From positions 87,296,001 to 87,360,000 of the forward strand of contig NC_043003.1 of the NCBI RefSeq assembly GCF_006345805.1: DNA of 64,000 nt, given 5' to 3'. The position numbers and the translations under genes were made by a program. The notes under the pieces are model-generated. The model saw only the letters and a program-made list of their open reading frames with translations. It had not been told where the DNA came from and did not search any database. The stretch is from Octopus sinensis (Eukaryota). This document shows positions 1-64,000 of this stretch, piece after piece. Within the stretch, counting starts at the first letter, position 1, and each line of letters begins with the position of its first letter.

Positions 1-118
1 CCCCGGTCGAAACCGTCCAACCCGTGCTAGCGCGGAAAACGGACGTAAAACGATGATGATGATGATGATGATACATACACATATGTATATATATACATAT
101 ATATATATACATACACAG

Positions 119-175
<57 letters not shown>

Positions 176-871
176 TATATATATATATATATATATACAA
201 CTTATAAACAAGGGCAAAAGAAAATTATTTCTATGCCATATGCTGATAATAGACTTTTAAATCGTCAATTTCCACATATTATTATGTGGAAGTACGTTGT
301 GCTGAAATCGAGGAAAGCTTACCCAACAGAATTTTTTTAAAAGTTCGTTATCTCTATATTGAGATCTCATAATTTATATAGATTTATATATATATATATA
401 CATATATATGATGGGTTCTTTCAGTTTCTGTCTACCAAAACCACTCTCATGGGTTTAGTTGGCCTCAGGCTATGATAGAAAACACTTGCCCAATGAGCCA
501 AGTTGTGAGACTGAACCAAGAACCGTGTGGTTAAGAAGCAAGTTGAGGTGGTGCAGATATAAGAGTGTAGGGAAATGATACTCAGTAATCCTTTTGATAT
601 CATGATTTTTTTGAAACACACACAAACTTTTTCCTTAATTTTTTACTTGCTTTAGTTATTAGCCTGCAGTCATGCTGGGGCATCACCTTGAAGAATTTTA
701 ATTAAATAAATTGATCCCAGTAGTTAATTGTTTTGTAAGCCTTGTACTTATTCTATCAATCTCCCATTCAAAACCACTAAACAACCTAATACCTGTTGTC
801 AAATAGCGTAGGGGATAAACACGGACACACACCTATATCTGTCTATCTATTTATCTATCTATCTATCTATC

Positions 872-938
<67 letters not shown>

Positions 939-1551
939 AAGGGTTTCTTTCAGTTTCTGTCAACCAAATCCATTCACAATGCTTTGGTTGGCCTGAGGCT
1001 TTAGCAGAAAACACTGCCATGTAGTAGGATTGAACCTGGAACCATGTGGTTGAGAAGCAAGCTTCTTACCATATAGCCATGCCTGAAAATAATGAAGAAT
1101 TTAGTAAAAATAATTTATCATTAATAAGCTAGTGTCTGGAATATAAACCACCATGAAATTTTGATAAAAGGTTTCCATTTAACCTTTAGCACACTGCATT
1201 TTTTTCCAGAATTGTTTCCCCTGCCATAGCCCTGTTACAAGAGGAGAGAAAACTCATACAGTGATATAGTGCACCTACAGTATGCTAAAGATTAAGTCAC
1301 TTTAAAATAGGAAGTTTTCCTCAGAGGACTTGGGGGTGGTGTCAGAGAGAATGATATCAAGTGTGTTAAATGTCTAGTTCTATGGTGATTCAAATTACAA
1401 ATAAGTCTTCTTTACCATTTTTTCTTTTTCTTTTTTGCTTCCATGACTCATTCTTCTAGGACTTCCACAATGAATCCTTTCGTTTACCTTTTACTTCTTT
1501 CAGGCATTGGACTGCAACTATGCTTGGGCACCACCTTGAAAATTTTCAGTA

Positions 1552-2296
1552 CTTCTTCTTGCTGGGGACTTTTGTCAAATCCTTCCTATTATCCCAAAAA
1601 GCACACCAGCTGATGAATTAAATGCTTGCCTTAAAATTCTCAACTTTGGCACTCTGTCCAGTCAAGAATATTAATCATAAACATGCGTTCCATTCTCCAC
1701 CAACAAGATGATGACAATTCCTTTGCTCCAAAGTTATTGGGTGTCGGGAATGGAAGCTTACCACTCGGCATAAATGGTTTGGCTGACATAAGCACCATTG
1801 GTAACTACATCTCCAGCCCTGAGGAGCTATGCAGTTTACCCCAACCTCTCTACCAATTACATAATTCATGAATGGATGTGTGAAAGAGCCATCTTAGCTC
1901 CAACAAATTCCACCATTCAAGCCCTAAACACATGTCTGCTTTGTCAACTTCCTGACCAAGAGTGATGCTATGTTTTGGTTGATTCAGTTACTGATCCAAC
2001 ACATGTAATGTTTTTCCCAACAGAGCTTTTAAACTCACAAGAATCATAGGGATTGCCACTGCATAAACTTAGCCTTAAACTTGGTTGTCCCATTATACTC
2101 TTGAGGAATTTGGAGCCTCCTCGGCTTTGCAATGGCATATGTTTGACTGTTAAGCAAATATTTGATAATGTTCTCGAAGCCACAATCATCACAGGAAAAT
2201 GCACTGGCGAGTCTGCTTTTATTCCCTGAGATCTACTTTTGACTGTGTCTTTGCTATGAAAAGAGTCCACTTCCCCATTCAATTAAGCTTTGCTAT
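1552..2296 (+). pseudogene. Decayed Helitron-type PIF1 helicase, 5' part
   Basis: Translates to LLLAGDFCQILPIIP, ADELNACLK, WMCERAILAPTN, FPTELLNS..GLPLHKLSLKLGCPIILLRNLEPPRLCNG, FPIQLSFA, with stops and frameshifts. Confidence 0.88.
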
Positions 2297-3333
2297 TGTA
2301 GCGTAACTGATATCTCACTGTTTGAGAGACATATTAGAAATAATCATGTGGTAAATAACAACCATCTTTGGCTAGTTTGACCCTGTTGTGTCCACTGCTC
2401 TGATTGGTTGGCATTGGTGCAGTTTGTCTGTCGACTAATTTCATGCCAGTGTGTAAGCCAACCAATCATGGCCTTCAGATAAGCTGCTTTATTTGAGCCA
2501 CCTTAACCCTATAAAAAGGTGGGATCGACAGAATATTATTCGTCTTTGGCTCTAGACCTTCTAAGGTCTAGTCACTAACCACTGAGCACTCAACCATGTT
2601 CCAGCAACACTGGTCATAGGGTTCCAGTCCCTTTCAGGACTAACCTCTGACCACCAAGCGACTCAGCCATGTTCCAATTGACCAGTCAGCCAACCATGTT
2701 CCTGATCCAGCCATGACAACACTAATATACACCAGCAGCGTAGGACGTCTCCACCATCGTCAACTTCAAATATGTACACTGCACTCGCTCAGGTTTAAAC
2801 TCCGTGCTATTGTGAATATTTCACCAAGGTAAACAGTTCCAGTCTACCTGAAAGAACCTCCTGTATCAAGAGACTCGGTACAGCATTGAAACCACAACCG
2901 CTACATGACATGTATTCAACCAGTCTTCTGCCTTGTGACCCCAAAATCTTGTTACAGAACTATTGCTATTGTGAACCTCACTTACGAACTGGTAAACTAA
3001 TTCCATCTTAACTCAATATGCTGATCTTATGCTCTGTATTCTGTTTTATACACATACACCTTCTGTTGCACACACAAACACACAGACACAAACACTTGTC
3101 GCATGCACACAGACACTCCACTTTGCTAGCACTCACACACTCTCTCTCTATACATATCTGTAAATAAAGTCTTCTTCTCTCAAACAGTAGAACTGTTGTC
3201 ATCCCTCATTCATTCCTTTTGGCACTGTATTTTATATCATGTATTTGGCTTCTTATTTTGTTAGGGGCGACCCTGTAGCATTTTAAAGGAGCCATTTGTC
3301 ACCAACTCCTTACGTATGGTCGTATCCCCTACA
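2297..3333 (+). mobile_element. Solo LTR (~1.04 kb) inserted in the helicase
   Basis: TGTAG...CTACA termini, 4-bp TSD CTAT (2293-2296, 3334-3337), TATAAAA at 2510, AATAAA at 3163. Confidence 0.85.
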
Positions 3334-3505
3334 CTATGACCATTAACAAAACTCAAGGTCAGTGGTTGGGCTGGACCTCAATACAACTTGCTTTTCGCAT
3401 GGACAGCTGTACATGGGGTATTCCAGAGTTGGAAACTCGGCCAATCTCTTCTACAATGCTCCTGAAAGATTGACAAAAAACGTGGTTTACAAGGCAGCCC
3501 TCTAA
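3334..3505 (+). pseudogene. Decayed PIF1 helicase, 3' part
   Basis: MTINKTQGQ..VGLDLNTTCFSHGQLYMGYSRV...KNVVYKAAL* continues the motif series interrupted at 2296. Confidence 0.88.
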
Positions 3506-4000
3506 TAGATTTTCAGTTGATTTGAAATCCTCTTCAGGTTGGCCTTTATTGTGCTTATTTACTCCTCACAGTAGGTTAAGTTAATCTTCCAACAAATGCC
3601 TGTTGCTAAAATCAAGCAGTTTTTCATTTCAATGCACAGCTTCCCAGATGCCTCAGATAATTTCATATTGCAATCAAATATATTTCTTACAGATTGCCTT
3701 CATGTCTATAGAAATGTCATGTATGCTTTTTGTAGTGATTCTTCAGCCATCCTGTCAACTAAACAGCATTCCAAATGATAATTTTCCATATTTTCACATT
3801 TTGATATCCGATATCTGCAAATACAACATGTTCCTTTTTGAATACCACTTATTTTTAATTTAATGTCTCAACTATGTCAAATAATTCTCAATTTTAAGCA
3901 TAGACAGAGGTGGAAATTACACTATTTTAGACTCCAGTTCTATCACAAACTTACGCTGTCCAATGAACAGTGGGTGTTTGCTAGTAATTATATATATATA

Positions 4001-4045
<45 letters not shown>

Positions 4046-4054
4046 TTATATATA

Positions 4055-4446
4055 GGAAAAATTCAATTGTCACTAAGTGTGACTTAGAATGCCAAAGCAC
4101 TTACATTGCTAGAAATAGAAATTAAAAATACTCTTAATGCTGTAGGAAGAGCACAAAATGTATGCATGTTAGCATATGTGTATACATTTTGTGCTCTTCC
4201 TACATTTTGTGCTCTTCTTATTTCTAGCAATGTAGGTACTTCACCATTCTTAGTCACACTTAGTGATGACTGAATTTTCCTTTATGGTATCACATTGTGC
4301 CTAGCAGTTTATATATATATATATTATATTAAATTAGAGACAAAACCACTATTAGGCAAATCAAACAATGAAAAACTTAAGCCAATACATAAGTTTTTCA
4401 TTGTTTGATTTGCCTAATAGTGGTTTTGTCTCTAATTTAATATAAT
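4055..4446. repeat. Two adjacent fold-back palindromes
   Basis: 4055-4280 imperfect arms; 4323-4379 / 4390-4446 perfect 57-bp arms with a 10-nt loop. Confidence 0.88.
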
Positions 4447-4744
4447 ATAATATTTTACTATAAAATTGGATTCAATCCTAAATCTGATTTTTCCCTGTAA
4501 GTTTGGATTTATTCCCTAATATTTATTATTAATATATATATATATATATATAGAATAATTTGTCATTATTAAGCTGGTGTTTGGAATTGAATTTTGCATA
4601 AAATTTTGTTGGAAGGTTTTAATTTAGATAACTTTAAACTAGGAAGTAATCTTGGGCAGGTTGGTATCAAAGGGTTAAGACAGAACTGCCACATACAAAG
4701 TGGGAAAAAATTGGGAGTTCATGGTTGCAAAATAGACTTCTTAA

Positions 4745-4964
4745 CCCTTTTGTTACCAACCCGGCTGAAACCGGCTCTGACTCTGAGTACAAATGTCTTG
4801 TTTTTATAAGTTTCGAATTAAAATGTTCCACCAAACCTTAGTCACAATTTATGTTCCTAACACTAGCTTAACGATAACTAAGTTATTTTATTAAATTCTT
4901 TGTTACATTCAAAGTAATTGAAAGAAATACAGAGCATCTCAAAATATATACCGTAATGAAAGGG
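4745..4964. mobile_element. piggyBac-like MITE (TTAA TSD)
   Basis: TTAA|CCCTTT...AAAGGG|TTAA; second copy at 63443-63663. Confidence 0.75.
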
Positions 4965-6331
4965 TTAAGCATGCAGTCATTTGAACTCCTTACGTGGTGG
5001 AATTTTACACTTTTTATTATTCAGATTACTCTGTCACATGTAATGCTCATTCATCCACATTGTTTGAATTACTCATGCATTATCTTGTAGCTTCAAGATT
5101 TCACTAATGTGATTATCTATACTTGAAAGGTAGGTGTGTGAAGCCGGATCTGTCTGTTGCAACGTAAAACAGGTAGAACATTTGGGTTGGATATTTCCAG
5201 TTTAAACGCTATCTGGATTGGTTTATTTTTCTGCTTTATTATAAGCCAGCAGGGTGGGGGGGTTATTGTTTTTTTACTACAGAATATCCTTGTTGCTGCT
5301 AACCATTCAACCATGAAGAAGGAGTGTTACATACCTTTTGTCAGTCAGACAAATTAGGTTAGTTATGTTTATTATTAACTCCAGATCAACTTTGACCTAA
5401 GATCAAACACTCTCCAGTTTTCTTTTCAGTGTGTCAAAATCCACATAATCCCATGTGCCCTTTGTACTTTGAGACAGTAAGCGGGTGGGTGCCGAAGAAG
5501 ATTTGGCTGCTATTTTTAGCAGGTCCAGTAACTACATAGCTCAGTCAAGTTTATGTCTCCAGGTGTATAGCAGCACAACAACTGCAGTAGGATTGTCATG
5601 TTAACTACAGTAACTCCATTGTTGTAAATTCAAATCTACAAGGACTTCCTTGTATTTGAGAGTAGATCATCACAATTTACTTTACCTCACACCACCTAGA
5701 TCAGTCACAGGCCGCTCAAGAGACTCTGACTAGCACAGCTAATACAAAATTACCCTTTTTTTTTCTAGTGTAGTACCACCTGCTTCTCAAAAATAGTTGC
5801 TTGTACTTGATTTTAAATATTAGGTAACAGGCTTTTAAGAAAAAAAATCCTTACAATTGATGGCATGCTATCCAAGGTTAGATTCATCTTTTATCAACAT
5901 TACTCCAGAGATCAGTGTTGAGCACCAACCCAACAGATCATTTCTGATTTGACAAAGAAGTCACTAATTACTTTATTTATTAATTTCCCATAATCCATCG
6001 CTGTTTTGGGGCATTTCAATCTTTTTTTTTTTTTTTTTTTTGTTAAGGCATTGGACTGGGGCCATTCTGAGGCACTACCTTGAAGGGTTTAATTGAACAA
6101 GCTAACCTCGGTACTTATTTTTTTTTAAACTGTTACTTATTCTGTCAGTCTCTTGGGCCGAAACTCTAAGTTACAGGGATGTAAACAAACCAGCACCAAC
6201 CATCAAGAGTTGTGGAGGGGAACAAATACAAACGCAAAGGCATACACATATGCACATGTGTGTGTGTGTATGTGTGTGTGCGTGCACGTGTGTGTGTGCA
6301 CATGTGTGTGCGTGTGTGTGTGTGTGTGTGT

Positions 6332-6367
<36 letters not shown>

Positions 6368-6499
6368 CGTGTGTCTTTCTTCCTTCCAGAGATTTGAGGT
6401 AACACCTCAATTATAAAGTTTGAAGCTAAGTCATTACACCTAAGTGAATATAACATGCTAGCTTGTACCAAACTTTGCTTTCAGTTGCCTTCAGTACCT

Positions 6500-6850
6500 A
6501 CGTAAAGGAGTAAGGAGTAAAGATACCCTTTGGTCACAAATAATCATGGGATTGCACCTAAAAAGGTCCCCTCCTAGGCACAAGTCTGGGCAAAGTTGTT
6601 TGTGGAAGACCAACAGCCGCCCATGCATATCAGCCTTCCCTCTCTATGCCACCAGTTATCCAAGAGAAATGCAAAGGCTGATACAGCTTGGCACCAGTGA
6701 CACCACAACTCATTTCTACAGTTGAGTGAACTGGAGCAACATGAAATAAAGTGTCTTGCTCAAGAACACAACACACAGCCTGGTCCGGGAATCGAACTCA
6801 CAACCTCATAATCATAAGCTCAACACTCTAACCACTGAGCCATGCACTTT
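6500..6850 (-). mobile_element. tRNA-derived SINE family D
   Basis: On the - strand: tggctcagtggttag head and gagttcgattcc B box; second copy at ~45555-45885. Confidence 0.72.
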
Positions 6851-8218
6851 CACTCTAACTACTGAGCCATGCAGGCAATTATAGATACTCTCTCAGCGCT
6901 CCCACTCTTTAAATGCCATCAAGTCCCAAATCTTTATGAAACAGGCAGAGGTGGGTCACCTTTTGGACTCCTTGCTGTTAGACACATGCACAGGCTTTTT
7001 TTCAGATATCCAAACCTAGTAAACAATCATCTTTAGAGATTGGCAATAATAATTAGCTGGAGGAGTCAGTCAGTTAATAGTTAATTAGCATTGATAATTT
7101 GTAATGACACAAAGAAAGCATTAACTACACTAAGTTGTTCCAGTTTACCAAACCCAAACCCATATGAGTATAGTGCATAAATACAATACATGAATGTTCT
7201 AAATCTGTGGTTCTCAGCCACATTTTGTCTGTGGACCCCTTTGATTCCTGTTTTACATTACTGGATCACCATAGCCATTCAATGTATGTAAAAAATTCCT
7301 ACTGTATTTGTATTCCAATTTCGTCGCCCTTTTCAAGTCTAGCCAGGCACATGGGCCCGGTTTCCCGGTTTCTGTGGCGTATGTGTTCCCCCCAGCTGGA
7401 TGGGATGCCAGTCCATCGCAGCGTTACTCAAGAAACAGGAAGACAGAGTGAGAAAAAGTTGTGGCGAAAGAGTACAGCAGGGTTCGCCACCACCCCCTGC
7501 CGGGGCCTCGTGGAGCTTTTAGGTGTTTTTGCTCAGTAAACACACACAACACCCAGTCTGGGAATCGAAACTTTGAACATTAGGCCACATACCTTCACAT
7601 GTACAGACATTACCTTTTTCACTGATATTTTATTCTTAGGCCTCCTAAGAGCCAAGCAAATTGTGCAAATGGCGTTAACAGCAAAATGTAAACATATTAC
7701 TTTAACCCTGACTACAAAACTTATGAATATTGCAAAAACTAGGAAGTGATACATTGATAAGAACCCAAGATGCAGAACATTATATAATATTCCTCATCAT
7801 TATCATCGGCAGCAGCAGCAGCAGCAGTAGTTTTTGTTGTTTTGAGTTTGGTGCAAAACACACCTTAAGAATTAATCTGTGAAAGGGACCCTTAAGCCCC
7901 TCTTTCTTCTTTCCAGAGACTCAAGGCAGCACCTTGGGCAATAGAGGTTGCCAGTTATAAAACTTAAAGCTAAGCCATTACTCACAAGTGGGTATTGACC
8001 CGGTGGCTTGTACCAAACTAGCTGTTTCAGGTGCTAATGTGGCTGCAAACAGACATAGATACTCTGTCAGCCTTCCCACACTTTTCATACTGTCATTGGT
8101 TGGACAGTTCAGCAGGATTCAAGAAATTAGGAGACACTGTCAAGCTCCAGTGTCTGCTTTGACATGGCTTCTACAGCCGAATGCCTTTATTAATACCAAT
8201 CAGCTTTTTTATGGACAA

Positions 8219-8520
8219 CTAGCAGTATTGTCCGGCGTTGCTCGGGTTTGTAAGGGAAATAACTATATAAGCATTTTCAGAGAGTTACTTCCCTTATATA
8301 AACCGAGCAAAAAATCATTAAAAATGCGGAAAAATGATGGTAAATTTTTTTAAATCGTAGACTCATCGTAGACGTGCGCTAATACCCAGAAGGGCTCGAT
8401 ATGAATCACGACTATAAGATACCCACTTTTGGTTAAACTGCACTGCAAAATGTGGGAGTAGTTAGGAATCTAAATTGGAGTAGACAGGCACACACACAAC
8501 TTCATTTTTATATATAAAGA
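8219..8520 (-). mobile_element. Non-autonomous Helitron
   Basis: On the - strand: A|TC start, subterminal hairpin cccgagcaacgccgg, CTAG|T end. Confidence 0.75.
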
Positions 8521-9080
8521 TATGCAAATTCAGTCAGTAACAATATCATCAGAGCAATTTAATAGTGTATATTAAGCAAGTCTTCTCTGGAAATGCTTGC
8601 CTCATAAAATTTTAGCTACAGGTACTAAACATTTACCATTTCACACCAATTAACAAATGTATTCTATTGGGAACTGACTATACTGCAGGGCTTCAGCAAG
8701 AGAATTTTATATTTAAGCTACTAGCAGTGAATCTGTCCATTATAAGAGGAGTTCATATTAAAGTCTAATTATATGAAGCAGTTAACACTATATTATTTTA
8801 TTATTTGTACCTAAAGTTTTTACTGGTTCAGATAGTCTCTTACTCTTAACTAGTCACCTGCAGGCCAGATTAAAGAGATTCAACTTATACAGAATCTAAT
8901 ATTTACCAGACCTCTTATTCAGCTTTCAGAAATCCAGAAATACTGTGCAATTATCGTACAATACACTGTACCCTGCTTATAAAATTGGTTAATTTGTATG
9001 TGGTATGTTACAAGCAGTTTTGTTTTTAAGTGGATTGATAAAGATTAAAGATACTCTGCTTTAGAAGTAATATTAATTTG

Positions 9081-9495
9081 GGATCTTTTCGGTTTGAACG
9101 GCAGTTTTTTCTAGTGGTATCATATGAAATTGTCACCCATAATTATGACCCTAGTATCGATCTATTGCATTTCAATCTCTTTTAGGGTTAGGGTTAGGTG
9201 TGGGGGGAAGAGTATCTTTTTTTCTTCACAAATGTAAATAAACCCAATCTGTTTCTTAAACGAGGGACATATTCATACGGCACAGAATGTTTTTTTACCT
9301 CAATAGACGTCAGTGATTGGCTGAAATTGCAGAAATTGAAGAAAAAAAACAAATATGTTACAAACTGTAGAATTTTCTCAATAAAGCCAAGAGAAAAAGA
9401 TGTTTTATAAACACATTCTACCAGCATACGAAGTTTAAAATTTTTTAGTTACCTAGAAATTATGTTAAAAACTGCCGTTCAAACCGAAAAGATCC
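9081..9495. mobile_element. MITE with GG-ended ~29-bp TIR and 8-bp TSD (Merlin-like), copy 1
   Basis: TIR GGATCTTTTCGGTTTGAACGGCAGTTTTT; TSD TTAATTTG on both sides. Confidence 0.85.
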
Positions 9496-9624
9496 TTAAT
9501 TTGTACTGGCATCAGCTAAATACAATCATGTTCTTTATTTTTCTTCATTTAATATTCATCTTATAAACATTACATTGAATACATGGTACAGTATGTTATA
9601 TTTTAAGAATTTTAAGTGGCTTAA

Positions 9625-9844
9625 CCCTTTAGCATTTAAACCGGCCACATCCAGCCAAAAATATTCTACCTGTTTTATGTTCAAACTGGCCAGATCTGGT
9701 CTCTCACACCAACCCTACAATATTGTTTAAAAAATTAACAGCTACCTTATCAAATTCTCATAGTTACAAGATAATGCATGATTAGTTCAAAACAATGTAG
9801 ATGAGAAGCATTAATTTTGGTAGAATAATGCGAACACTAAAGGG
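9625..9844. mobile_element. Second TTAA-flanked MITE family
   Basis: TTAA|CCCTTT...TAAAGGG|TTAA; degenerate relatives near 5020, 21950-22170, 23250-23450, 28430-28590, 61070-61200. Confidence 0.68.
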
Positions 9845-11469
9845 TTAATTAATATCAAACAGATCCTGCTTCAGAAATGTATTAATTTGAATTTGTTAGA
9901 TGTGATTTAGTTCTTTACTTTTAGTAGTTTATTTTATATTCTAAGTATATATTTAGCTGTGTCCATAAAACTGGAATATCCAGATATCTGGTTGTTTTAT
10001 GTCCAGTCCCCAGCTTGCCAAATGATTGGTCTGGTACAGTACTTGTAGCAACAGTGTCAGCAGTAGGAATCTTAAGTGAAAGTACATATCTCTATGAACA
10101 GTGTACAACTTCCTGAACTAAATTATATTATACCTGCTTGTCAGGTATGAACATGACTTTATTAATGAAATCATTAGATTAAGTAAGTATTTAACAAGGA
10201 AGATGACGAAATATGATTCTAAAGTAGTTTGGAAATGGGTAGTTTATTATTAGCTACTCTAAGATGCCTGAAGTACATTCACAAAACGAATAAAGCTCAA
10301 TTTAGCTACTCATTTAGATTTGTCACGTATTCATGAAACTTAAATTCATCAAAAACTATGAAGAGCACTTCACATCTTTCTAGTTACTCAACACGCATCA
10401 CATGGACAACTTCACTAAGTAAATAGTAAATTTCGTTAGTATGAAAATAGGTAAACGTTATTTTACTATATTGTGCCTACAGGGTGCCCTCTCTTCAAAT
10501 TGATCTCATGAGATTTTTCCTACAACTAAATTATCATGCAATTAGCGATTTTTATGAAGACTTTGGATTGTACTTTGGTAACCACGAATTGTATACACAC
10601 GTCCGCTAGATACCAATTTTTAGAACTTTTCTAACCGTATCAACGTCTGATTAGCTAAAGTAACTAGGAGTTACGACATCCTAATTCTTCCAAATGGCTT
10701 TAGCAGAATAAGGAAGGATAATTTGTTATAACTACGAGACGGTATCTATTCGTTATCTTTCGTGAGTTCGAAGACATTTTCTTCCAAGACGTCATCACAC
10801 GCGCATACACACACAAATTTTGTTTTATTTTTCATAAAGTTCAAAGCCGCCTGGAGATAAATGTTAAATTAAAAGTTTTAACATTTGGCACAGAGCACTG
10901 TCTAGCATATTCGTCCCAGCATTTCGATATTTTTTTATTTATTAATGAAAGCTGTTTTCTAATATTTTGTTATATAAAAAAAAGTATACTCGCAATTTTC
11001 TTTTTTTAGATTTAAGTTAATACGTTAAGATTAACCAAAATATTTTGGAGATATTTAGATTTCAGCTTTTTGGCGTGAAGCTAACAATTTCTCACTTGGT
11101 TTTCCATGAAAGAGTTCTATTTAAATTAAAATTTTATTTTAGGGTATCCTATTACAAAATTTAATAATGAAATTCGATTGATGAAAATAGGTTATTCTTA
11201 CAAAAGCACGAAAAGCGGTAATTTTTTTTTTAAGTGGGGAATTAGATGTGGGAAGTGGGACAATTATTCGTTTCTTTAAGATATTTTAAATAAAGGCTGA
11301 AGCTTTTAGTTTCTTTATCCAATTTACTTTTAACATCGTTGATCGAACATCTAGTAGAGGAAGACAGAAAAAAAGCTGGTTTTAGGGATTAAAACAAAAT
11401 TATAATGTTAGTTTTTAAAAAAACAACAGGATTAATAAATCGATCGCAACCAGAAAATAAATTGATTCG

Positions 11470-11927
11470 CAAAGAAATAGCCGGAACGAGCGGAAGGTCG
11501 TGAACCGGAAGTAGTTAATACTTTTCTGAACACGCGAATATACAGACTTTTTTTTCCTTTCGACAGTTTATGTACTTGTTCAACACATAGAGAGAGACAG
11601 AAAGGGAGAGAGAGAGACAGAAAGCAAGAGAGAGAGAAAGAAGGAAAGAGAGAGAGAAAGAAAGAGAGAGAAAGAGTGTACGTGTGTGTGGTATATAAAT
11701 ATATAAATAAATATATATATATATACACACAGACGTGCATATCACATGCACATATACACATAGCACCTACATACACACCCCCATATATATATATATATAA
11801 TATATATACATACACACGCACGCACACGCATACACACACACATACATACTCGCGATATATATACGTGGCAGTGGCCTGTCTTGTCAATAATCAGTGTTTT
11901 CTTGTACGTGTCGGAAGATAATCTAAT
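11470..11927 (+). promoter_or_regulatory. Probable TATA-less GFAT promoter / 5' UTR
   Basis: Three clustered CGGAA ETS-type cores (ccggaac, gcggaag, ccggaagt) in a CpG-richer, TE-free stretch just upstream of the ATG; (GA)n/(TA)n/(CA)n tracts follow; TSS not determinable. Confidence 0.55.
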
Positions 11928-11934
11928 ATGTGTG
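11928..11934 (+). CDS. GFPT: GFAT coding exon 1 (ATG TGT G; Met-Cys1 catalytic nucleophile)
   Basis: ATGTGTG|GTAAGT with a consensus donor; joins in phase 1 to exon 2 to give MCGIFAYLN, the Ntn-glutaminase N-terminus. Confidence 0.9.
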
Positions 11935-12699
11935 GTAAGTAAGCATTTAATTTTTACTTCGTCCTGCTTATTGCTTTTGTGCGTAAAAAACATAATTATT
12001 AAGGAACATTTAAATGTCGGAGTAATTTCTTCTTGATTTGGATTATTTTTTTTCATTTATTTATCAGTTGACAATATACATTTGGCATGTATATATTGTA
12101 ACGTATGTATAATGCTAATTTCATGTAATAAATATATTAGCATTTAATTGCATGGTAAGCTGGGTTTTTTTTTTATCAAGCTGGATTGTCTTTTTGGGGT
12201 GTTTTTTTTGTACAAGTGTGCCGAAGAGTATACTCTTCATCAGTTTTATAAATTTAATAAAATTCACTTGGATCCCTAGATTCAATTAAATATTTGATTT
12301 ATAGATTGCGATAATTATTACAATCACTATTTTTTTGCTTTAACTTCTTTTTTTTTACTTATTATCACAGTTTATTTACTGGATTCATTGTTTTTGATTT
12401 AATTAAAAAAAAATCTCCAATTGAAATATTATCAACTTTCTGAAATTTACTATAATTCTAGCTTAAAGTTCTAGTAATAGGATTTCGTTTCTTAAACCAT
12501 CCGACACCACTTTCATCTCTTGTACCGGTAATATATCAGGTAGTTTGTTCGTTCTGAGATGTTATTTACACAAAGAACCTTGTGTGTATAATAAAACAAA
12601 ACCTTATCCAGAGTCAGCAACATGCTTATCGCATCGTTACTATGATACGAACATTGGTAGCATCCGATAAAAATCTATAATTCGGATAGATTATAATTA

Positions 12700-13700
12700 A
12701 CTGGCATTCGTAATGCATGCCGTTTGAAAGGTATTCATATACAATTTCATTAAAAGATATTTATTTTCCTCAAAGTTATGGGCGAAAAACTCGGATCTTG
12801 TGAATTTTCCGAAGTCCTCTACCCACCCTCTCATAAAAGATTTTACCCGTAAATTTCTTTATAATCGTAATCTATGCTGTTTCAAAGGTATATATATATA
12901 TATATAAAACTTCATTAAAAAAAACCCCATTTTCCTAAAAGTTATGAGGGAAAAACTCAGATCTTGTGAATTTTCCGAAGTCCTCTACCCACCCTCTCGG
13001 AAAAGATTTTACCCGTAAATTTCTTTATAATCGAAATCTATGCTGTTTGAAAGGTATATATATATATAAAACTTAATTTTAAAAAACCCCATTTTCCTAA
13101 AAGTTATGAGGGAAAAACTCGGATCTTGTGAATTTTCCGAAGTCCTCTACCCACCCTCTCGGAAAAGATTTTACCCGTAAATTTCTTTTTAATCGTAATC
13201 TATGCTGTTTGAAAGGTATATATATAAAACTTCATTTTAAAAAAACCCATTTTCCTAAAAGTTATGAGGGAAAAACTAGGATCTGGTGAATTTTCCGAAG
13301 TCATCTCCTCTCGTTACTTTCCGCGCATTTTTTGTTTTCATATTTGTTTCCTACACATTTTTTTTTTACACCCGTTGCACTATTTTGTTTTTCTTCGTTA
13401 CTTTAACTCCCGGTCACCAAAACAAAACAAATGTAATAGGTGTACCCCACAAATTTCTTTGTAATCATAATCTATGCCGCTTGAAAGGTATTTCTATAAA
13501 ATGTCACTAATATATATTCATTTCCTGAAAGTTATGAGGGGAAAAATCGGATCGTGTGAATTTTCCGAAAGTCTTCTCTCCGCTTCACCCCCGTTCGTTT
13601 GCGCAGATTTTAGTTATCATATTCGTCTTCTACACTTTTTTTTTTACACCTATTATACCCTTCTTCTGTTTTGGTTTAGTGACCGGGAGTTAAAGTAAAC
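12700..13700. repeat. ~160-bp tandem array in intron 1 with a terminal 31-bp inverted repeat
   Basis: aaagttatgaggg anchor recurs with gttatg at 12775, 12941, 13103, 13261, 13531; IR at 13398-13428 / 13668-13698. Confidence 0.85.
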
Positions 13701-16700
13701 ACTAACCAAATAATGTTTGTATTTCTTCTGTCAAGTATTCAGTATTCTTGTCTATATCATTACCTATCTGTCACTTTGACAGACCACTTAACTATATGCG
13801 AAAATCATCACCCGACGAAGGCAAAATTAAGGAGTTTATTCTTTGTAAATAATCACCATTTTTCTAAAAATTACAGACGTGTACATTTCAAAACCCGACC
13901 GAACAATATATATTAAAAGTTATGCTCAACTTACTTACATACATTATGACTTCATGCAAAAATAAATAAATAAATAAATAGTTTATATTTTATTTTGTAT
14001 ATTTATTTATTTATTACTTTAGTTGAGTCCAAGTTAACGTCCTGCTTATCTGGCGAATAAGATTAAAACTTGTTTTCTTTTTGCCCCCTTTAATTCTTCG
14101 CACTTGTACATTATTTAATCCTATTAATCCGGGCTGACGGGACATATTTTCTTTTCAAATACTTTTGTCAGTTTATATAATTAATTAACAAATTTCTTGG
14201 CACACAAGCTTGATGTAAATGGTGATACTGCGCATTTTTGACATAACTCTGAAGAAAAGTTCATTTATATATACGCACACACACATAAACATCGCATGTG
14301 TAGTTGTCATTCCAGTAAAGAGGCTGCTGTTATACACATTCACACATGCTTGTTCACCATTTACATCCACATAGATATATATAATAAAAATAAACAGAAC
14401 AATGTAGGGATCTTTTCCCAATGTAGTACAGTTGCTGAGCTATTGACAACATGGTTATGAGTTCACGTCTTACTACAGATCTTGTGGCCTTCAAACTAAA
14501 GACATAAACTTTGCTGCCCTCAATGGTTAGCAGTATCCTGTAGTAAAAATTAAACCATAGCTGCTACATTAAAGATCACCTCACCTCTGCTAGCATTAGA
14601 AAATGTAAGGAGAATAATAAATAACAACCAGTGTTTCGCTTACTCGAGTTTCTGCTTTAAGTAAACTGCTACACCCTCTTTAGGGTATAACATTAGCTAA
14701 AACTTACTTAGATGATCCGAATTTTTTTCCCTATTGTATGCATTTTATTTATTTTGGTGGGGCCACTGGGTTTTAAGACGATCCGTTTCCATACATCAAC
14801 GATATTTTTGGTAATGATTATAGTTTTGTATTTAGTCTTTGTACAATGTAATCTTTAACTATGACTAGGTATTGGCTTTCTTGTTTAAAAAAAAAAAAAT
14901 CTGTTGCCAGTAAACAGAAAATTTGAATACCCTTCTACATCCACTTTGCAAACCTTGCGTAAAGGCAAGCATCTTCAACTCCTTCCACACGCCCCACTTA
15001 AATTCCCTGTTGTTGGTTTTGGTAAATAGCTGTTTTTATTTATTTATTTTTGACATAGTTTTCTTTCGTTTGTTACTGTGTGTGCAAGCTGTGGAGGAGA
15101 TTGCTATTTCCATTTTGAAATGAAAATTGCTTTAAGTCTTTGAATTGAGCTATCTGCGAAAAAAAACCTTTAACGGCATTTGCAGTAACACAGATGTTCA
15201 TTAACATCAAAGTATATTCTTTTCCACTCTAAGCACAAGGCCCGAAATTTTGGGGGAAGGGGAAGCAGTCGAATAGATCGACTCCAGTACACCAACTAGC
15301 ACTTAATCTATCAACCCCGAAAGGATAAAAGGCAAAGTCAACCTTGGCGGAATGAACTGTAAATTGCAAATTCTGCATGCCTGGTCTTGTTCAGCGGCCT
15401 TGCAAATTTCCCCAACTAAATTCAATTTTAGCCTGGTTACAGAACTTACCTCCCTTTAACCTTCCTATACTTACATCAAGGGCAGAAATAGCCTAGTTTT
15501 ACGATGGCAATTCTTCAGCTCTCTTTATATTATGAACATTGCAAAGAGCATAGCCCTTCTTGTAGCTTTCAACCATCCTTCTAGAATAGATCAACAGCTT
15601 CCACGTATTAACATCAGGTACTCAAGTTTAGTCTTAATACTATCTAGAATTTGGCATTTTTCCTGATTTTATGTGATATCAGTGATATCTACTTGGTTCC
15701 TACATAATATCCACAAGCATAATGTATTTGGCAGATTTTTGAATTTTCTACTTACTATATTCTACAATGTTAAGATACACAATTCTATGAAACAGGAAGA
15801 TATAATTTTAGAAATTTAGGTGAAAAGGCATTTTTTTTATATAGTGCAAACCATTCTTTAAAAATTAGAATTACAGGTGAGGAATTTGGTAATGGGCAGT
15901 GAAAAATATGATTAACAGAAATTCTGCTAAATTTGTTATTTCTTTCTCTATAAGTACTCTGATATTTAGAAATGGTCTAAGATTGTCAAAGCCCCAAAGT
16001 GGAATGAAATATCTATAGTAGAACCCACAATGTGAACTGGTAGTCTAATACCTATACATTTACAGTACATAAACTGATTATAATAAACTGTATAATTCTT
16101 TCCCCCAAAGACTTCTGTACTGGTAGTGGGATAAGAACTTATCCATTCAGGCATGATAAACTCTTAGGAAGTTTGTTAGTCTGTTTGATATAACACAGTG
16201 GTTTGCTTAGTCTGCTAGAAATAGTAGCTAAATGTTTCTTTTACTCACTCTCTAACTTCAACAAGGCAAGACATTTTGGACAGTGTTGTCCTAGATTCCT
16301 AGATATGCTGTCTGAAATATGACAGGTTGATCACAGCTGGATTATCATTGCTCAGTTTGGACAATAGTATTTAGTTTGTCTTACAGCCTTTCAGTGTTAA
16401 TTAATTAAGAATTAATGAATTTGTGCAATTCATATAAGTGATTATTCCTTCCTCCAGAATGTTTCTCTTTTTAGAAAGTAATATTTTTCCATCAACTTTT
16501 CATAAGGAAATGTTTAGGCAGTAGCTGAGAGGTAGAAGTCTTCTTGAGAATGGTACACAGTATAAACTGTTGTCATCCCTTTCAAACAAATGGGCTTGTA
16601 AGAAATATATAAATAATAATTTTAAAAAACTTAATATTTGCCCTACACCAACTTTTCCATTACAGAAACTGCAGTGATTTCTGGGAAATATCACTTTTTG

Positions 16701-16831
16701 ACAGTTTAGCTCTTTAAGACCTAATATAGATATATCTTGTGGAAACTACAAGTATTAAATAAATTTTAAAACTTATTTAGTATTTGCAACTATCATTGAT
16801 ATCTTGGAGTGAAATGGCTTCATTGTTACTA

Positions 16832-18071
16832 TTGGGTCATCCCATAACTAATGTAATTTTTTTTTTAATACTTCTTTTATTTTCAACATTAAGATAAGCA
16901 AAGTTCTTTTTAAATCTAAAATATACTTTCCTTCATTTTCTACTACAATGCTCTTCCATCTATCTGGTAGACTTGCAAGGCCTCTCTTCCAAAATTCACT
17001 TGTCCATGACGAAAAACACTCCTCCAGTACTATTCTGATCTTGTCTACAGAATTCATATTTTTTCTGTCCAAATGATTTTGAAGACAGTGGGACAAATGA
17101 TAATTAGATGGAGCAATGTCTAGTGAATATGGTGGGTGAGACATCATTTTCCGTTCAAACTGCTCCAGCCTTTGGAATGTCATCTTCGCTGTATGTGACA
17201 TTATCTTGATGGCAGAACACCTTTCGTCTTGAAACCAATGACTTAAGCTGCTCACAGTAGATCTCTTTTGTTATTGTTTGGTTTGGGTTTAAAAGTTCAA
17301 AGTGCACTGGACCTTTTGTATCCTATCAAACAGATAACAACACCTTACATGGGGGAAGGCCTTCTTTAACCTGGGATGCCAGTGTTTCTCCTTTCCCTAC
17401 CCACTGTCTTCGCTGCTTGACATTTTTATAGAGAACCCATTTCTCATCACCAGTCACTATTCAGTCAAAAAAAGGTTTGTTCATGAGATGTGACTGCAAA
17501 GAAGAGCACACATTCACTCTCTGTGTGCAATTAGACTCAGAAAGTTTGAGGAACCCATTGACCCAATTTGCTGACTTTTCTGATGACATGCAGGTGTCGA
17601 TGAATGGTTGAATGGCCAAATCCAAGCTTCTCTGCAAATTGCTCAACAGTTATGATGGGATTTTGTTCCACCAGGGTTTGCAGGACATCCTTATCGAGCT
17701 CTACAAATTTTCCAGGATGAGGCTTGTCTTCTAGGCTGTAGTTTCTGGCTTGGAATTTCTGGAACCACCGTTAACACTGGCTTACGTTTATTGTCTGATT
17801 CCCATATACTGCTTTGATATTCCTCACACTTTCTGTTGCATTGTTGCCTTTATTGAACTAATAAAGCAAAATATGCTCCTTTGTCATTTCCATTATGGCT
17901 TTGAAAAAATAACTAATAAAATTGAACTGTACTCTTCAAAACTTGCACTAAGAATAAAGGTAAAATTACTACGTGCTTTTATAACAAGTTGATGCCGGTA
18001 GTTTATCCCGTCCCCCTCTGACTTTTAGTTCATGTATTTGAAAAAACTGCATTATTTATGGGATGACCCGA
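16832..18071 (-). mobile_element. Full-length degenerate mariner transposon (~1.24 kb)
   Basis: TA|TTGGGTCATCCCATAA ... TTATGGGATGACCCGA|TA; - strand remnants WVP, IVTGDEKW, HQDN, HPPYSLDIAPSNYHL, with stops and frameshifts. Confidence 0.92.
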
Positions 18072-20295
18072 TATTTCTTTAACCCTTTTGTTACCATATT
18101 TCTGTTGGAATACACTATATTTTTAGAATGAATAATTTTGTCATTATTAAGCTGGTGTTTGGAACAATTTAGGATGAAATTTTGATGGAAGATTAATTAT
18201 AGATTCCTTTAAAACAAAGTCTCTATCATATAACCAAGGGTGTTCTTGAGCAATTTGGTATCAAAAGAAAGTAATTCATTTCTATGAATTTCTACGAAAA
18301 CTTTGTCAGTTTAATGTGGAGTTTTGAAATGGAATGTCAAATATGTTTCTTTATCAGTTTGATCCTTTATCATCTCTCTGGGACCCTATCAAGTTGAATA
18401 ATTTATTGAAACTGAAATAGCTGCTGGAATTAGTTTCTTTTTCTAAGTCAACAAAAATTTCATTATTTTGGCATCCATTTTTCTAGGCTAGTATATATGA
18501 AATATAATATCTGTATGTCCTTGTCTTGAATCATGTAATCTCTAAATGGAAAATATTCTCAGATTTGGCTGCCATTACTTCTCAAATTTTACTAAAATGT
18601 CTTATTAGCAGATTTCCCAATTTGCTTGATTTTATTGTATTCTTTTATATATGGTTAAATGGCATCAAACTGGCAAAATTGTTTAATACAACGGACAAAA
18701 TGCTTAGCAACATTTCTTCCTGCTTTACATTCTGAGTTCAAATTCTGCTAAAGCCAACTTTGCATTTTGTCCTTTCAGGGTCAATAAAATCAAGAACCAA
18801 TTGAACACAGGGGTTAACGGTATCAACTACCCACTCCCCTCAGAATTGCTGGCTTTGTGCCAAAAATTTTAAACCGTCCTATCTGGTTGGATATAGTTTA
18901 TTTGTAACTGAGTACTTATCATATCACCTTAAATCCAAACATAGCTACTACCACATCATAAAGACTGGCTCTGTTCTTCAGGAGCTGTGTGGTTAAGTTT
19001 GCTACCCAACCTTGTGGTTTCAGGTTCAGTCCCACGTGTGGCACTTTGGGCAAGTATTTTTCTCCTATAACCCCAAAACTCTACTTACAAAGACCTGTTG
19101 AGGCAAGTGAAATCGAAATCGATCAAAATCAATGGAAATTGTAGTTGTGATACCAGTGCCAGTGGCACGTAAGAGAACCATCTGAACGTGGCTGTTGCCA
19201 GCACCGCCCCGACTGGCCTCAGTGCCAGTGGCACATAAAATGCACCATCTGATCATGGCCGTTGCCAGCTTCGTCTGACACCTGTGCCGGTGGCATGTAA
19301 AAAGCACCCACTACACTCACGGAGTGGTTGTCGTTAGGAAGGGCATCCAGCCTTTAAAAAAACTGGATGTTAAAATGATGATGCTGAATAAGGTATAATG
19401 AAATATTTTGTTACTTGTTTAGTCATTTGGCTGTGGCCATACTGGAGCACTGCCTTAAAGAGATTTTAGTCACAGAAATTGACCCCAGGACTTATTCTTT
19501 GCAAGTCTAGTACTTATTCTATCAGTTTCTTTTGGTGAACTGCTAAGTTACAGGGTTGTAAACACACTGACATCAGTTGTCAAGTGATGTTTGAGGGAAC
19601 AGACACAATGACACACACATATAAATATATACAACAGGCTCCTTTCAGTTTCCATCAACCAAATCCACTCACAAGGGTTCGGTCAGTCCAAGGCTATTGT
19701 AGAAGACAGTTTCCCTAGGTGCCATACAGTAGGACTGAACCCAGAGCCATGTGGTTGGGAAGTAAGCTTCTTACCACATAGCTACACCTATTGGTGAATA
19801 TTTTACAATGGTCTGTTTTCTCTCTACCATACCATTTTATTATTCCTAGAATACATATTAAATTTTATTAGACAATTTGTTCAAAATAACTTTTCAAATA
19901 TTGGTTTCAAATTTTGGCACAAGGCAAGCAATTTGGAGGGGGGAAGGGGTAAGTTGATTATATTCACCCCAGTGATCAACTGGTACTTATTTTATCAACC
20001 TCTGAAAGAACGAAAGGCAAAGTCGACCTTAGTGGAATTTGAATCCAGTGTGTAAAAATGGATGTTTGGGGGACAGGCACAAATGCTTTGCAACATTTCA
20101 CCAAACATGCTAGTGATTCTGCCTGCTCGCTGCCTTTAACTTTTCAAATATTATTAAAAAAAAAAAAAACATTAAGGGATTTTCATTTTTTTTTTTTTAT
20201 GTTTTTAAAACTTTGTATGAATGTGTTTTTAAAAAAAATTTTTTATAATTAGTCATATATTTCAGAGATACCTTATTTATTTGTCTTTATTTTAG

Positions 20296-20403
20296 GTATT
20301 TTTGCCTACCTCAACTATTTGACTCCTGTCACTCGTAAACAGATTTTGAATACCCTAATAACAGGTTTGAAGCGTCTTGAATATAGAGGGTATGATTCAG
20401 CAG
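20296..20403 (+). CDS. GFPT: GFAT exon 2
   Basis: tttag|...|gtaaga; [37 protein letters not shown]. Confidence 0.97.
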
Positions 20404-20746
20404 GTAAGATCTACAAATTGTTTTGCTCATTAACTATTATTTTCGTTTGTTATGAGTATAAATTAAGTTGCTAACAGTGTCATTAACTAAATTAGATACT
20501 CCCAACTGAAATGATATCTTTGCAAGCGTCTTTTTGTTCTTACTACATAAGTTGTTCTTTTGTAGACATGAATCAGCTTGTCTCTTTGATGAATGAATTA
20601 ATGGAAGTAACGTGTATTTTTCCTCATTGGTTAAAATTGTATTTATTCTTTCATCTAATCATGCATTTGGCTTATTTTTCAATGTTCTAGAAGTATATTC
20701 ATATAACAGCTACATGTTGTGATCACTTCTGATTGATTTATCCTAT

Positions 20747-21148
20747 TACTCTTTACTCTTTTACTTGTTTCAGTCATTTGACTGCGGCCATGCTGGAGCA
20801 CCGCCTTTAGTCGAGCAAATCGACCCGGGACTTATTCTTTGTAAGCCCAGTACTTATTCTATCGGTCTCTTTTGCCGAACCGCTAAGTGACGGGGATGTA
20901 AACACACCAGCATCGGTTATCAAGTAATGCTAGAGGGACAAACACAGATACACACACACATATATATATATATATATACACATATATACGACAGGCTTCT
21001 TTCAGTTTCCGTCTACCAAATCCACTCAAGGCTTTGGTCGGCCCGAGGCTATAGCAGAAGACACTTGCCCAAGATGCCACGCAGTGGAACTGAACCCGGA
21101 ACCATGTGGTTGGTTAGCAAGCTACTTACCACACAGCCACTCCTGCGC
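20747..21148 (-). mobile_element. tRNA-derived SINE family A (young copy)
   Basis: Pol III A/B-box head (tggctgtgtggtaag; ggttcagtcc), internal (TA)n/(CA)n, tail gaaacaagtaaaagag; older copies at ~640-1085, 6040-6400, 19410-19790. Confidence 0.85.
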
Positions 21149-21554
21149 AGATAGATGAAAAATCTGTAGCATACATAGTGTGTGTGTTACTGATTCCTTG
21201 CCTTGACATTGCATGATAGTTGCAAGTGAGAGTCACCATCATGCGAGGTATGTCTGGTTATAAGGAAATACTACCTTTCTTGGAAACAAGTGAAAGTTAG
21301 CAACAGGAAGGGCATCCACCTGTAGAAAACCTGCCTCAACAAAAATTCCATCCAACCCATGCAAGCATGGAAAGTGTGTGTTAATACGATGATGATAATA
21401 CCTCGAGAGCATAAATGAAGTGTAGTAGGTATAGCTGGGATTTGAAACTGGGTCCTGGTCACTAGTCCCTGAAAAATCACTTTTTTAAATTTATAGTGAT
21501 TTCTACACTATAGTAATTTCATTCTTGTCTCACTCTGATTTACTAACCAATTTC

Positions 21555-21908
21555 AAACTCCACCTGTCTAACACCTGTGGACATGTTTACAAAGTCAGAA
21601 AACAGCACAGCTCCCATGACTTTCAGAAACACTTTTTCACGTTAAGAGTTGCTGAAGCATGGAACAGACTGCCGGCATCAGTTGTTAGTTGTCAGAGCAC
21701 TGCATCCTTCAAAACTTCCATGCTTCCTGAGATTTGCCAACACTACAGCTGATTTTCCCCCTCCATACACATGCAAGCATGTATCTGACTCATACACTGT
21801 TCGCTTTCCAGACATTTGTACATTACTGCATATGCTTTATATGCACTTTCTGACAAGTTGTGGTGCACCTGAGCACTGTATACAATAATTTCATTATTAT
21901 ATTATTAT
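21555..21908 (+). mobile_element. CR1-type LINE 3' end
   Basis: FKLHLSNTCGHVYKVRKQ...FFTLRVAEAWNRLPASVV..STASFK* with (ATT)n tail. Confidence 0.85.
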
Positions 21909-22739
21909 CCAAATAAGCACCCTTGTCTTTTTTTATTATTTTAAAACTTTCCGCATTCAGATTACTTTGTCAAAAGTAATGCTTATTTATTCACATTGTT
22001 TTGAATTCATGATGTACTGTTTTGTAGCATCAAGCTTTCAATGATGTGATTGTTTATTTTTCGAATGACATTGTAACATTAGTGTGAAAGGCTGGATCTG
22101 GTTTGTTTGAACATAGAACAGCTAGGGTATTTGGGCTGGATACGGCAAGTTTAAATGCTATATGGTTAAACCCAACTTTCCTTTTAGTTAATGCTGCTTT
22201 TGACTTGATTTAGATCTTCTGACAACTGCTTACTCAAAGCACCCTGCCTCTGCCCCACTCTACCCATTAGATTGAATATTATTTGATCTGAGTTAGCTAA
22301 GTGAGCATTCAGTATCTTCCGTAGTTTACTCCAAAAAATGAGGGGCACTGATAACATTATATATGTAGCATTTGCTCACTTGAATGACATTCATATACCA
22401 CTCATCCTGCTAACTCCCTCAAATCCCAAACTACTGCCAGACTTTTTGGTCTCTCATTTCATGTAGATCTCTACTAATTTTGCAGAATCTCCCATCTGAC
22501 TCCTTGAGTAACATGGCTTTGTAAGTTAGACTCCTGTTGTTAGACACCAAATATGCTGTCTGTTTTGCTTCTAACTACATACTGTACACACTCAGCAAAT
22601 CTTCATTGGTTTTCTACATCACCATCACAAATAAATGAAAGAGTCTGCTTAGAGTTTCTCATTCCGCTAGAAATAACAGCTAAATCCTTTAAATGGACAT
22701 ATCGGACATTGAAATCCTAGATTCATTGTCTGGGGAAAA

Positions 22740-23170
22740 AGACAGGATGGTCCTGGCTGGACTATTATAGAGCTGCTTGGTCAAAGCACATCAACCCCAA
22801 AAAGTTACAGGTCCTGATGGTTTCTATTTCATTTATCCCCAAAACTTCTTTCCAATCACTGGAAACCTTTTTATACTGTCTACCATTCTCAAGAAGACTT
22901 CTACTTCTCACATCTACCGGCCAAACATTCCCTATTGTGAAATGGTGATGGAAACTGTTATAAATTGTTATAACTACTGCCTCTGCTAGTTTCAGTCTCA
23001 TACTTTGCAGTGACAATATGTATAATTTTTGTGGAGCTAAATCCACTGGAAACCATTCTCTTATGTTAAAGACTAATTTTCCCTCATCCTTGAGAATTTT
23101 CAGAAAACAATGTCACCGCTCTTTAAACTAGTAAAACTGCTATTGTTTCGTGTAACTTCTTGAACTGCTC
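22740..23170 (+). mobile_element. Degenerate CR1/L2-like LINE RT fragment
   Basis: KVTGPDG, YRP....EMVMETVIN and SDNMYNFCGAKSTG resemble the KAxGPDG / YRPISL / QYGFR motifs; heavily decayed. Confidence 0.55.
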
Positions 23171-24949
23171 ACTTATGGGCACTTCTATTTCTTGGAATGG
23201 AAGTTTCCTTGTACTGACCTATATTCTATCTACTCTGGTATTCCCTTAACCTTTTAACATTCAGATTATGTTAAATGTAATGCTTGTTTATTCAAATTGT
23301 TTTGTATTAATCATGCATTACTTCATAGCTTTGGGATTTCAATGATGTCATAGTTTTATTCTTAGAATGACATTGTAGGGTAGGTGTGAGGGGTTGGATC
23401 TGATCAATTTGAACATAAAAGCAAGTCAAATAATTTGGCCAGTTTAAATGCTAATGAGCTATGTCTTTCAATTTTCATTTGATACATTAACAGACTGTTC
23501 GCTATTTCTTCTAACTATTCACTTCCATGTAGGTTTCATTCATTTGCAATTTAGATATTTTGTGCAAAGCATGTGCTTTTTATTATGAGGACCCCTCGTA
23601 CATTACATACTCAAAACTAAATCCCAAAAATTTAGGCCTCCTTTTAAGAACCAGAAAATATTAATACTATCAGTTTATGACCCTGTACATCACATTTCGT
23701 AGAACTGCTTTCATATTTGAAATGGTAGTGAACCAAGATAGCTGGCACATTGCTTTACTCGAAAAGACCTGTCTGCCTCAGCAGAATTGACCGATGCTGG
23801 TACCACATAAAAAGCACTCATGCCGGTGCCACCTGGTACACTCTGTGGAGTGGTTGGTGTTAGGAAGAGCATCCAGCTATAGAAACGATGCCCAAACAGA
23901 CAATGTAGCCTGGTGTGGCTCCTGGCTTTGTCAGCTCTTGTCAAACTGTCCAATCCAGATCAGCCTGGAGAATACATGTTAAATGATAATAATGATAGTG
24001 ATGAAAGGTACTGTGCATAGATACCCTTGACCATACTCAAAATGCCATCTGGTTGATTGAACTAGCAAGCTTGTTACCACTCAGCTCCAACCTTCCTGGT
24101 GCTCTTAACCTGTCTTTATCTTGGCATCCTTGCCTTATGCCCAATATTTTGCACAAACATTCCTCTTTGGTGTTGCAGTTCTTTGAAATTTATCTCTGTG
24201 CCTACATTTTCCCCTTCAGGTGTCTTCCATGAATATCTTCTTCAGTGACAGTAGATCTTGCCAGAAAATGGAATGTAAGAATAAGATAAAAATAAAAAAT
24301 AAAACAGTAAAATAGCTTATAATTGTCACAAAGACATTGTCTTCACAGCATAATTGTTTTCGGTTCATGCTTTTTTGAGTATTTTTCTTTTTTTTTATTA
24401 TTATTAGTATGGGAAATTACTACCACATTTTAAATGTATTAACTCTTTTACAAATACTGTATTGGATTGCTTCCCCTTGAAGATTTGTTGTTAATCCTAT
24501 TATGTTTAATCTACCTTTGGAATTCTTTTTCCTTCCACATTTCTCCCGTTTCATTGACTGTAGAAGTTCAAACTAAACATCAACCACATATATAACCACT
24601 GTTACAATACTCAAGACTGCCTCTGGATTCACTTCTCTCACATATATTTTTAGTTGATAATGAGTTCTATAATTTATTGAGTTGTAAGACCTGCTACTAT
24701 CATCATGTAGAACATCTGGATCAATGCAGTTTGAAAGAACCCATCTTTCACCAATAGTTCCATTCAGTATAAAAACTGAAGAGCTACTCTTTAGTTTTAC
24801 AGTGCACTGGCTGAGTGTCAGTGTTACTGTTGTATTTGTACTGATGACCCTTCAGTTTGTACTTCTTCACTTGACCATTGGCTAGTGTTATAGGTAATAA
24901 CATCTGTGGCTTCTCCTTAGGTTTTCATTTGTTTGGCTATTTTAAGCAC

Positions 24950-25537
24950 GACCTTCGAATATTAGGGATCACCGAGGAAATGACTAGTGACCGAGACCTT
25001 TGAAAGTATGCTGTGCGTGAGAAGACCCGGCAGGACAAGTGAGACCATAACCCGTGGCCTCTCCTTCTTGGGACACAAAACTCTACTTGTGAAGATCTGT
25101 TGAGGCAAGTGAAAATCAAAATCGAAATCGATCAACATCAATGAAAATTGTAGTTGTGATACCAGTGCCGGTGGCACGTAAGAGATCCATCCGAACGTGG
25201 CCCAACATCAATGGAAATTGTAGTTGTGATACCAGTGCTGGTGGCACGTAAGAAAACCATCTGAACATGGCTGTTGCCAGCGCTGCCCCGACTGGCCTCT
25301 GTGCCGGTGGCACGTAAAGAGTACCATCCGATCGTGGCCATTGCCAGCCTCGTCTGGCACATAAAAAGCACCCACTACACTCACGGAGTGGTTGACGTTA
25401 GGAAGGGCATCCAGCTGTAGAAACACTGCCAGATCAGACTGGGCCTGGTGCAGCCTTTTGGCTTCCCAGACCCCAGTTGAACTGTCCAACCCATGCTAGC
25501 ATGGAAAGCAGACGTTAAATGATGATGATGATGATGA
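24950..25537 (+). mobile_element. RTE-like LINE 3' end (ORF C-terminus, hairpin-repeat 3' UTR, (GAT)n tail)
   Basis: EMTSDRDL*KYAVREKTRQDK* then GTGCCGGTGGCAC repeats and a gatgatgat tail; other copies at 1-72, 19065-19385, 23790-24000, 41270-41500, 50760-51240, 53357-53650(-), 57896-58217, 58470-58731. Confidence 0.7.
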
Positions 25538-26009
25538 TTTTACATTGCTTAAAAATAGGTATAGAGGTGGCTGTATAGTTAAGATACACTTCCCAATTAT
25601 ATGTTGTCCGGTAAGTGTCTTCTATTATAGCTTGGGCTGACCAGAACCTTGTGAATGAATTTTAGTAGATGGAAACTGAAAGAAGCTTATCAAATACATA
25701 GATACGTATGTATGTACATATGTGTGTGTGTAGAGAGAGAAAAAATTGGTAGGTAGGTAGGTTGATTGTGTTTGTGTCTCCTTGTCTTGAGATTGCATGA
25801 TAGTTATAAATGAGTGTCACTGTTATACATGCAGTGTCCATTATTTCCAATATTCTGTGGAAACTTGTCTACCCATGGGGAAAAATATCACCTTGCTTTG
25901 AAATAGGTGGTGGTTGGTAACAGAGAAGGTATCTGGCTGTAGAAAATTTGCTTTAACAAATTCTGTTTGATCCATGCAATCATAAAAAAAAAGTAATTTA
26001 AAACAATGA

Positions 26010-26290
26010 TAATAATAATGAAATTATTGTATACAGTGCTCAGGTGCACCACAATTTGTCAAAAAGTGCATATAAAGTATATGCAGTAATGTACAAATGT
26101 CTGGAAAGCGAACAGTGTATGAGTCAGATACATGCTTGTGTGTGTATGGAGGGGGGAAAATCAGGTGTAGTGTTGGCGAATCTCAGGAAGCATGGAAGTT
26201 TTGAAGGATGCAATGCTCCGACAACTAACAACTGATGCTGGCAGTCTGTTCCATGCTTCAGCAACTCTTAGCGTGAAAAACAGCCTGAAA
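26010..26290 (-). mobile_element. CR1-type LINE 3' end
   Basis: Reverse complement of the same family. Confidence 0.82.
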
Positions 26291-27371
26291 GACTTCAACT
26301 GAATATTGCGAAATCTGATGTTTTTTTTTTCTTTTTTTTACATCCCCTGAAATAGTATCAACTATACTGTATTCTACCTGTGCCAGTATACAGCAGTAAT
26401 GAAATCATTTCATTACAAGGTGTGGTGACGGTGGTGGTGGTGTTGTATTTCAAAACATTATTTCCCACAATTTCTAGACTAAACTTTTCTGCATTATCAA
26501 AATCAGGAAGGACAATGTTTTTGTTATGTAATGCAACTCAGAAGGCATCCATAGAAATTGATTCACTTACCTTTACCTATCAACTTAATTCACTTTCTAA
26601 CACTTTAGTGCTTACAAATATGATACAGCAGTTATGTATCCAAAAATTGCATGACTGTGGGTAGTATCATCTTAAACCAAAAAAATGTAGGTGGGTTGGG
26701 TTTATTGCTTGAGCTAAATAGACCTGTGCTAAAAATAAACCTGTTCACTGTCAATATTATCTCTAGTTTTGTCAAAAAAGTAATCACATAGCTACAAGTG
26801 TGGCTGTGTGGTAAGTTTACTTCTCAACTACAGGGTTCCAGGTTCAGTCCTACTGCATGGCTTATTGGACAAGTGCTTTCTATTATAACCCCAGGCTTAC
26901 CAAAGCCTTGTAAGTAGGTTTGACAGACAGAAATTGAAAGAAGCCCATCATATTTGTCTGTCTGTCATTCTTTATGACTCTCTGTCCATCTATATTGATT
27001 TATATTGTGCAGTGTGGTCCAAAAGTCATGCACAAAATAAGTTCAATAAGCTCGGGGATAGTCAAAGACATGTTTCAGTTTTTATAGAATTGAATAAAAT
27101 TAATAAAATAATGATAAATACACATGTACTCGTACGTGATGAACAAAATTAATAATAATCCTTTCAACTAAAAGGCACAAGGCCTGAAATTTTGGAGGAG
27201 AGGACTAGTTGAGTACATCAACCCCAATATTTCACTGGTACTTAATTTATCAACCCTGAAAGGATGAAAAGCAAAGTTGACCTCACCAGAATAACAAAAT
27301 GAATAACAACAACAACTACAACAGTATAAATAAAATATCAAATGTTTTGATGCATAACTTTTAATCCACTG

Positions 27372-27590
27372 TACAATGGGGACGATGAAAAATTCCTGGC
27401 TTTTAGGGTATTGAGAAAGGCCTGGTTGGAGACCAAATCTTCCAAGTTCTGTTACAGGGCTTAGAAAAACTGAAGGACCACTACAAGAAGTGTGTGAATC
27501 TAAGAAGGGAATTTGTTGAATGAGATCATTAATTGATCCTCCTGTATTTTCTTTTACCCAAAGCCAGAAACTTTTCAGCCCCTCCTCATA
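27372..27590 (+). mobile_element. Mariner-derived MITE (~220 bp)
   Basis: Imperfect TIRs; retains transposase C-terminus QGLEKLKDHYKKCVNLRREFVE*; opposite-orientation copy at 45329-45546. Confidence 0.7.
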
Positions 27591-27636
27591 TAGTACATTG
27601 TTTTTTGTATATTCAATTACTTGGCCCCTTCTCCCA

Positions 27637-27670
<34 letters not shown>

Positions 27671-28722
27671 GCTTCAGAGGGAACAAAAGAGCAGTGCCTG
27701 TAAATCATTTTTTTTTTCAGGGCCATAGAGACTGTTGGGAGGAGACACCTTGCCTGAATGCTTGCACAGATAGAATAGAACTCTGCTAAATGTATCCATG
27801 GGTCAGGTGTTGATGTTAAACTAAGCAATTGATTTAGTCCACCATGCAAGAATTCAGAATACAAAGAGCCAGAACAAATTTATCGTGGCACCATGTCTGA
27901 TGCTCTAACAATGCCACCATTCTACTGTCTGAATTGGAACTTATTTTATTGACCCTGTGAAAGGATGAAAGACAAAGTTAATGCCAGTGAAATTTAAACT
28001 CAGAGCTCAGAGTCAAAACAAATGCCACAAGGCATTTTTCCCAACACTCTAACAACTCTGCAAGTCAGAATGAGGTGGAATTAGTGAACCTACCATTGCA
28101 CTAGTGTCTTTAACATTTAAACCAGTGGTTCCCAAACTCTTTTGTGCTGAGCTGCCCCCCCCCCCACTCACCACCATAAATGTAGACCACTTTCTGCAGC
28201 AAATTCAAAACAACAGTATTTCACAAATAAAACTTAACCTAGTTCTGCCTTTTTTCTTTTTTTTTTTTTATATATATATATACATCCATCACACCCTCTT
28301 AGCCACCCCATTATCACTCTACTTTCCTTCAACACCACCCCTGAATCTCTCCACTCCATCATGCACCCCCGGGGTGGGGACAGTACTACCCACTTTGGGA
28401 ACCAGTGATTTAGACTAACCACATCCAGCTCAAAATATTCTACCTGGTCAGACTTGGCCTCTCGCACCTACCTACCTATGTCATTCTAAACAAGAAGCAA
28501 TCGCATAAAAATCTCAAAGCTACAAGATAATACATGATTGTCAAATTTAATGCTTGTTTATTCATATTGTTTTGAATCAGTGTAACCTGAATGCTGAGGA
28601 GTTGACACACTGATTAAACATCATCTGGATGTTATAATTGTTGTTTAATGCAGTTTTAGTGTGTTTTGTTTTCCTTCTTGATTATTAGTCTCAATTTTTC
28701 TTCTTTGCACTTTATTTACCAG

Positions 28723-28818
28723 GTATTGCTTATGAAGTTGAAGGAACTGAATCAGAAAAGCGGGCTATTCATATCATTAAGAAACCTGGAAAAGTTGCAG
28801 CTCTTGAGGAGGAGATAA
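28723..28818 (+). CDS. GFPT: GFAT exon 3
   Basis: ccag|...|gtaagt; GIAYEVEGTESEKRAIHIIKKPGKVAALEEEI; phase 1/1. Confidence 0.93.
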   Translation, partial: VLLMKLKELNQKSGLFISLRNLEKLQLLRRR

Positions 28819-28991
28819 GTAAGTTTTTATCACAATTCTCAGTTGATTGTGTCTATGCTGAAGCATTGTCTGCATAGATTATAATCAGAACTTTATCTGG
28901 CACTGATTTCATCAATCTTCTAATGATTGAAACTTGGACATCAATAATTACAAGAAAGTAATTTTGTTCACCCACCTTTGCTTATAAATAG

Positions 28992-29128
28992 AGCAGTGGC
29001 TGTGTGGTAAGTAGCTTGCTTACGAACTACTTGGTTCCGGGTTCAGTCCCACTGCGTGGCACCTTGGGCAAGTGTCTTCTACTATAGCCTTGTGAGTGGA
29101 TTTGGTTGACGGAAACTGAAAGAAGCCC

Positions 29129-29180
<52 letters not shown>

Positions 29181-29361
29181 GTTTGTGTGTCTGTGTTTGT
29201 CCCCCCAACATCACTTGACAACCAATGCTGGTGTGCTTACGTCCTCATAACTTAGCGGTTCGGCAAAACAGACCAATAGAATAAGTCCTGGGGTCGATTT
29301 GCTCGACTAAAGGTGGTGCTCCAGCATGGCCACAGTCAAATGACTGAAACAAGTAAAAGAA
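28992..29361 (+). mobile_element. SINE family A
   Basis: Same head, body and tail. Confidence 0.85.
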
Positions 29362-29465
29362 TATATATAAAGTTCTTAACATATGGTCAGTTTTATATAT
29401 TTATATAAATTGCCCTGTCATCATATATTCACATATATTTTTATGGGTATATTGGCACATATCAG

Positions 29466-29509
<44 letters not shown>

Positions 29510-29515
29510 CACTCC

Positions 29516-29756
29516 TTCATTTTATTAAACATTGTAAGTCTTATGAGTTTAAAAATGTTGAGCAATCTTCAGCCATTCATAGAAGTCTTCCATCAAACGG
29601 ACAACACATATACTTATTTCCAGTTCATTTGGAAACGAAAAGGGAATAAGTATATGTATATGTATTGTCCATTTGATGGAAGACTTCTATAAATGGCTGA
29701 AGATTGCTCAACATTTTAAAACTGATATAATACTTACAATGTTTAATAAAATGAAG
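29516..29756. repeat. Fold-back inverted repeat (~100-bp arms)
   Basis: 29516-29618 is the reverse complement of 29645-29756 with few mismatches. Confidence 0.85.
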
Positions 29757-29954
29757 TAGCATGAAACGATCGTACCAAATTACCGAAGGTATACTTGTTG
29801 CTTATTTTGATTATAATCACCCCATGGATTTATATGGATAATATCATACAAAATTCTGGTGCCTCTGACTTAAGTACCATATTCATTTGAATCTAAATTT
29901 TGCTGAACTTATATATATATATATATATATATAGATATATATATATATGTGTGT

Positions 29955-30245
29955 GGAGGCGCAATGGCCCAGTGGTTAGGGCAGTGGAATCGCGGTTGTA
30001 GGATCATGGTTTCGATACCCAGACCGGGCGTTGTTTAGTGAGTGAAAACACCTAAAGCTCCACAAGGCTCCGGCAGGGTGGGGTGGTGATCCCTGCTGTA
30101 CTCTTTCGCCACAACTTTCTCTCACTCTTTCTTCTGTTGGTCTGCACGCTTAGCCAGCGGGGTGGCATCATTTGAAGGCTAAAACAATGCGAAGCGCATT
30201 GTGACCAGTGATGTGTAGCAACATCTGATAACCTGGTCGGTTACG

Positions 30246-30250
<5 letters not shown>
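29955..30250 (+). mobile_element. tRNA-derived SINE family C
   Basis: A box tggcccagtgg, B box ggtttcgatacc; shares cctgctgtactctttcgccacaac with the - strand copy at ~7317-7575. Confidence 0.75.
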
Positions 30251-30290
<40 letters not shown>

Positions 30291-30865
30291 GCATATTCCA
30301 GACACGTGTTCATATATATTTACATATGTATAGGTGTATGTGGACGAATACAGATATAGATATATATGTGTGAGCAAGTGTCTTCCACTATAGCCCCAGT
30401 CCAACCAAAGCCTTGTAAATGGATTTGGTAGATGGAAACTGAAAGAAGCCTGTCATGTTTGTGTGTATGTATGTATGTGTCTGTGTGAGTTACTATCTTG
30501 TCTTGACATTGCATGAGAGTTGTTAGCACGTATCACTGTCATACAAGCTGTGTCCTTTGTTTTCAAAATATAAAAAGTTTTTTTTAAAAAAAAACAAATT
30601 AACACACACCTGGTAAGAAGGAAGTTTTTATGTAAATGCTTTTTGCTGTTTTCAGTTTTCCAAATACAAATATTATAAGGTAATCCATATAGAAGTAATT
30701 GGTTTTAATAGCATTCCACTAATTATAGTTTCGGATTGAGATGCCTCATAAGGTATTCTTATTTTGCCTTTCATCATTGATCATTTCGTGCTTTATTTTG
30801 AAAAAAGGAAATATTTTGAATTTTCCTTTTACACAAATGTCTGGATGTTCACTCAATAGAATCTT

Positions 30866-31665
30866 TCTTATTTCTTTATTGCCCACAAGGGGCTAAACAT
30901 AGAGGGGACAAACAAGGACAGACAGAGGGATTAAGTCGATTACATCGACCCCAGTGTGTAAATGGTACTTATTTAATCGACCCCGAAAGGATGAAAGGCA
31001 AAGTCAACCTTGGCGGAATTTGAACTCAGAACGTAACAGCAGATGAAATACCGCTAAGCATTTCGCCCGGTGTGCTAACGTTTCTGCCAGCTCACCGCCT
31101 TAATGCCGTTTCTAACAATGGGATCTTTGATTTGTTATTTTATGCACCCTGACCCAAGCAATAAATTTTGTTCCTATTTAGCTTATATAATTCTCATTGC
31201 ATTGTGGATTTGTGATGCAGAATTTTTTTTTTTTTTTTTCGTTTTACAATTCACTTTTAGTTTTACCTTATTCAGTCAACTCATGTCTCAAAACAGAGTG
31301 CTTCACATTTTGTTACCAGCATTATTTCTTCCAATGTGAATTTTACTTTGTAGTCTTCTAAGATTTAGCCATTCAGCTGTTAATAATTTGTGATTATTTT
31401 TCTTAGATTTGATGATTCATATAGAATTGGAAGGGGGCGAGCTGGCAGAAACGTTAACACGCCGGGCGAAATGTGTAGCCATATTTCGGCTGCCGTTACA
31501 TTGTGAGTTCAAATTCCACTGAGGTCGACTTTGCCTTTCATCCTTTCGGGGTCGATAAATTAAGTACCAGTTACGCACTGGGGTCGTTGTAATCGACTTA
31601 ATACTTATGTCTGTCCTTGTTTGTCCCCTCTGTGTTTAGCTCCTTGTGGGTAATAAAGAAATAGG
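30866..31665. mobile_element. Inverted pair of SINE family B (30866-31101 minus; 31431-31665 plus)
   Basis: Core gagttcaaattcc..gaggtcgactttgcctttcatcctttcggggtcgataaattaagtaccag in both orientations. Confidence 0.85.
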
Positions 31666-32078
31666 TATCATTTGACCAAATATGTGTTTGGGGAATTATG
31701 GGTGACTATAGAAACAATGTTTTTTTTTTTCTGTCTTTCCTTTCCTTGTGAGAGTTAATCCATAAACAAAACATATTGTCAACTCATCAGCTAGATTTAA
31801 TAACCAAGGATATAATTACAATTCATGAATGAAAAGACCCACAGTTATAAATACTAGTTATTTGTCACATAGTTTAAAGTTGAAATTGCACTAGATGAGT
31901 GTGTGTGAGTGATACACATATACATGCACATAGATCAATAGATATGTGTGTGTGTCTGTGTGTTTCTGTTTCTCAATCTTTGTATTGTAAGCTATCCCTG
32001 CTACTCATCAGTTCTGTATCATTCACCCCACTCACTCACCCCCTATCACTTGTCTAACTACTGTAATTATGTACAGAT

Positions 32079-32480
32079 TTACTCTTTTACTTGTTTCAGT
32101 CATTTGACTGCGGCCATGCTGGAGCACCGCCTTTAATCGAGCAACTCGACCCCGGGACTTATTCTTTTGTAAACCCAGTACTTATTCTATCGGTCTCTTT
32201 TGCCGAACCGCTAAGTAACGGGGACATAAACACACCAGCATCGGTTGTCAAGCGATGTTTGGGGACAAACCCAGACACACAAACACACACACACGCATAC
32301 ATACATATACATATATACGACGGGCATCTTTCAGTTTCTGTCTACCAAATCCACTCACAAGGCTTTGGTCGGCCCAAGGCTACTTTAGAAGACACTTGCC
32401 CAAGGTGCCATGCAGTGGGACTGAACCCGGAACAATGTGGTTGGCAAACAAGCTACTTACCACACAGCCACTCCTGCACC
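32079..32480 (-). mobile_element. SINE family A
   Basis: Same head, body and tail. Confidence 0.85.
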
Positions 32481-33734
32481 ATATTTTATCATATTTTATT
32501 CTCTGATACCACTTATCCTTCTCAGTACCTGGGTCCATTTCAGTTGATAACCATCCTTCATTCTTAATACTGTCCCCCTTCTTCATCCACATTTTACATT
32601 GACCACCCCTCCATACCACCACATCTCACTTTCTCCATCCCATGCACCTCTTACACATCTCCTGCACTACAGCTGCTTCTTCTTTCACACTCTTTGCAAC
32701 TTATCCAACCAGGTCATCTCGTTCTTTTATCCTTTCCCTGTTTACTGTATCATTATTACTATTCTGCTGCTCTCCACCACTTTCTGAACTGTCAGTCATC
32801 TTTGCTGCCCTCATTGATCACACCCATTCCTTGTCCACCATTCACTACATCCACCCCTCCACTATACCCAACCTCTAGTCATTACGTAATATTCTCTACC
32901 TTCTCTATAATATAGATCAGTGGTTTTCAACAAGGGTTCCGCCAGTACAGTCCAGGGATTCTGCAAGAAGTTACAAAACTGCTAAAATCGGCAGTAATTT
33001 TTAATTCTCCTGTGCAGATATGTGTGCATAAGACTATTAAATTATTGCACAGGGGTTCCTCGAGCCAGTGGAATGTTTCCTTGGGGTTCCACTCCAGCAA
33101 AAAGTTTGAAAAGCACTGATATAGATTGATCACTCTCTCAGCTTTTGTTCTTCATTCTTTATATTCACTGCTTCACCCATTCTCATTTCTCTAACTTTAT
33201 ATCACTCGTCCTTTACATTCCTGCAACTTTTACCATATTCCCTGTTCTACTGTCCCTACTCACTTCTTACCTTGTACTTTGAGGATCCACTTTAACACTT
33301 CATCATCACTATTTTATCTCCAGGCATAGGCATAAGTGTGGAAGAGAAGTTCACTTACCAGCCACATAGTTTCAGGTTTCAGGTTCAGTCCCACTGTGTG
33401 GTACCTTGGGTAAGTGTGTTCTACTAAAGCCCCAGGCGAAATAAATCCTTGAGTGTATTTGGTAGACAGAAACTGGAAGAAACCTGTTTGTGTGTGTGTA
33501 TTAGTGTCTTCTTGTATTGATGTCATATGATAGTTGTAAATGAGTGTCACTGTCGTACAAATAGTGTCCTTTGTATTCAATCTTCCATAAAAACATGTCT
33601 GACCATGGAGAAATATTATTTTCCTTGGGAACAAGTAAAAGTTCTTCACGGGAAGAGCATCTGGCTGTAGAAAAATCTGCATCTGTCTGACACTTCCAGT
33701 CATGGAAAAGTGGACATTAAAATGATCATCACAT

Positions 33735-33747
33735 ATATGTATGTATG

Positions 33748-33790
<43 letters not shown>

Positions 33791-33995
33791 ATATATATGT
33801 ATGTGTATATATATATGTATGTGTATATATATGTATGTGTATATATATGTATGTATGTGTATATATGTATGTATGTGTATATATATGTATGTGTATATAT
33901 ATGTATGTGTATATATATGTATGTATGTGTATATATGTATGTATGTGTATATATATGTATGTGTATATATATCTGTGTGGATGATGATGATGATA
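33735..33995. repeat. Compound (AT)n/(ATGT)n microsatellite ending in (GAT)n, directly before exon 4
   Basis: Direct reading. Confidence 0.95.
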
Positions 33996-34015
33996 TATAA
34001 AATTTTTTTTTTCAG

Positions 34016-34141
34016 ATTCCACACCTGTAGATTTTGATGTAGTGTCTACCTGTCATATTGGTATTTCTCATACACGTTGGGCAACACATGGCGAGCCAAA
34101 TTCCACAAACAGCCATCCTCAGAGATCTGGGCTGAATAATG
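34016..34141 (+). CDS. GFPT: GFAT exon 4
   Basis: ttcag|...|gtaagt; [42 protein letters not shown]. Confidence 0.97.
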
Positions 34142-34245
34142 GTAAGTTACTAAATTTTCTAAAACTACTTTTGTTTCTGCTTTTGAGAGATCTAAACTCT
34201 TGTTTAATTTGCTAACTTCATTTATTCTCATTTTGTTTTTCCTAG

Positions 34246-34304
34246 AATTCATTTGTGTCCATAATGGAATTATCACAAACTACAAAGATTTAAAATCCTT
34301 TTTG
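34246..34304 (+). CDS. GFPT: GFAT exon 5
   Basis: cctag|...|gtaagt; EFICVHNGIITNYKDLKSFL. Confidence 0.97.
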
Positions 34305-34502
34305 GTAAGTTTCTATATTTCTATTTAGTTTTTATAATCCACTGTGGTACATATGTGCTTTAACATTTACTGAAATTCTATCAAGCACGACTGACCAATT
34401 CAGTTGTTGGTTATTGGTTTGGTTTTTGAATAAAGAACTTTTACCATTTCAGCCCACTTAACTGCATCAACACTAGAAGCACTATCTACTGAGCCTTCAT
34501 TA

Positions 34503-34851
34503 TCTCTCTATATATATAAACGGCAAAATGTTTGTGTGTGTGTCCTTTATACAAATCTACAATTGTTCAGTTACAAGGCTCACACTTTCTATGGTCATTC
34601 AAAACCGTCCAAGGGTGGTCGTGCACATCTTTACATTTCCCCAGTCACCCCGCAAAGCCATTAAAAATTCAATAGAAGTGACTTTTTGTGAATTTTCTAT
34701 CCAAAACCCAATCAAAATGCCCAAAACTTGATATGCCAATTGAATGCCAGTTAGCTGTATGTGATTGGTCGGAGATTTGGACAGTACTTGCGTGTATGTG
34801 TGCATGCATGCACTAGCACTATGACCCGGCAACGCCGGGTCATAATGCTAG
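34503..34851 (+). mobile_element. Non-autonomous Helitron in GFAT intron 5
   Basis: A|TCTCTC start, hairpin tatgacccggcaacgccgggtcata, CTAG|T end. Confidence 0.82.
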
Positions 34852-35008
34852 TTTTCAAAATAAATTGAAATAATTGCTTTATTTTAGCAAAAGCTATGGT
34901 AGTGAAATGATTAAATCTTAAACCCTAGAATAAAGATAGTATGATCAGATGAGAATTGTGTTATTTACATTCATACTTTCCATTTTTTTCCCCTGCTTTT
35001 TTCCATAG

Positions 35009-35143
35009 GAAACTAAAGGTTTTCATTTTGAATCTGAAACTGATACTGAAACCATTGCTAAGCTTGTCAAACATCTCTATGACAAACACAAGGAAGACAA
35101 GCTTACATTTAGGGAATTGATTGAAATGACTTGTCAACAACTC
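35009..35143 (+). CDS. GFPT: GFAT exon 6
   Basis: catag|...|gtgagt; ETKGFHFESETDTETIAKLVKHLYDKHKEDKLTFRELIEMTCQQL. Confidence 0.97.
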
Positions 35144-35373
35144 GTGAGTTTACAGAGCTATTTTTTTCTTTTAATTTAATTTTTTTTTAATTTCATCATT
35201 AATTTAAAAACAAAAATAATTTTTTGTATTTTCAAACTTTGTTCATTAAAATAATAATTTAACATAGCCATAGAAAATCTGCCCCCAACAAATTCCACCC
35301 GACCCATGCAAGCATGGAAAAGTGGAAAGTAAATGATGATGATAATAATAAAATAAATTTATTTTTTCTGCAG

Positions 35374-35435
35374 GAAGGAGCATATGCTTTGGCTTTTATG
35401 AGTACAAACTATCCAGGAGAATGTGTCGTAACACG
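35374..35435 (+). CDS. GFPT: GFAT exon 7
   Basis: tgcag|...|gtaagt; EGAYALAFMSTNYPGECVVTR. Confidence 0.96.
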
Positions 35436-35489
35436 GTAAGTTCTTGTTTTCAGATGTTTACATACAAAAGAAGTTATTGAGCATATTAA

Positions 35490-35885
35490 TTACTCTTTAC
35501 TCTTTTACTTGTTTCAGTCATTTGACTGCGGCCATGCTGGAGCACCGCCTTTAGTCAAGCAAATCGACCCCGGGACTTATTCTTTGTAAGCCCAGTACTT
35601 ATTCTATCGGTCTCTTTTGCCGAACTGCTAAGTGACGGGGACGTAAACACACCAGCATCGGTTGTCAAGCAATGCTAGGGGGACAAACACAGACACACAA
35701 ACATATACACACACACTTATATATATATACATATATACGACAGGCTTCTTTCAGTTTCCACTCACAAGGCATTGGTCGGCCCGGGGCTATAGCAGAAGAC
35801 ACTTGCCCAAGATGCCACGCAGTGGGACTGAACCCGGAACCATGTGGTTGGTTAGCAAGCTACTTACCACACAGCCACTCCTGCC
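35490..35885 (-). mobile_element. SINE family A (young)
   Basis: Near-identical to 20747-21148 and 47442-47913. Confidence 0.85.
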
Positions 35886-36237
35886 AGACGTCGGAGTTTC
35901 AATGTGTCCATGCCCAGGGAAGTAAGGCGTTCAGAATATGGCAAATGCCTGATGGAGGGTATTCTTTTGGTTGTGTGAATAGTGTAAGTACATACTACTA
36001 GCAGAAAGAGTTGGTAGTTCCTTTCTCTTTGGAAACACTACATTATTCCTAGGAATAAACTGTTTACTATCTCTATGATCCAGGCTATCTATAACTTAGA
36101 TAACTTAAGTTACAGCCAGTATAGGCCCAGGCCATGTCTAACTTAATAGCACCGCCTGGTAAAAGTGCGCATTGTTGCTATACAGTGTAAGCATTATAAT
36201 TGCTATACTGAGTTGAAAATATACTTTGAGTTTAAAT

Positions 36238-36612
36238 ATAATAATAATAATAATGAAATTATTGTATACAGTACTCAAGTGCACCACAACTTGTCAGAAA
36301 GTGCATATAAAGTACATGCAGTAATGTACAAATGTCTGGAAAGCGAACAATGTATGAGTCAGATACATGCTTGTGTGTGTATGGAGGGGAGAAAATCAGG
36401 TGTAGTGTTGGCGAATCTCAGAAAGCATGGAAGTTTTGAAGGATGCAGTGCTCCGACAACTAACAACTGATGCCGGCAGTTTGTTCCATGCTTCAGCAAC
36501 TCTCAGCGTGAAAAAATGTTTCCTAAAGTCATGGGAGCTGTGCTGCTTTCTGACTTTGTAAATATGTCCACGGGTGTTAGACGGGTGGAGTTTGAAAAGG
36601 TGCTCAGAGTTT
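36238..36612 (-). mobile_element. CR1-type LINE 3' end
   Basis: ORF 36396..36635(-) SEHLFKLHPSNTRGH...RVAEAWNKLP. Confidence 0.85.
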
Positions 36613-36764
36613 TCCACATTTACATTCGTAATCAATCAAGCAATTAAAAAGGACAATTATTTTCCTTTGTGATCTAAATATTTGTTCATATTAATTGTTC
36701 ATATGTTGGTTTGACTTATCAAACACAAATACTATCTTCTGTTATTTTGTCACATTATTTGCAG

Positions 36765-36844
36765 ACGTGGAAGTCCTTTGCTGATAGGAATCAAAAGTAA
36801 CTCTAAGTTAACAACAGACAATATTCCTGTTTTGTATAGCAAAG
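36765..36844 (+). CDS. GFPT: GFAT exon 8
   Basis: tgcag|...|gttagt; [26 protein letters not shown] (PKA-site motif RRGS spans the exon 7/8 junction). Confidence 0.96.
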
Positions 36845-38570
36845 GTTAGTTACATCAGCTAAATAAGAACTTTGTTTGATGTTTTGTTTATTTCCATTTT
36901 TAAAAATTTTCAAAGCATGTTTTAGCATGTAGATCTTTTCGGTTAAGTGTTGCATTTCAGAACGTGTGATGTTGTATGTATGATTTCTTTTCCCTTTTTG
37001 CTGTGTAACATTTTTATTTAATACAAGGGCTTATAAGCTCACAATTTATTTTTTACCACTTATCAGGATTACATAACATTTTCTTTTTTAACCTTCTTTG
37101 TAAATAATACTTTAGAGAGAGTGGGCTTTGAATTGTACATGATACAGGATATCAGTGATAAAACAAACAGCCTATTATGGATTAAAGGAGATTTTCCATT
37201 CATAAAAGAAACAGTCCTTTAACAAGGAATGAAGTAGATTCAAAATTTCCTTTGATAGTTAAGATAGCAGTCATTTTTATTTGATTTCAATACATTCCCC
37301 TATCCATTTTCTTAAAATAGTATCTTTGTCATAGTCATGATGCTCCGCTTTAGTTAGAATTAAAAGACCTTGTTCAGTGAAATGAATTATTATTGAATTA
37401 AATTTGACACAAAATCACTGGATCTTAGACTCAATTTTTGTTTCTATCTACATTAATAAAATATGATAGTTTTCAAAAAAAAAAAAAATCCTGCATAAGT
37501 AAATGTTTTGCAAAACTATATTTACCAAAACTAAAATTTTGATTTCTTTTTATCCTTCTTTTACCTTATACAACTCATCAATGTTTAGTGAGCACCCTTC
37601 AAAATAAATGCACCAGTTACTGTCTTCAAAGAAAAATATTTTAAAGACCATAGTTAGGGTAACCCATTAGGTCAATTAGAATATTTTACTATTTGCGAAA
37701 TTTCTGAAATACTAAATCTGTGTGGTACAATTACTGTGAGGTTATGGTGTTGTGCTACTTGCCATATGATCATAAACCCAACTCTCTGAGAGCAATTTCA
37801 ATGTGATATCCTCATCTCTTCAGCAAAGTATATAATTTAAATGGAGATTATGGAGTGGCTCATTATTTCTAACTGCAGTAGTAAGCTCTACCGGTCAAAT
37901 TTTAATAATCCTCTTCATTTGGCCTATTACACACTTTTGTTACCACTATATCACTAATTCCATATCATCATCTAAGTATATTGGGTGTGAATCTTCCAGC
38001 TTTGATAAATACTAAATTGTCATGTTTAATGCACCTTTGCAGTTTAATATAGTACTTATTACTTGTATTTTAAAAAATTATTAAAGCATGAAGTCCTTTC
38101 TCTTTTTTTCTCTCTTCCTTAAAGCTGCACTTTCATGTCCATACTTAATGGTATTGATGACAATATAGCATGAACCTGCTTTTTTGTGTGTATGTGTGTC
38201 TCTCTCTTTCTCTCCCTCTCTTTCTCTCTCTCCCTCTCTCTCTCAAGTTATACTGTATCTAGACAATCTATGAGAAGATATCTAAAATAGATATAACCAC
38301 TAGAGTTCAATGAGACTAATGGTTGTCCACTTCAATTAGAAACAATTTGGTGAAAAGCAAAACAGTGCAAAGTATACTGGTGCACCCCCTTCCACAACGC
38401 ATCAATATACCTCACAAAGTTTTGCTTTTGTATTAACCAAAAGTTTTGATCCTACTTGGGAAGAAAAACTTTATTCAAAATAAGTTGCATAGCTCCTGCT
38501 CCTCACACTATGCCTACTTTAGAAATATAAGCAAATAATTTATCTACACTTTGTTTTTACCTTGTTTTAG

Positions 38571-38597
38571 GAAGTGCTAAAGACTCAGATTCTCCAG
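38571..38597 (+). CDS. GFPT: Candidate alternative 27-nt microexon of GFAT (GSAKDSDSP)
   Basis: Pyrimidine tract ttgtttttaccttgttttag, 27 nt open in phase 1/1, CAG|GTACAC donor (weak), TGCATG at 38671; no transcript evidence available. Confidence 0.55.
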
Positions 38598-38854
38598 GTA
38601 CACCATGTTTTGTTGTTTTTTTTTTTTCTTTTGTTTTCCACTTACTCTTGTGTTCAGCTGCTTTCCACACTGCATGACCTTTTTGCAGGCTTCATTCCTT
38701 AGCAGCAGTCACCCCACGTTTTGGAGGGAAAGGAAATGTGGGTGGGTAAGGAAGAGCCATCTCATTAATAAATTTTTAACAATTATGGCTTTTTCTTTGC
38801 AAAACCTGTTCATCTCTCCCTTTTTTCCCCCTGCCTAATTATAGCATCTCAGTT

Positions 38855-38885
<31 letters not shown>

Positions 38886-39802
38886 GTTTACTTTTTTCAT
38901 AACTTGACCATACAATACACATCAGATGAGTTAATACTGCTTGTTGCCTCATGTTCGAAATTCAAATAACATCAATATTCTTTTGTCTTAAGAAACTGGA
39001 AGTCATGGCAACTCACTCTACAACTTGTCCCTTTTTTTTTTTTTTTTTACCAAAAATAACACAAAAAAAAAAATTTTTTTAATTGCCTTGGGTCTATGTC
39101 CCCACCAAAAGTGACTTAATTTTCAGGAATCTTGATTTTATATTCCAAATAAATTTTAAATTGGATGAAGATGCTCTTGAGTCGATGCAAGACTGCAACC
39201 TTTGCAATTTTGCATTCCTTTCTCTGCAACTATTAAAATTTTTTTTTTTTTTTTCTGCTTTCATTAAAATTGGCTTGAGTCGATAAAAAAAAAATGTTTT
39301 CCCTTTTTGCCCTAACCAACTGAATAAACATTTTTCCTTTATTTATTTATTTATTTTTTTTATATAATCATGAATTCAAAACATTGCAGTGTTTAAACGT
39401 CTTACCTGATAATCAAATGGTTTTTCTTTTTAATTGATATTTTGAAACCAAATACTAATTGTGTTTTTCCAAAATACTAATAAACCTTCCCTCCCTGGGT
39501 ATTAGTTTGCTTAAGAATCCTGTATATAATTGTACTACATCAGTAAGCAAAATTACTTGGAATTGTTTCAAATGGCATGAAGAGGGTAATATCATGGTAA
39601 TTTTGGCATTATTCTTATTTCTGGCTCTTAGTGTTCTTGATTTTGTAATCCTCCCATGGTCAATATTGCTTTTCTCCCTTTGTGGTCAATGAAGTACCAA
39701 ACGAGTGCTACTGGTGGTGGGAGGGGGGATTTAAATTAACTATTCTCATCTCAAAAATACTGGCCTTGTGCCTAAATTAGAAATGATTTGACAGAATTGT
39801 TA

Positions 39803-39974
39803 GGTGCAGGCGTGGCTGTGTGGTAAGAAGCTTGCCTCCCAACCACATGGTTCCAAGTTCAGTCCCACTGTGTGGTATCTTGAGCAAGTCTTCTATAGCC
39901 TCAGGCTGACCAAAACCTTGAATGCTTTTAGTTGACAGAAACTGAAAGAAGCCCGTTGTATGTGTGTGTGTGTG

Positions 39975-40038
<64 letters not shown>

Positions 40039-40260
40039 CATACATACATACATACATATAGATGATGATATATATATATATATGTGTGCGTGTGTGTCTT
40101 TGTGTCTGTGTTTGTCTCCCCCACCACCGCTTAATAGAATAAGTACCAGGATTTAAAAAAAAATATGTTCTGATGTGGATTTGTTTGATTAAAACCCTTC
40201 AAAGCAGTGCCCCAGCATGGCTACAGTCAAATGACAGAAACAAGTAAAAGATAAAGGATA
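39803..40260 (+). mobile_element. SINE family A
   Basis: Same head, body and tail with an expanded internal microsatellite. Confidence 0.8.
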
Positions 40261-43200
40261 AAATGATGCTGGATGAAATACTTAGTGATATTTCATCTCT
40301 CGCTATGTTCAAATTCTGCTGCTGTCAACTTTGCCTCCCATTCTCTCAGGGTTGATGAAATAATTACCAGTCAAGTGCTGGGTTCAGTGTAATTGACTAG
40401 TCCTCCCCTCCAATATCAGGTCTTGTGCCTATAGTAGAAAGGATTATTATTATTATTAAATAGCAATGGTGAAGATGGATTATTGTATCCAGTTTTGCCC
40501 TGTAGTGTCTGAATTAACAATTTGCTATTGATGACTTACTTTTCCTATCTTTAAAATCAATAAAATGGTAATAATATATTAACCTTCAGCCTGTTAACTG
40601 TAACTCCTGTTTCAACAAACAATGTTTTGCTTAAGGAAGTAGTGCCATTGAAAGAATTAAGTTTGTGACATTTAAGTACCAAATCAAATACTTTCTAGCC
40701 ATAGTTTTGCACCCTTCAAATTACTCCAGGAATGAGTAAAATGGATATAACTAATGTACTGATATTAAAACAACCTATGGTGTCCTTTTAAAAGGTGGAC
40801 TTTGTGCTTATGTAAAATATTAAAATTAGCAAATTAAACAAATAATGATATAATAATAAAGATTTTCTATTCTTAGTAGTAAGCAAATACATGATATTAA
40901 TTTCTCTTCTAATCAACTTTGCCTTTTATATTTAAATATATTAATAGGTGTGTATATGTATGTGTGTATTATTATTATTATATGTAAATATTGATATCAT
41001 AAGAATTTAGAAACTTTGAGAAAGTGTGAAATATTTTTTTTAAAATCTTTTTGAAACGATGGAATTTGAAATAGTAAAGCTTTAGATGATAATGTACAGA
41101 TATTGAGTTTCACAGTTTATAAAAGTCATCACTTCATCAAGAAGGCTTTTATTTGTTCTTTCCTTGTCTTGCAAAATTACTTGGCAACCTTACTCTTGCT
41201 GATATCACAAACGATACTCCCACTACACACTGTAAAGTAATCTGCATTAAAACCCAAAGAATCCATGCCAGAGCCAACACTGGAGCTCAATGCAGCCCGC
41301 TAGCTTGCTGGATCCTATCAAACCATCCAACCCATCAAGGCATGGAAGATAGACTGTTGGATGGTTGGTGTTAGGAAGGGCATCCAGCTGTAAACACCAT
41401 GCCAGAACACACTGAAGCCTGGTGCAGTCTTCTTCCTAGCCAGCTCCTGTCAAATCGTCCAACCCATATCAGCATGGAAAGCAGATGTCATGATGATATA
41501 TATATATATATCATCATCATTGACTGCACATATTCTATATGTGTTTTGCTGGTGTGGTGTGGATGACTCTCTCGAAGTGTTGGATGGGTGTTAAAACACC
41601 TAAAATCGTAGACAGACAAGACAATTCATCTTTTGACTATATTTCCCATCATTTTAGTGTTTTTGAACAACATTTATTAAAATAGAAGTATTCAGAACAC
41701 AGAATAACAAAAAAAATTCGCAAACATATTTATATTCCCATATAACAGTTGAGAACATCATTACTGTACTACACATACGCAGAAGTGTTTGTTTGACTAG
41801 GTGCTGCTGGCTTAATTACGCATGACTCAAGTTAGAGAAGGAGTGCGTATTATACACAAGGTTTAGGTTTTTCAGAGGCACAGCCCCCTAAAAATCCCCT
41901 GCGGACTATACGTGAAGATTTACGGTACTATTGAGTAATGAAGCTTATTGGGCAACTCTGAGCTTTGTTAGCCTTGCAGATCTGAATTTACTGTCATGTG
42001 AATGCAATTGTAAAGAGAGGTTTCTGATTTAGCTGATTTGACATCTAACAATAACTTGAGCCTTTTGTGGTTCTCCTGTATTCCAAATGATTATGAATTT
42101 GTATCACCAATATAAGTGACCCGAGTATAATATCCAAGCCAATGAAAGAGCCTCTATGTCAGGCATGGGCAACATTTTTCAAGAAGTGGGCCACATGAGA
42201 CATAGTTCATCATCAGGTGGAGCTGCACTCCTAAAAAGATTTGAAGGTAATTTTTCATTAAGCATGCCATTCAGAAAGTACTACAGGCCACAGTTTGCTC
42301 GTGTTTGTCCTCTGGTTGTTCAATCTGCTAGAAAATAGCAGCTAAATTCCTTCACATCACACCACTACTTTCTTAAGGATGGAAGGGACACATTTCTTGA
42401 TAGTGCTCTAGATATCTCTTACAAAGCTGGGTTGGTCACTGCTGGAATTGGTTATGTCTGCTCAATCACTGCTGACCTGAGGCTAAGCAGCAACGATTCC
42501 TGTATCATAATATTGATTGTTCATATTGAGGGATGCATGGCAACGTCAATTTTACTGGGATTTATGACTTCTTTTGAGGGCTTTCAGATATTTCTGCACT
42601 TCATGGTTTCAGTAAATATGTCTAAAATGGGTGAAGCAACCAGTCTTGCTAATATTACTTGAATTTCTGTTCTATATTCTTTCTTATAAGCAGATTTTAT
42701 ATCAGCATCGGTTTATTTCATTTTCAAATGTTATTCTATCTGGCTTTAAACTTTCTTTGCTTATTTTTCAATTCTTTTTTGTTTTTTTTTAATTTATTCT
42801 CTCATGTTTTCAGTGTAAACTGATTTACCATATTTAATGACAAAATACCGATAATAATCTTCAGTTTTTGTGATGATATATTCCCTTCCTCAAATACTTT
42901 AAATGTAACTTTATACGAGTTGTCATTCCTGGCCTTAAGGAGTAGCAAATTTTCACCACATACTTTAAAAATTCATGCACATTTATAATTATTATCACTA
43001 TCATAGTTAATAATACAAATCATTTTTTCATTGTCTAGTTATTCTTGTATCAGGAAACAAGAAAATATTACTTTAGCAAAAAAAAATTGCTTCTTTGTTT
43101 ATATTTTGAATCAATAAAAAAATGTTTGAGATTTTTCTGCCTCTCATTGGAATGGGGCTTCAGCTTTAACACTAATGCTTTTTTGTTGAACTAACAAGTT

Positions 43201-43327
43201 ATGTATACAATATTTACAAACTATAAAAAAAAATTTATTTGTTTTAAGAAAAAGGATTCCATCCCTTTTTAAGTGGGCGGGGCTTATACTAACCCTTTTT
43301 CCATTTTTTTTTTAAATAAAAAAACAA

Positions 43328-43768
43328 GTGCAGATGTAACTATGTGGTTGTGAGGAGTTTGCTTCTCAGCCATATGGTCTAGTGGTCAGTCTCACTGTGC
43401 GACACCTTGGGCAGGTGTCTTCTCTTAAAGCTCCAGGTCAACCAAAGCCTTATGAGTAGATTTGGTAAGCAGAAACTGAAAGAAGCCCATAGTGTTCGTG
43501 TACATGTGTGTGTGTCTCTGTGTGTGTGTGAATGTACATACCCATGTCTTGATATTGTGCTGGTTGTAAACAAGCACTACTGTCATACAAGTGATGTTGT
43601 TCGTTTCCAGTCTTCCATGAAAAACATGTCTGGCCATGGGAAAATATTACCTTGCATATAAACAGGTAAGGGTTGGCAACAGGAGGAGCATCCAGTCATA
43701 GAAAATCTGCCTTTACAGATTCCATCTGACCCATGCAAGCATGGAAAAGTGGACGTTAAATGATGACG
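43328..43768 (+). mobile_element. SINE with family-A head and RTE-like (GAT)n tail
   Basis: A-type head, then ...ccatgcaagcatggaaaagtggacgttaaatgatga; relatives at ~25560-26010, 33330-33725, 49920-50340(-). Confidence 0.72.
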
Positions 43769-43844
43769 AAACAAAAGAAAATATTAAAAAAGAGAAATTG
43801 TTCTAATATTCTGTATTTTTTCTTTTTCATTTGCCAATTTTCAG

Positions 43845-43953
43845 ACCACAGAGGTTATGTACAACCAGTCCAAAGACCTACTGATGGTACGACTGAATTT
43901 CACCCTTCTGGACCAAATACTGAAGTTGAATATTTTTTTGCTTCTGATGCCAG
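43845..43953 (+). CDS. GFPT: GFAT exon 9
   Basis: ttcag|...|gtaaat; DHRGYVQPVQRPTDGTTEFHPSGPNTEVEYFFASDAS. Confidence 0.96.
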
Positions 43954-44908
43954 GTAAATATGTTTTTGAAATAATATAAAATATCTCCTGCCTACACTTT
44001 TGCAACCCCCACCACCTTCTACTACTCCTCCTACCTGAGGTGCCTCCTGGACATCTCATCACCACTGTCTATCTCCTTAGGGATACCACCAATTCATTCT
44101 TATTCTCTCTCCTAAATGTGAGCAAACATGTAGCTCCTCTACATGACGAACCTGCTTTATCCCAACCTCATACCTTAACTCCTATTTAATATTAAAACAC
44201 AACACCTTCACCCTCTTTGTGTTTGTAGGTTTGTGAGCTATATGGTGACCTCAATAGTGCCAGTGACATCCCTCCCTCTCTTTCGGAGAGGCACAAGCAC
44301 CTACACGCACATATACACACACGGCAGTAACTTCCGCCTGCTGAATTCAGTCACAAAGCTTCGGTCAGCTCGGGGCTATAGCAGAAGACACCTACCCAAA
44401 GTGCCACGCAGTGGGACTGAACCCGAAACCATGTAGCTAGGAAGCAAGCTCCCTAACCACACAGCCATGCCGAAAGCAAATAGTATGCACTGTAAAGTGG
44501 TTGGTGTTAGGAAGAGCATCTATCTGTAGAATCGATGCCAAAGCAGACACTGGAGCATTGCTGTCTCCAAACTTTTGTTACTGTATGTACGTAGATGGAT
44601 GTGTGTTGAATGATGGTAAGAGCATTTGCAGGACATTTGTGGAGGGTGGGTATCATGGATAGTGTCTTCATGGAAAGACTATGATCTTTCTTATTGCTAT
44701 ATTTTATTGGTATTTTTATTTTATAACTGTCTATACCTTTCATTCTTATCTCTTGTATGCCATAAGAATAAAGAATTCATCCATAGACACACTTATTCTC
44801 ACACACATGCCCACACACATAAATGATATCCATATACTTGTATGCACATAAATACTTACATACATGACTGACTGTATAATTGTATACACACATACACACC
44901 CTTATATG

Positions 44909-44940
<32 letters not shown>

Positions 44941-44942
<2 letters not shown>

Positions 44943-45328
44943 CGCAGGAGTTGCTAACTAACCACATAGTTCCGGGTTCAGTCCCACTGCGTGGCATCTT
45001 GGGCAAGTGTCTTCTGCTATAGCCCCGGGCCGACCAATGCCTTGTGAGTGGATTTGGTAGACGGAAACTGAAAGAAGCCTGTCGTATATATGTATATATA
45101 TATGTGTGTGTGTGTCTGTGTTTGTCCCCCTAGCATTGCTTGACAACCGATGCTGGTGTGTTTACGTCCCCGTCACTTAGCGGTTTGGCAAAAGAGACCG
45201 ATAGAATAAGTACTGGGCTTACAAAGAATAAGTCCCGGGGTCGATTTGCTCGACTAAAGGCGGTGCTCCAGCATGGCTGCAGTCAAATGACTGAAACAAG
45301 TAAAAGAGTAAAGAGAGAGTAAAAGAGA
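44941..45328 (+). mobile_element. SINE family A (young, head deletion)
   Basis: Same family. Confidence 0.85.
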
Positions 45329-45546
45329 TATGAGGGGATTCTGAAAAGTTCCTGGCTTTGGGTAAAAGAAAATCTGGGAGGATTAGTTAATTATGATTTT
45401 ATTCAACATATTCTTCTCTCAAATTCGCACACTTATAGCAGCAGTCCTTCAGTTTTTGTAATCTTTTTAAAAGGATATTGTTAAAGACTTCCAACCAGAC
45501 CTTTAGCAATATCCTTAAAGCCAGAAACATTGCAGCACCACTTTAT
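45329..45546 (-). mobile_element. Mariner-derived MITE, second copy
   Basis: Reverse complement of 27372-27590. Confidence 0.65.
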
Positions 45547-46619
45547 ATATGTAAAGGGTAAAGAGCTCCTCTGGTCATGAATGACCATGGGATTGCAGCT
45601 TGAAAATTACCCTTTGAAGTACAAGTCTGGGTAAGGTTGTTTATTGAAGACTAGAATTCACCCATGCATACTAGCCTCCCCTTTCCATGCTACTGATGTT
45701 ATCCAAGAGAAAGGCAAAGGCTGTTACAGCTTGGCACCAGTGATGTCACAACTCATTTCTACTGATAAGTGAACTGGAGCAACATGGAATAAAGTATTCT
45801 GCTCAAAAACACAACACACAGCCCAGACTAGAAATCATACTTACCACAGCCTGATGCTCTAGCCAATGATCTATGTGCCTTCACTTGTATACATATAGTA
45901 TATATGTATATTTACATGCACTCACACTCTAGTCTACCTACCCATATAATGATTCCAGTGTATACAAGTTCAGGGTTTGTAGTGGAGTTATTGGTATATC
46001 TTCAATATTATTTTTATGTTTACCAATACATACTTTCTATCCTATAAGTCTGTAAGAGTCATTCCAAAATAGACACAGAGCTAAAACCAGGTGAAGTAGG
46101 AAACAGTTAACCACATCAACCATGGTACCTAATTGGAACCTTTTCTAATGAATTCATACCTGGCTACATATACACACTGGCAGAAGGATTGATGCCTGTG
46201 TGTTAGTAGCAAAAGGAGTGGTGTCGTTCTTATTTCTTACATATTGGTGTTCTGTTACATGTATGGTTTCATATATCTCTCACAAGGTTGCGTCATGTGG
46301 ATGATGCAACATTAGGAATAAGTGAACAGGAATCACACTCCAGTTCTCTTGTCAGACACACACACACACACACGCGCACACGCACACACATGCTCAGTTG
46401 GCAAAAATGAGTAGTATCTGTATTTCAAAAGGGCAAGCCTTGTTACACTCTGTGCCATGCTGAATCGCTCTGAGAACTATATTAAAGATACACGTGTCTG
46501 TGGAGTGCTCAGCCACTTGCACATTAATTTCACAAGCTGGCTGTTCTGTTGATTGGATTAAATGGAACCCTTGCCGTAATTGACGGAGTGTCAGTGTGTA
46601 TGTATGTATGCATGCGTGC

Positions 46620-46650
<31 letters not shown>

Positions 46651-46737
46651 TATAAATTAGAGATAAAACCATCATTAGGCAAATCAAACAGTGACAGACA
46701 TAAACCAAAACATAAAAAACAAAAAAAAAAATGATAT

Positions 46738-46807
<70 letters not shown>

Positions 46808-47052
46808 GCCTTGTGAGTGGATTTGGTGGATGGAAACTGAAAGGAACCTGTCGTGTGTGTGTGTGTGTATATATATATTGTATATTATATTTATTTTTTG
46901 TTTTTTATGTTTTGGTTTATGTCTATCACTGTTTGAGTTGCCTAATAGTGGTTTTATCTCTAATTTATTTATATATTTATACTGTCAAATTTGATTTACT
47001 CCTAAATCTAATTTTTCCCTGTACGTTTGGATATACTTCCTAATATTATTAT

Positions 47053-47086
<34 letters not shown>

Positions 47087-47441
47087 TGCATGACAGGTTT
47101 CTTTCAATTTCCATCCACCAAATCCACTCACAAGGCTTTGGTCAACCCAAGACTATAGTAGAAAACATTTTCCCATGGTACCATGTAGTGGGTTTGAATC
47201 CTGTGTGTGTGAATGTCTCTTTGTCTTGACATGATGTAATAGTTGTAAATGATTGTCACCATCATGCAAACGGTGTCCTTCATTTCTCAGCCTTCTGTGA
47301 AAACATGACTATTCATGGAAAAATATTACCTTCCTTAGAAATGTCTTGGAGTTGGCAACAGAAAACCCGCTACAACAAATTCTATCTGATCTATGCGAGC
47401 ATGGAAAAAGTTGCTGTTAAAACAACAATGATGTTTTAACA

Positions 47442-47603
47442 GCGCAGGAGTGGCTGTGTGGTAAGTAGCTTGCTAACCAACCACATGGTTCCGGGTTCAG
47501 TCCCACTGCGTGGCATCTTGGACAAGTGTCTTCTGCTATAGCCCCGGACCGACCAATACCTTGTGAGTGGATTTGGTAGACGGAAACTGAAAGAAGCCTG
47601 TCG

Positions 47604-47701
<98 letters not shown>

Positions 47702-47913
47702 TTATGTATCTGTGTTTGTCCCCCTAGCATTGCTTGACAACCGATGCTGGTGTGTTTACGTCCCCGTCACTTAGCGGTTCGGCAAAAGAGACCGATAGAA
47801 TAAGTACTGGGCTTACAAAGAATAAGTCCTGGGGTCGATTTGCTTGACTAAAGGCAGTGCTCCAGCATGGCTGCAGTCAAATGACTGAAACAAGTAAAAG
47901 AGAGAGTAAAGAG
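47442..47913 (+). mobile_element. SINE family A (young), abutting the exon 10 acceptor
   Basis: Complete head to tail; ends ~30 nt before the AG at 47945. Confidence 0.87.
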
Positions 47914-47945
47914 ATGACATTTTTTCTTTGTTTTTTTGTCTACAG

Positions 47946-48109
47946 TGCCATAATTGAACACACCAACAAAGTGATCTTCCTTGAGGATGATGATGTAGCT
48001 GCAGTTGCTAATGGTTGTTTAAGTATTCATCGTATCAAGCGCAACTTGGATGACAACAAGGTCCGGGAAGTGATAACTTTGAAGATGGAAATTCAAGAAA
48101 TCATGAAAG
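47946..48109 (+). CDS. GFPT: GFAT exon 10
   Basis: tacag|...|gtttgt; [55 protein letters not shown]. Confidence 0.97.
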
Positions 48110-48318
48110 GTTTGTAAAATTAACAATTGCATCCACACAACTTAAAAATGGTATCTTTGGTGTCTTCGTTTCTTTCCTTGATTCTCTATGTCTATAAGAT
48201 ATGTAAAGTAACCGCATCACTATTGTGGTCATAGATACATACAACTTAAATGGTGTTTTTGTTGCTTTCTTTCTCTGTACATCTATCTTGTCTCTCTGTG
48301 TTTGTATGTTCATATAAT

Positions 48319-49038
48319 ATAATAATGATAATAATGAAATTATTGTATACAGTGCTCAGGTCCACCAAAACTTGTCAAAAGTGTGTATAAAGCATATGCA
48401 GTAATGTACAAATGTCTGGAAAGCGAACAGTGTATGAGTCAAATACATGCTTGCGTGTGTATGGAGGGGAGAAAATCAGCTGTAGTTTTGGCGAATCTCA
48501 GGAAGCATGGAAGTTTTGAAGGATGCAGTGCTCAGACAACTAACAACTGATGCCGGCAGTTTGTTCCATAAATACCTTTCTTTTCTTTTATCCTCTATTT
48601 TCTTCTAGTAGAAGATTGTTTTATAGAAAAATAAACTATAAATCAGCAGATGTCTTGATCAGACCCCAGTCCACAAGACAAATCTGTACATACCATCTTA
48701 CAAACAATAACTCTGAGCACCTTTTCAAACTCCACCTGTCTAACCCCCGTGGACATGTTTACAAAATTCTAAAACAGCACAGCTCCCATGACTTTAGGAA
48801 ACATTTTTTCAAGCTGAGAGTTGCTGAAGCATGGAACAGACTGCCGGCATCAGTTGTTAGTTGTTGGAGCACTGCATCCTTTAAAACTTCCATGCTTCCT
48901 GAGATTCGCCAACACTACACCTGATTTTCTCCCCTCCATACACATGCAAGCATGTATCTGACTCATACACTGTTCGCTGTTTGACAAGTTGTGGTGCACC
49001 TGAGCACTGTATACAATAATTTCATTATTATTATTATT
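48319..49038. mobile_element. Inverted pair of CR1 3' ends (48319-48568 minus; 48711-49038 plus)
   Basis: Both copies match the CR1 family above, in opposite orientations. Confidence 0.85.
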
Positions 49039-49635
49039 GAGTGAGCGAGCAGAGCATGCCATCAAAGTGACACTGGGGTAAAATATACGAAGCCCAGTAT
49101 ACCCATCATGACTACCCGTCTGATAAGGGTACACCAGGCACATGCATCACAACCATATGTGCGCGACATGGTGATCTCATATCAAGATAAACAGCACATG
49201 ACCTTGCAGGTGGAGCCCAGTTAGAATTTTCTTCAGATCGAGTAACCCATCCCGCTCAAAAGGTCCCTGAATAAGGGTTGTTTAAGGACGTTGAACGAAA
49301 CACCCATGTTTCCAGAGGTGAATTATTCAAACCCCAAAGAATCCTTCTCAACACATGGCTATGATGCTCCCCCACTACTTCTGCTCGTGATCGGAGATGC
49401 ACATATCGTCAGCCACTAAGGGACATGCTCAACTGGTTAAGGTCAAACAACTGACAAGCAAATCTGTGGTATTGAGCAGAATATTTGCTGTAGCCCATCT
49501 TTTATACCAAGACAAAACAATGTACATGATAACACTTCCAATCAGTTAAGATCAGAAGCCATGAGAGCCACTGCCTGGTACTGCATCAGGGCATTTATTA
49601 TTATTATTATTATTATTATTTATTATTATTATTAT
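49039..49635 (+). mobile_element. Unclassified ~550-bp insertion with a long (TTA)n tail
   Basis: GC-richer block bounded by (ATT)n on both sides; no ORF recognised. Confidence 0.5.
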
Positions 49636-50291
49636 TATCCAACAGATAATTGGATGCAAATGGTGAAGTCTTCTTAAATCCTTATCAATGTGGCCGGTTT
49701 GACTTTGTTTTAAAGCAAATAAGATATTTGTTGCAATCAAAAACAATAATCAAAGGTTCTTCCTGGGCCATAAGCTTATGAGGCTAGTTTCCCAAATTCT
49801 GTGACCTATTCAACCAGTGGACATAATGTCAATCTGTCACAGGATTTTAATCAATAATCTTACTACCAGGGGCACAACACTCTAACCACTAAGCCATGCA
49901 CCCCCACACTTGTGACAATAGTCATCATTTTTATGCCCACTTTTCCATGCTTGGATGAATTAGATGAAATTAGTCGGGATAGATTTTCTATGGCTACCAC
50001 CAACCCTCACTGGTTTCCAAGCAAGGTAATATTTCCCCATGATTGGACATATTTCCGTGAAAGATGGGAAACAAAGAACACTGCTTGTATGATGGTGACA
50101 CTTGTTTTACAACTACTGTGCATTGTCAAGACAAAGAGATATAACCCCTCCATACACACACACACACACACACACATCTGATGGGTTTCTTTTATTTTCT
50201 GTTGATCAGATCCATTCACAAAGCTTTGGTCAGCCCAGTGTTATAGTAGAAGACACTTGATCATAATATCATGCTGTGGGATTGAACCTGA

Positions 50292-50618
<327 letters not shown>

Positions 50619-51379
50619 TAACATTTCCACTGCTAGAGTTTCATTTGACTGAATTAAATGGCCAAATAAATAAAACCCCTTTTTTTACTCAATAGGCTGT
50701 TGTTACTGTTTCTGCCTCTCTGTTTCTTTGTCACCCTCTAACGTTTCATCCTCTGACATGAGTTCCCCTCCTCAAATCCCTCTGCCCCTCTCATAATTCC
50801 TTGTTTTGCGAGTTACTTGATGACCCTGCCAATGCTGGTGCCATGTAAAACGCATCCAGTCCACACTGTAAAGTGGTTGGCATTTGGAGGGACATCCAGC
50901 TGTAAAAATAATCCCAAAACTAACCTTGCCTGTGCTAGTGCCACGTAAAAAGCACTGAGTCCACTCTCCAGAGTGGTTGGTGTTAGGAAGGGCATCCAAC
51001 CATAAAAACCCTGCCAAAACAATAGCATAGGGTAGTTTTTTTTTTACCTGGCCACATAAAAAGCACCTGTGTTGTGTAAAAGCACCCAGTACATCCTGCT
51101 GTTAGGAAGGGCTTCCAGCTGTAGAAACCATGCCAAAACAAGACATGGAGCTGGGGCAGCTCTCCAACTCACCAATTCCTATCAATCTGGTCCAACCTAT
51201 ACCAGCATGGAAAACAGACCTTAAATGATGATGATGATGTCGGTTAAAAACTTATTTCGATTTGTCAATAGGCCACTTATTATTGTTGGAGATGTGCACA
51301 ATTGCACCATCCAATCTAGGAATTGAAATCATGAATGCAACATCCTAATCAAAACACTTTATTTCACATTAATCCATTA

Positions 51380-52330
51380 ATACAATAACTTGATGATGAG
51401 ATTTACAGCAGTAAAGTTTATAACAGAGTGGCAACGGCTAGAAGTAAGTGTTGCAGCTGGATGCACGGTATCAGTCATCTTATTTGTGCTAGTCGTGGAG
51501 ATGTTACTAAGATCAACAAACTGTAAGAAATCTGATGCAAAGACACTTTTAAGGGCTTTTATGGACGACATTACTATATTATCAGAAAGTAGAGAAGCGG
51601 CAGATGGAACGTTAGAATGGTTGGACGAACGAATAGGATGGGTGAGAATGAAATTCAAAGCCAAAAAAAATCTTAAAGCATGGCTTTCGGGAAAGTCTTA
51701 AAAACAAGTGAAGTTCAGGATAGGAGGTGAAGATATACCAATGGTGAAAAACAACCAGTAAAGAATCTCAGCAGGTGATACAGAGATTAAATGATAAGAA
51801 GCAAAGCAAAGAAACACATGTTTTAGTGGCACAGAGACTAAAAGCAACTGACAGAACATTACCACAGAAATTCAAATGCTGGATTCTGCAATTTGGATTG
51901 TACCCAAGGATGATGTGGCCATTGCAAATGTACGAAATAGTCTCGAGTAGAGTAGAAAGGATAGAACAAAGATGCAGTGTGTTTATCAGAAAGTGGCTTG
52001 GTCTTCCAAAACCACTGAATACAACTGCACTATATAAAAAAAACCCCATGCTGTAAATACCAGTAACATCAATCACTGAAGAATATAAGGCAGGAAAAAC
52101 AAGGACAGTAATGATACTAAGGTATTTGAAAGATCAGAAACTTTTCATGGTTGCTTTACCTGCTAGAAATAGCAACCCAAATACTTTTAAATCAGATTCC
52201 CAATGTTGGATGTTCAAGAACCAAATGAAGGGCAGATTTTCAATCCCGAGATCTTCCCAATTCCAAAAGAGATACAGGGGTCCCAGACGAACGGAGAGAA
52301 TTTCACATTTATTAATATAGATTAATTGAA
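51380..52330 (+). mobile_element. Decayed non-LTR RT fragment, HERO/NeSL (R2-group)-like
   Basis: WQRLEVSVAAGCTVSVILFVL, RAFMDDITIL, RMKFKAKK, KFKCWILQFGLYPRMMWPLQMYEI..SRVE..RKWLGLP, EEYKAGK. Confidence 0.78.
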
Positions 52331-52625
52331 AAAGGACAGTGTATTTCAACAGAAATATTGTAACCAAACGGTTAAAAGAAGAAAAAAAAACGACTATTCG
52401 TTTGATTTTTTTTTTTTAATGAAATACATTTAGTGGCTTACTTACATCACACCCACATATATGTATTCTTAAATTATCATCTAATTTTTTTTGCGTTCAG
52501 AAATATATTAGGGTATAACATTAAAAAAGAAGCTTGTGCATTTATAAGATGCTGGTCATCTGAATGATAATGGCTTACACATATCTAATTGTCTAAAGTG
52601 AATTATTAATAAAATTAGAATTTTT

Positions 52626-53024
52626 GGATCTTTTCGGTTTTTTCTAGCGGTGTCATATGAAATTGTCACCCATAATTATGACCTTAGAATCGATCTATTG
52701 CATTTCAATCTCTTTTAGGGTTAGTGGTGGGAGAAGGGTATCTTTTTTTCTTCAGAAATGTAAATAAACCAAATCTGTTTCTTAAACGAGGGACATATTC
52801 ATATGGCACAGAATGTTGTTTACCTCAATGGACGTCATTGATTGGTTGAAATTGCAGAAATTGAAGAAAAAAAGACAACAAATATCTTACAAACTATAGA
52901 ATGTTCTCAATAAAACCAAGAGAAAAAGATATTTTATAAACACATTCTACCAGTATACGAAGTTTAAAATTTTTTAGTTACCTAGAAATTATGTTAAAAA
53001 CTGCCGTTTAAACCGAAAAGATCC
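52626..53024. mobile_element. Merlin-like MITE, copy 2
   Basis: Same TIR (left arm partly deleted); TSD GAATTTTT. Confidence 0.83.
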
Positions 53025-53652
53025 GAATTTTTCAGATGTTTTACCTCACATTTTTTTTCAGTATTTACATCTATACACATTTCAGTTTGTTTGAACTTTG
53101 TCTGGTGTCAGTTGGATCAGAACATTTTAAACCTTATTTTAGAAATAAAGGCTCCTTGTTCAAACCTAGTTGCTGTTAATATATGCATAAATAAAATGTT
53201 CTGACGATCTGCAATAAAACTTGTTGAAACACATGTTGACACTGAAAAGTCATTTCACTTTTAAAAGCTTTCAAATTCTATCTTAAGTGTATTCTGTCAT
53301 AAGTCCTTTATATTGATTATTGACTTGGCTCCCTTTTTTTAATTTTGTTATTGATTCATCATAGTCGTCGTCGTCATTTAACGTCCGTTTTCCATGCTAG
53401 CATGGGTTGGATGGTTCAACCGGGATCTGGGAAGCCAGAAGGCTGCACCAGGCTCCAGTCTGATCTGGCAGTGTTTCTACAGCTGGATGCCCTTCCTAAC
53501 GCCAACCACTGCGTGAGTGTAGTGGGTGCCTTTTACATGCCACTGGCACAGGTGCCAGGCGAGGCTGGCAACGGCCATGATTGGATTGGTGCTTTTTATG
53601 TGCCACCAGCACAGGGATCACAACTGCAATTTCCATTGATTTTTGATGTTGA

Positions 53653-53817
<165 letters not shown>

Positions 53818-54822
53818 TGAATAATTTACGAAGATATTTATATGTATATTGATTAAGTGAAATATTTATTTCGCCCACCCACTTCTGCCAATTTATAACT
53901 ATGGATTACTCCTCTAAAATTTACAAACCTAAACTTTGCTACAGCCAATTTATCAAAGGAAAAGGGCATAACTTCATACTGCTATTTATCAGAGTTCTAA
54001 AAAAAAAAGAAAAAAAAAAGCATTGAAACAATATTCTTTCAAGGTTCTTCTTGCCTGAAACATCACCACCAAAAATATTATTGTCGTTTTAAAGTCTACT
54101 TTTCCAGACATCCACTGAAAGAAGCCCGTCATATATATGTATATATATATATGTATGTGCGTGTTTGTGTGTCTGTGTTTGTCCCCCCAACATCGCTTGA
54201 CAACCGATGCTGGTGTGTTTACGTCCCCATAACTTAGCAGTTCGGCAAAAAAGAGACCAATAAAATAAGTACTAGGCTTACAAAGAATAAGTCCTGGGGT
54301 CGATTTGATCGACTAAAGGCGGTGCTCCAGCATGGCCACAGTCACATGACTGAAACAAGTAAAAGAGAAAGAGACACACCCAAATTGTGGTGTTATTTTC
54401 AGTCCTCCATAGAAACTTGTCCAAGTGGGGACATATTAACTTGCTTAGAAATAAGTGGGGGTTGATGACATGATGATGATGGTGGTGGTGCTGATGGCAA
54501 CTATAATTTGTATGATATATGTAAACTGGCTAATAAATCTGTCATTTTTAATGCACCACACAATAAAATGCACTTGGTTCTCTCTGTCTGGAGTTTGATA
54601 AAATAAAAAAAATTGAAACAACATAGAGCAGAGAAGACTCTAGTCTTTTCTGAAAACAAAGGATATCAAATCATAAAATCCACACGAAAAATATCATGGA
54701 GTGAAATTTGATCCCTAGTCCCCTCTAAGAAAAGAAGATAGTAACTCCAAATAAAAACCAACCATGACAACCCATCCAACTTATGACAACATCCAAGAAC
54801 AGTCATAAAATGATGATGATGA

Positions 54823-55457
<635 letters not shown>

Positions 55458-55917
55458 AAATATTTAATGCAAAATATGGGTTTATTTCATTTATAACTGA
55501 AACTATAGATCTGCTTCCTAATGTTACACCAATAAACTAGGTTTATCTATGGTGGTCTGTACATGCATCAGGTCTATTTGCAGTGGCTTCATCTGCATGT
55601 AATGCTGACGAAAATGCATTGCTTCCTTTTAGATACCAAATTGCATTTTTACCTTTTGCAAAGAAAAGAGGTTTTACTTCTAGCATAACTTGATATTTTT
55701 ATTGTTTTTTACTGTTAAAGAGATAAAATTGAGCTACAGATCTGCCTACATCAATTGTGTAATATTATCTCAATTAGTGACTTGACTTAAATTTTTTTTT
55801 TCAAATAAATTATAATACTTGAACAATAGTATAGTTTAATTTATGTAATGTAAAAAAGAGATGTTTGTTGATCTGTGTTGTTTAAAAGATGTGCTTCTAA
55901 TCTAGTGCAGTTTAGTT

Positions 55918-56374
55918 TGTAGTGACGCTACTGTGGAAGTTTCAGCCCGCATGCGCAGAATTGGATTACTTCCGGTAGGCCGCCGGAAGTTCCCTCATGC
56001 GCAGGAACTGCAATCTGAAAGCATACCCACTAAATTAGTCTTTTTGGAAGAGCAGCCCTAACGAGCGGACGTGGCTAAAACTTCTCTCAGGGAAAACCCT
56101 ACGCACAGAGAAGCTCTCTTTTCAAAGCAGGAATGAACACCGTATCTTCTTGGCTTACCCGAGTGAACATTTGTGTACAGTCCTGTGGATTTGGCTGCTG
56201 GTTCGCCCTTAAGAAATATATATGCATATATTTTACCTGTGAACCCGAAGAATAAAGTGTTATTTATTGTTATTGAAGACAGCCAGATTTTTGGTTCCTT
56301 TTCTTCAACTATTGTATGTGACAAGATAAGACCAGACACCCCTCAAGTGTTCCTGAAACTCTCATCTTGTTACA
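55918..56374 (+). mobile_element. Solo LTR (457 bp) in intron 13
   Basis: TGTAG...GTTACA termini, 4-bp TSD AGTT (55914-55917, 56375-56378), AATAAA at 56251. Confidence 0.72.
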
Positions 56375-56469
56375 AGTTGTACCTACTATAAAAGCAATGA
56401 TGTTTGCTGATCTCAATGATATTCAAAGGTTTTAACTGTCATTTCAATTTCTTGATTATTGTTTTCCAG

Positions 56470-56584
56470 GCTTACACCAGCCAATTTATTGCATTAGTTA
56501 TGTTTGGTTTGATGATGTGTGAAGACCGGATTTCAATGCAAGAACGAAGAAAAGAAATTATTCAAGGACTCAAACAACTTCCTG
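56470..56584 (+). CDS. GFPT: GFAT exon 14
   Basis: tccag|...|gtatgt; [38 protein letters not shown]. Confidence 0.97.
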
Positions 56585-56810
56585 GTATGTAAAAGAATAC
56601 CTTATAAATGAAAGTATTGAATAAAGATTCAGGTTAATTTAGTTTTATTTATGCTCTGCTAGGTGTTTCTAACCATTATAGTTCTATCTCATGAAAAATT
56701 ATGCAGAAGTGTCAATTAGATTGACATCTGTTTAATCAATATTTATTGAACTGTAAATCAATCAGTCATGTGCAATTAATCATTCCCCAGCTTTTTTTTC
56801 TCTCTTCCAG

Positions 56811-56938
56811 CGGATATAAAAGCAGTACTTAAATTAAATGATGAAATCCATTCATTAGCCCAAGAACTCTACCAGCAGAAATCTCTTCTTGTCATGGGAC
56901 GCGGTTACAATTTCTCTACTTGTTTGGAAGGAGCTTTG
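56811..56938 (+). CDS. GFPT: GFAT exon 15
   Basis: tccag|...|gtaaga; [43 protein letters not shown]. Confidence 0.97.
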
Positions 56939-57071
56939 GTAAGAGAAATTTTGTTAGCCATTATTGTACAGAATAACTATGAAAATATAATTTTATTATT
57001 AAATGTAATTAACTCAAATTACTTTTAAGCTGTTTTTCATTTTCATCATTTTTTTTTTTTTTTCTGTTTAG

Positions 57072-57254
<183 letters not shown>

Positions 57255-57640
57255 TGAACATCATGGAAAAACTTATTCTTTACATAGTGATAAAAAAGAC
57301 TGTGACACTCTGGAGTGGTTTGTTGTTGTCTTCATCGAACATCATAGGATTTCGATTCGGCTGTACGCATTAATAAGGCATTCGGTTGTATTGTACTCCC
57401 TTTTGTTAAGGGTAATAAGCACTACTTTTCCGTGGTATATATTTACTGTTATGTTGTGGGTTAAGATAATTAGTTAAATGGCTTAATCAGTGACATACTA
57501 CAACAGTGGTTTTAGAATCAAGCATGGATTCTTCAGCTGGTGTTTTTGAACTTGCCAGGCCCAAAAGTTCTCAGATATTATTAAAGTATGTACACCCTGT
57601 AGATACTAAAAACGTTGCCATTGATTTTATCATGTTAATG

Positions 57641-58731
57641 TAGCTTAAGCTCTTCCTAGGCTTAGTTTTATAAAGGTGTTTGAACATGTTTGATATCAAC
57701 TGTTTTGTTTCATTGTCAGTAATTTAGCTATGTAATTAGTATGAAGTAGAGTTAGCCGGGAGAGAAAACAGTATTGAATTCTATAATTTGTATTGAGCAG
57801 AGATACTTGGGAGAGGAAACAGCTGAAATGAAAGATTAGTATATCTTATGGAGTTCAGTGGGAACTGTGTCTTCTATTAAAGAGAATAAAGACTGGCTTC
57901 CGTGCCGGTGGCACATCAAAAGCACCATCCGATCGTGGCCGTTTGCCAGCCTTGTCTGGCCTCCATACCGGTGGCAAGTAAAAAGCACCATCCAATCGTG
58001 GCCGTTTGCCAGCCTCGTCTGGCACCTGTACCGGTGGCACGTAAAAAGCACCCACTACACTCATGGAGTGGTTGACGTTAGGAAGGGCATCCAGCCGTAG
58101 AAACATTGCCAGATCAGACTGGGCCTGGTGCAGCCTTCTGGCTTCCCAGACCCCTGTTGAACCGTCCAACCCATGCTAGCATGGAAAGCGGATGCTAAAT
58201 GATGATAATGATGATGATAGCTTAAGCTCCTCTTAGGCTTAGTTTTATAAAGGTGCTTGAACATGTTTAATATCAACTGTTTTGTTTCATTGTCAGTAAT
58301 TAAGCTATGTAATTAGTATGAAGTAGAGTTAGCTGGAAGAGAAAACAGTATTGAATTCTATAATTTATATGGAGCAGAGATACTTTGGAGAGGAAACAGC
58401 TGAAATGAAAGATCAGTATATCTTATGGAGTTCAGTGGGAACTGTGTCTTCTATTAAAGAAAATAAAGACTGGCTTCCATGCCGGTGGCACGTAAAAAAG
58501 CACCATCCGATCGTGGCCGTTTGCCAGCCTCGTCTGGCACCTGTGCAGGTGGCACGTAAAAAGCACCCACTACACTCACGGAGTGGTTGGCGTTAGGAAG
58601 GGCATCCAGCCGTAGAAACACTGCCAGATCAGACTGGGCCTGGCACAGCCTTCTGGCTTCCCAGACCCCAGTTGAACTGTCCAACCCATGCTTGCATGGA
58701 AAGTGGACATTAAACGATGATGATGATGATG
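57641..58731 (+). repeat. Tandem duplication (57641-58217, 58218-58731) in intron 16
   Basis: ~255 bp unique-looking segment plus RTE-like 3' end, repeated head to tail with scattered substitutions. Confidence 0.9.
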
Positions 58732-59127
58732 AACTTAACTTAGTTAACATTCACCACCATTACTAATTTATGGTCTTATGCTAATCATTGTGTTGTTGTC
58801 GTTGTTGTTTAGTCCCATGTACATACTGATGCAACAGGTCTGTGATCAAAGATATTCCATTTGCAGCACTTCCAAGATCACATTGTCCAATGTGTCTTCC
58901 TCCCTTTTAAGAGAGCCGGGTGTGATTTGATGGAGGTTTAGCTGCTACTTATAGCAGGTTGAGCAATCATGCAGAGCTATCTCATTGCCAATCATTAATT
59001 ACTTGACTGGTATAATTATTTTGCTCCTCCTTCCAACTCACTCTGCTTCTCTTGTTGGTGCTCCAGTCTACAAATGATAATTTTGTTTTTTAAATTTTAT
59101 TTTTGTACTTTTTTTTATTTATTTCAG

Positions 59128-59166
59128 AAATGCATGAACGCTCTACAGCAAGTAAAGGCACGACAT
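59128..59166 (+). CDS. GFPT: GFAT exon 17
   Basis: ttcag|...|gtaagt; KCMNALQQVKARH (39 nt). Confidence 0.95.
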
Positions 59167-59544
59167 GTAAGTAGTATGTCACCTCCTGGGTAGCATGTGT
59201 ATCTTTGTATATTTTGTTTTCAGTTACAGTTATAGAATAAGTGTCCTTGGTTGTTTCTGGTGAGCCAGTCACTGGATCACTATATTTCTGATGGCCAAAG
59301 TGACAGGGAGTATCTGTAATTCACTGTTAAACAAATATTTGAAGGGATTTCTCTTGATGGGCATGTTCTATGTGGTTTTTGTACCAATGAACATCAATGA
59401 AAGATTACATACAATATATACATGTATGTGTTTCTCTAATGTCCTGCAGTATTTGTTCTAGTTTTTTGCATTCTGAGTTCAAATCCTACTGAAGTCAAGT
59501 ACTAGGGTGATTTAATCAACTAAACCTCTCACCCCAAAATTCCA

Positions 59545-60205
59545 GGAAGAAGGTGGCAAGCTGGAAAAATCGTTAGCGTGCCGGATGAAATGCTTAGCAA
59601 TATTTTGCCTGTCACTACATTCTGAGTTTAAATTCCACTGAGGTTGACTTTACCTTTTATCTTTTCAGGGTCGATAAAACTGGTAACTGTAATCAACTCA
59701 TTCCTTCCCCCAAAATTGCTGTCCTTGTGGCAAATTTGAAACCATTGTTATTATTATTATGAAGTCAAATTCCACTGAGGTCGACTTTGCCTTTCATCCT
59801 TTCGGGGTCGATAAATTAAGTACCAGTGAAACACTGGGGTCAATGTAATCGACTAGTCCCATCCCCCAAAATTTCAGGCCTTCTGCCTATAGCAGAAAGG
59901 TTTATTATTAAGGTGGCCAGCTGACAGAATTGTTAACATGCTTGGCGAAATGCTTAGCGGTATTTTGTCTGTCTTCATGTTCTGAGTTCAAATTTTGCTG
60001 AAGTCAACTTAGCTTTCATCCTTTTAGGGTCAATAAATTAAGTACCAGTAGAACACTGGGGTTGATGTAATTGACTAGTCCCCTCCCCCAAAATTTCAGG
60101 TCTGTGTCTTTAGTAGAAAGGATTATTATTATGAAGGTAATGAGCTAGTAGAATTGTTAATATGCTGGACAAAATGCTTGACAACATTCGTCTGTCTTCA
60201 TGTTC
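59545..60205 (+). mobile_element. Head-to-tail cluster of ~4 SINE family B copies
   Basis: Repeated gagttcaaattcc...gtcgataaattaagtaccag cores separated by (ATT)n. Confidence 0.72.
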
Positions 60206-60415
60206 TGAGTCTGTGCCAGGGCCTTCGCAGATTTTCCTATACTAAAGTCAGATAGAGATAGACAACTGACAGTAATATATTTTCTTCACTGCTTTGCTGT
60301 AACATTTTCTGTAAGCTTTTGTTTTGTTTTTTTTTCTTTGTTTTAATTTATTTTATATTATGTAAAATGTAAATGTTATTTCATTTTCTAAATTTTTTTA
60401 TTTTGCATTTTCTAG

Positions 60416-60577
60416 GGTGATTTGATTGTTATTTGCAACAGTGGTGACACAGAAACCCAAAGTCATGTGAAGAGGTTCATTGCTGTACCACATACAATCG
60501 ACTGCTTACAAGGAATTCTTACTATAATTCCTTTACAGCTTCTTTCCTTACATATCGCTGAAAAACGTAACTGTGAT
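60416..60577 (+). CDS. GFPT: GFAT exon 18 (penultimate; terminal exon not found in window)
   Basis: tctag|...|gtaagc; GDLIVICNSGDTETQSHVKRFIAVPHTIDCLQGILTIIPLQLLSLHIAEKRNCD. Confidence 0.95.
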
Positions 60578-63442
60578 GTAAGCCAACAATATTTTCTTTT
60601 TAGATTCTGTTATTTTTTTTATTCAGCACGAACTGTGATATAATCTAATAATATTTTAATGTTTCTAATTTTTTTTAGCTTGCTCCATATAATTTAATAT
60701 ATCTAACACCTCTATAGCCAAGCTGTTAATAATTCAGTTTTGGTGTACGGAAATGCAAACAAAAATTTATGAAATTTGAATTATAAGTCTTATCAGTGAG
60801 TCTTCCTGAGAAATGTCATTTGATCATTCATATACATTGGTTGTGATTCCTAGATCTTGCCTTCTACCATTTTTATTTGGGGCTACTAAAACAGGTTAAC
60901 AATTCTCACTTGCAATGTCTTTATATTCTTGACAAAATAGATCCTCAAAACTTCAAAATGTTGTGTAAAGAAAGCTGAAAGACATTAACCTGCGTTATTG
61001 TCAGGAATGTGCTGCACGCAAAACTGAAAACCCAGCTTTTATTTTATTTAAACTGGTAATATCCAGCCTAAGTATCTACCTGTTTTTGTGTTCAAACCAG
61101 TCATATTTGGCCACCCTCACCTACCTTATGATGTAATTTTAAAAATAGACAATCACGTCATCAAAATCTCAAAGCTACAAAATAATACATGATTAATTGA
61201 AAGCATAAAGGATTATACTTTAAAGTTCTACTGGCAGTCTTTGACTTTTTCTAGGCAAAGGAATTTTTAACCCAATACTTACAGGCTATTATTGATAGTT
61301 TATCTGGCTCAAGATTCAACACTCCCAAAAAAACAAAAGAATGAGGACTCTGAAATAGATTTGTTCATGTGTGTGTGTGTGTGTAGTATTAGGTACAATT
61401 CATCATACAATTTACATGTTATTATTCAGTGTTAATGCATTATTGTATTAATGATGCATTAATCAACAAAAACATATAGAGTTTAGCTATACAAATTGTA
61501 TGAAACTAGTATGAATATGTTCTTATATATCATGATGCAGTTTGTTGGCTTTTCACTGATTAAATGTACACTTTCTTTGAAAGTTATAGGCATTTCTGCT
61601 GCTATCAGAGCATAAATTGTGATTTTATTCCAAGATGGTTTAGTACTATTGTCAAATTTGGAGTGTTCATTAATGCAGGTGGAGATTTCTTTGGAGTAAA
61701 TTGAGATATAGACAACTCAAGTTTTGTGAAGCAGTTTGAATTCTGAAGAGTTACCTATTGCAAGAATGGACCAAGCCATGGTTGGGCATGGGTATTTGTA
61801 TGCTGTTGATTTGGTATGGCTGATGGAGCATTTAGCCTGTTTCGGTGACAGTACTTTTTGGCACTGGTGGGAAACACACACACACACACTCTCATGCTAT
61901 GCAGAAATATACACATACAGATCAAGAGGAAGAGAAAGAGAGATTACAATTTATTAATTGAACACAACTGACCAAAGCATTTTCCGTTACCTCATACACA
62001 TAAAGACAAGTATGCTCGCACATATAAACAGAGAGAGAGAGTGTCAGGGGAGAGAAAAGGAGGGACATTAAAATATGAGATGTCCAAGAAGTCAACTTTG
62101 AATCAGTAATAATTGGCAGCACCAACATCTCAAATCCATTATCAGAGCAGTTAAGGAAACACCAGATTGCAATCTTTGTTGCTTTATAGGCTGTCTTACC
62201 TGAACTACAATGAACTAACTACATGGCCAAAGGACAAACTAAATTCAGCTGCCTGTTTGCTTACAGTCACTAAACCAAAGTTATCAAAGAACATATCAAA
62301 AATAGATTGATGTTTTTTCCAGCTGTATAAAACATAGCATTAGATCAGTGGCTATTCTGATGTTTATGTATGAGTCTATCCTTCCTCTGCATTGGCACAT
62401 TGTTGTTCATAGACTTCCAGATAAGCAGTTTGACTGCAAATAAACTGTCCACACAGTCCCTAATGTAAAAATAGGCACACAAGATGGTGATATGGAGACT
62501 AAAGGTGGTGCTCCAGCATGGCCGCAGTTAAATGACTGAAACAAATAAAAGAATAATAGTTGCTACTGGAAGATGTGGCTTATACTTTATACCTACAGGT
62601 TCTATCTAACACCTCTATAACCAAGCTGTTAACATTTCAGTTTTGGTGAACGGAAAGTTTTGGTGAAGTAACAGTTTATCTCAAAATTCTTCTGGGGAAT
62701 TTGCCATATTTCCATGCAATGAAAAGCCATAACTAGTTGAAGAATGGTGACACTCACGTACACTGGGCAAAAATACTGTCAAACTGTGGCTTCAGCAGGA
62801 ACAAGTTCAAGCTCGTTTTAGGCAAGAGCCTAGAAAATGCTCAAATTAAAAAAAATTGTATAGTTTATCAATTGCTTATCAGTAAAGCACAGCTATTGAA
62901 AGAATATGATTGATAGTTTTAAAGATCATGCATGATCTAAGGACTTTACTTGCATAAATGAAACTGTTTTCACAGAATACTGGAAATGAATGATACTGTT
63001 TGTATGATAGTGACACTCATCTACGACTGTCATGTAATGTCAAGACAAGGAGACATGCATGCACACACTGAGCTTCTTTCGGGTTTGTGTGTACCAATCC
63101 ACTCACAAGGTTTGGGTCAGTCCAGGGGCTTCAGCAGGTGACACTTGCCTAAGTGAGACTGAACCTGGAACAATGTGGCTGGGAAACCAACTTGTTAACT
63201 ACACAGCTACACCTGTACCTTGTTAGGATTTGAAATAACAAGCTTTCTAATGTTGCTCAGATTCTTTCTAATAGGTTAGCAATGTGATATGAATTTCTAG
63301 CCATTATTGGTTTGACAGCAAATTATTTGTAGTGAATATAAAACATTAATACTTAGAGTTTGTCATGTATAAGTAGCACTTCAACATATAACCAAATGAA
63401 AATTTCTGAGGGGATTTGCTTGTGAGATATTTAGGTCTTTAA

Positions 63443-63663
63443 CCCTTTCGTTACCAACCCGGCCAAAACCGGCTCTGGCTCTGTAGTACAAATGCCTTGT
63501 TTTCATAAGTTTTGCATTGAAATCTTCCACCAAACCTTAGTCGCAATTTATATACCTAACACTAGTTGAATGATAACTGAGTTATTTTACTAAATTCTTT
63601 GTTATATTTAAAATAATTGAAAGAAACACAGAGCATCTCAAAATAAATACAGTAACGAAAGGG
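63443..63663. mobile_element. piggyBac-like MITE, same family as 4745-4964
   Basis: TTAA|CCCTTTCGTTAC...GTAACGAAAGGG|TTAA; internal sequence closely similar to 4745-4964. Confidence 0.78.
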
Positions 63664-64000
63664 TTAATCTCAAACTCTGAGGTCAACTTTGCCTTTCGTA
63701 TTTTCGGGGTCGATAAAATAAGTATCAGTTGAACACTGGAGTCGATGTAACCATAAATGATTCTTCAAATTTGATGGAAATCCAAACTAAAATATTTGAA
63801 AACAGCACTTCTTCCTTTGTAAACATTTCAGTTGACTTAAAAATATAAAAAGGCTATGATTAATATGACAAAAATGTCTTGGACAATATTTCATTATTGA
63901 TATAACCCTCTCGACATATTTCCTCTTATTAGCTAACAAATATCATTTAAGACCATCCTCGTAAAGACATTCATCTCATTAAACTTTCTTGTTTGTGAAT

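Follow-up and report, generated by a model that had tools for sequence, protein, structure and literature searches.

A 27-nt alternative microexon of the Octopus sinensis GFAT gene at the position of the mammalian muscle GFPT1 exon

The 27 nt at positions 38571-38597 of the window (the whole stretch of 64,000 nt of Octopus sinensis DNA analysed here: assembly GCF_006345805.1, contig NC_043003.1, 87,296,001-87,360,000, forward strand) are almost certainly a real, alternative and conserved exon of the gene for glutamine:fructose-6-phosphate amidotransferase (abbreviated GFAT). With high confidence, the data as a whole are best explained by an old GFAT cassette microexon that lengthens a loop of the enzyme and whose inclusion is proposed to depend on an activator. 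The exon had been called correctly from the raw sequence without tools; it is already annotated in RefSeq and hence is not a new discovery. The O. sinensis RefSeq isoforms X1 and X2 are identical in sequence to the window, and these entries are computational models that carry no described function, tissue pattern or publication.

Gene model and splice signals

The GFAT gene, named GFAT2 in O. sinensis RefSeq, is on the + strand, and 18 coding exons with canonical splice sites were located between 11928 and 60577 by tblastn with a GFAT protein, the splice sites then being curated by hand. The last coding exon (..VDCPRNLAKSVTVE) was absent from the window and sits past its 3' end. Intron 8, which holds the microexon, is exactly 7000 nt long (exon 8 ends at 36844 and exon 9 starts at 43845), in agreement with the 7 kb given in an earlier reading made without database searches (the sequence-only reading). 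The features around the microexon are collected in Table 1. At the other end of the gene, the coding part of exon 1 spans only 7 nt (11928-11934, ATGTGTG/gtaagt), which encode the initiator Met and the catalytic Cys2; an 8.4-kb intron follows.

Variation was also observed at the 3' end of the gene. An alternative end, ..NCD-TDQPRHLLKSYTH in place of ..VDCPRNLAKSVTVE, is present in octopod isoforms (O. sinensis X2, O. bimaculoides X2, Argonauta X2 and one O. vulgaris model), and its reading is sited beyond the 3' end of the window, at 78618-78656 of the Sepia pharaonis contig L003, 57081-57119 of the Argonauta contig L001 and 65247-65285 of the O. bimaculoides contig L027. A transcript from Sepia has the canonical tail on an exon of 63 nt, placed before the exon with the alternative reading; therefore, the isoform looks like the result of skipping the exon that encodes the conserved C-terminal tail of GFAT. 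In addition, the penultimate coding exon of Sepia pharaonis exists as two tandem copies (L003 67520-67687 and 70162-70329) of mutually exclusive use, and the Sepia proteins P0131 and P0134 differ only within residues 613-664. The penultimate exon is single-copy in the window (60416-60577), in O. bimaculoides and in Argonauta, the copy present being the one less like the vertebrate sequence.

Table 1. Features of the O. sinensis GFAT gene around the intron 8 microexon, in window coordinates
Feature	Position	Strand	Details
Repeat-free zone	36612..39800	.	3189 nt; longest stretch of the window without a within-window repeat; 0% repeated vs 39% in the rest of the gene
GFAT coding exon 8	36765..36844	+	ends ..NIPVLYSK + 1 base (G), ..GTTTTGTATAGCAAAG; phase-1 donor AAG/gttagt; octopus transcript L002 aligns
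Upstream conserved intronic block	38493..38549	+	50/57 bases identical in Argonauta
Polypyrimidine tract + AG acceptor	38551..38570	+	ttgtttttaccttgttttag; 15/18 pyrimidines at -20..-3; PWM score 8.7
27-nt cassette microexon	38571..38597	+	GAAGTGCTAAAGACTCAGATTCTCCAG; phase 1/1; encodes (G)SAKDSDSP(D)
Weak 5' splice site	38598..38603	+	GTACAC, without +5 G; PWM score 3.8; same GTACAC in Argonauta
U-rich tract	~38607..38638	+	just 3' of the weak donor; Argonauta also U-rich
Conserved downstream intronic element	38640..38712	+	TGTGT 38649-38653, TGCATG 38671-38676, TTTTTGCAGGCTT; 63/73 bases identical in Argonauta, core aligned in Sepia
GFAT coding exon 9	43845..43953	+	start ACCACAGAGGT, (D)HRGYVQPVQRPTDGTTEFHPSGPNTEVEYFFASDA.. 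/ (D)HRGYVQPVQ.., giving D-H-R-G; octopus transcript L002 aligns

Inclusion of the microexon adds GSAKDSDSP between YSK and DHRG. The pyrimidine tract, the AG and the 27 nt open in phase 1/1 with this insert, as described in the sequence-only reading, were all found in place, and so was the CAG/GTACAC donor that it had called weak. When splice sites were scored with a PWM built from the GFAT gene's own sites, this donor fell below all 18 constitutive donors (3.8 vs 6.4-11.0), and the acceptor was slightly under the constitutive range (8.7 vs 9.3-19.0). The 27 nt thus present the features of a frame-preserving microexon: AG/GT flanks, a length of no more than about 30 nt that is a multiple of 3, and a frame open in phase with the host.

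Signals of this kind can also arise by chance. The probability that 10 codons stay open in intron 8 is about 0.55, and open frame-preserving AG..GT candidates of 9-60 nt amount to 222 in this intron and 1545 across all introns. The microexon was the top-scoring candidate of intron 8 and the 6th of the 1545 by summed PWM score, and no other candidate equalled both of its splice-site scores. Therefore, given the likely open frame and the many candidates, the sequence signals alone are suggestive of an exon, and the external evidence is decisive.

Transcripts and orthologues

A full-length protein query followed by cluster look-up gave the set of annotated isoforms. The window model with the microexon matched O. 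sinensis XP_029638482.1 (isoform X1, 687 aa) at 673/673 residues. The GSAKDSDSP insert is present in X1 and in X2 (XP_029638483.1, 686 aa), whereas X3 (XP_029638484.1) is without it. Similarly, the O. vulgaris model CAI9726016.1 carries GCAKDSDSP, and CAI9726014/15 are without insert. RefSeq X-models are computational predictions, and the microexon is also backed by an independent transcript, the Logan contig L002 from SRR3401912, an "octopus" metatranscriptome (PMC11662614). In this contig, exon 8 is followed by window positions 38569-38597 and then by exon 9, the match to the microexon occupying contig bases 740-768. The contig derives from a related species (protein 96% identical, exon DNA 86-98% identical to the window), and its insert peptide reads GSGKDSNSP. 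The proposal of a real, alternatively spliced GFAT exon is thus borne out by annotated isoforms that include or skip it and by a spliced octopus transcript.

A shorter query of 72 aa, made of exon 8, microexon and exon 9, returned as its sole match an unrelated fragment, P0001. This 76-aa eukaryotic sequence, from a 609-kb ENA contig, holds the RRGSPLL..YFFASDAR segment within one ORF, with a different Asn/Glu-rich loop (SGPGEENNAENENGLANGWSNLKREGSS) and no intron at the splice hot spot. Among the top-ranked results of a search for microexons and GFAT genes in the literature library used, no paper tied the two together, and a paper on Drosophila Gfat1/Gfat2 contained no discussion of splice isoforms.

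The conservation in related cephalopods that the sequence-only reading had named as a check was found, with open orthologues and their splice sites in both Argonauta (27 nt) and Sepia (24 nt). When intron 8 was compared with the Argonauta genome (L001), window positions 38485-38706 formed its strongest syntenic island (E = 8e-41). The Argonauta orthologue, GCCGTGGTAAAGATACACTTTCTAAAG, is open in the same phase, encodes GRGKDTLSK and shares with octopus the AG and the GTACAC donor; 18 of its 27 bases are identical to the octopus microexon, and the flanks are at least as conserved. In Sepia pharaonis (L003), the orthologue GTCATAAAGATCCCCCTTTGGAAG (GHKDPPLE) is placed between exons 8 and 9 by the transcript L004. 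Among full-length Sepia contigs, 23 include the exon (17 of P0132 and 6 of P0133) and 18 skip it (P0131).

Outside the cephalopods, a 27-nt exon was found in the same intron of Lottia (L025 18904-18930, GKKDISLHE) and of Pecten (L026 56381-56407, GFKDNSTTE). The orthologues in Argonauta, Sepia, Lottia and Pecten therefore date the microexon back to the common ancestor of these mollusc classes or earlier. The O. bimaculoides RefSeq isoforms X1 and X2 are without insert, probably as a consequence of an assembly gap, since in GCA_001194135.2 a run of 2138 N (L027 28231-30368) covers the position orthologous to the microexon (window ~38245-40047). Across the mollusc orthologues, the conserved peptide core is limited to G..KD, and the C-terminal half is lineage-specific. 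For this reason, the earlier suggestion of a Ser/Asp-rich, phosphorylatable loop was judged weak: neither GRGKDTLSK of Argonauta nor GHKDPPLE of Sepia is Ser/Asp-rich.

These data bear directly on the possibility that the 27 nt lack a function, being a pseudo-exon formed by chance, a product of noisy splicing or an artefact of annotation. Such an origin would fit the unremarkable open frame and the five of 1545 candidates with an equal or better summed score, but it does not account for the presence of the exon in O. sinensis RefSeq isoforms, O. vulgaris models and a transcript contig of independent origin, nor for a frame kept in octopus, Argonauta, Sepia, Lottia and Pecten and inclusion in 23 full-length Sepia contigs. 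In our view, transcripts and comparison between species have in effect refuted it, with hardly any probability left to it.

Pecten maximus has two alternative microexons in this intron, one of 24 nt (AQHRLGPD, L026 50256-50279) besides the 27-nt GFKDNSTTE exon. In octopus, three further intron 8 islands (39158-39237, 39453-39515 and 43132-43215), syntenic and 72-81% identical in Argonauta, were searched for a second exon and gave no convincing frame-preserving candidate; they may therefore be regulatory. Two candidate exons within 43132-43215 were rejected on account of their poor acceptors and hydrophobic peptides.

Downstream elements and control of inclusion

The microexon lies in the repeat-free zone of Table 1, as defined by self-comparison of the window, which confirms the earlier remark that no SINE is recognisable from about 36650 to 39800. 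The most repeated segments of the window were 1-1000, 29001-30000, 33001-34000 and 47001-48000 (mean self-match depth 15-24); they presumably correspond to the SINE-like family noted in that reading.

The U-rich tracts and the TGCATG at 38671 that had been pointed out downstream of the exon are both present, and (U)GCAUG is conserved across cephalopods. The hexamer starts 74 nt past the microexon donor, within an element (TGTGTTSAGCWGCTT..GCATG..TTTTT..GCAGGCTT) that can be aligned in octopus, Argonauta and Sepia. Counted from the donor, GCATG was found at +75 in octopus, +91 in Argonauta, +48 in Sepia (as GGCATG) and +21/+119 in Lottia, which has two TGCATG copies within 120 nt, against a background of 0.04-0.11 per 100 nt. 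The exon therefore has the conserved proximal downstream (U)GCAUG by which RBFOX exons are recognised, although the motif is not singled out by conservation, because it lies within a generally conserved block. TGTGT is likewise conserved, at +52 in octopus, +68 in Argonauta and +24 in Sepia. As regards GCATG, Pecten departs from the other species: its copies are at -8 and, downstream, only at +259. In this species the motif thus falls in the acceptor region of the 27-nt exon, with none within 250 nt downstream, an arrangement usually tied to repression.

None of the five orthologous donors (gtacac, gtacac, gtagcc, gtaaat and gtatct) has a G at +5, which is present in 15 of the 18 constitutive donors of the window. 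Given that all the species compared have a weak 5' splice site here, inclusion probably requires an activator. Some mRNAs carry the microexon between exons 8 and 9 and others lack it, and its inclusion adds nine residues at a point that aligns with the start of a flexible loop. According to the mechanism that we propose, the activator would act on the downstream element (U-rich tract, UGUGU and (U)GCAUG), the leading candidate being recruitment of U1 snRNP by an RBFOX-type protein, as for human GFPT1 exon 9. Dependence on such an activator would make inclusion likely to vary with cell type. The longer loop could in turn tune catalytic parameters or feedback by UDP-GlcNAc, a step proposed by analogy only with GFPT1-L.

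Whether the exon is RBFOX-driven or tissue-regulated is an even call, and two other readings have to be weighed against it. In one, the exon is real and alternative but both forms are broadly co-expressed, without a sharp switch between tissues; weak sites would give intermediate inclusion everywhere, and the conserved flanks would merely keep the exon spliceable. Whole-larva runs of the same Sepia esculenta projects assemble either isoform (with the exon SRR25158135, without it SRR25158141/153/134/130; with it SRR23936174, without it SRR23936170), and therefore both isoforms are abundant in mixed tissue, the traceable runs being whole Sepia esculenta larvae or juveniles from exposure studies and an octopus metatranscriptome of unspecified tissue. 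However, the intronic flanks are conserved as much as the exon or more, and the weak donor and the GCAUG are conserved as well; regulated exons are usually marked by this combination. Constrained regulatory sequence is also suggested by the repeat-free zone, which spans about 3.2 kb. On balance, broad co-expression is the less likely reading.

Regulation by a factor other than RBFOX appears less probable still. Here the enhancer would be the U-rich tract (TIA1-like) or UGUGU (CELF/Bruno-like), with GCAUG as a passenger, and both the U-rich run directly 3' of the weak donor in octopus and Argonauta and the TGTGT kept in the three cephalopods would be in line with it. Against this, GCAUG is found at the aligned position in 3/3 cephalopods, Lottia has its two nearby TGCATG copies, and the mammalian exon at the same site depends on Rbfox experimentally (PMC10514471). 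The RBFOX-type activator thus stays the leading candidate within the proposed mechanism.

Age of the insertion and comparison with known systems

In the glutaminase domain of human GFAT1, residues 228-239 form a flexible, unmodelled loop (PMC7000685). The octopus insert aligns with the start of this loop, the point at which the muscle-specific exon 9 of mammals is inserted as well. At the protein level, the octopus insert sits between LYSK and DHRG, and in P0019 and P0021 ARTQIGSKFTRWGSQGER sits between LYRT and GKDKK; macaque GFPT1 entries differ from each other by the presence of ARTQIGSKFTRWGSQGER after LYRT. The sequence-only reading had placed the exon at the same protein position as the vertebrate muscle exon of GFPT1, and the alignment agrees. 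Sequence similarity, by which homology with exon 9 would be recognised, was not found between GSAKDSDSP and ARTQIGSKFTRWGSQGER, which are encoded by 27 and 54 nt, respectively.

Variation at this junction was also followed in RefSeq models and assembled transcripts of many protostomes. Isoforms differ exactly between ..YSK and DHRG in Haliotis, oysters, Mercenaria, Ruditapes, Mytilus, the brachiopod Lingula and many insects, as well as in several further transcript assemblies. Across bilaterians, the intron has hosted alternative exons either repeatedly or since ancient times. The sequence-only reading had offered convergence or an ancestral splice hot spot as the origin of the exon. A hot spot is favoured over a convergence specific to cephalopods, because homologous G-x-K-D microexons occur across molluscs (Argonauta, Sepia, Lottia and Pecten) and isoforms vary at the junction in bivalves, gastropods, a brachiopod and insects. 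The comparison gave no support to a homology with the vertebrate exon.

As regards the relation to mammals, independent origins of the mollusc microexon and GFPT1 exon 9, at an intron located within a permissive surface loop, are somewhat favoured. The dissimilar peptides and lengths fit such a convergence, as do the variation of the insert sequences between phyla and the report that conservation of exon 9 and of its cis-elements is confined to mammals (PMC10514471). Against it stand the same protein position and compatible phase, the weak donor and downstream UGCAUG found in both exons, and the fact that molluscs, a brachiopod, insects and mammals all have alternative inserts here. A bolder proposal is that the GFAT loop insertion is an ancient bilaterian switch of hexosamine feedback under RBFOX-type control. 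The mollusc G-x-K-D exons, the DAESQNP-type inserts of insects and mammalian exon 9 would then have descended from, or been repeatedly recruited at, one ancestral regulated site, with the same role in excitable or contractile tissues. We regard this as unlikely. If it were true, alternative GFAT loop insertion would not be a mammalian invention. Cassette exons that look regulated do occupy the same loop position in all mollusc genomes inspectable at this intron. The mollusc exons would in any case offer a cheap comparative handle on the effect of the loop insertion on GFAT regulation, and on a possible early metazoan origin of tissue-specific tuning of UDP-GlcNAc feedback.

The closest relatives of the octopus exon are the G-x-K-D GFAT microexons of other molluscs, which exist as RefSeq/GenBank models (in Haliotis, GFKDLTSTEG, and in Mercenaria, GTKDYNQNE, besides those of Sepia, Lottia and Pecten). 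They share with it the intron, the phase, a length of 24-30 nt, a start of the form G-x(1-2)-K-D/E and weak donors without +5 G. In contrast, the second alternative exon that several bivalves and gastropods have in the same intron was not found in octopus. The octopus exon resembles the neural microexons of the SRRM4/eMIC programme in being no longer than 27 nt, in preserving the frame and in lying in a surface loop. Those exons have a UGC near the polypyrimidine tract, within about 40 nt upstream of the 3' splice site, whereas in octopus no TGC was found at -57..-1 and the only one in the upstream 60 nt is at -60; an assignment to the SRRM4/eMIC type was rejected because a nearby upstream UGC is lacking.

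Human GFPT1 exon 9 is a muscle-specific exon of 54 bp with a weak 5' splice site, and its inclusion needs a UGCAUG in intron 9 and Rbfox1/2, together with SRSF1, for recruitment of U1 snRNP (PMC10514471). The resulting GFPT1-L, or GFAT1-L (Niimi 2001, DeHaven 2001, as cited in PMC10514471), has a ~2-fold higher Km and a ~5-fold lower Ki for UDP-GlcNAc. It is the only known mammalian splice variant and is described as a mammalian acquisition; in striated muscle it dampens the pathway, and neuromuscular-junction defects result when it is lost (PMC10514471). Muscle specificity, dependence on Rbfox/SRSF1/hnRNP H and a kinetic effect have been demonstrated for the mammalian exon only, and a GFPT1-L-like kinetic effect of the octopus microexon, suggested by analogy, is doubtful. 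A biochemical effect common to both inserts is a conjecture, because the octopus peptide is poorly conserved beyond G..KD and dissimilar to the 18 residues of the mammalian one. The octopus insert is half as long (9 aa, 27 nt) as that of GFPT1-L (18 aa, 54 nt), and yet the two exons have in common that they are frame-preserving cassettes placed after ..LY(R/S)(T/K), with a weak 5' splice site and a UGCAUG downstream.
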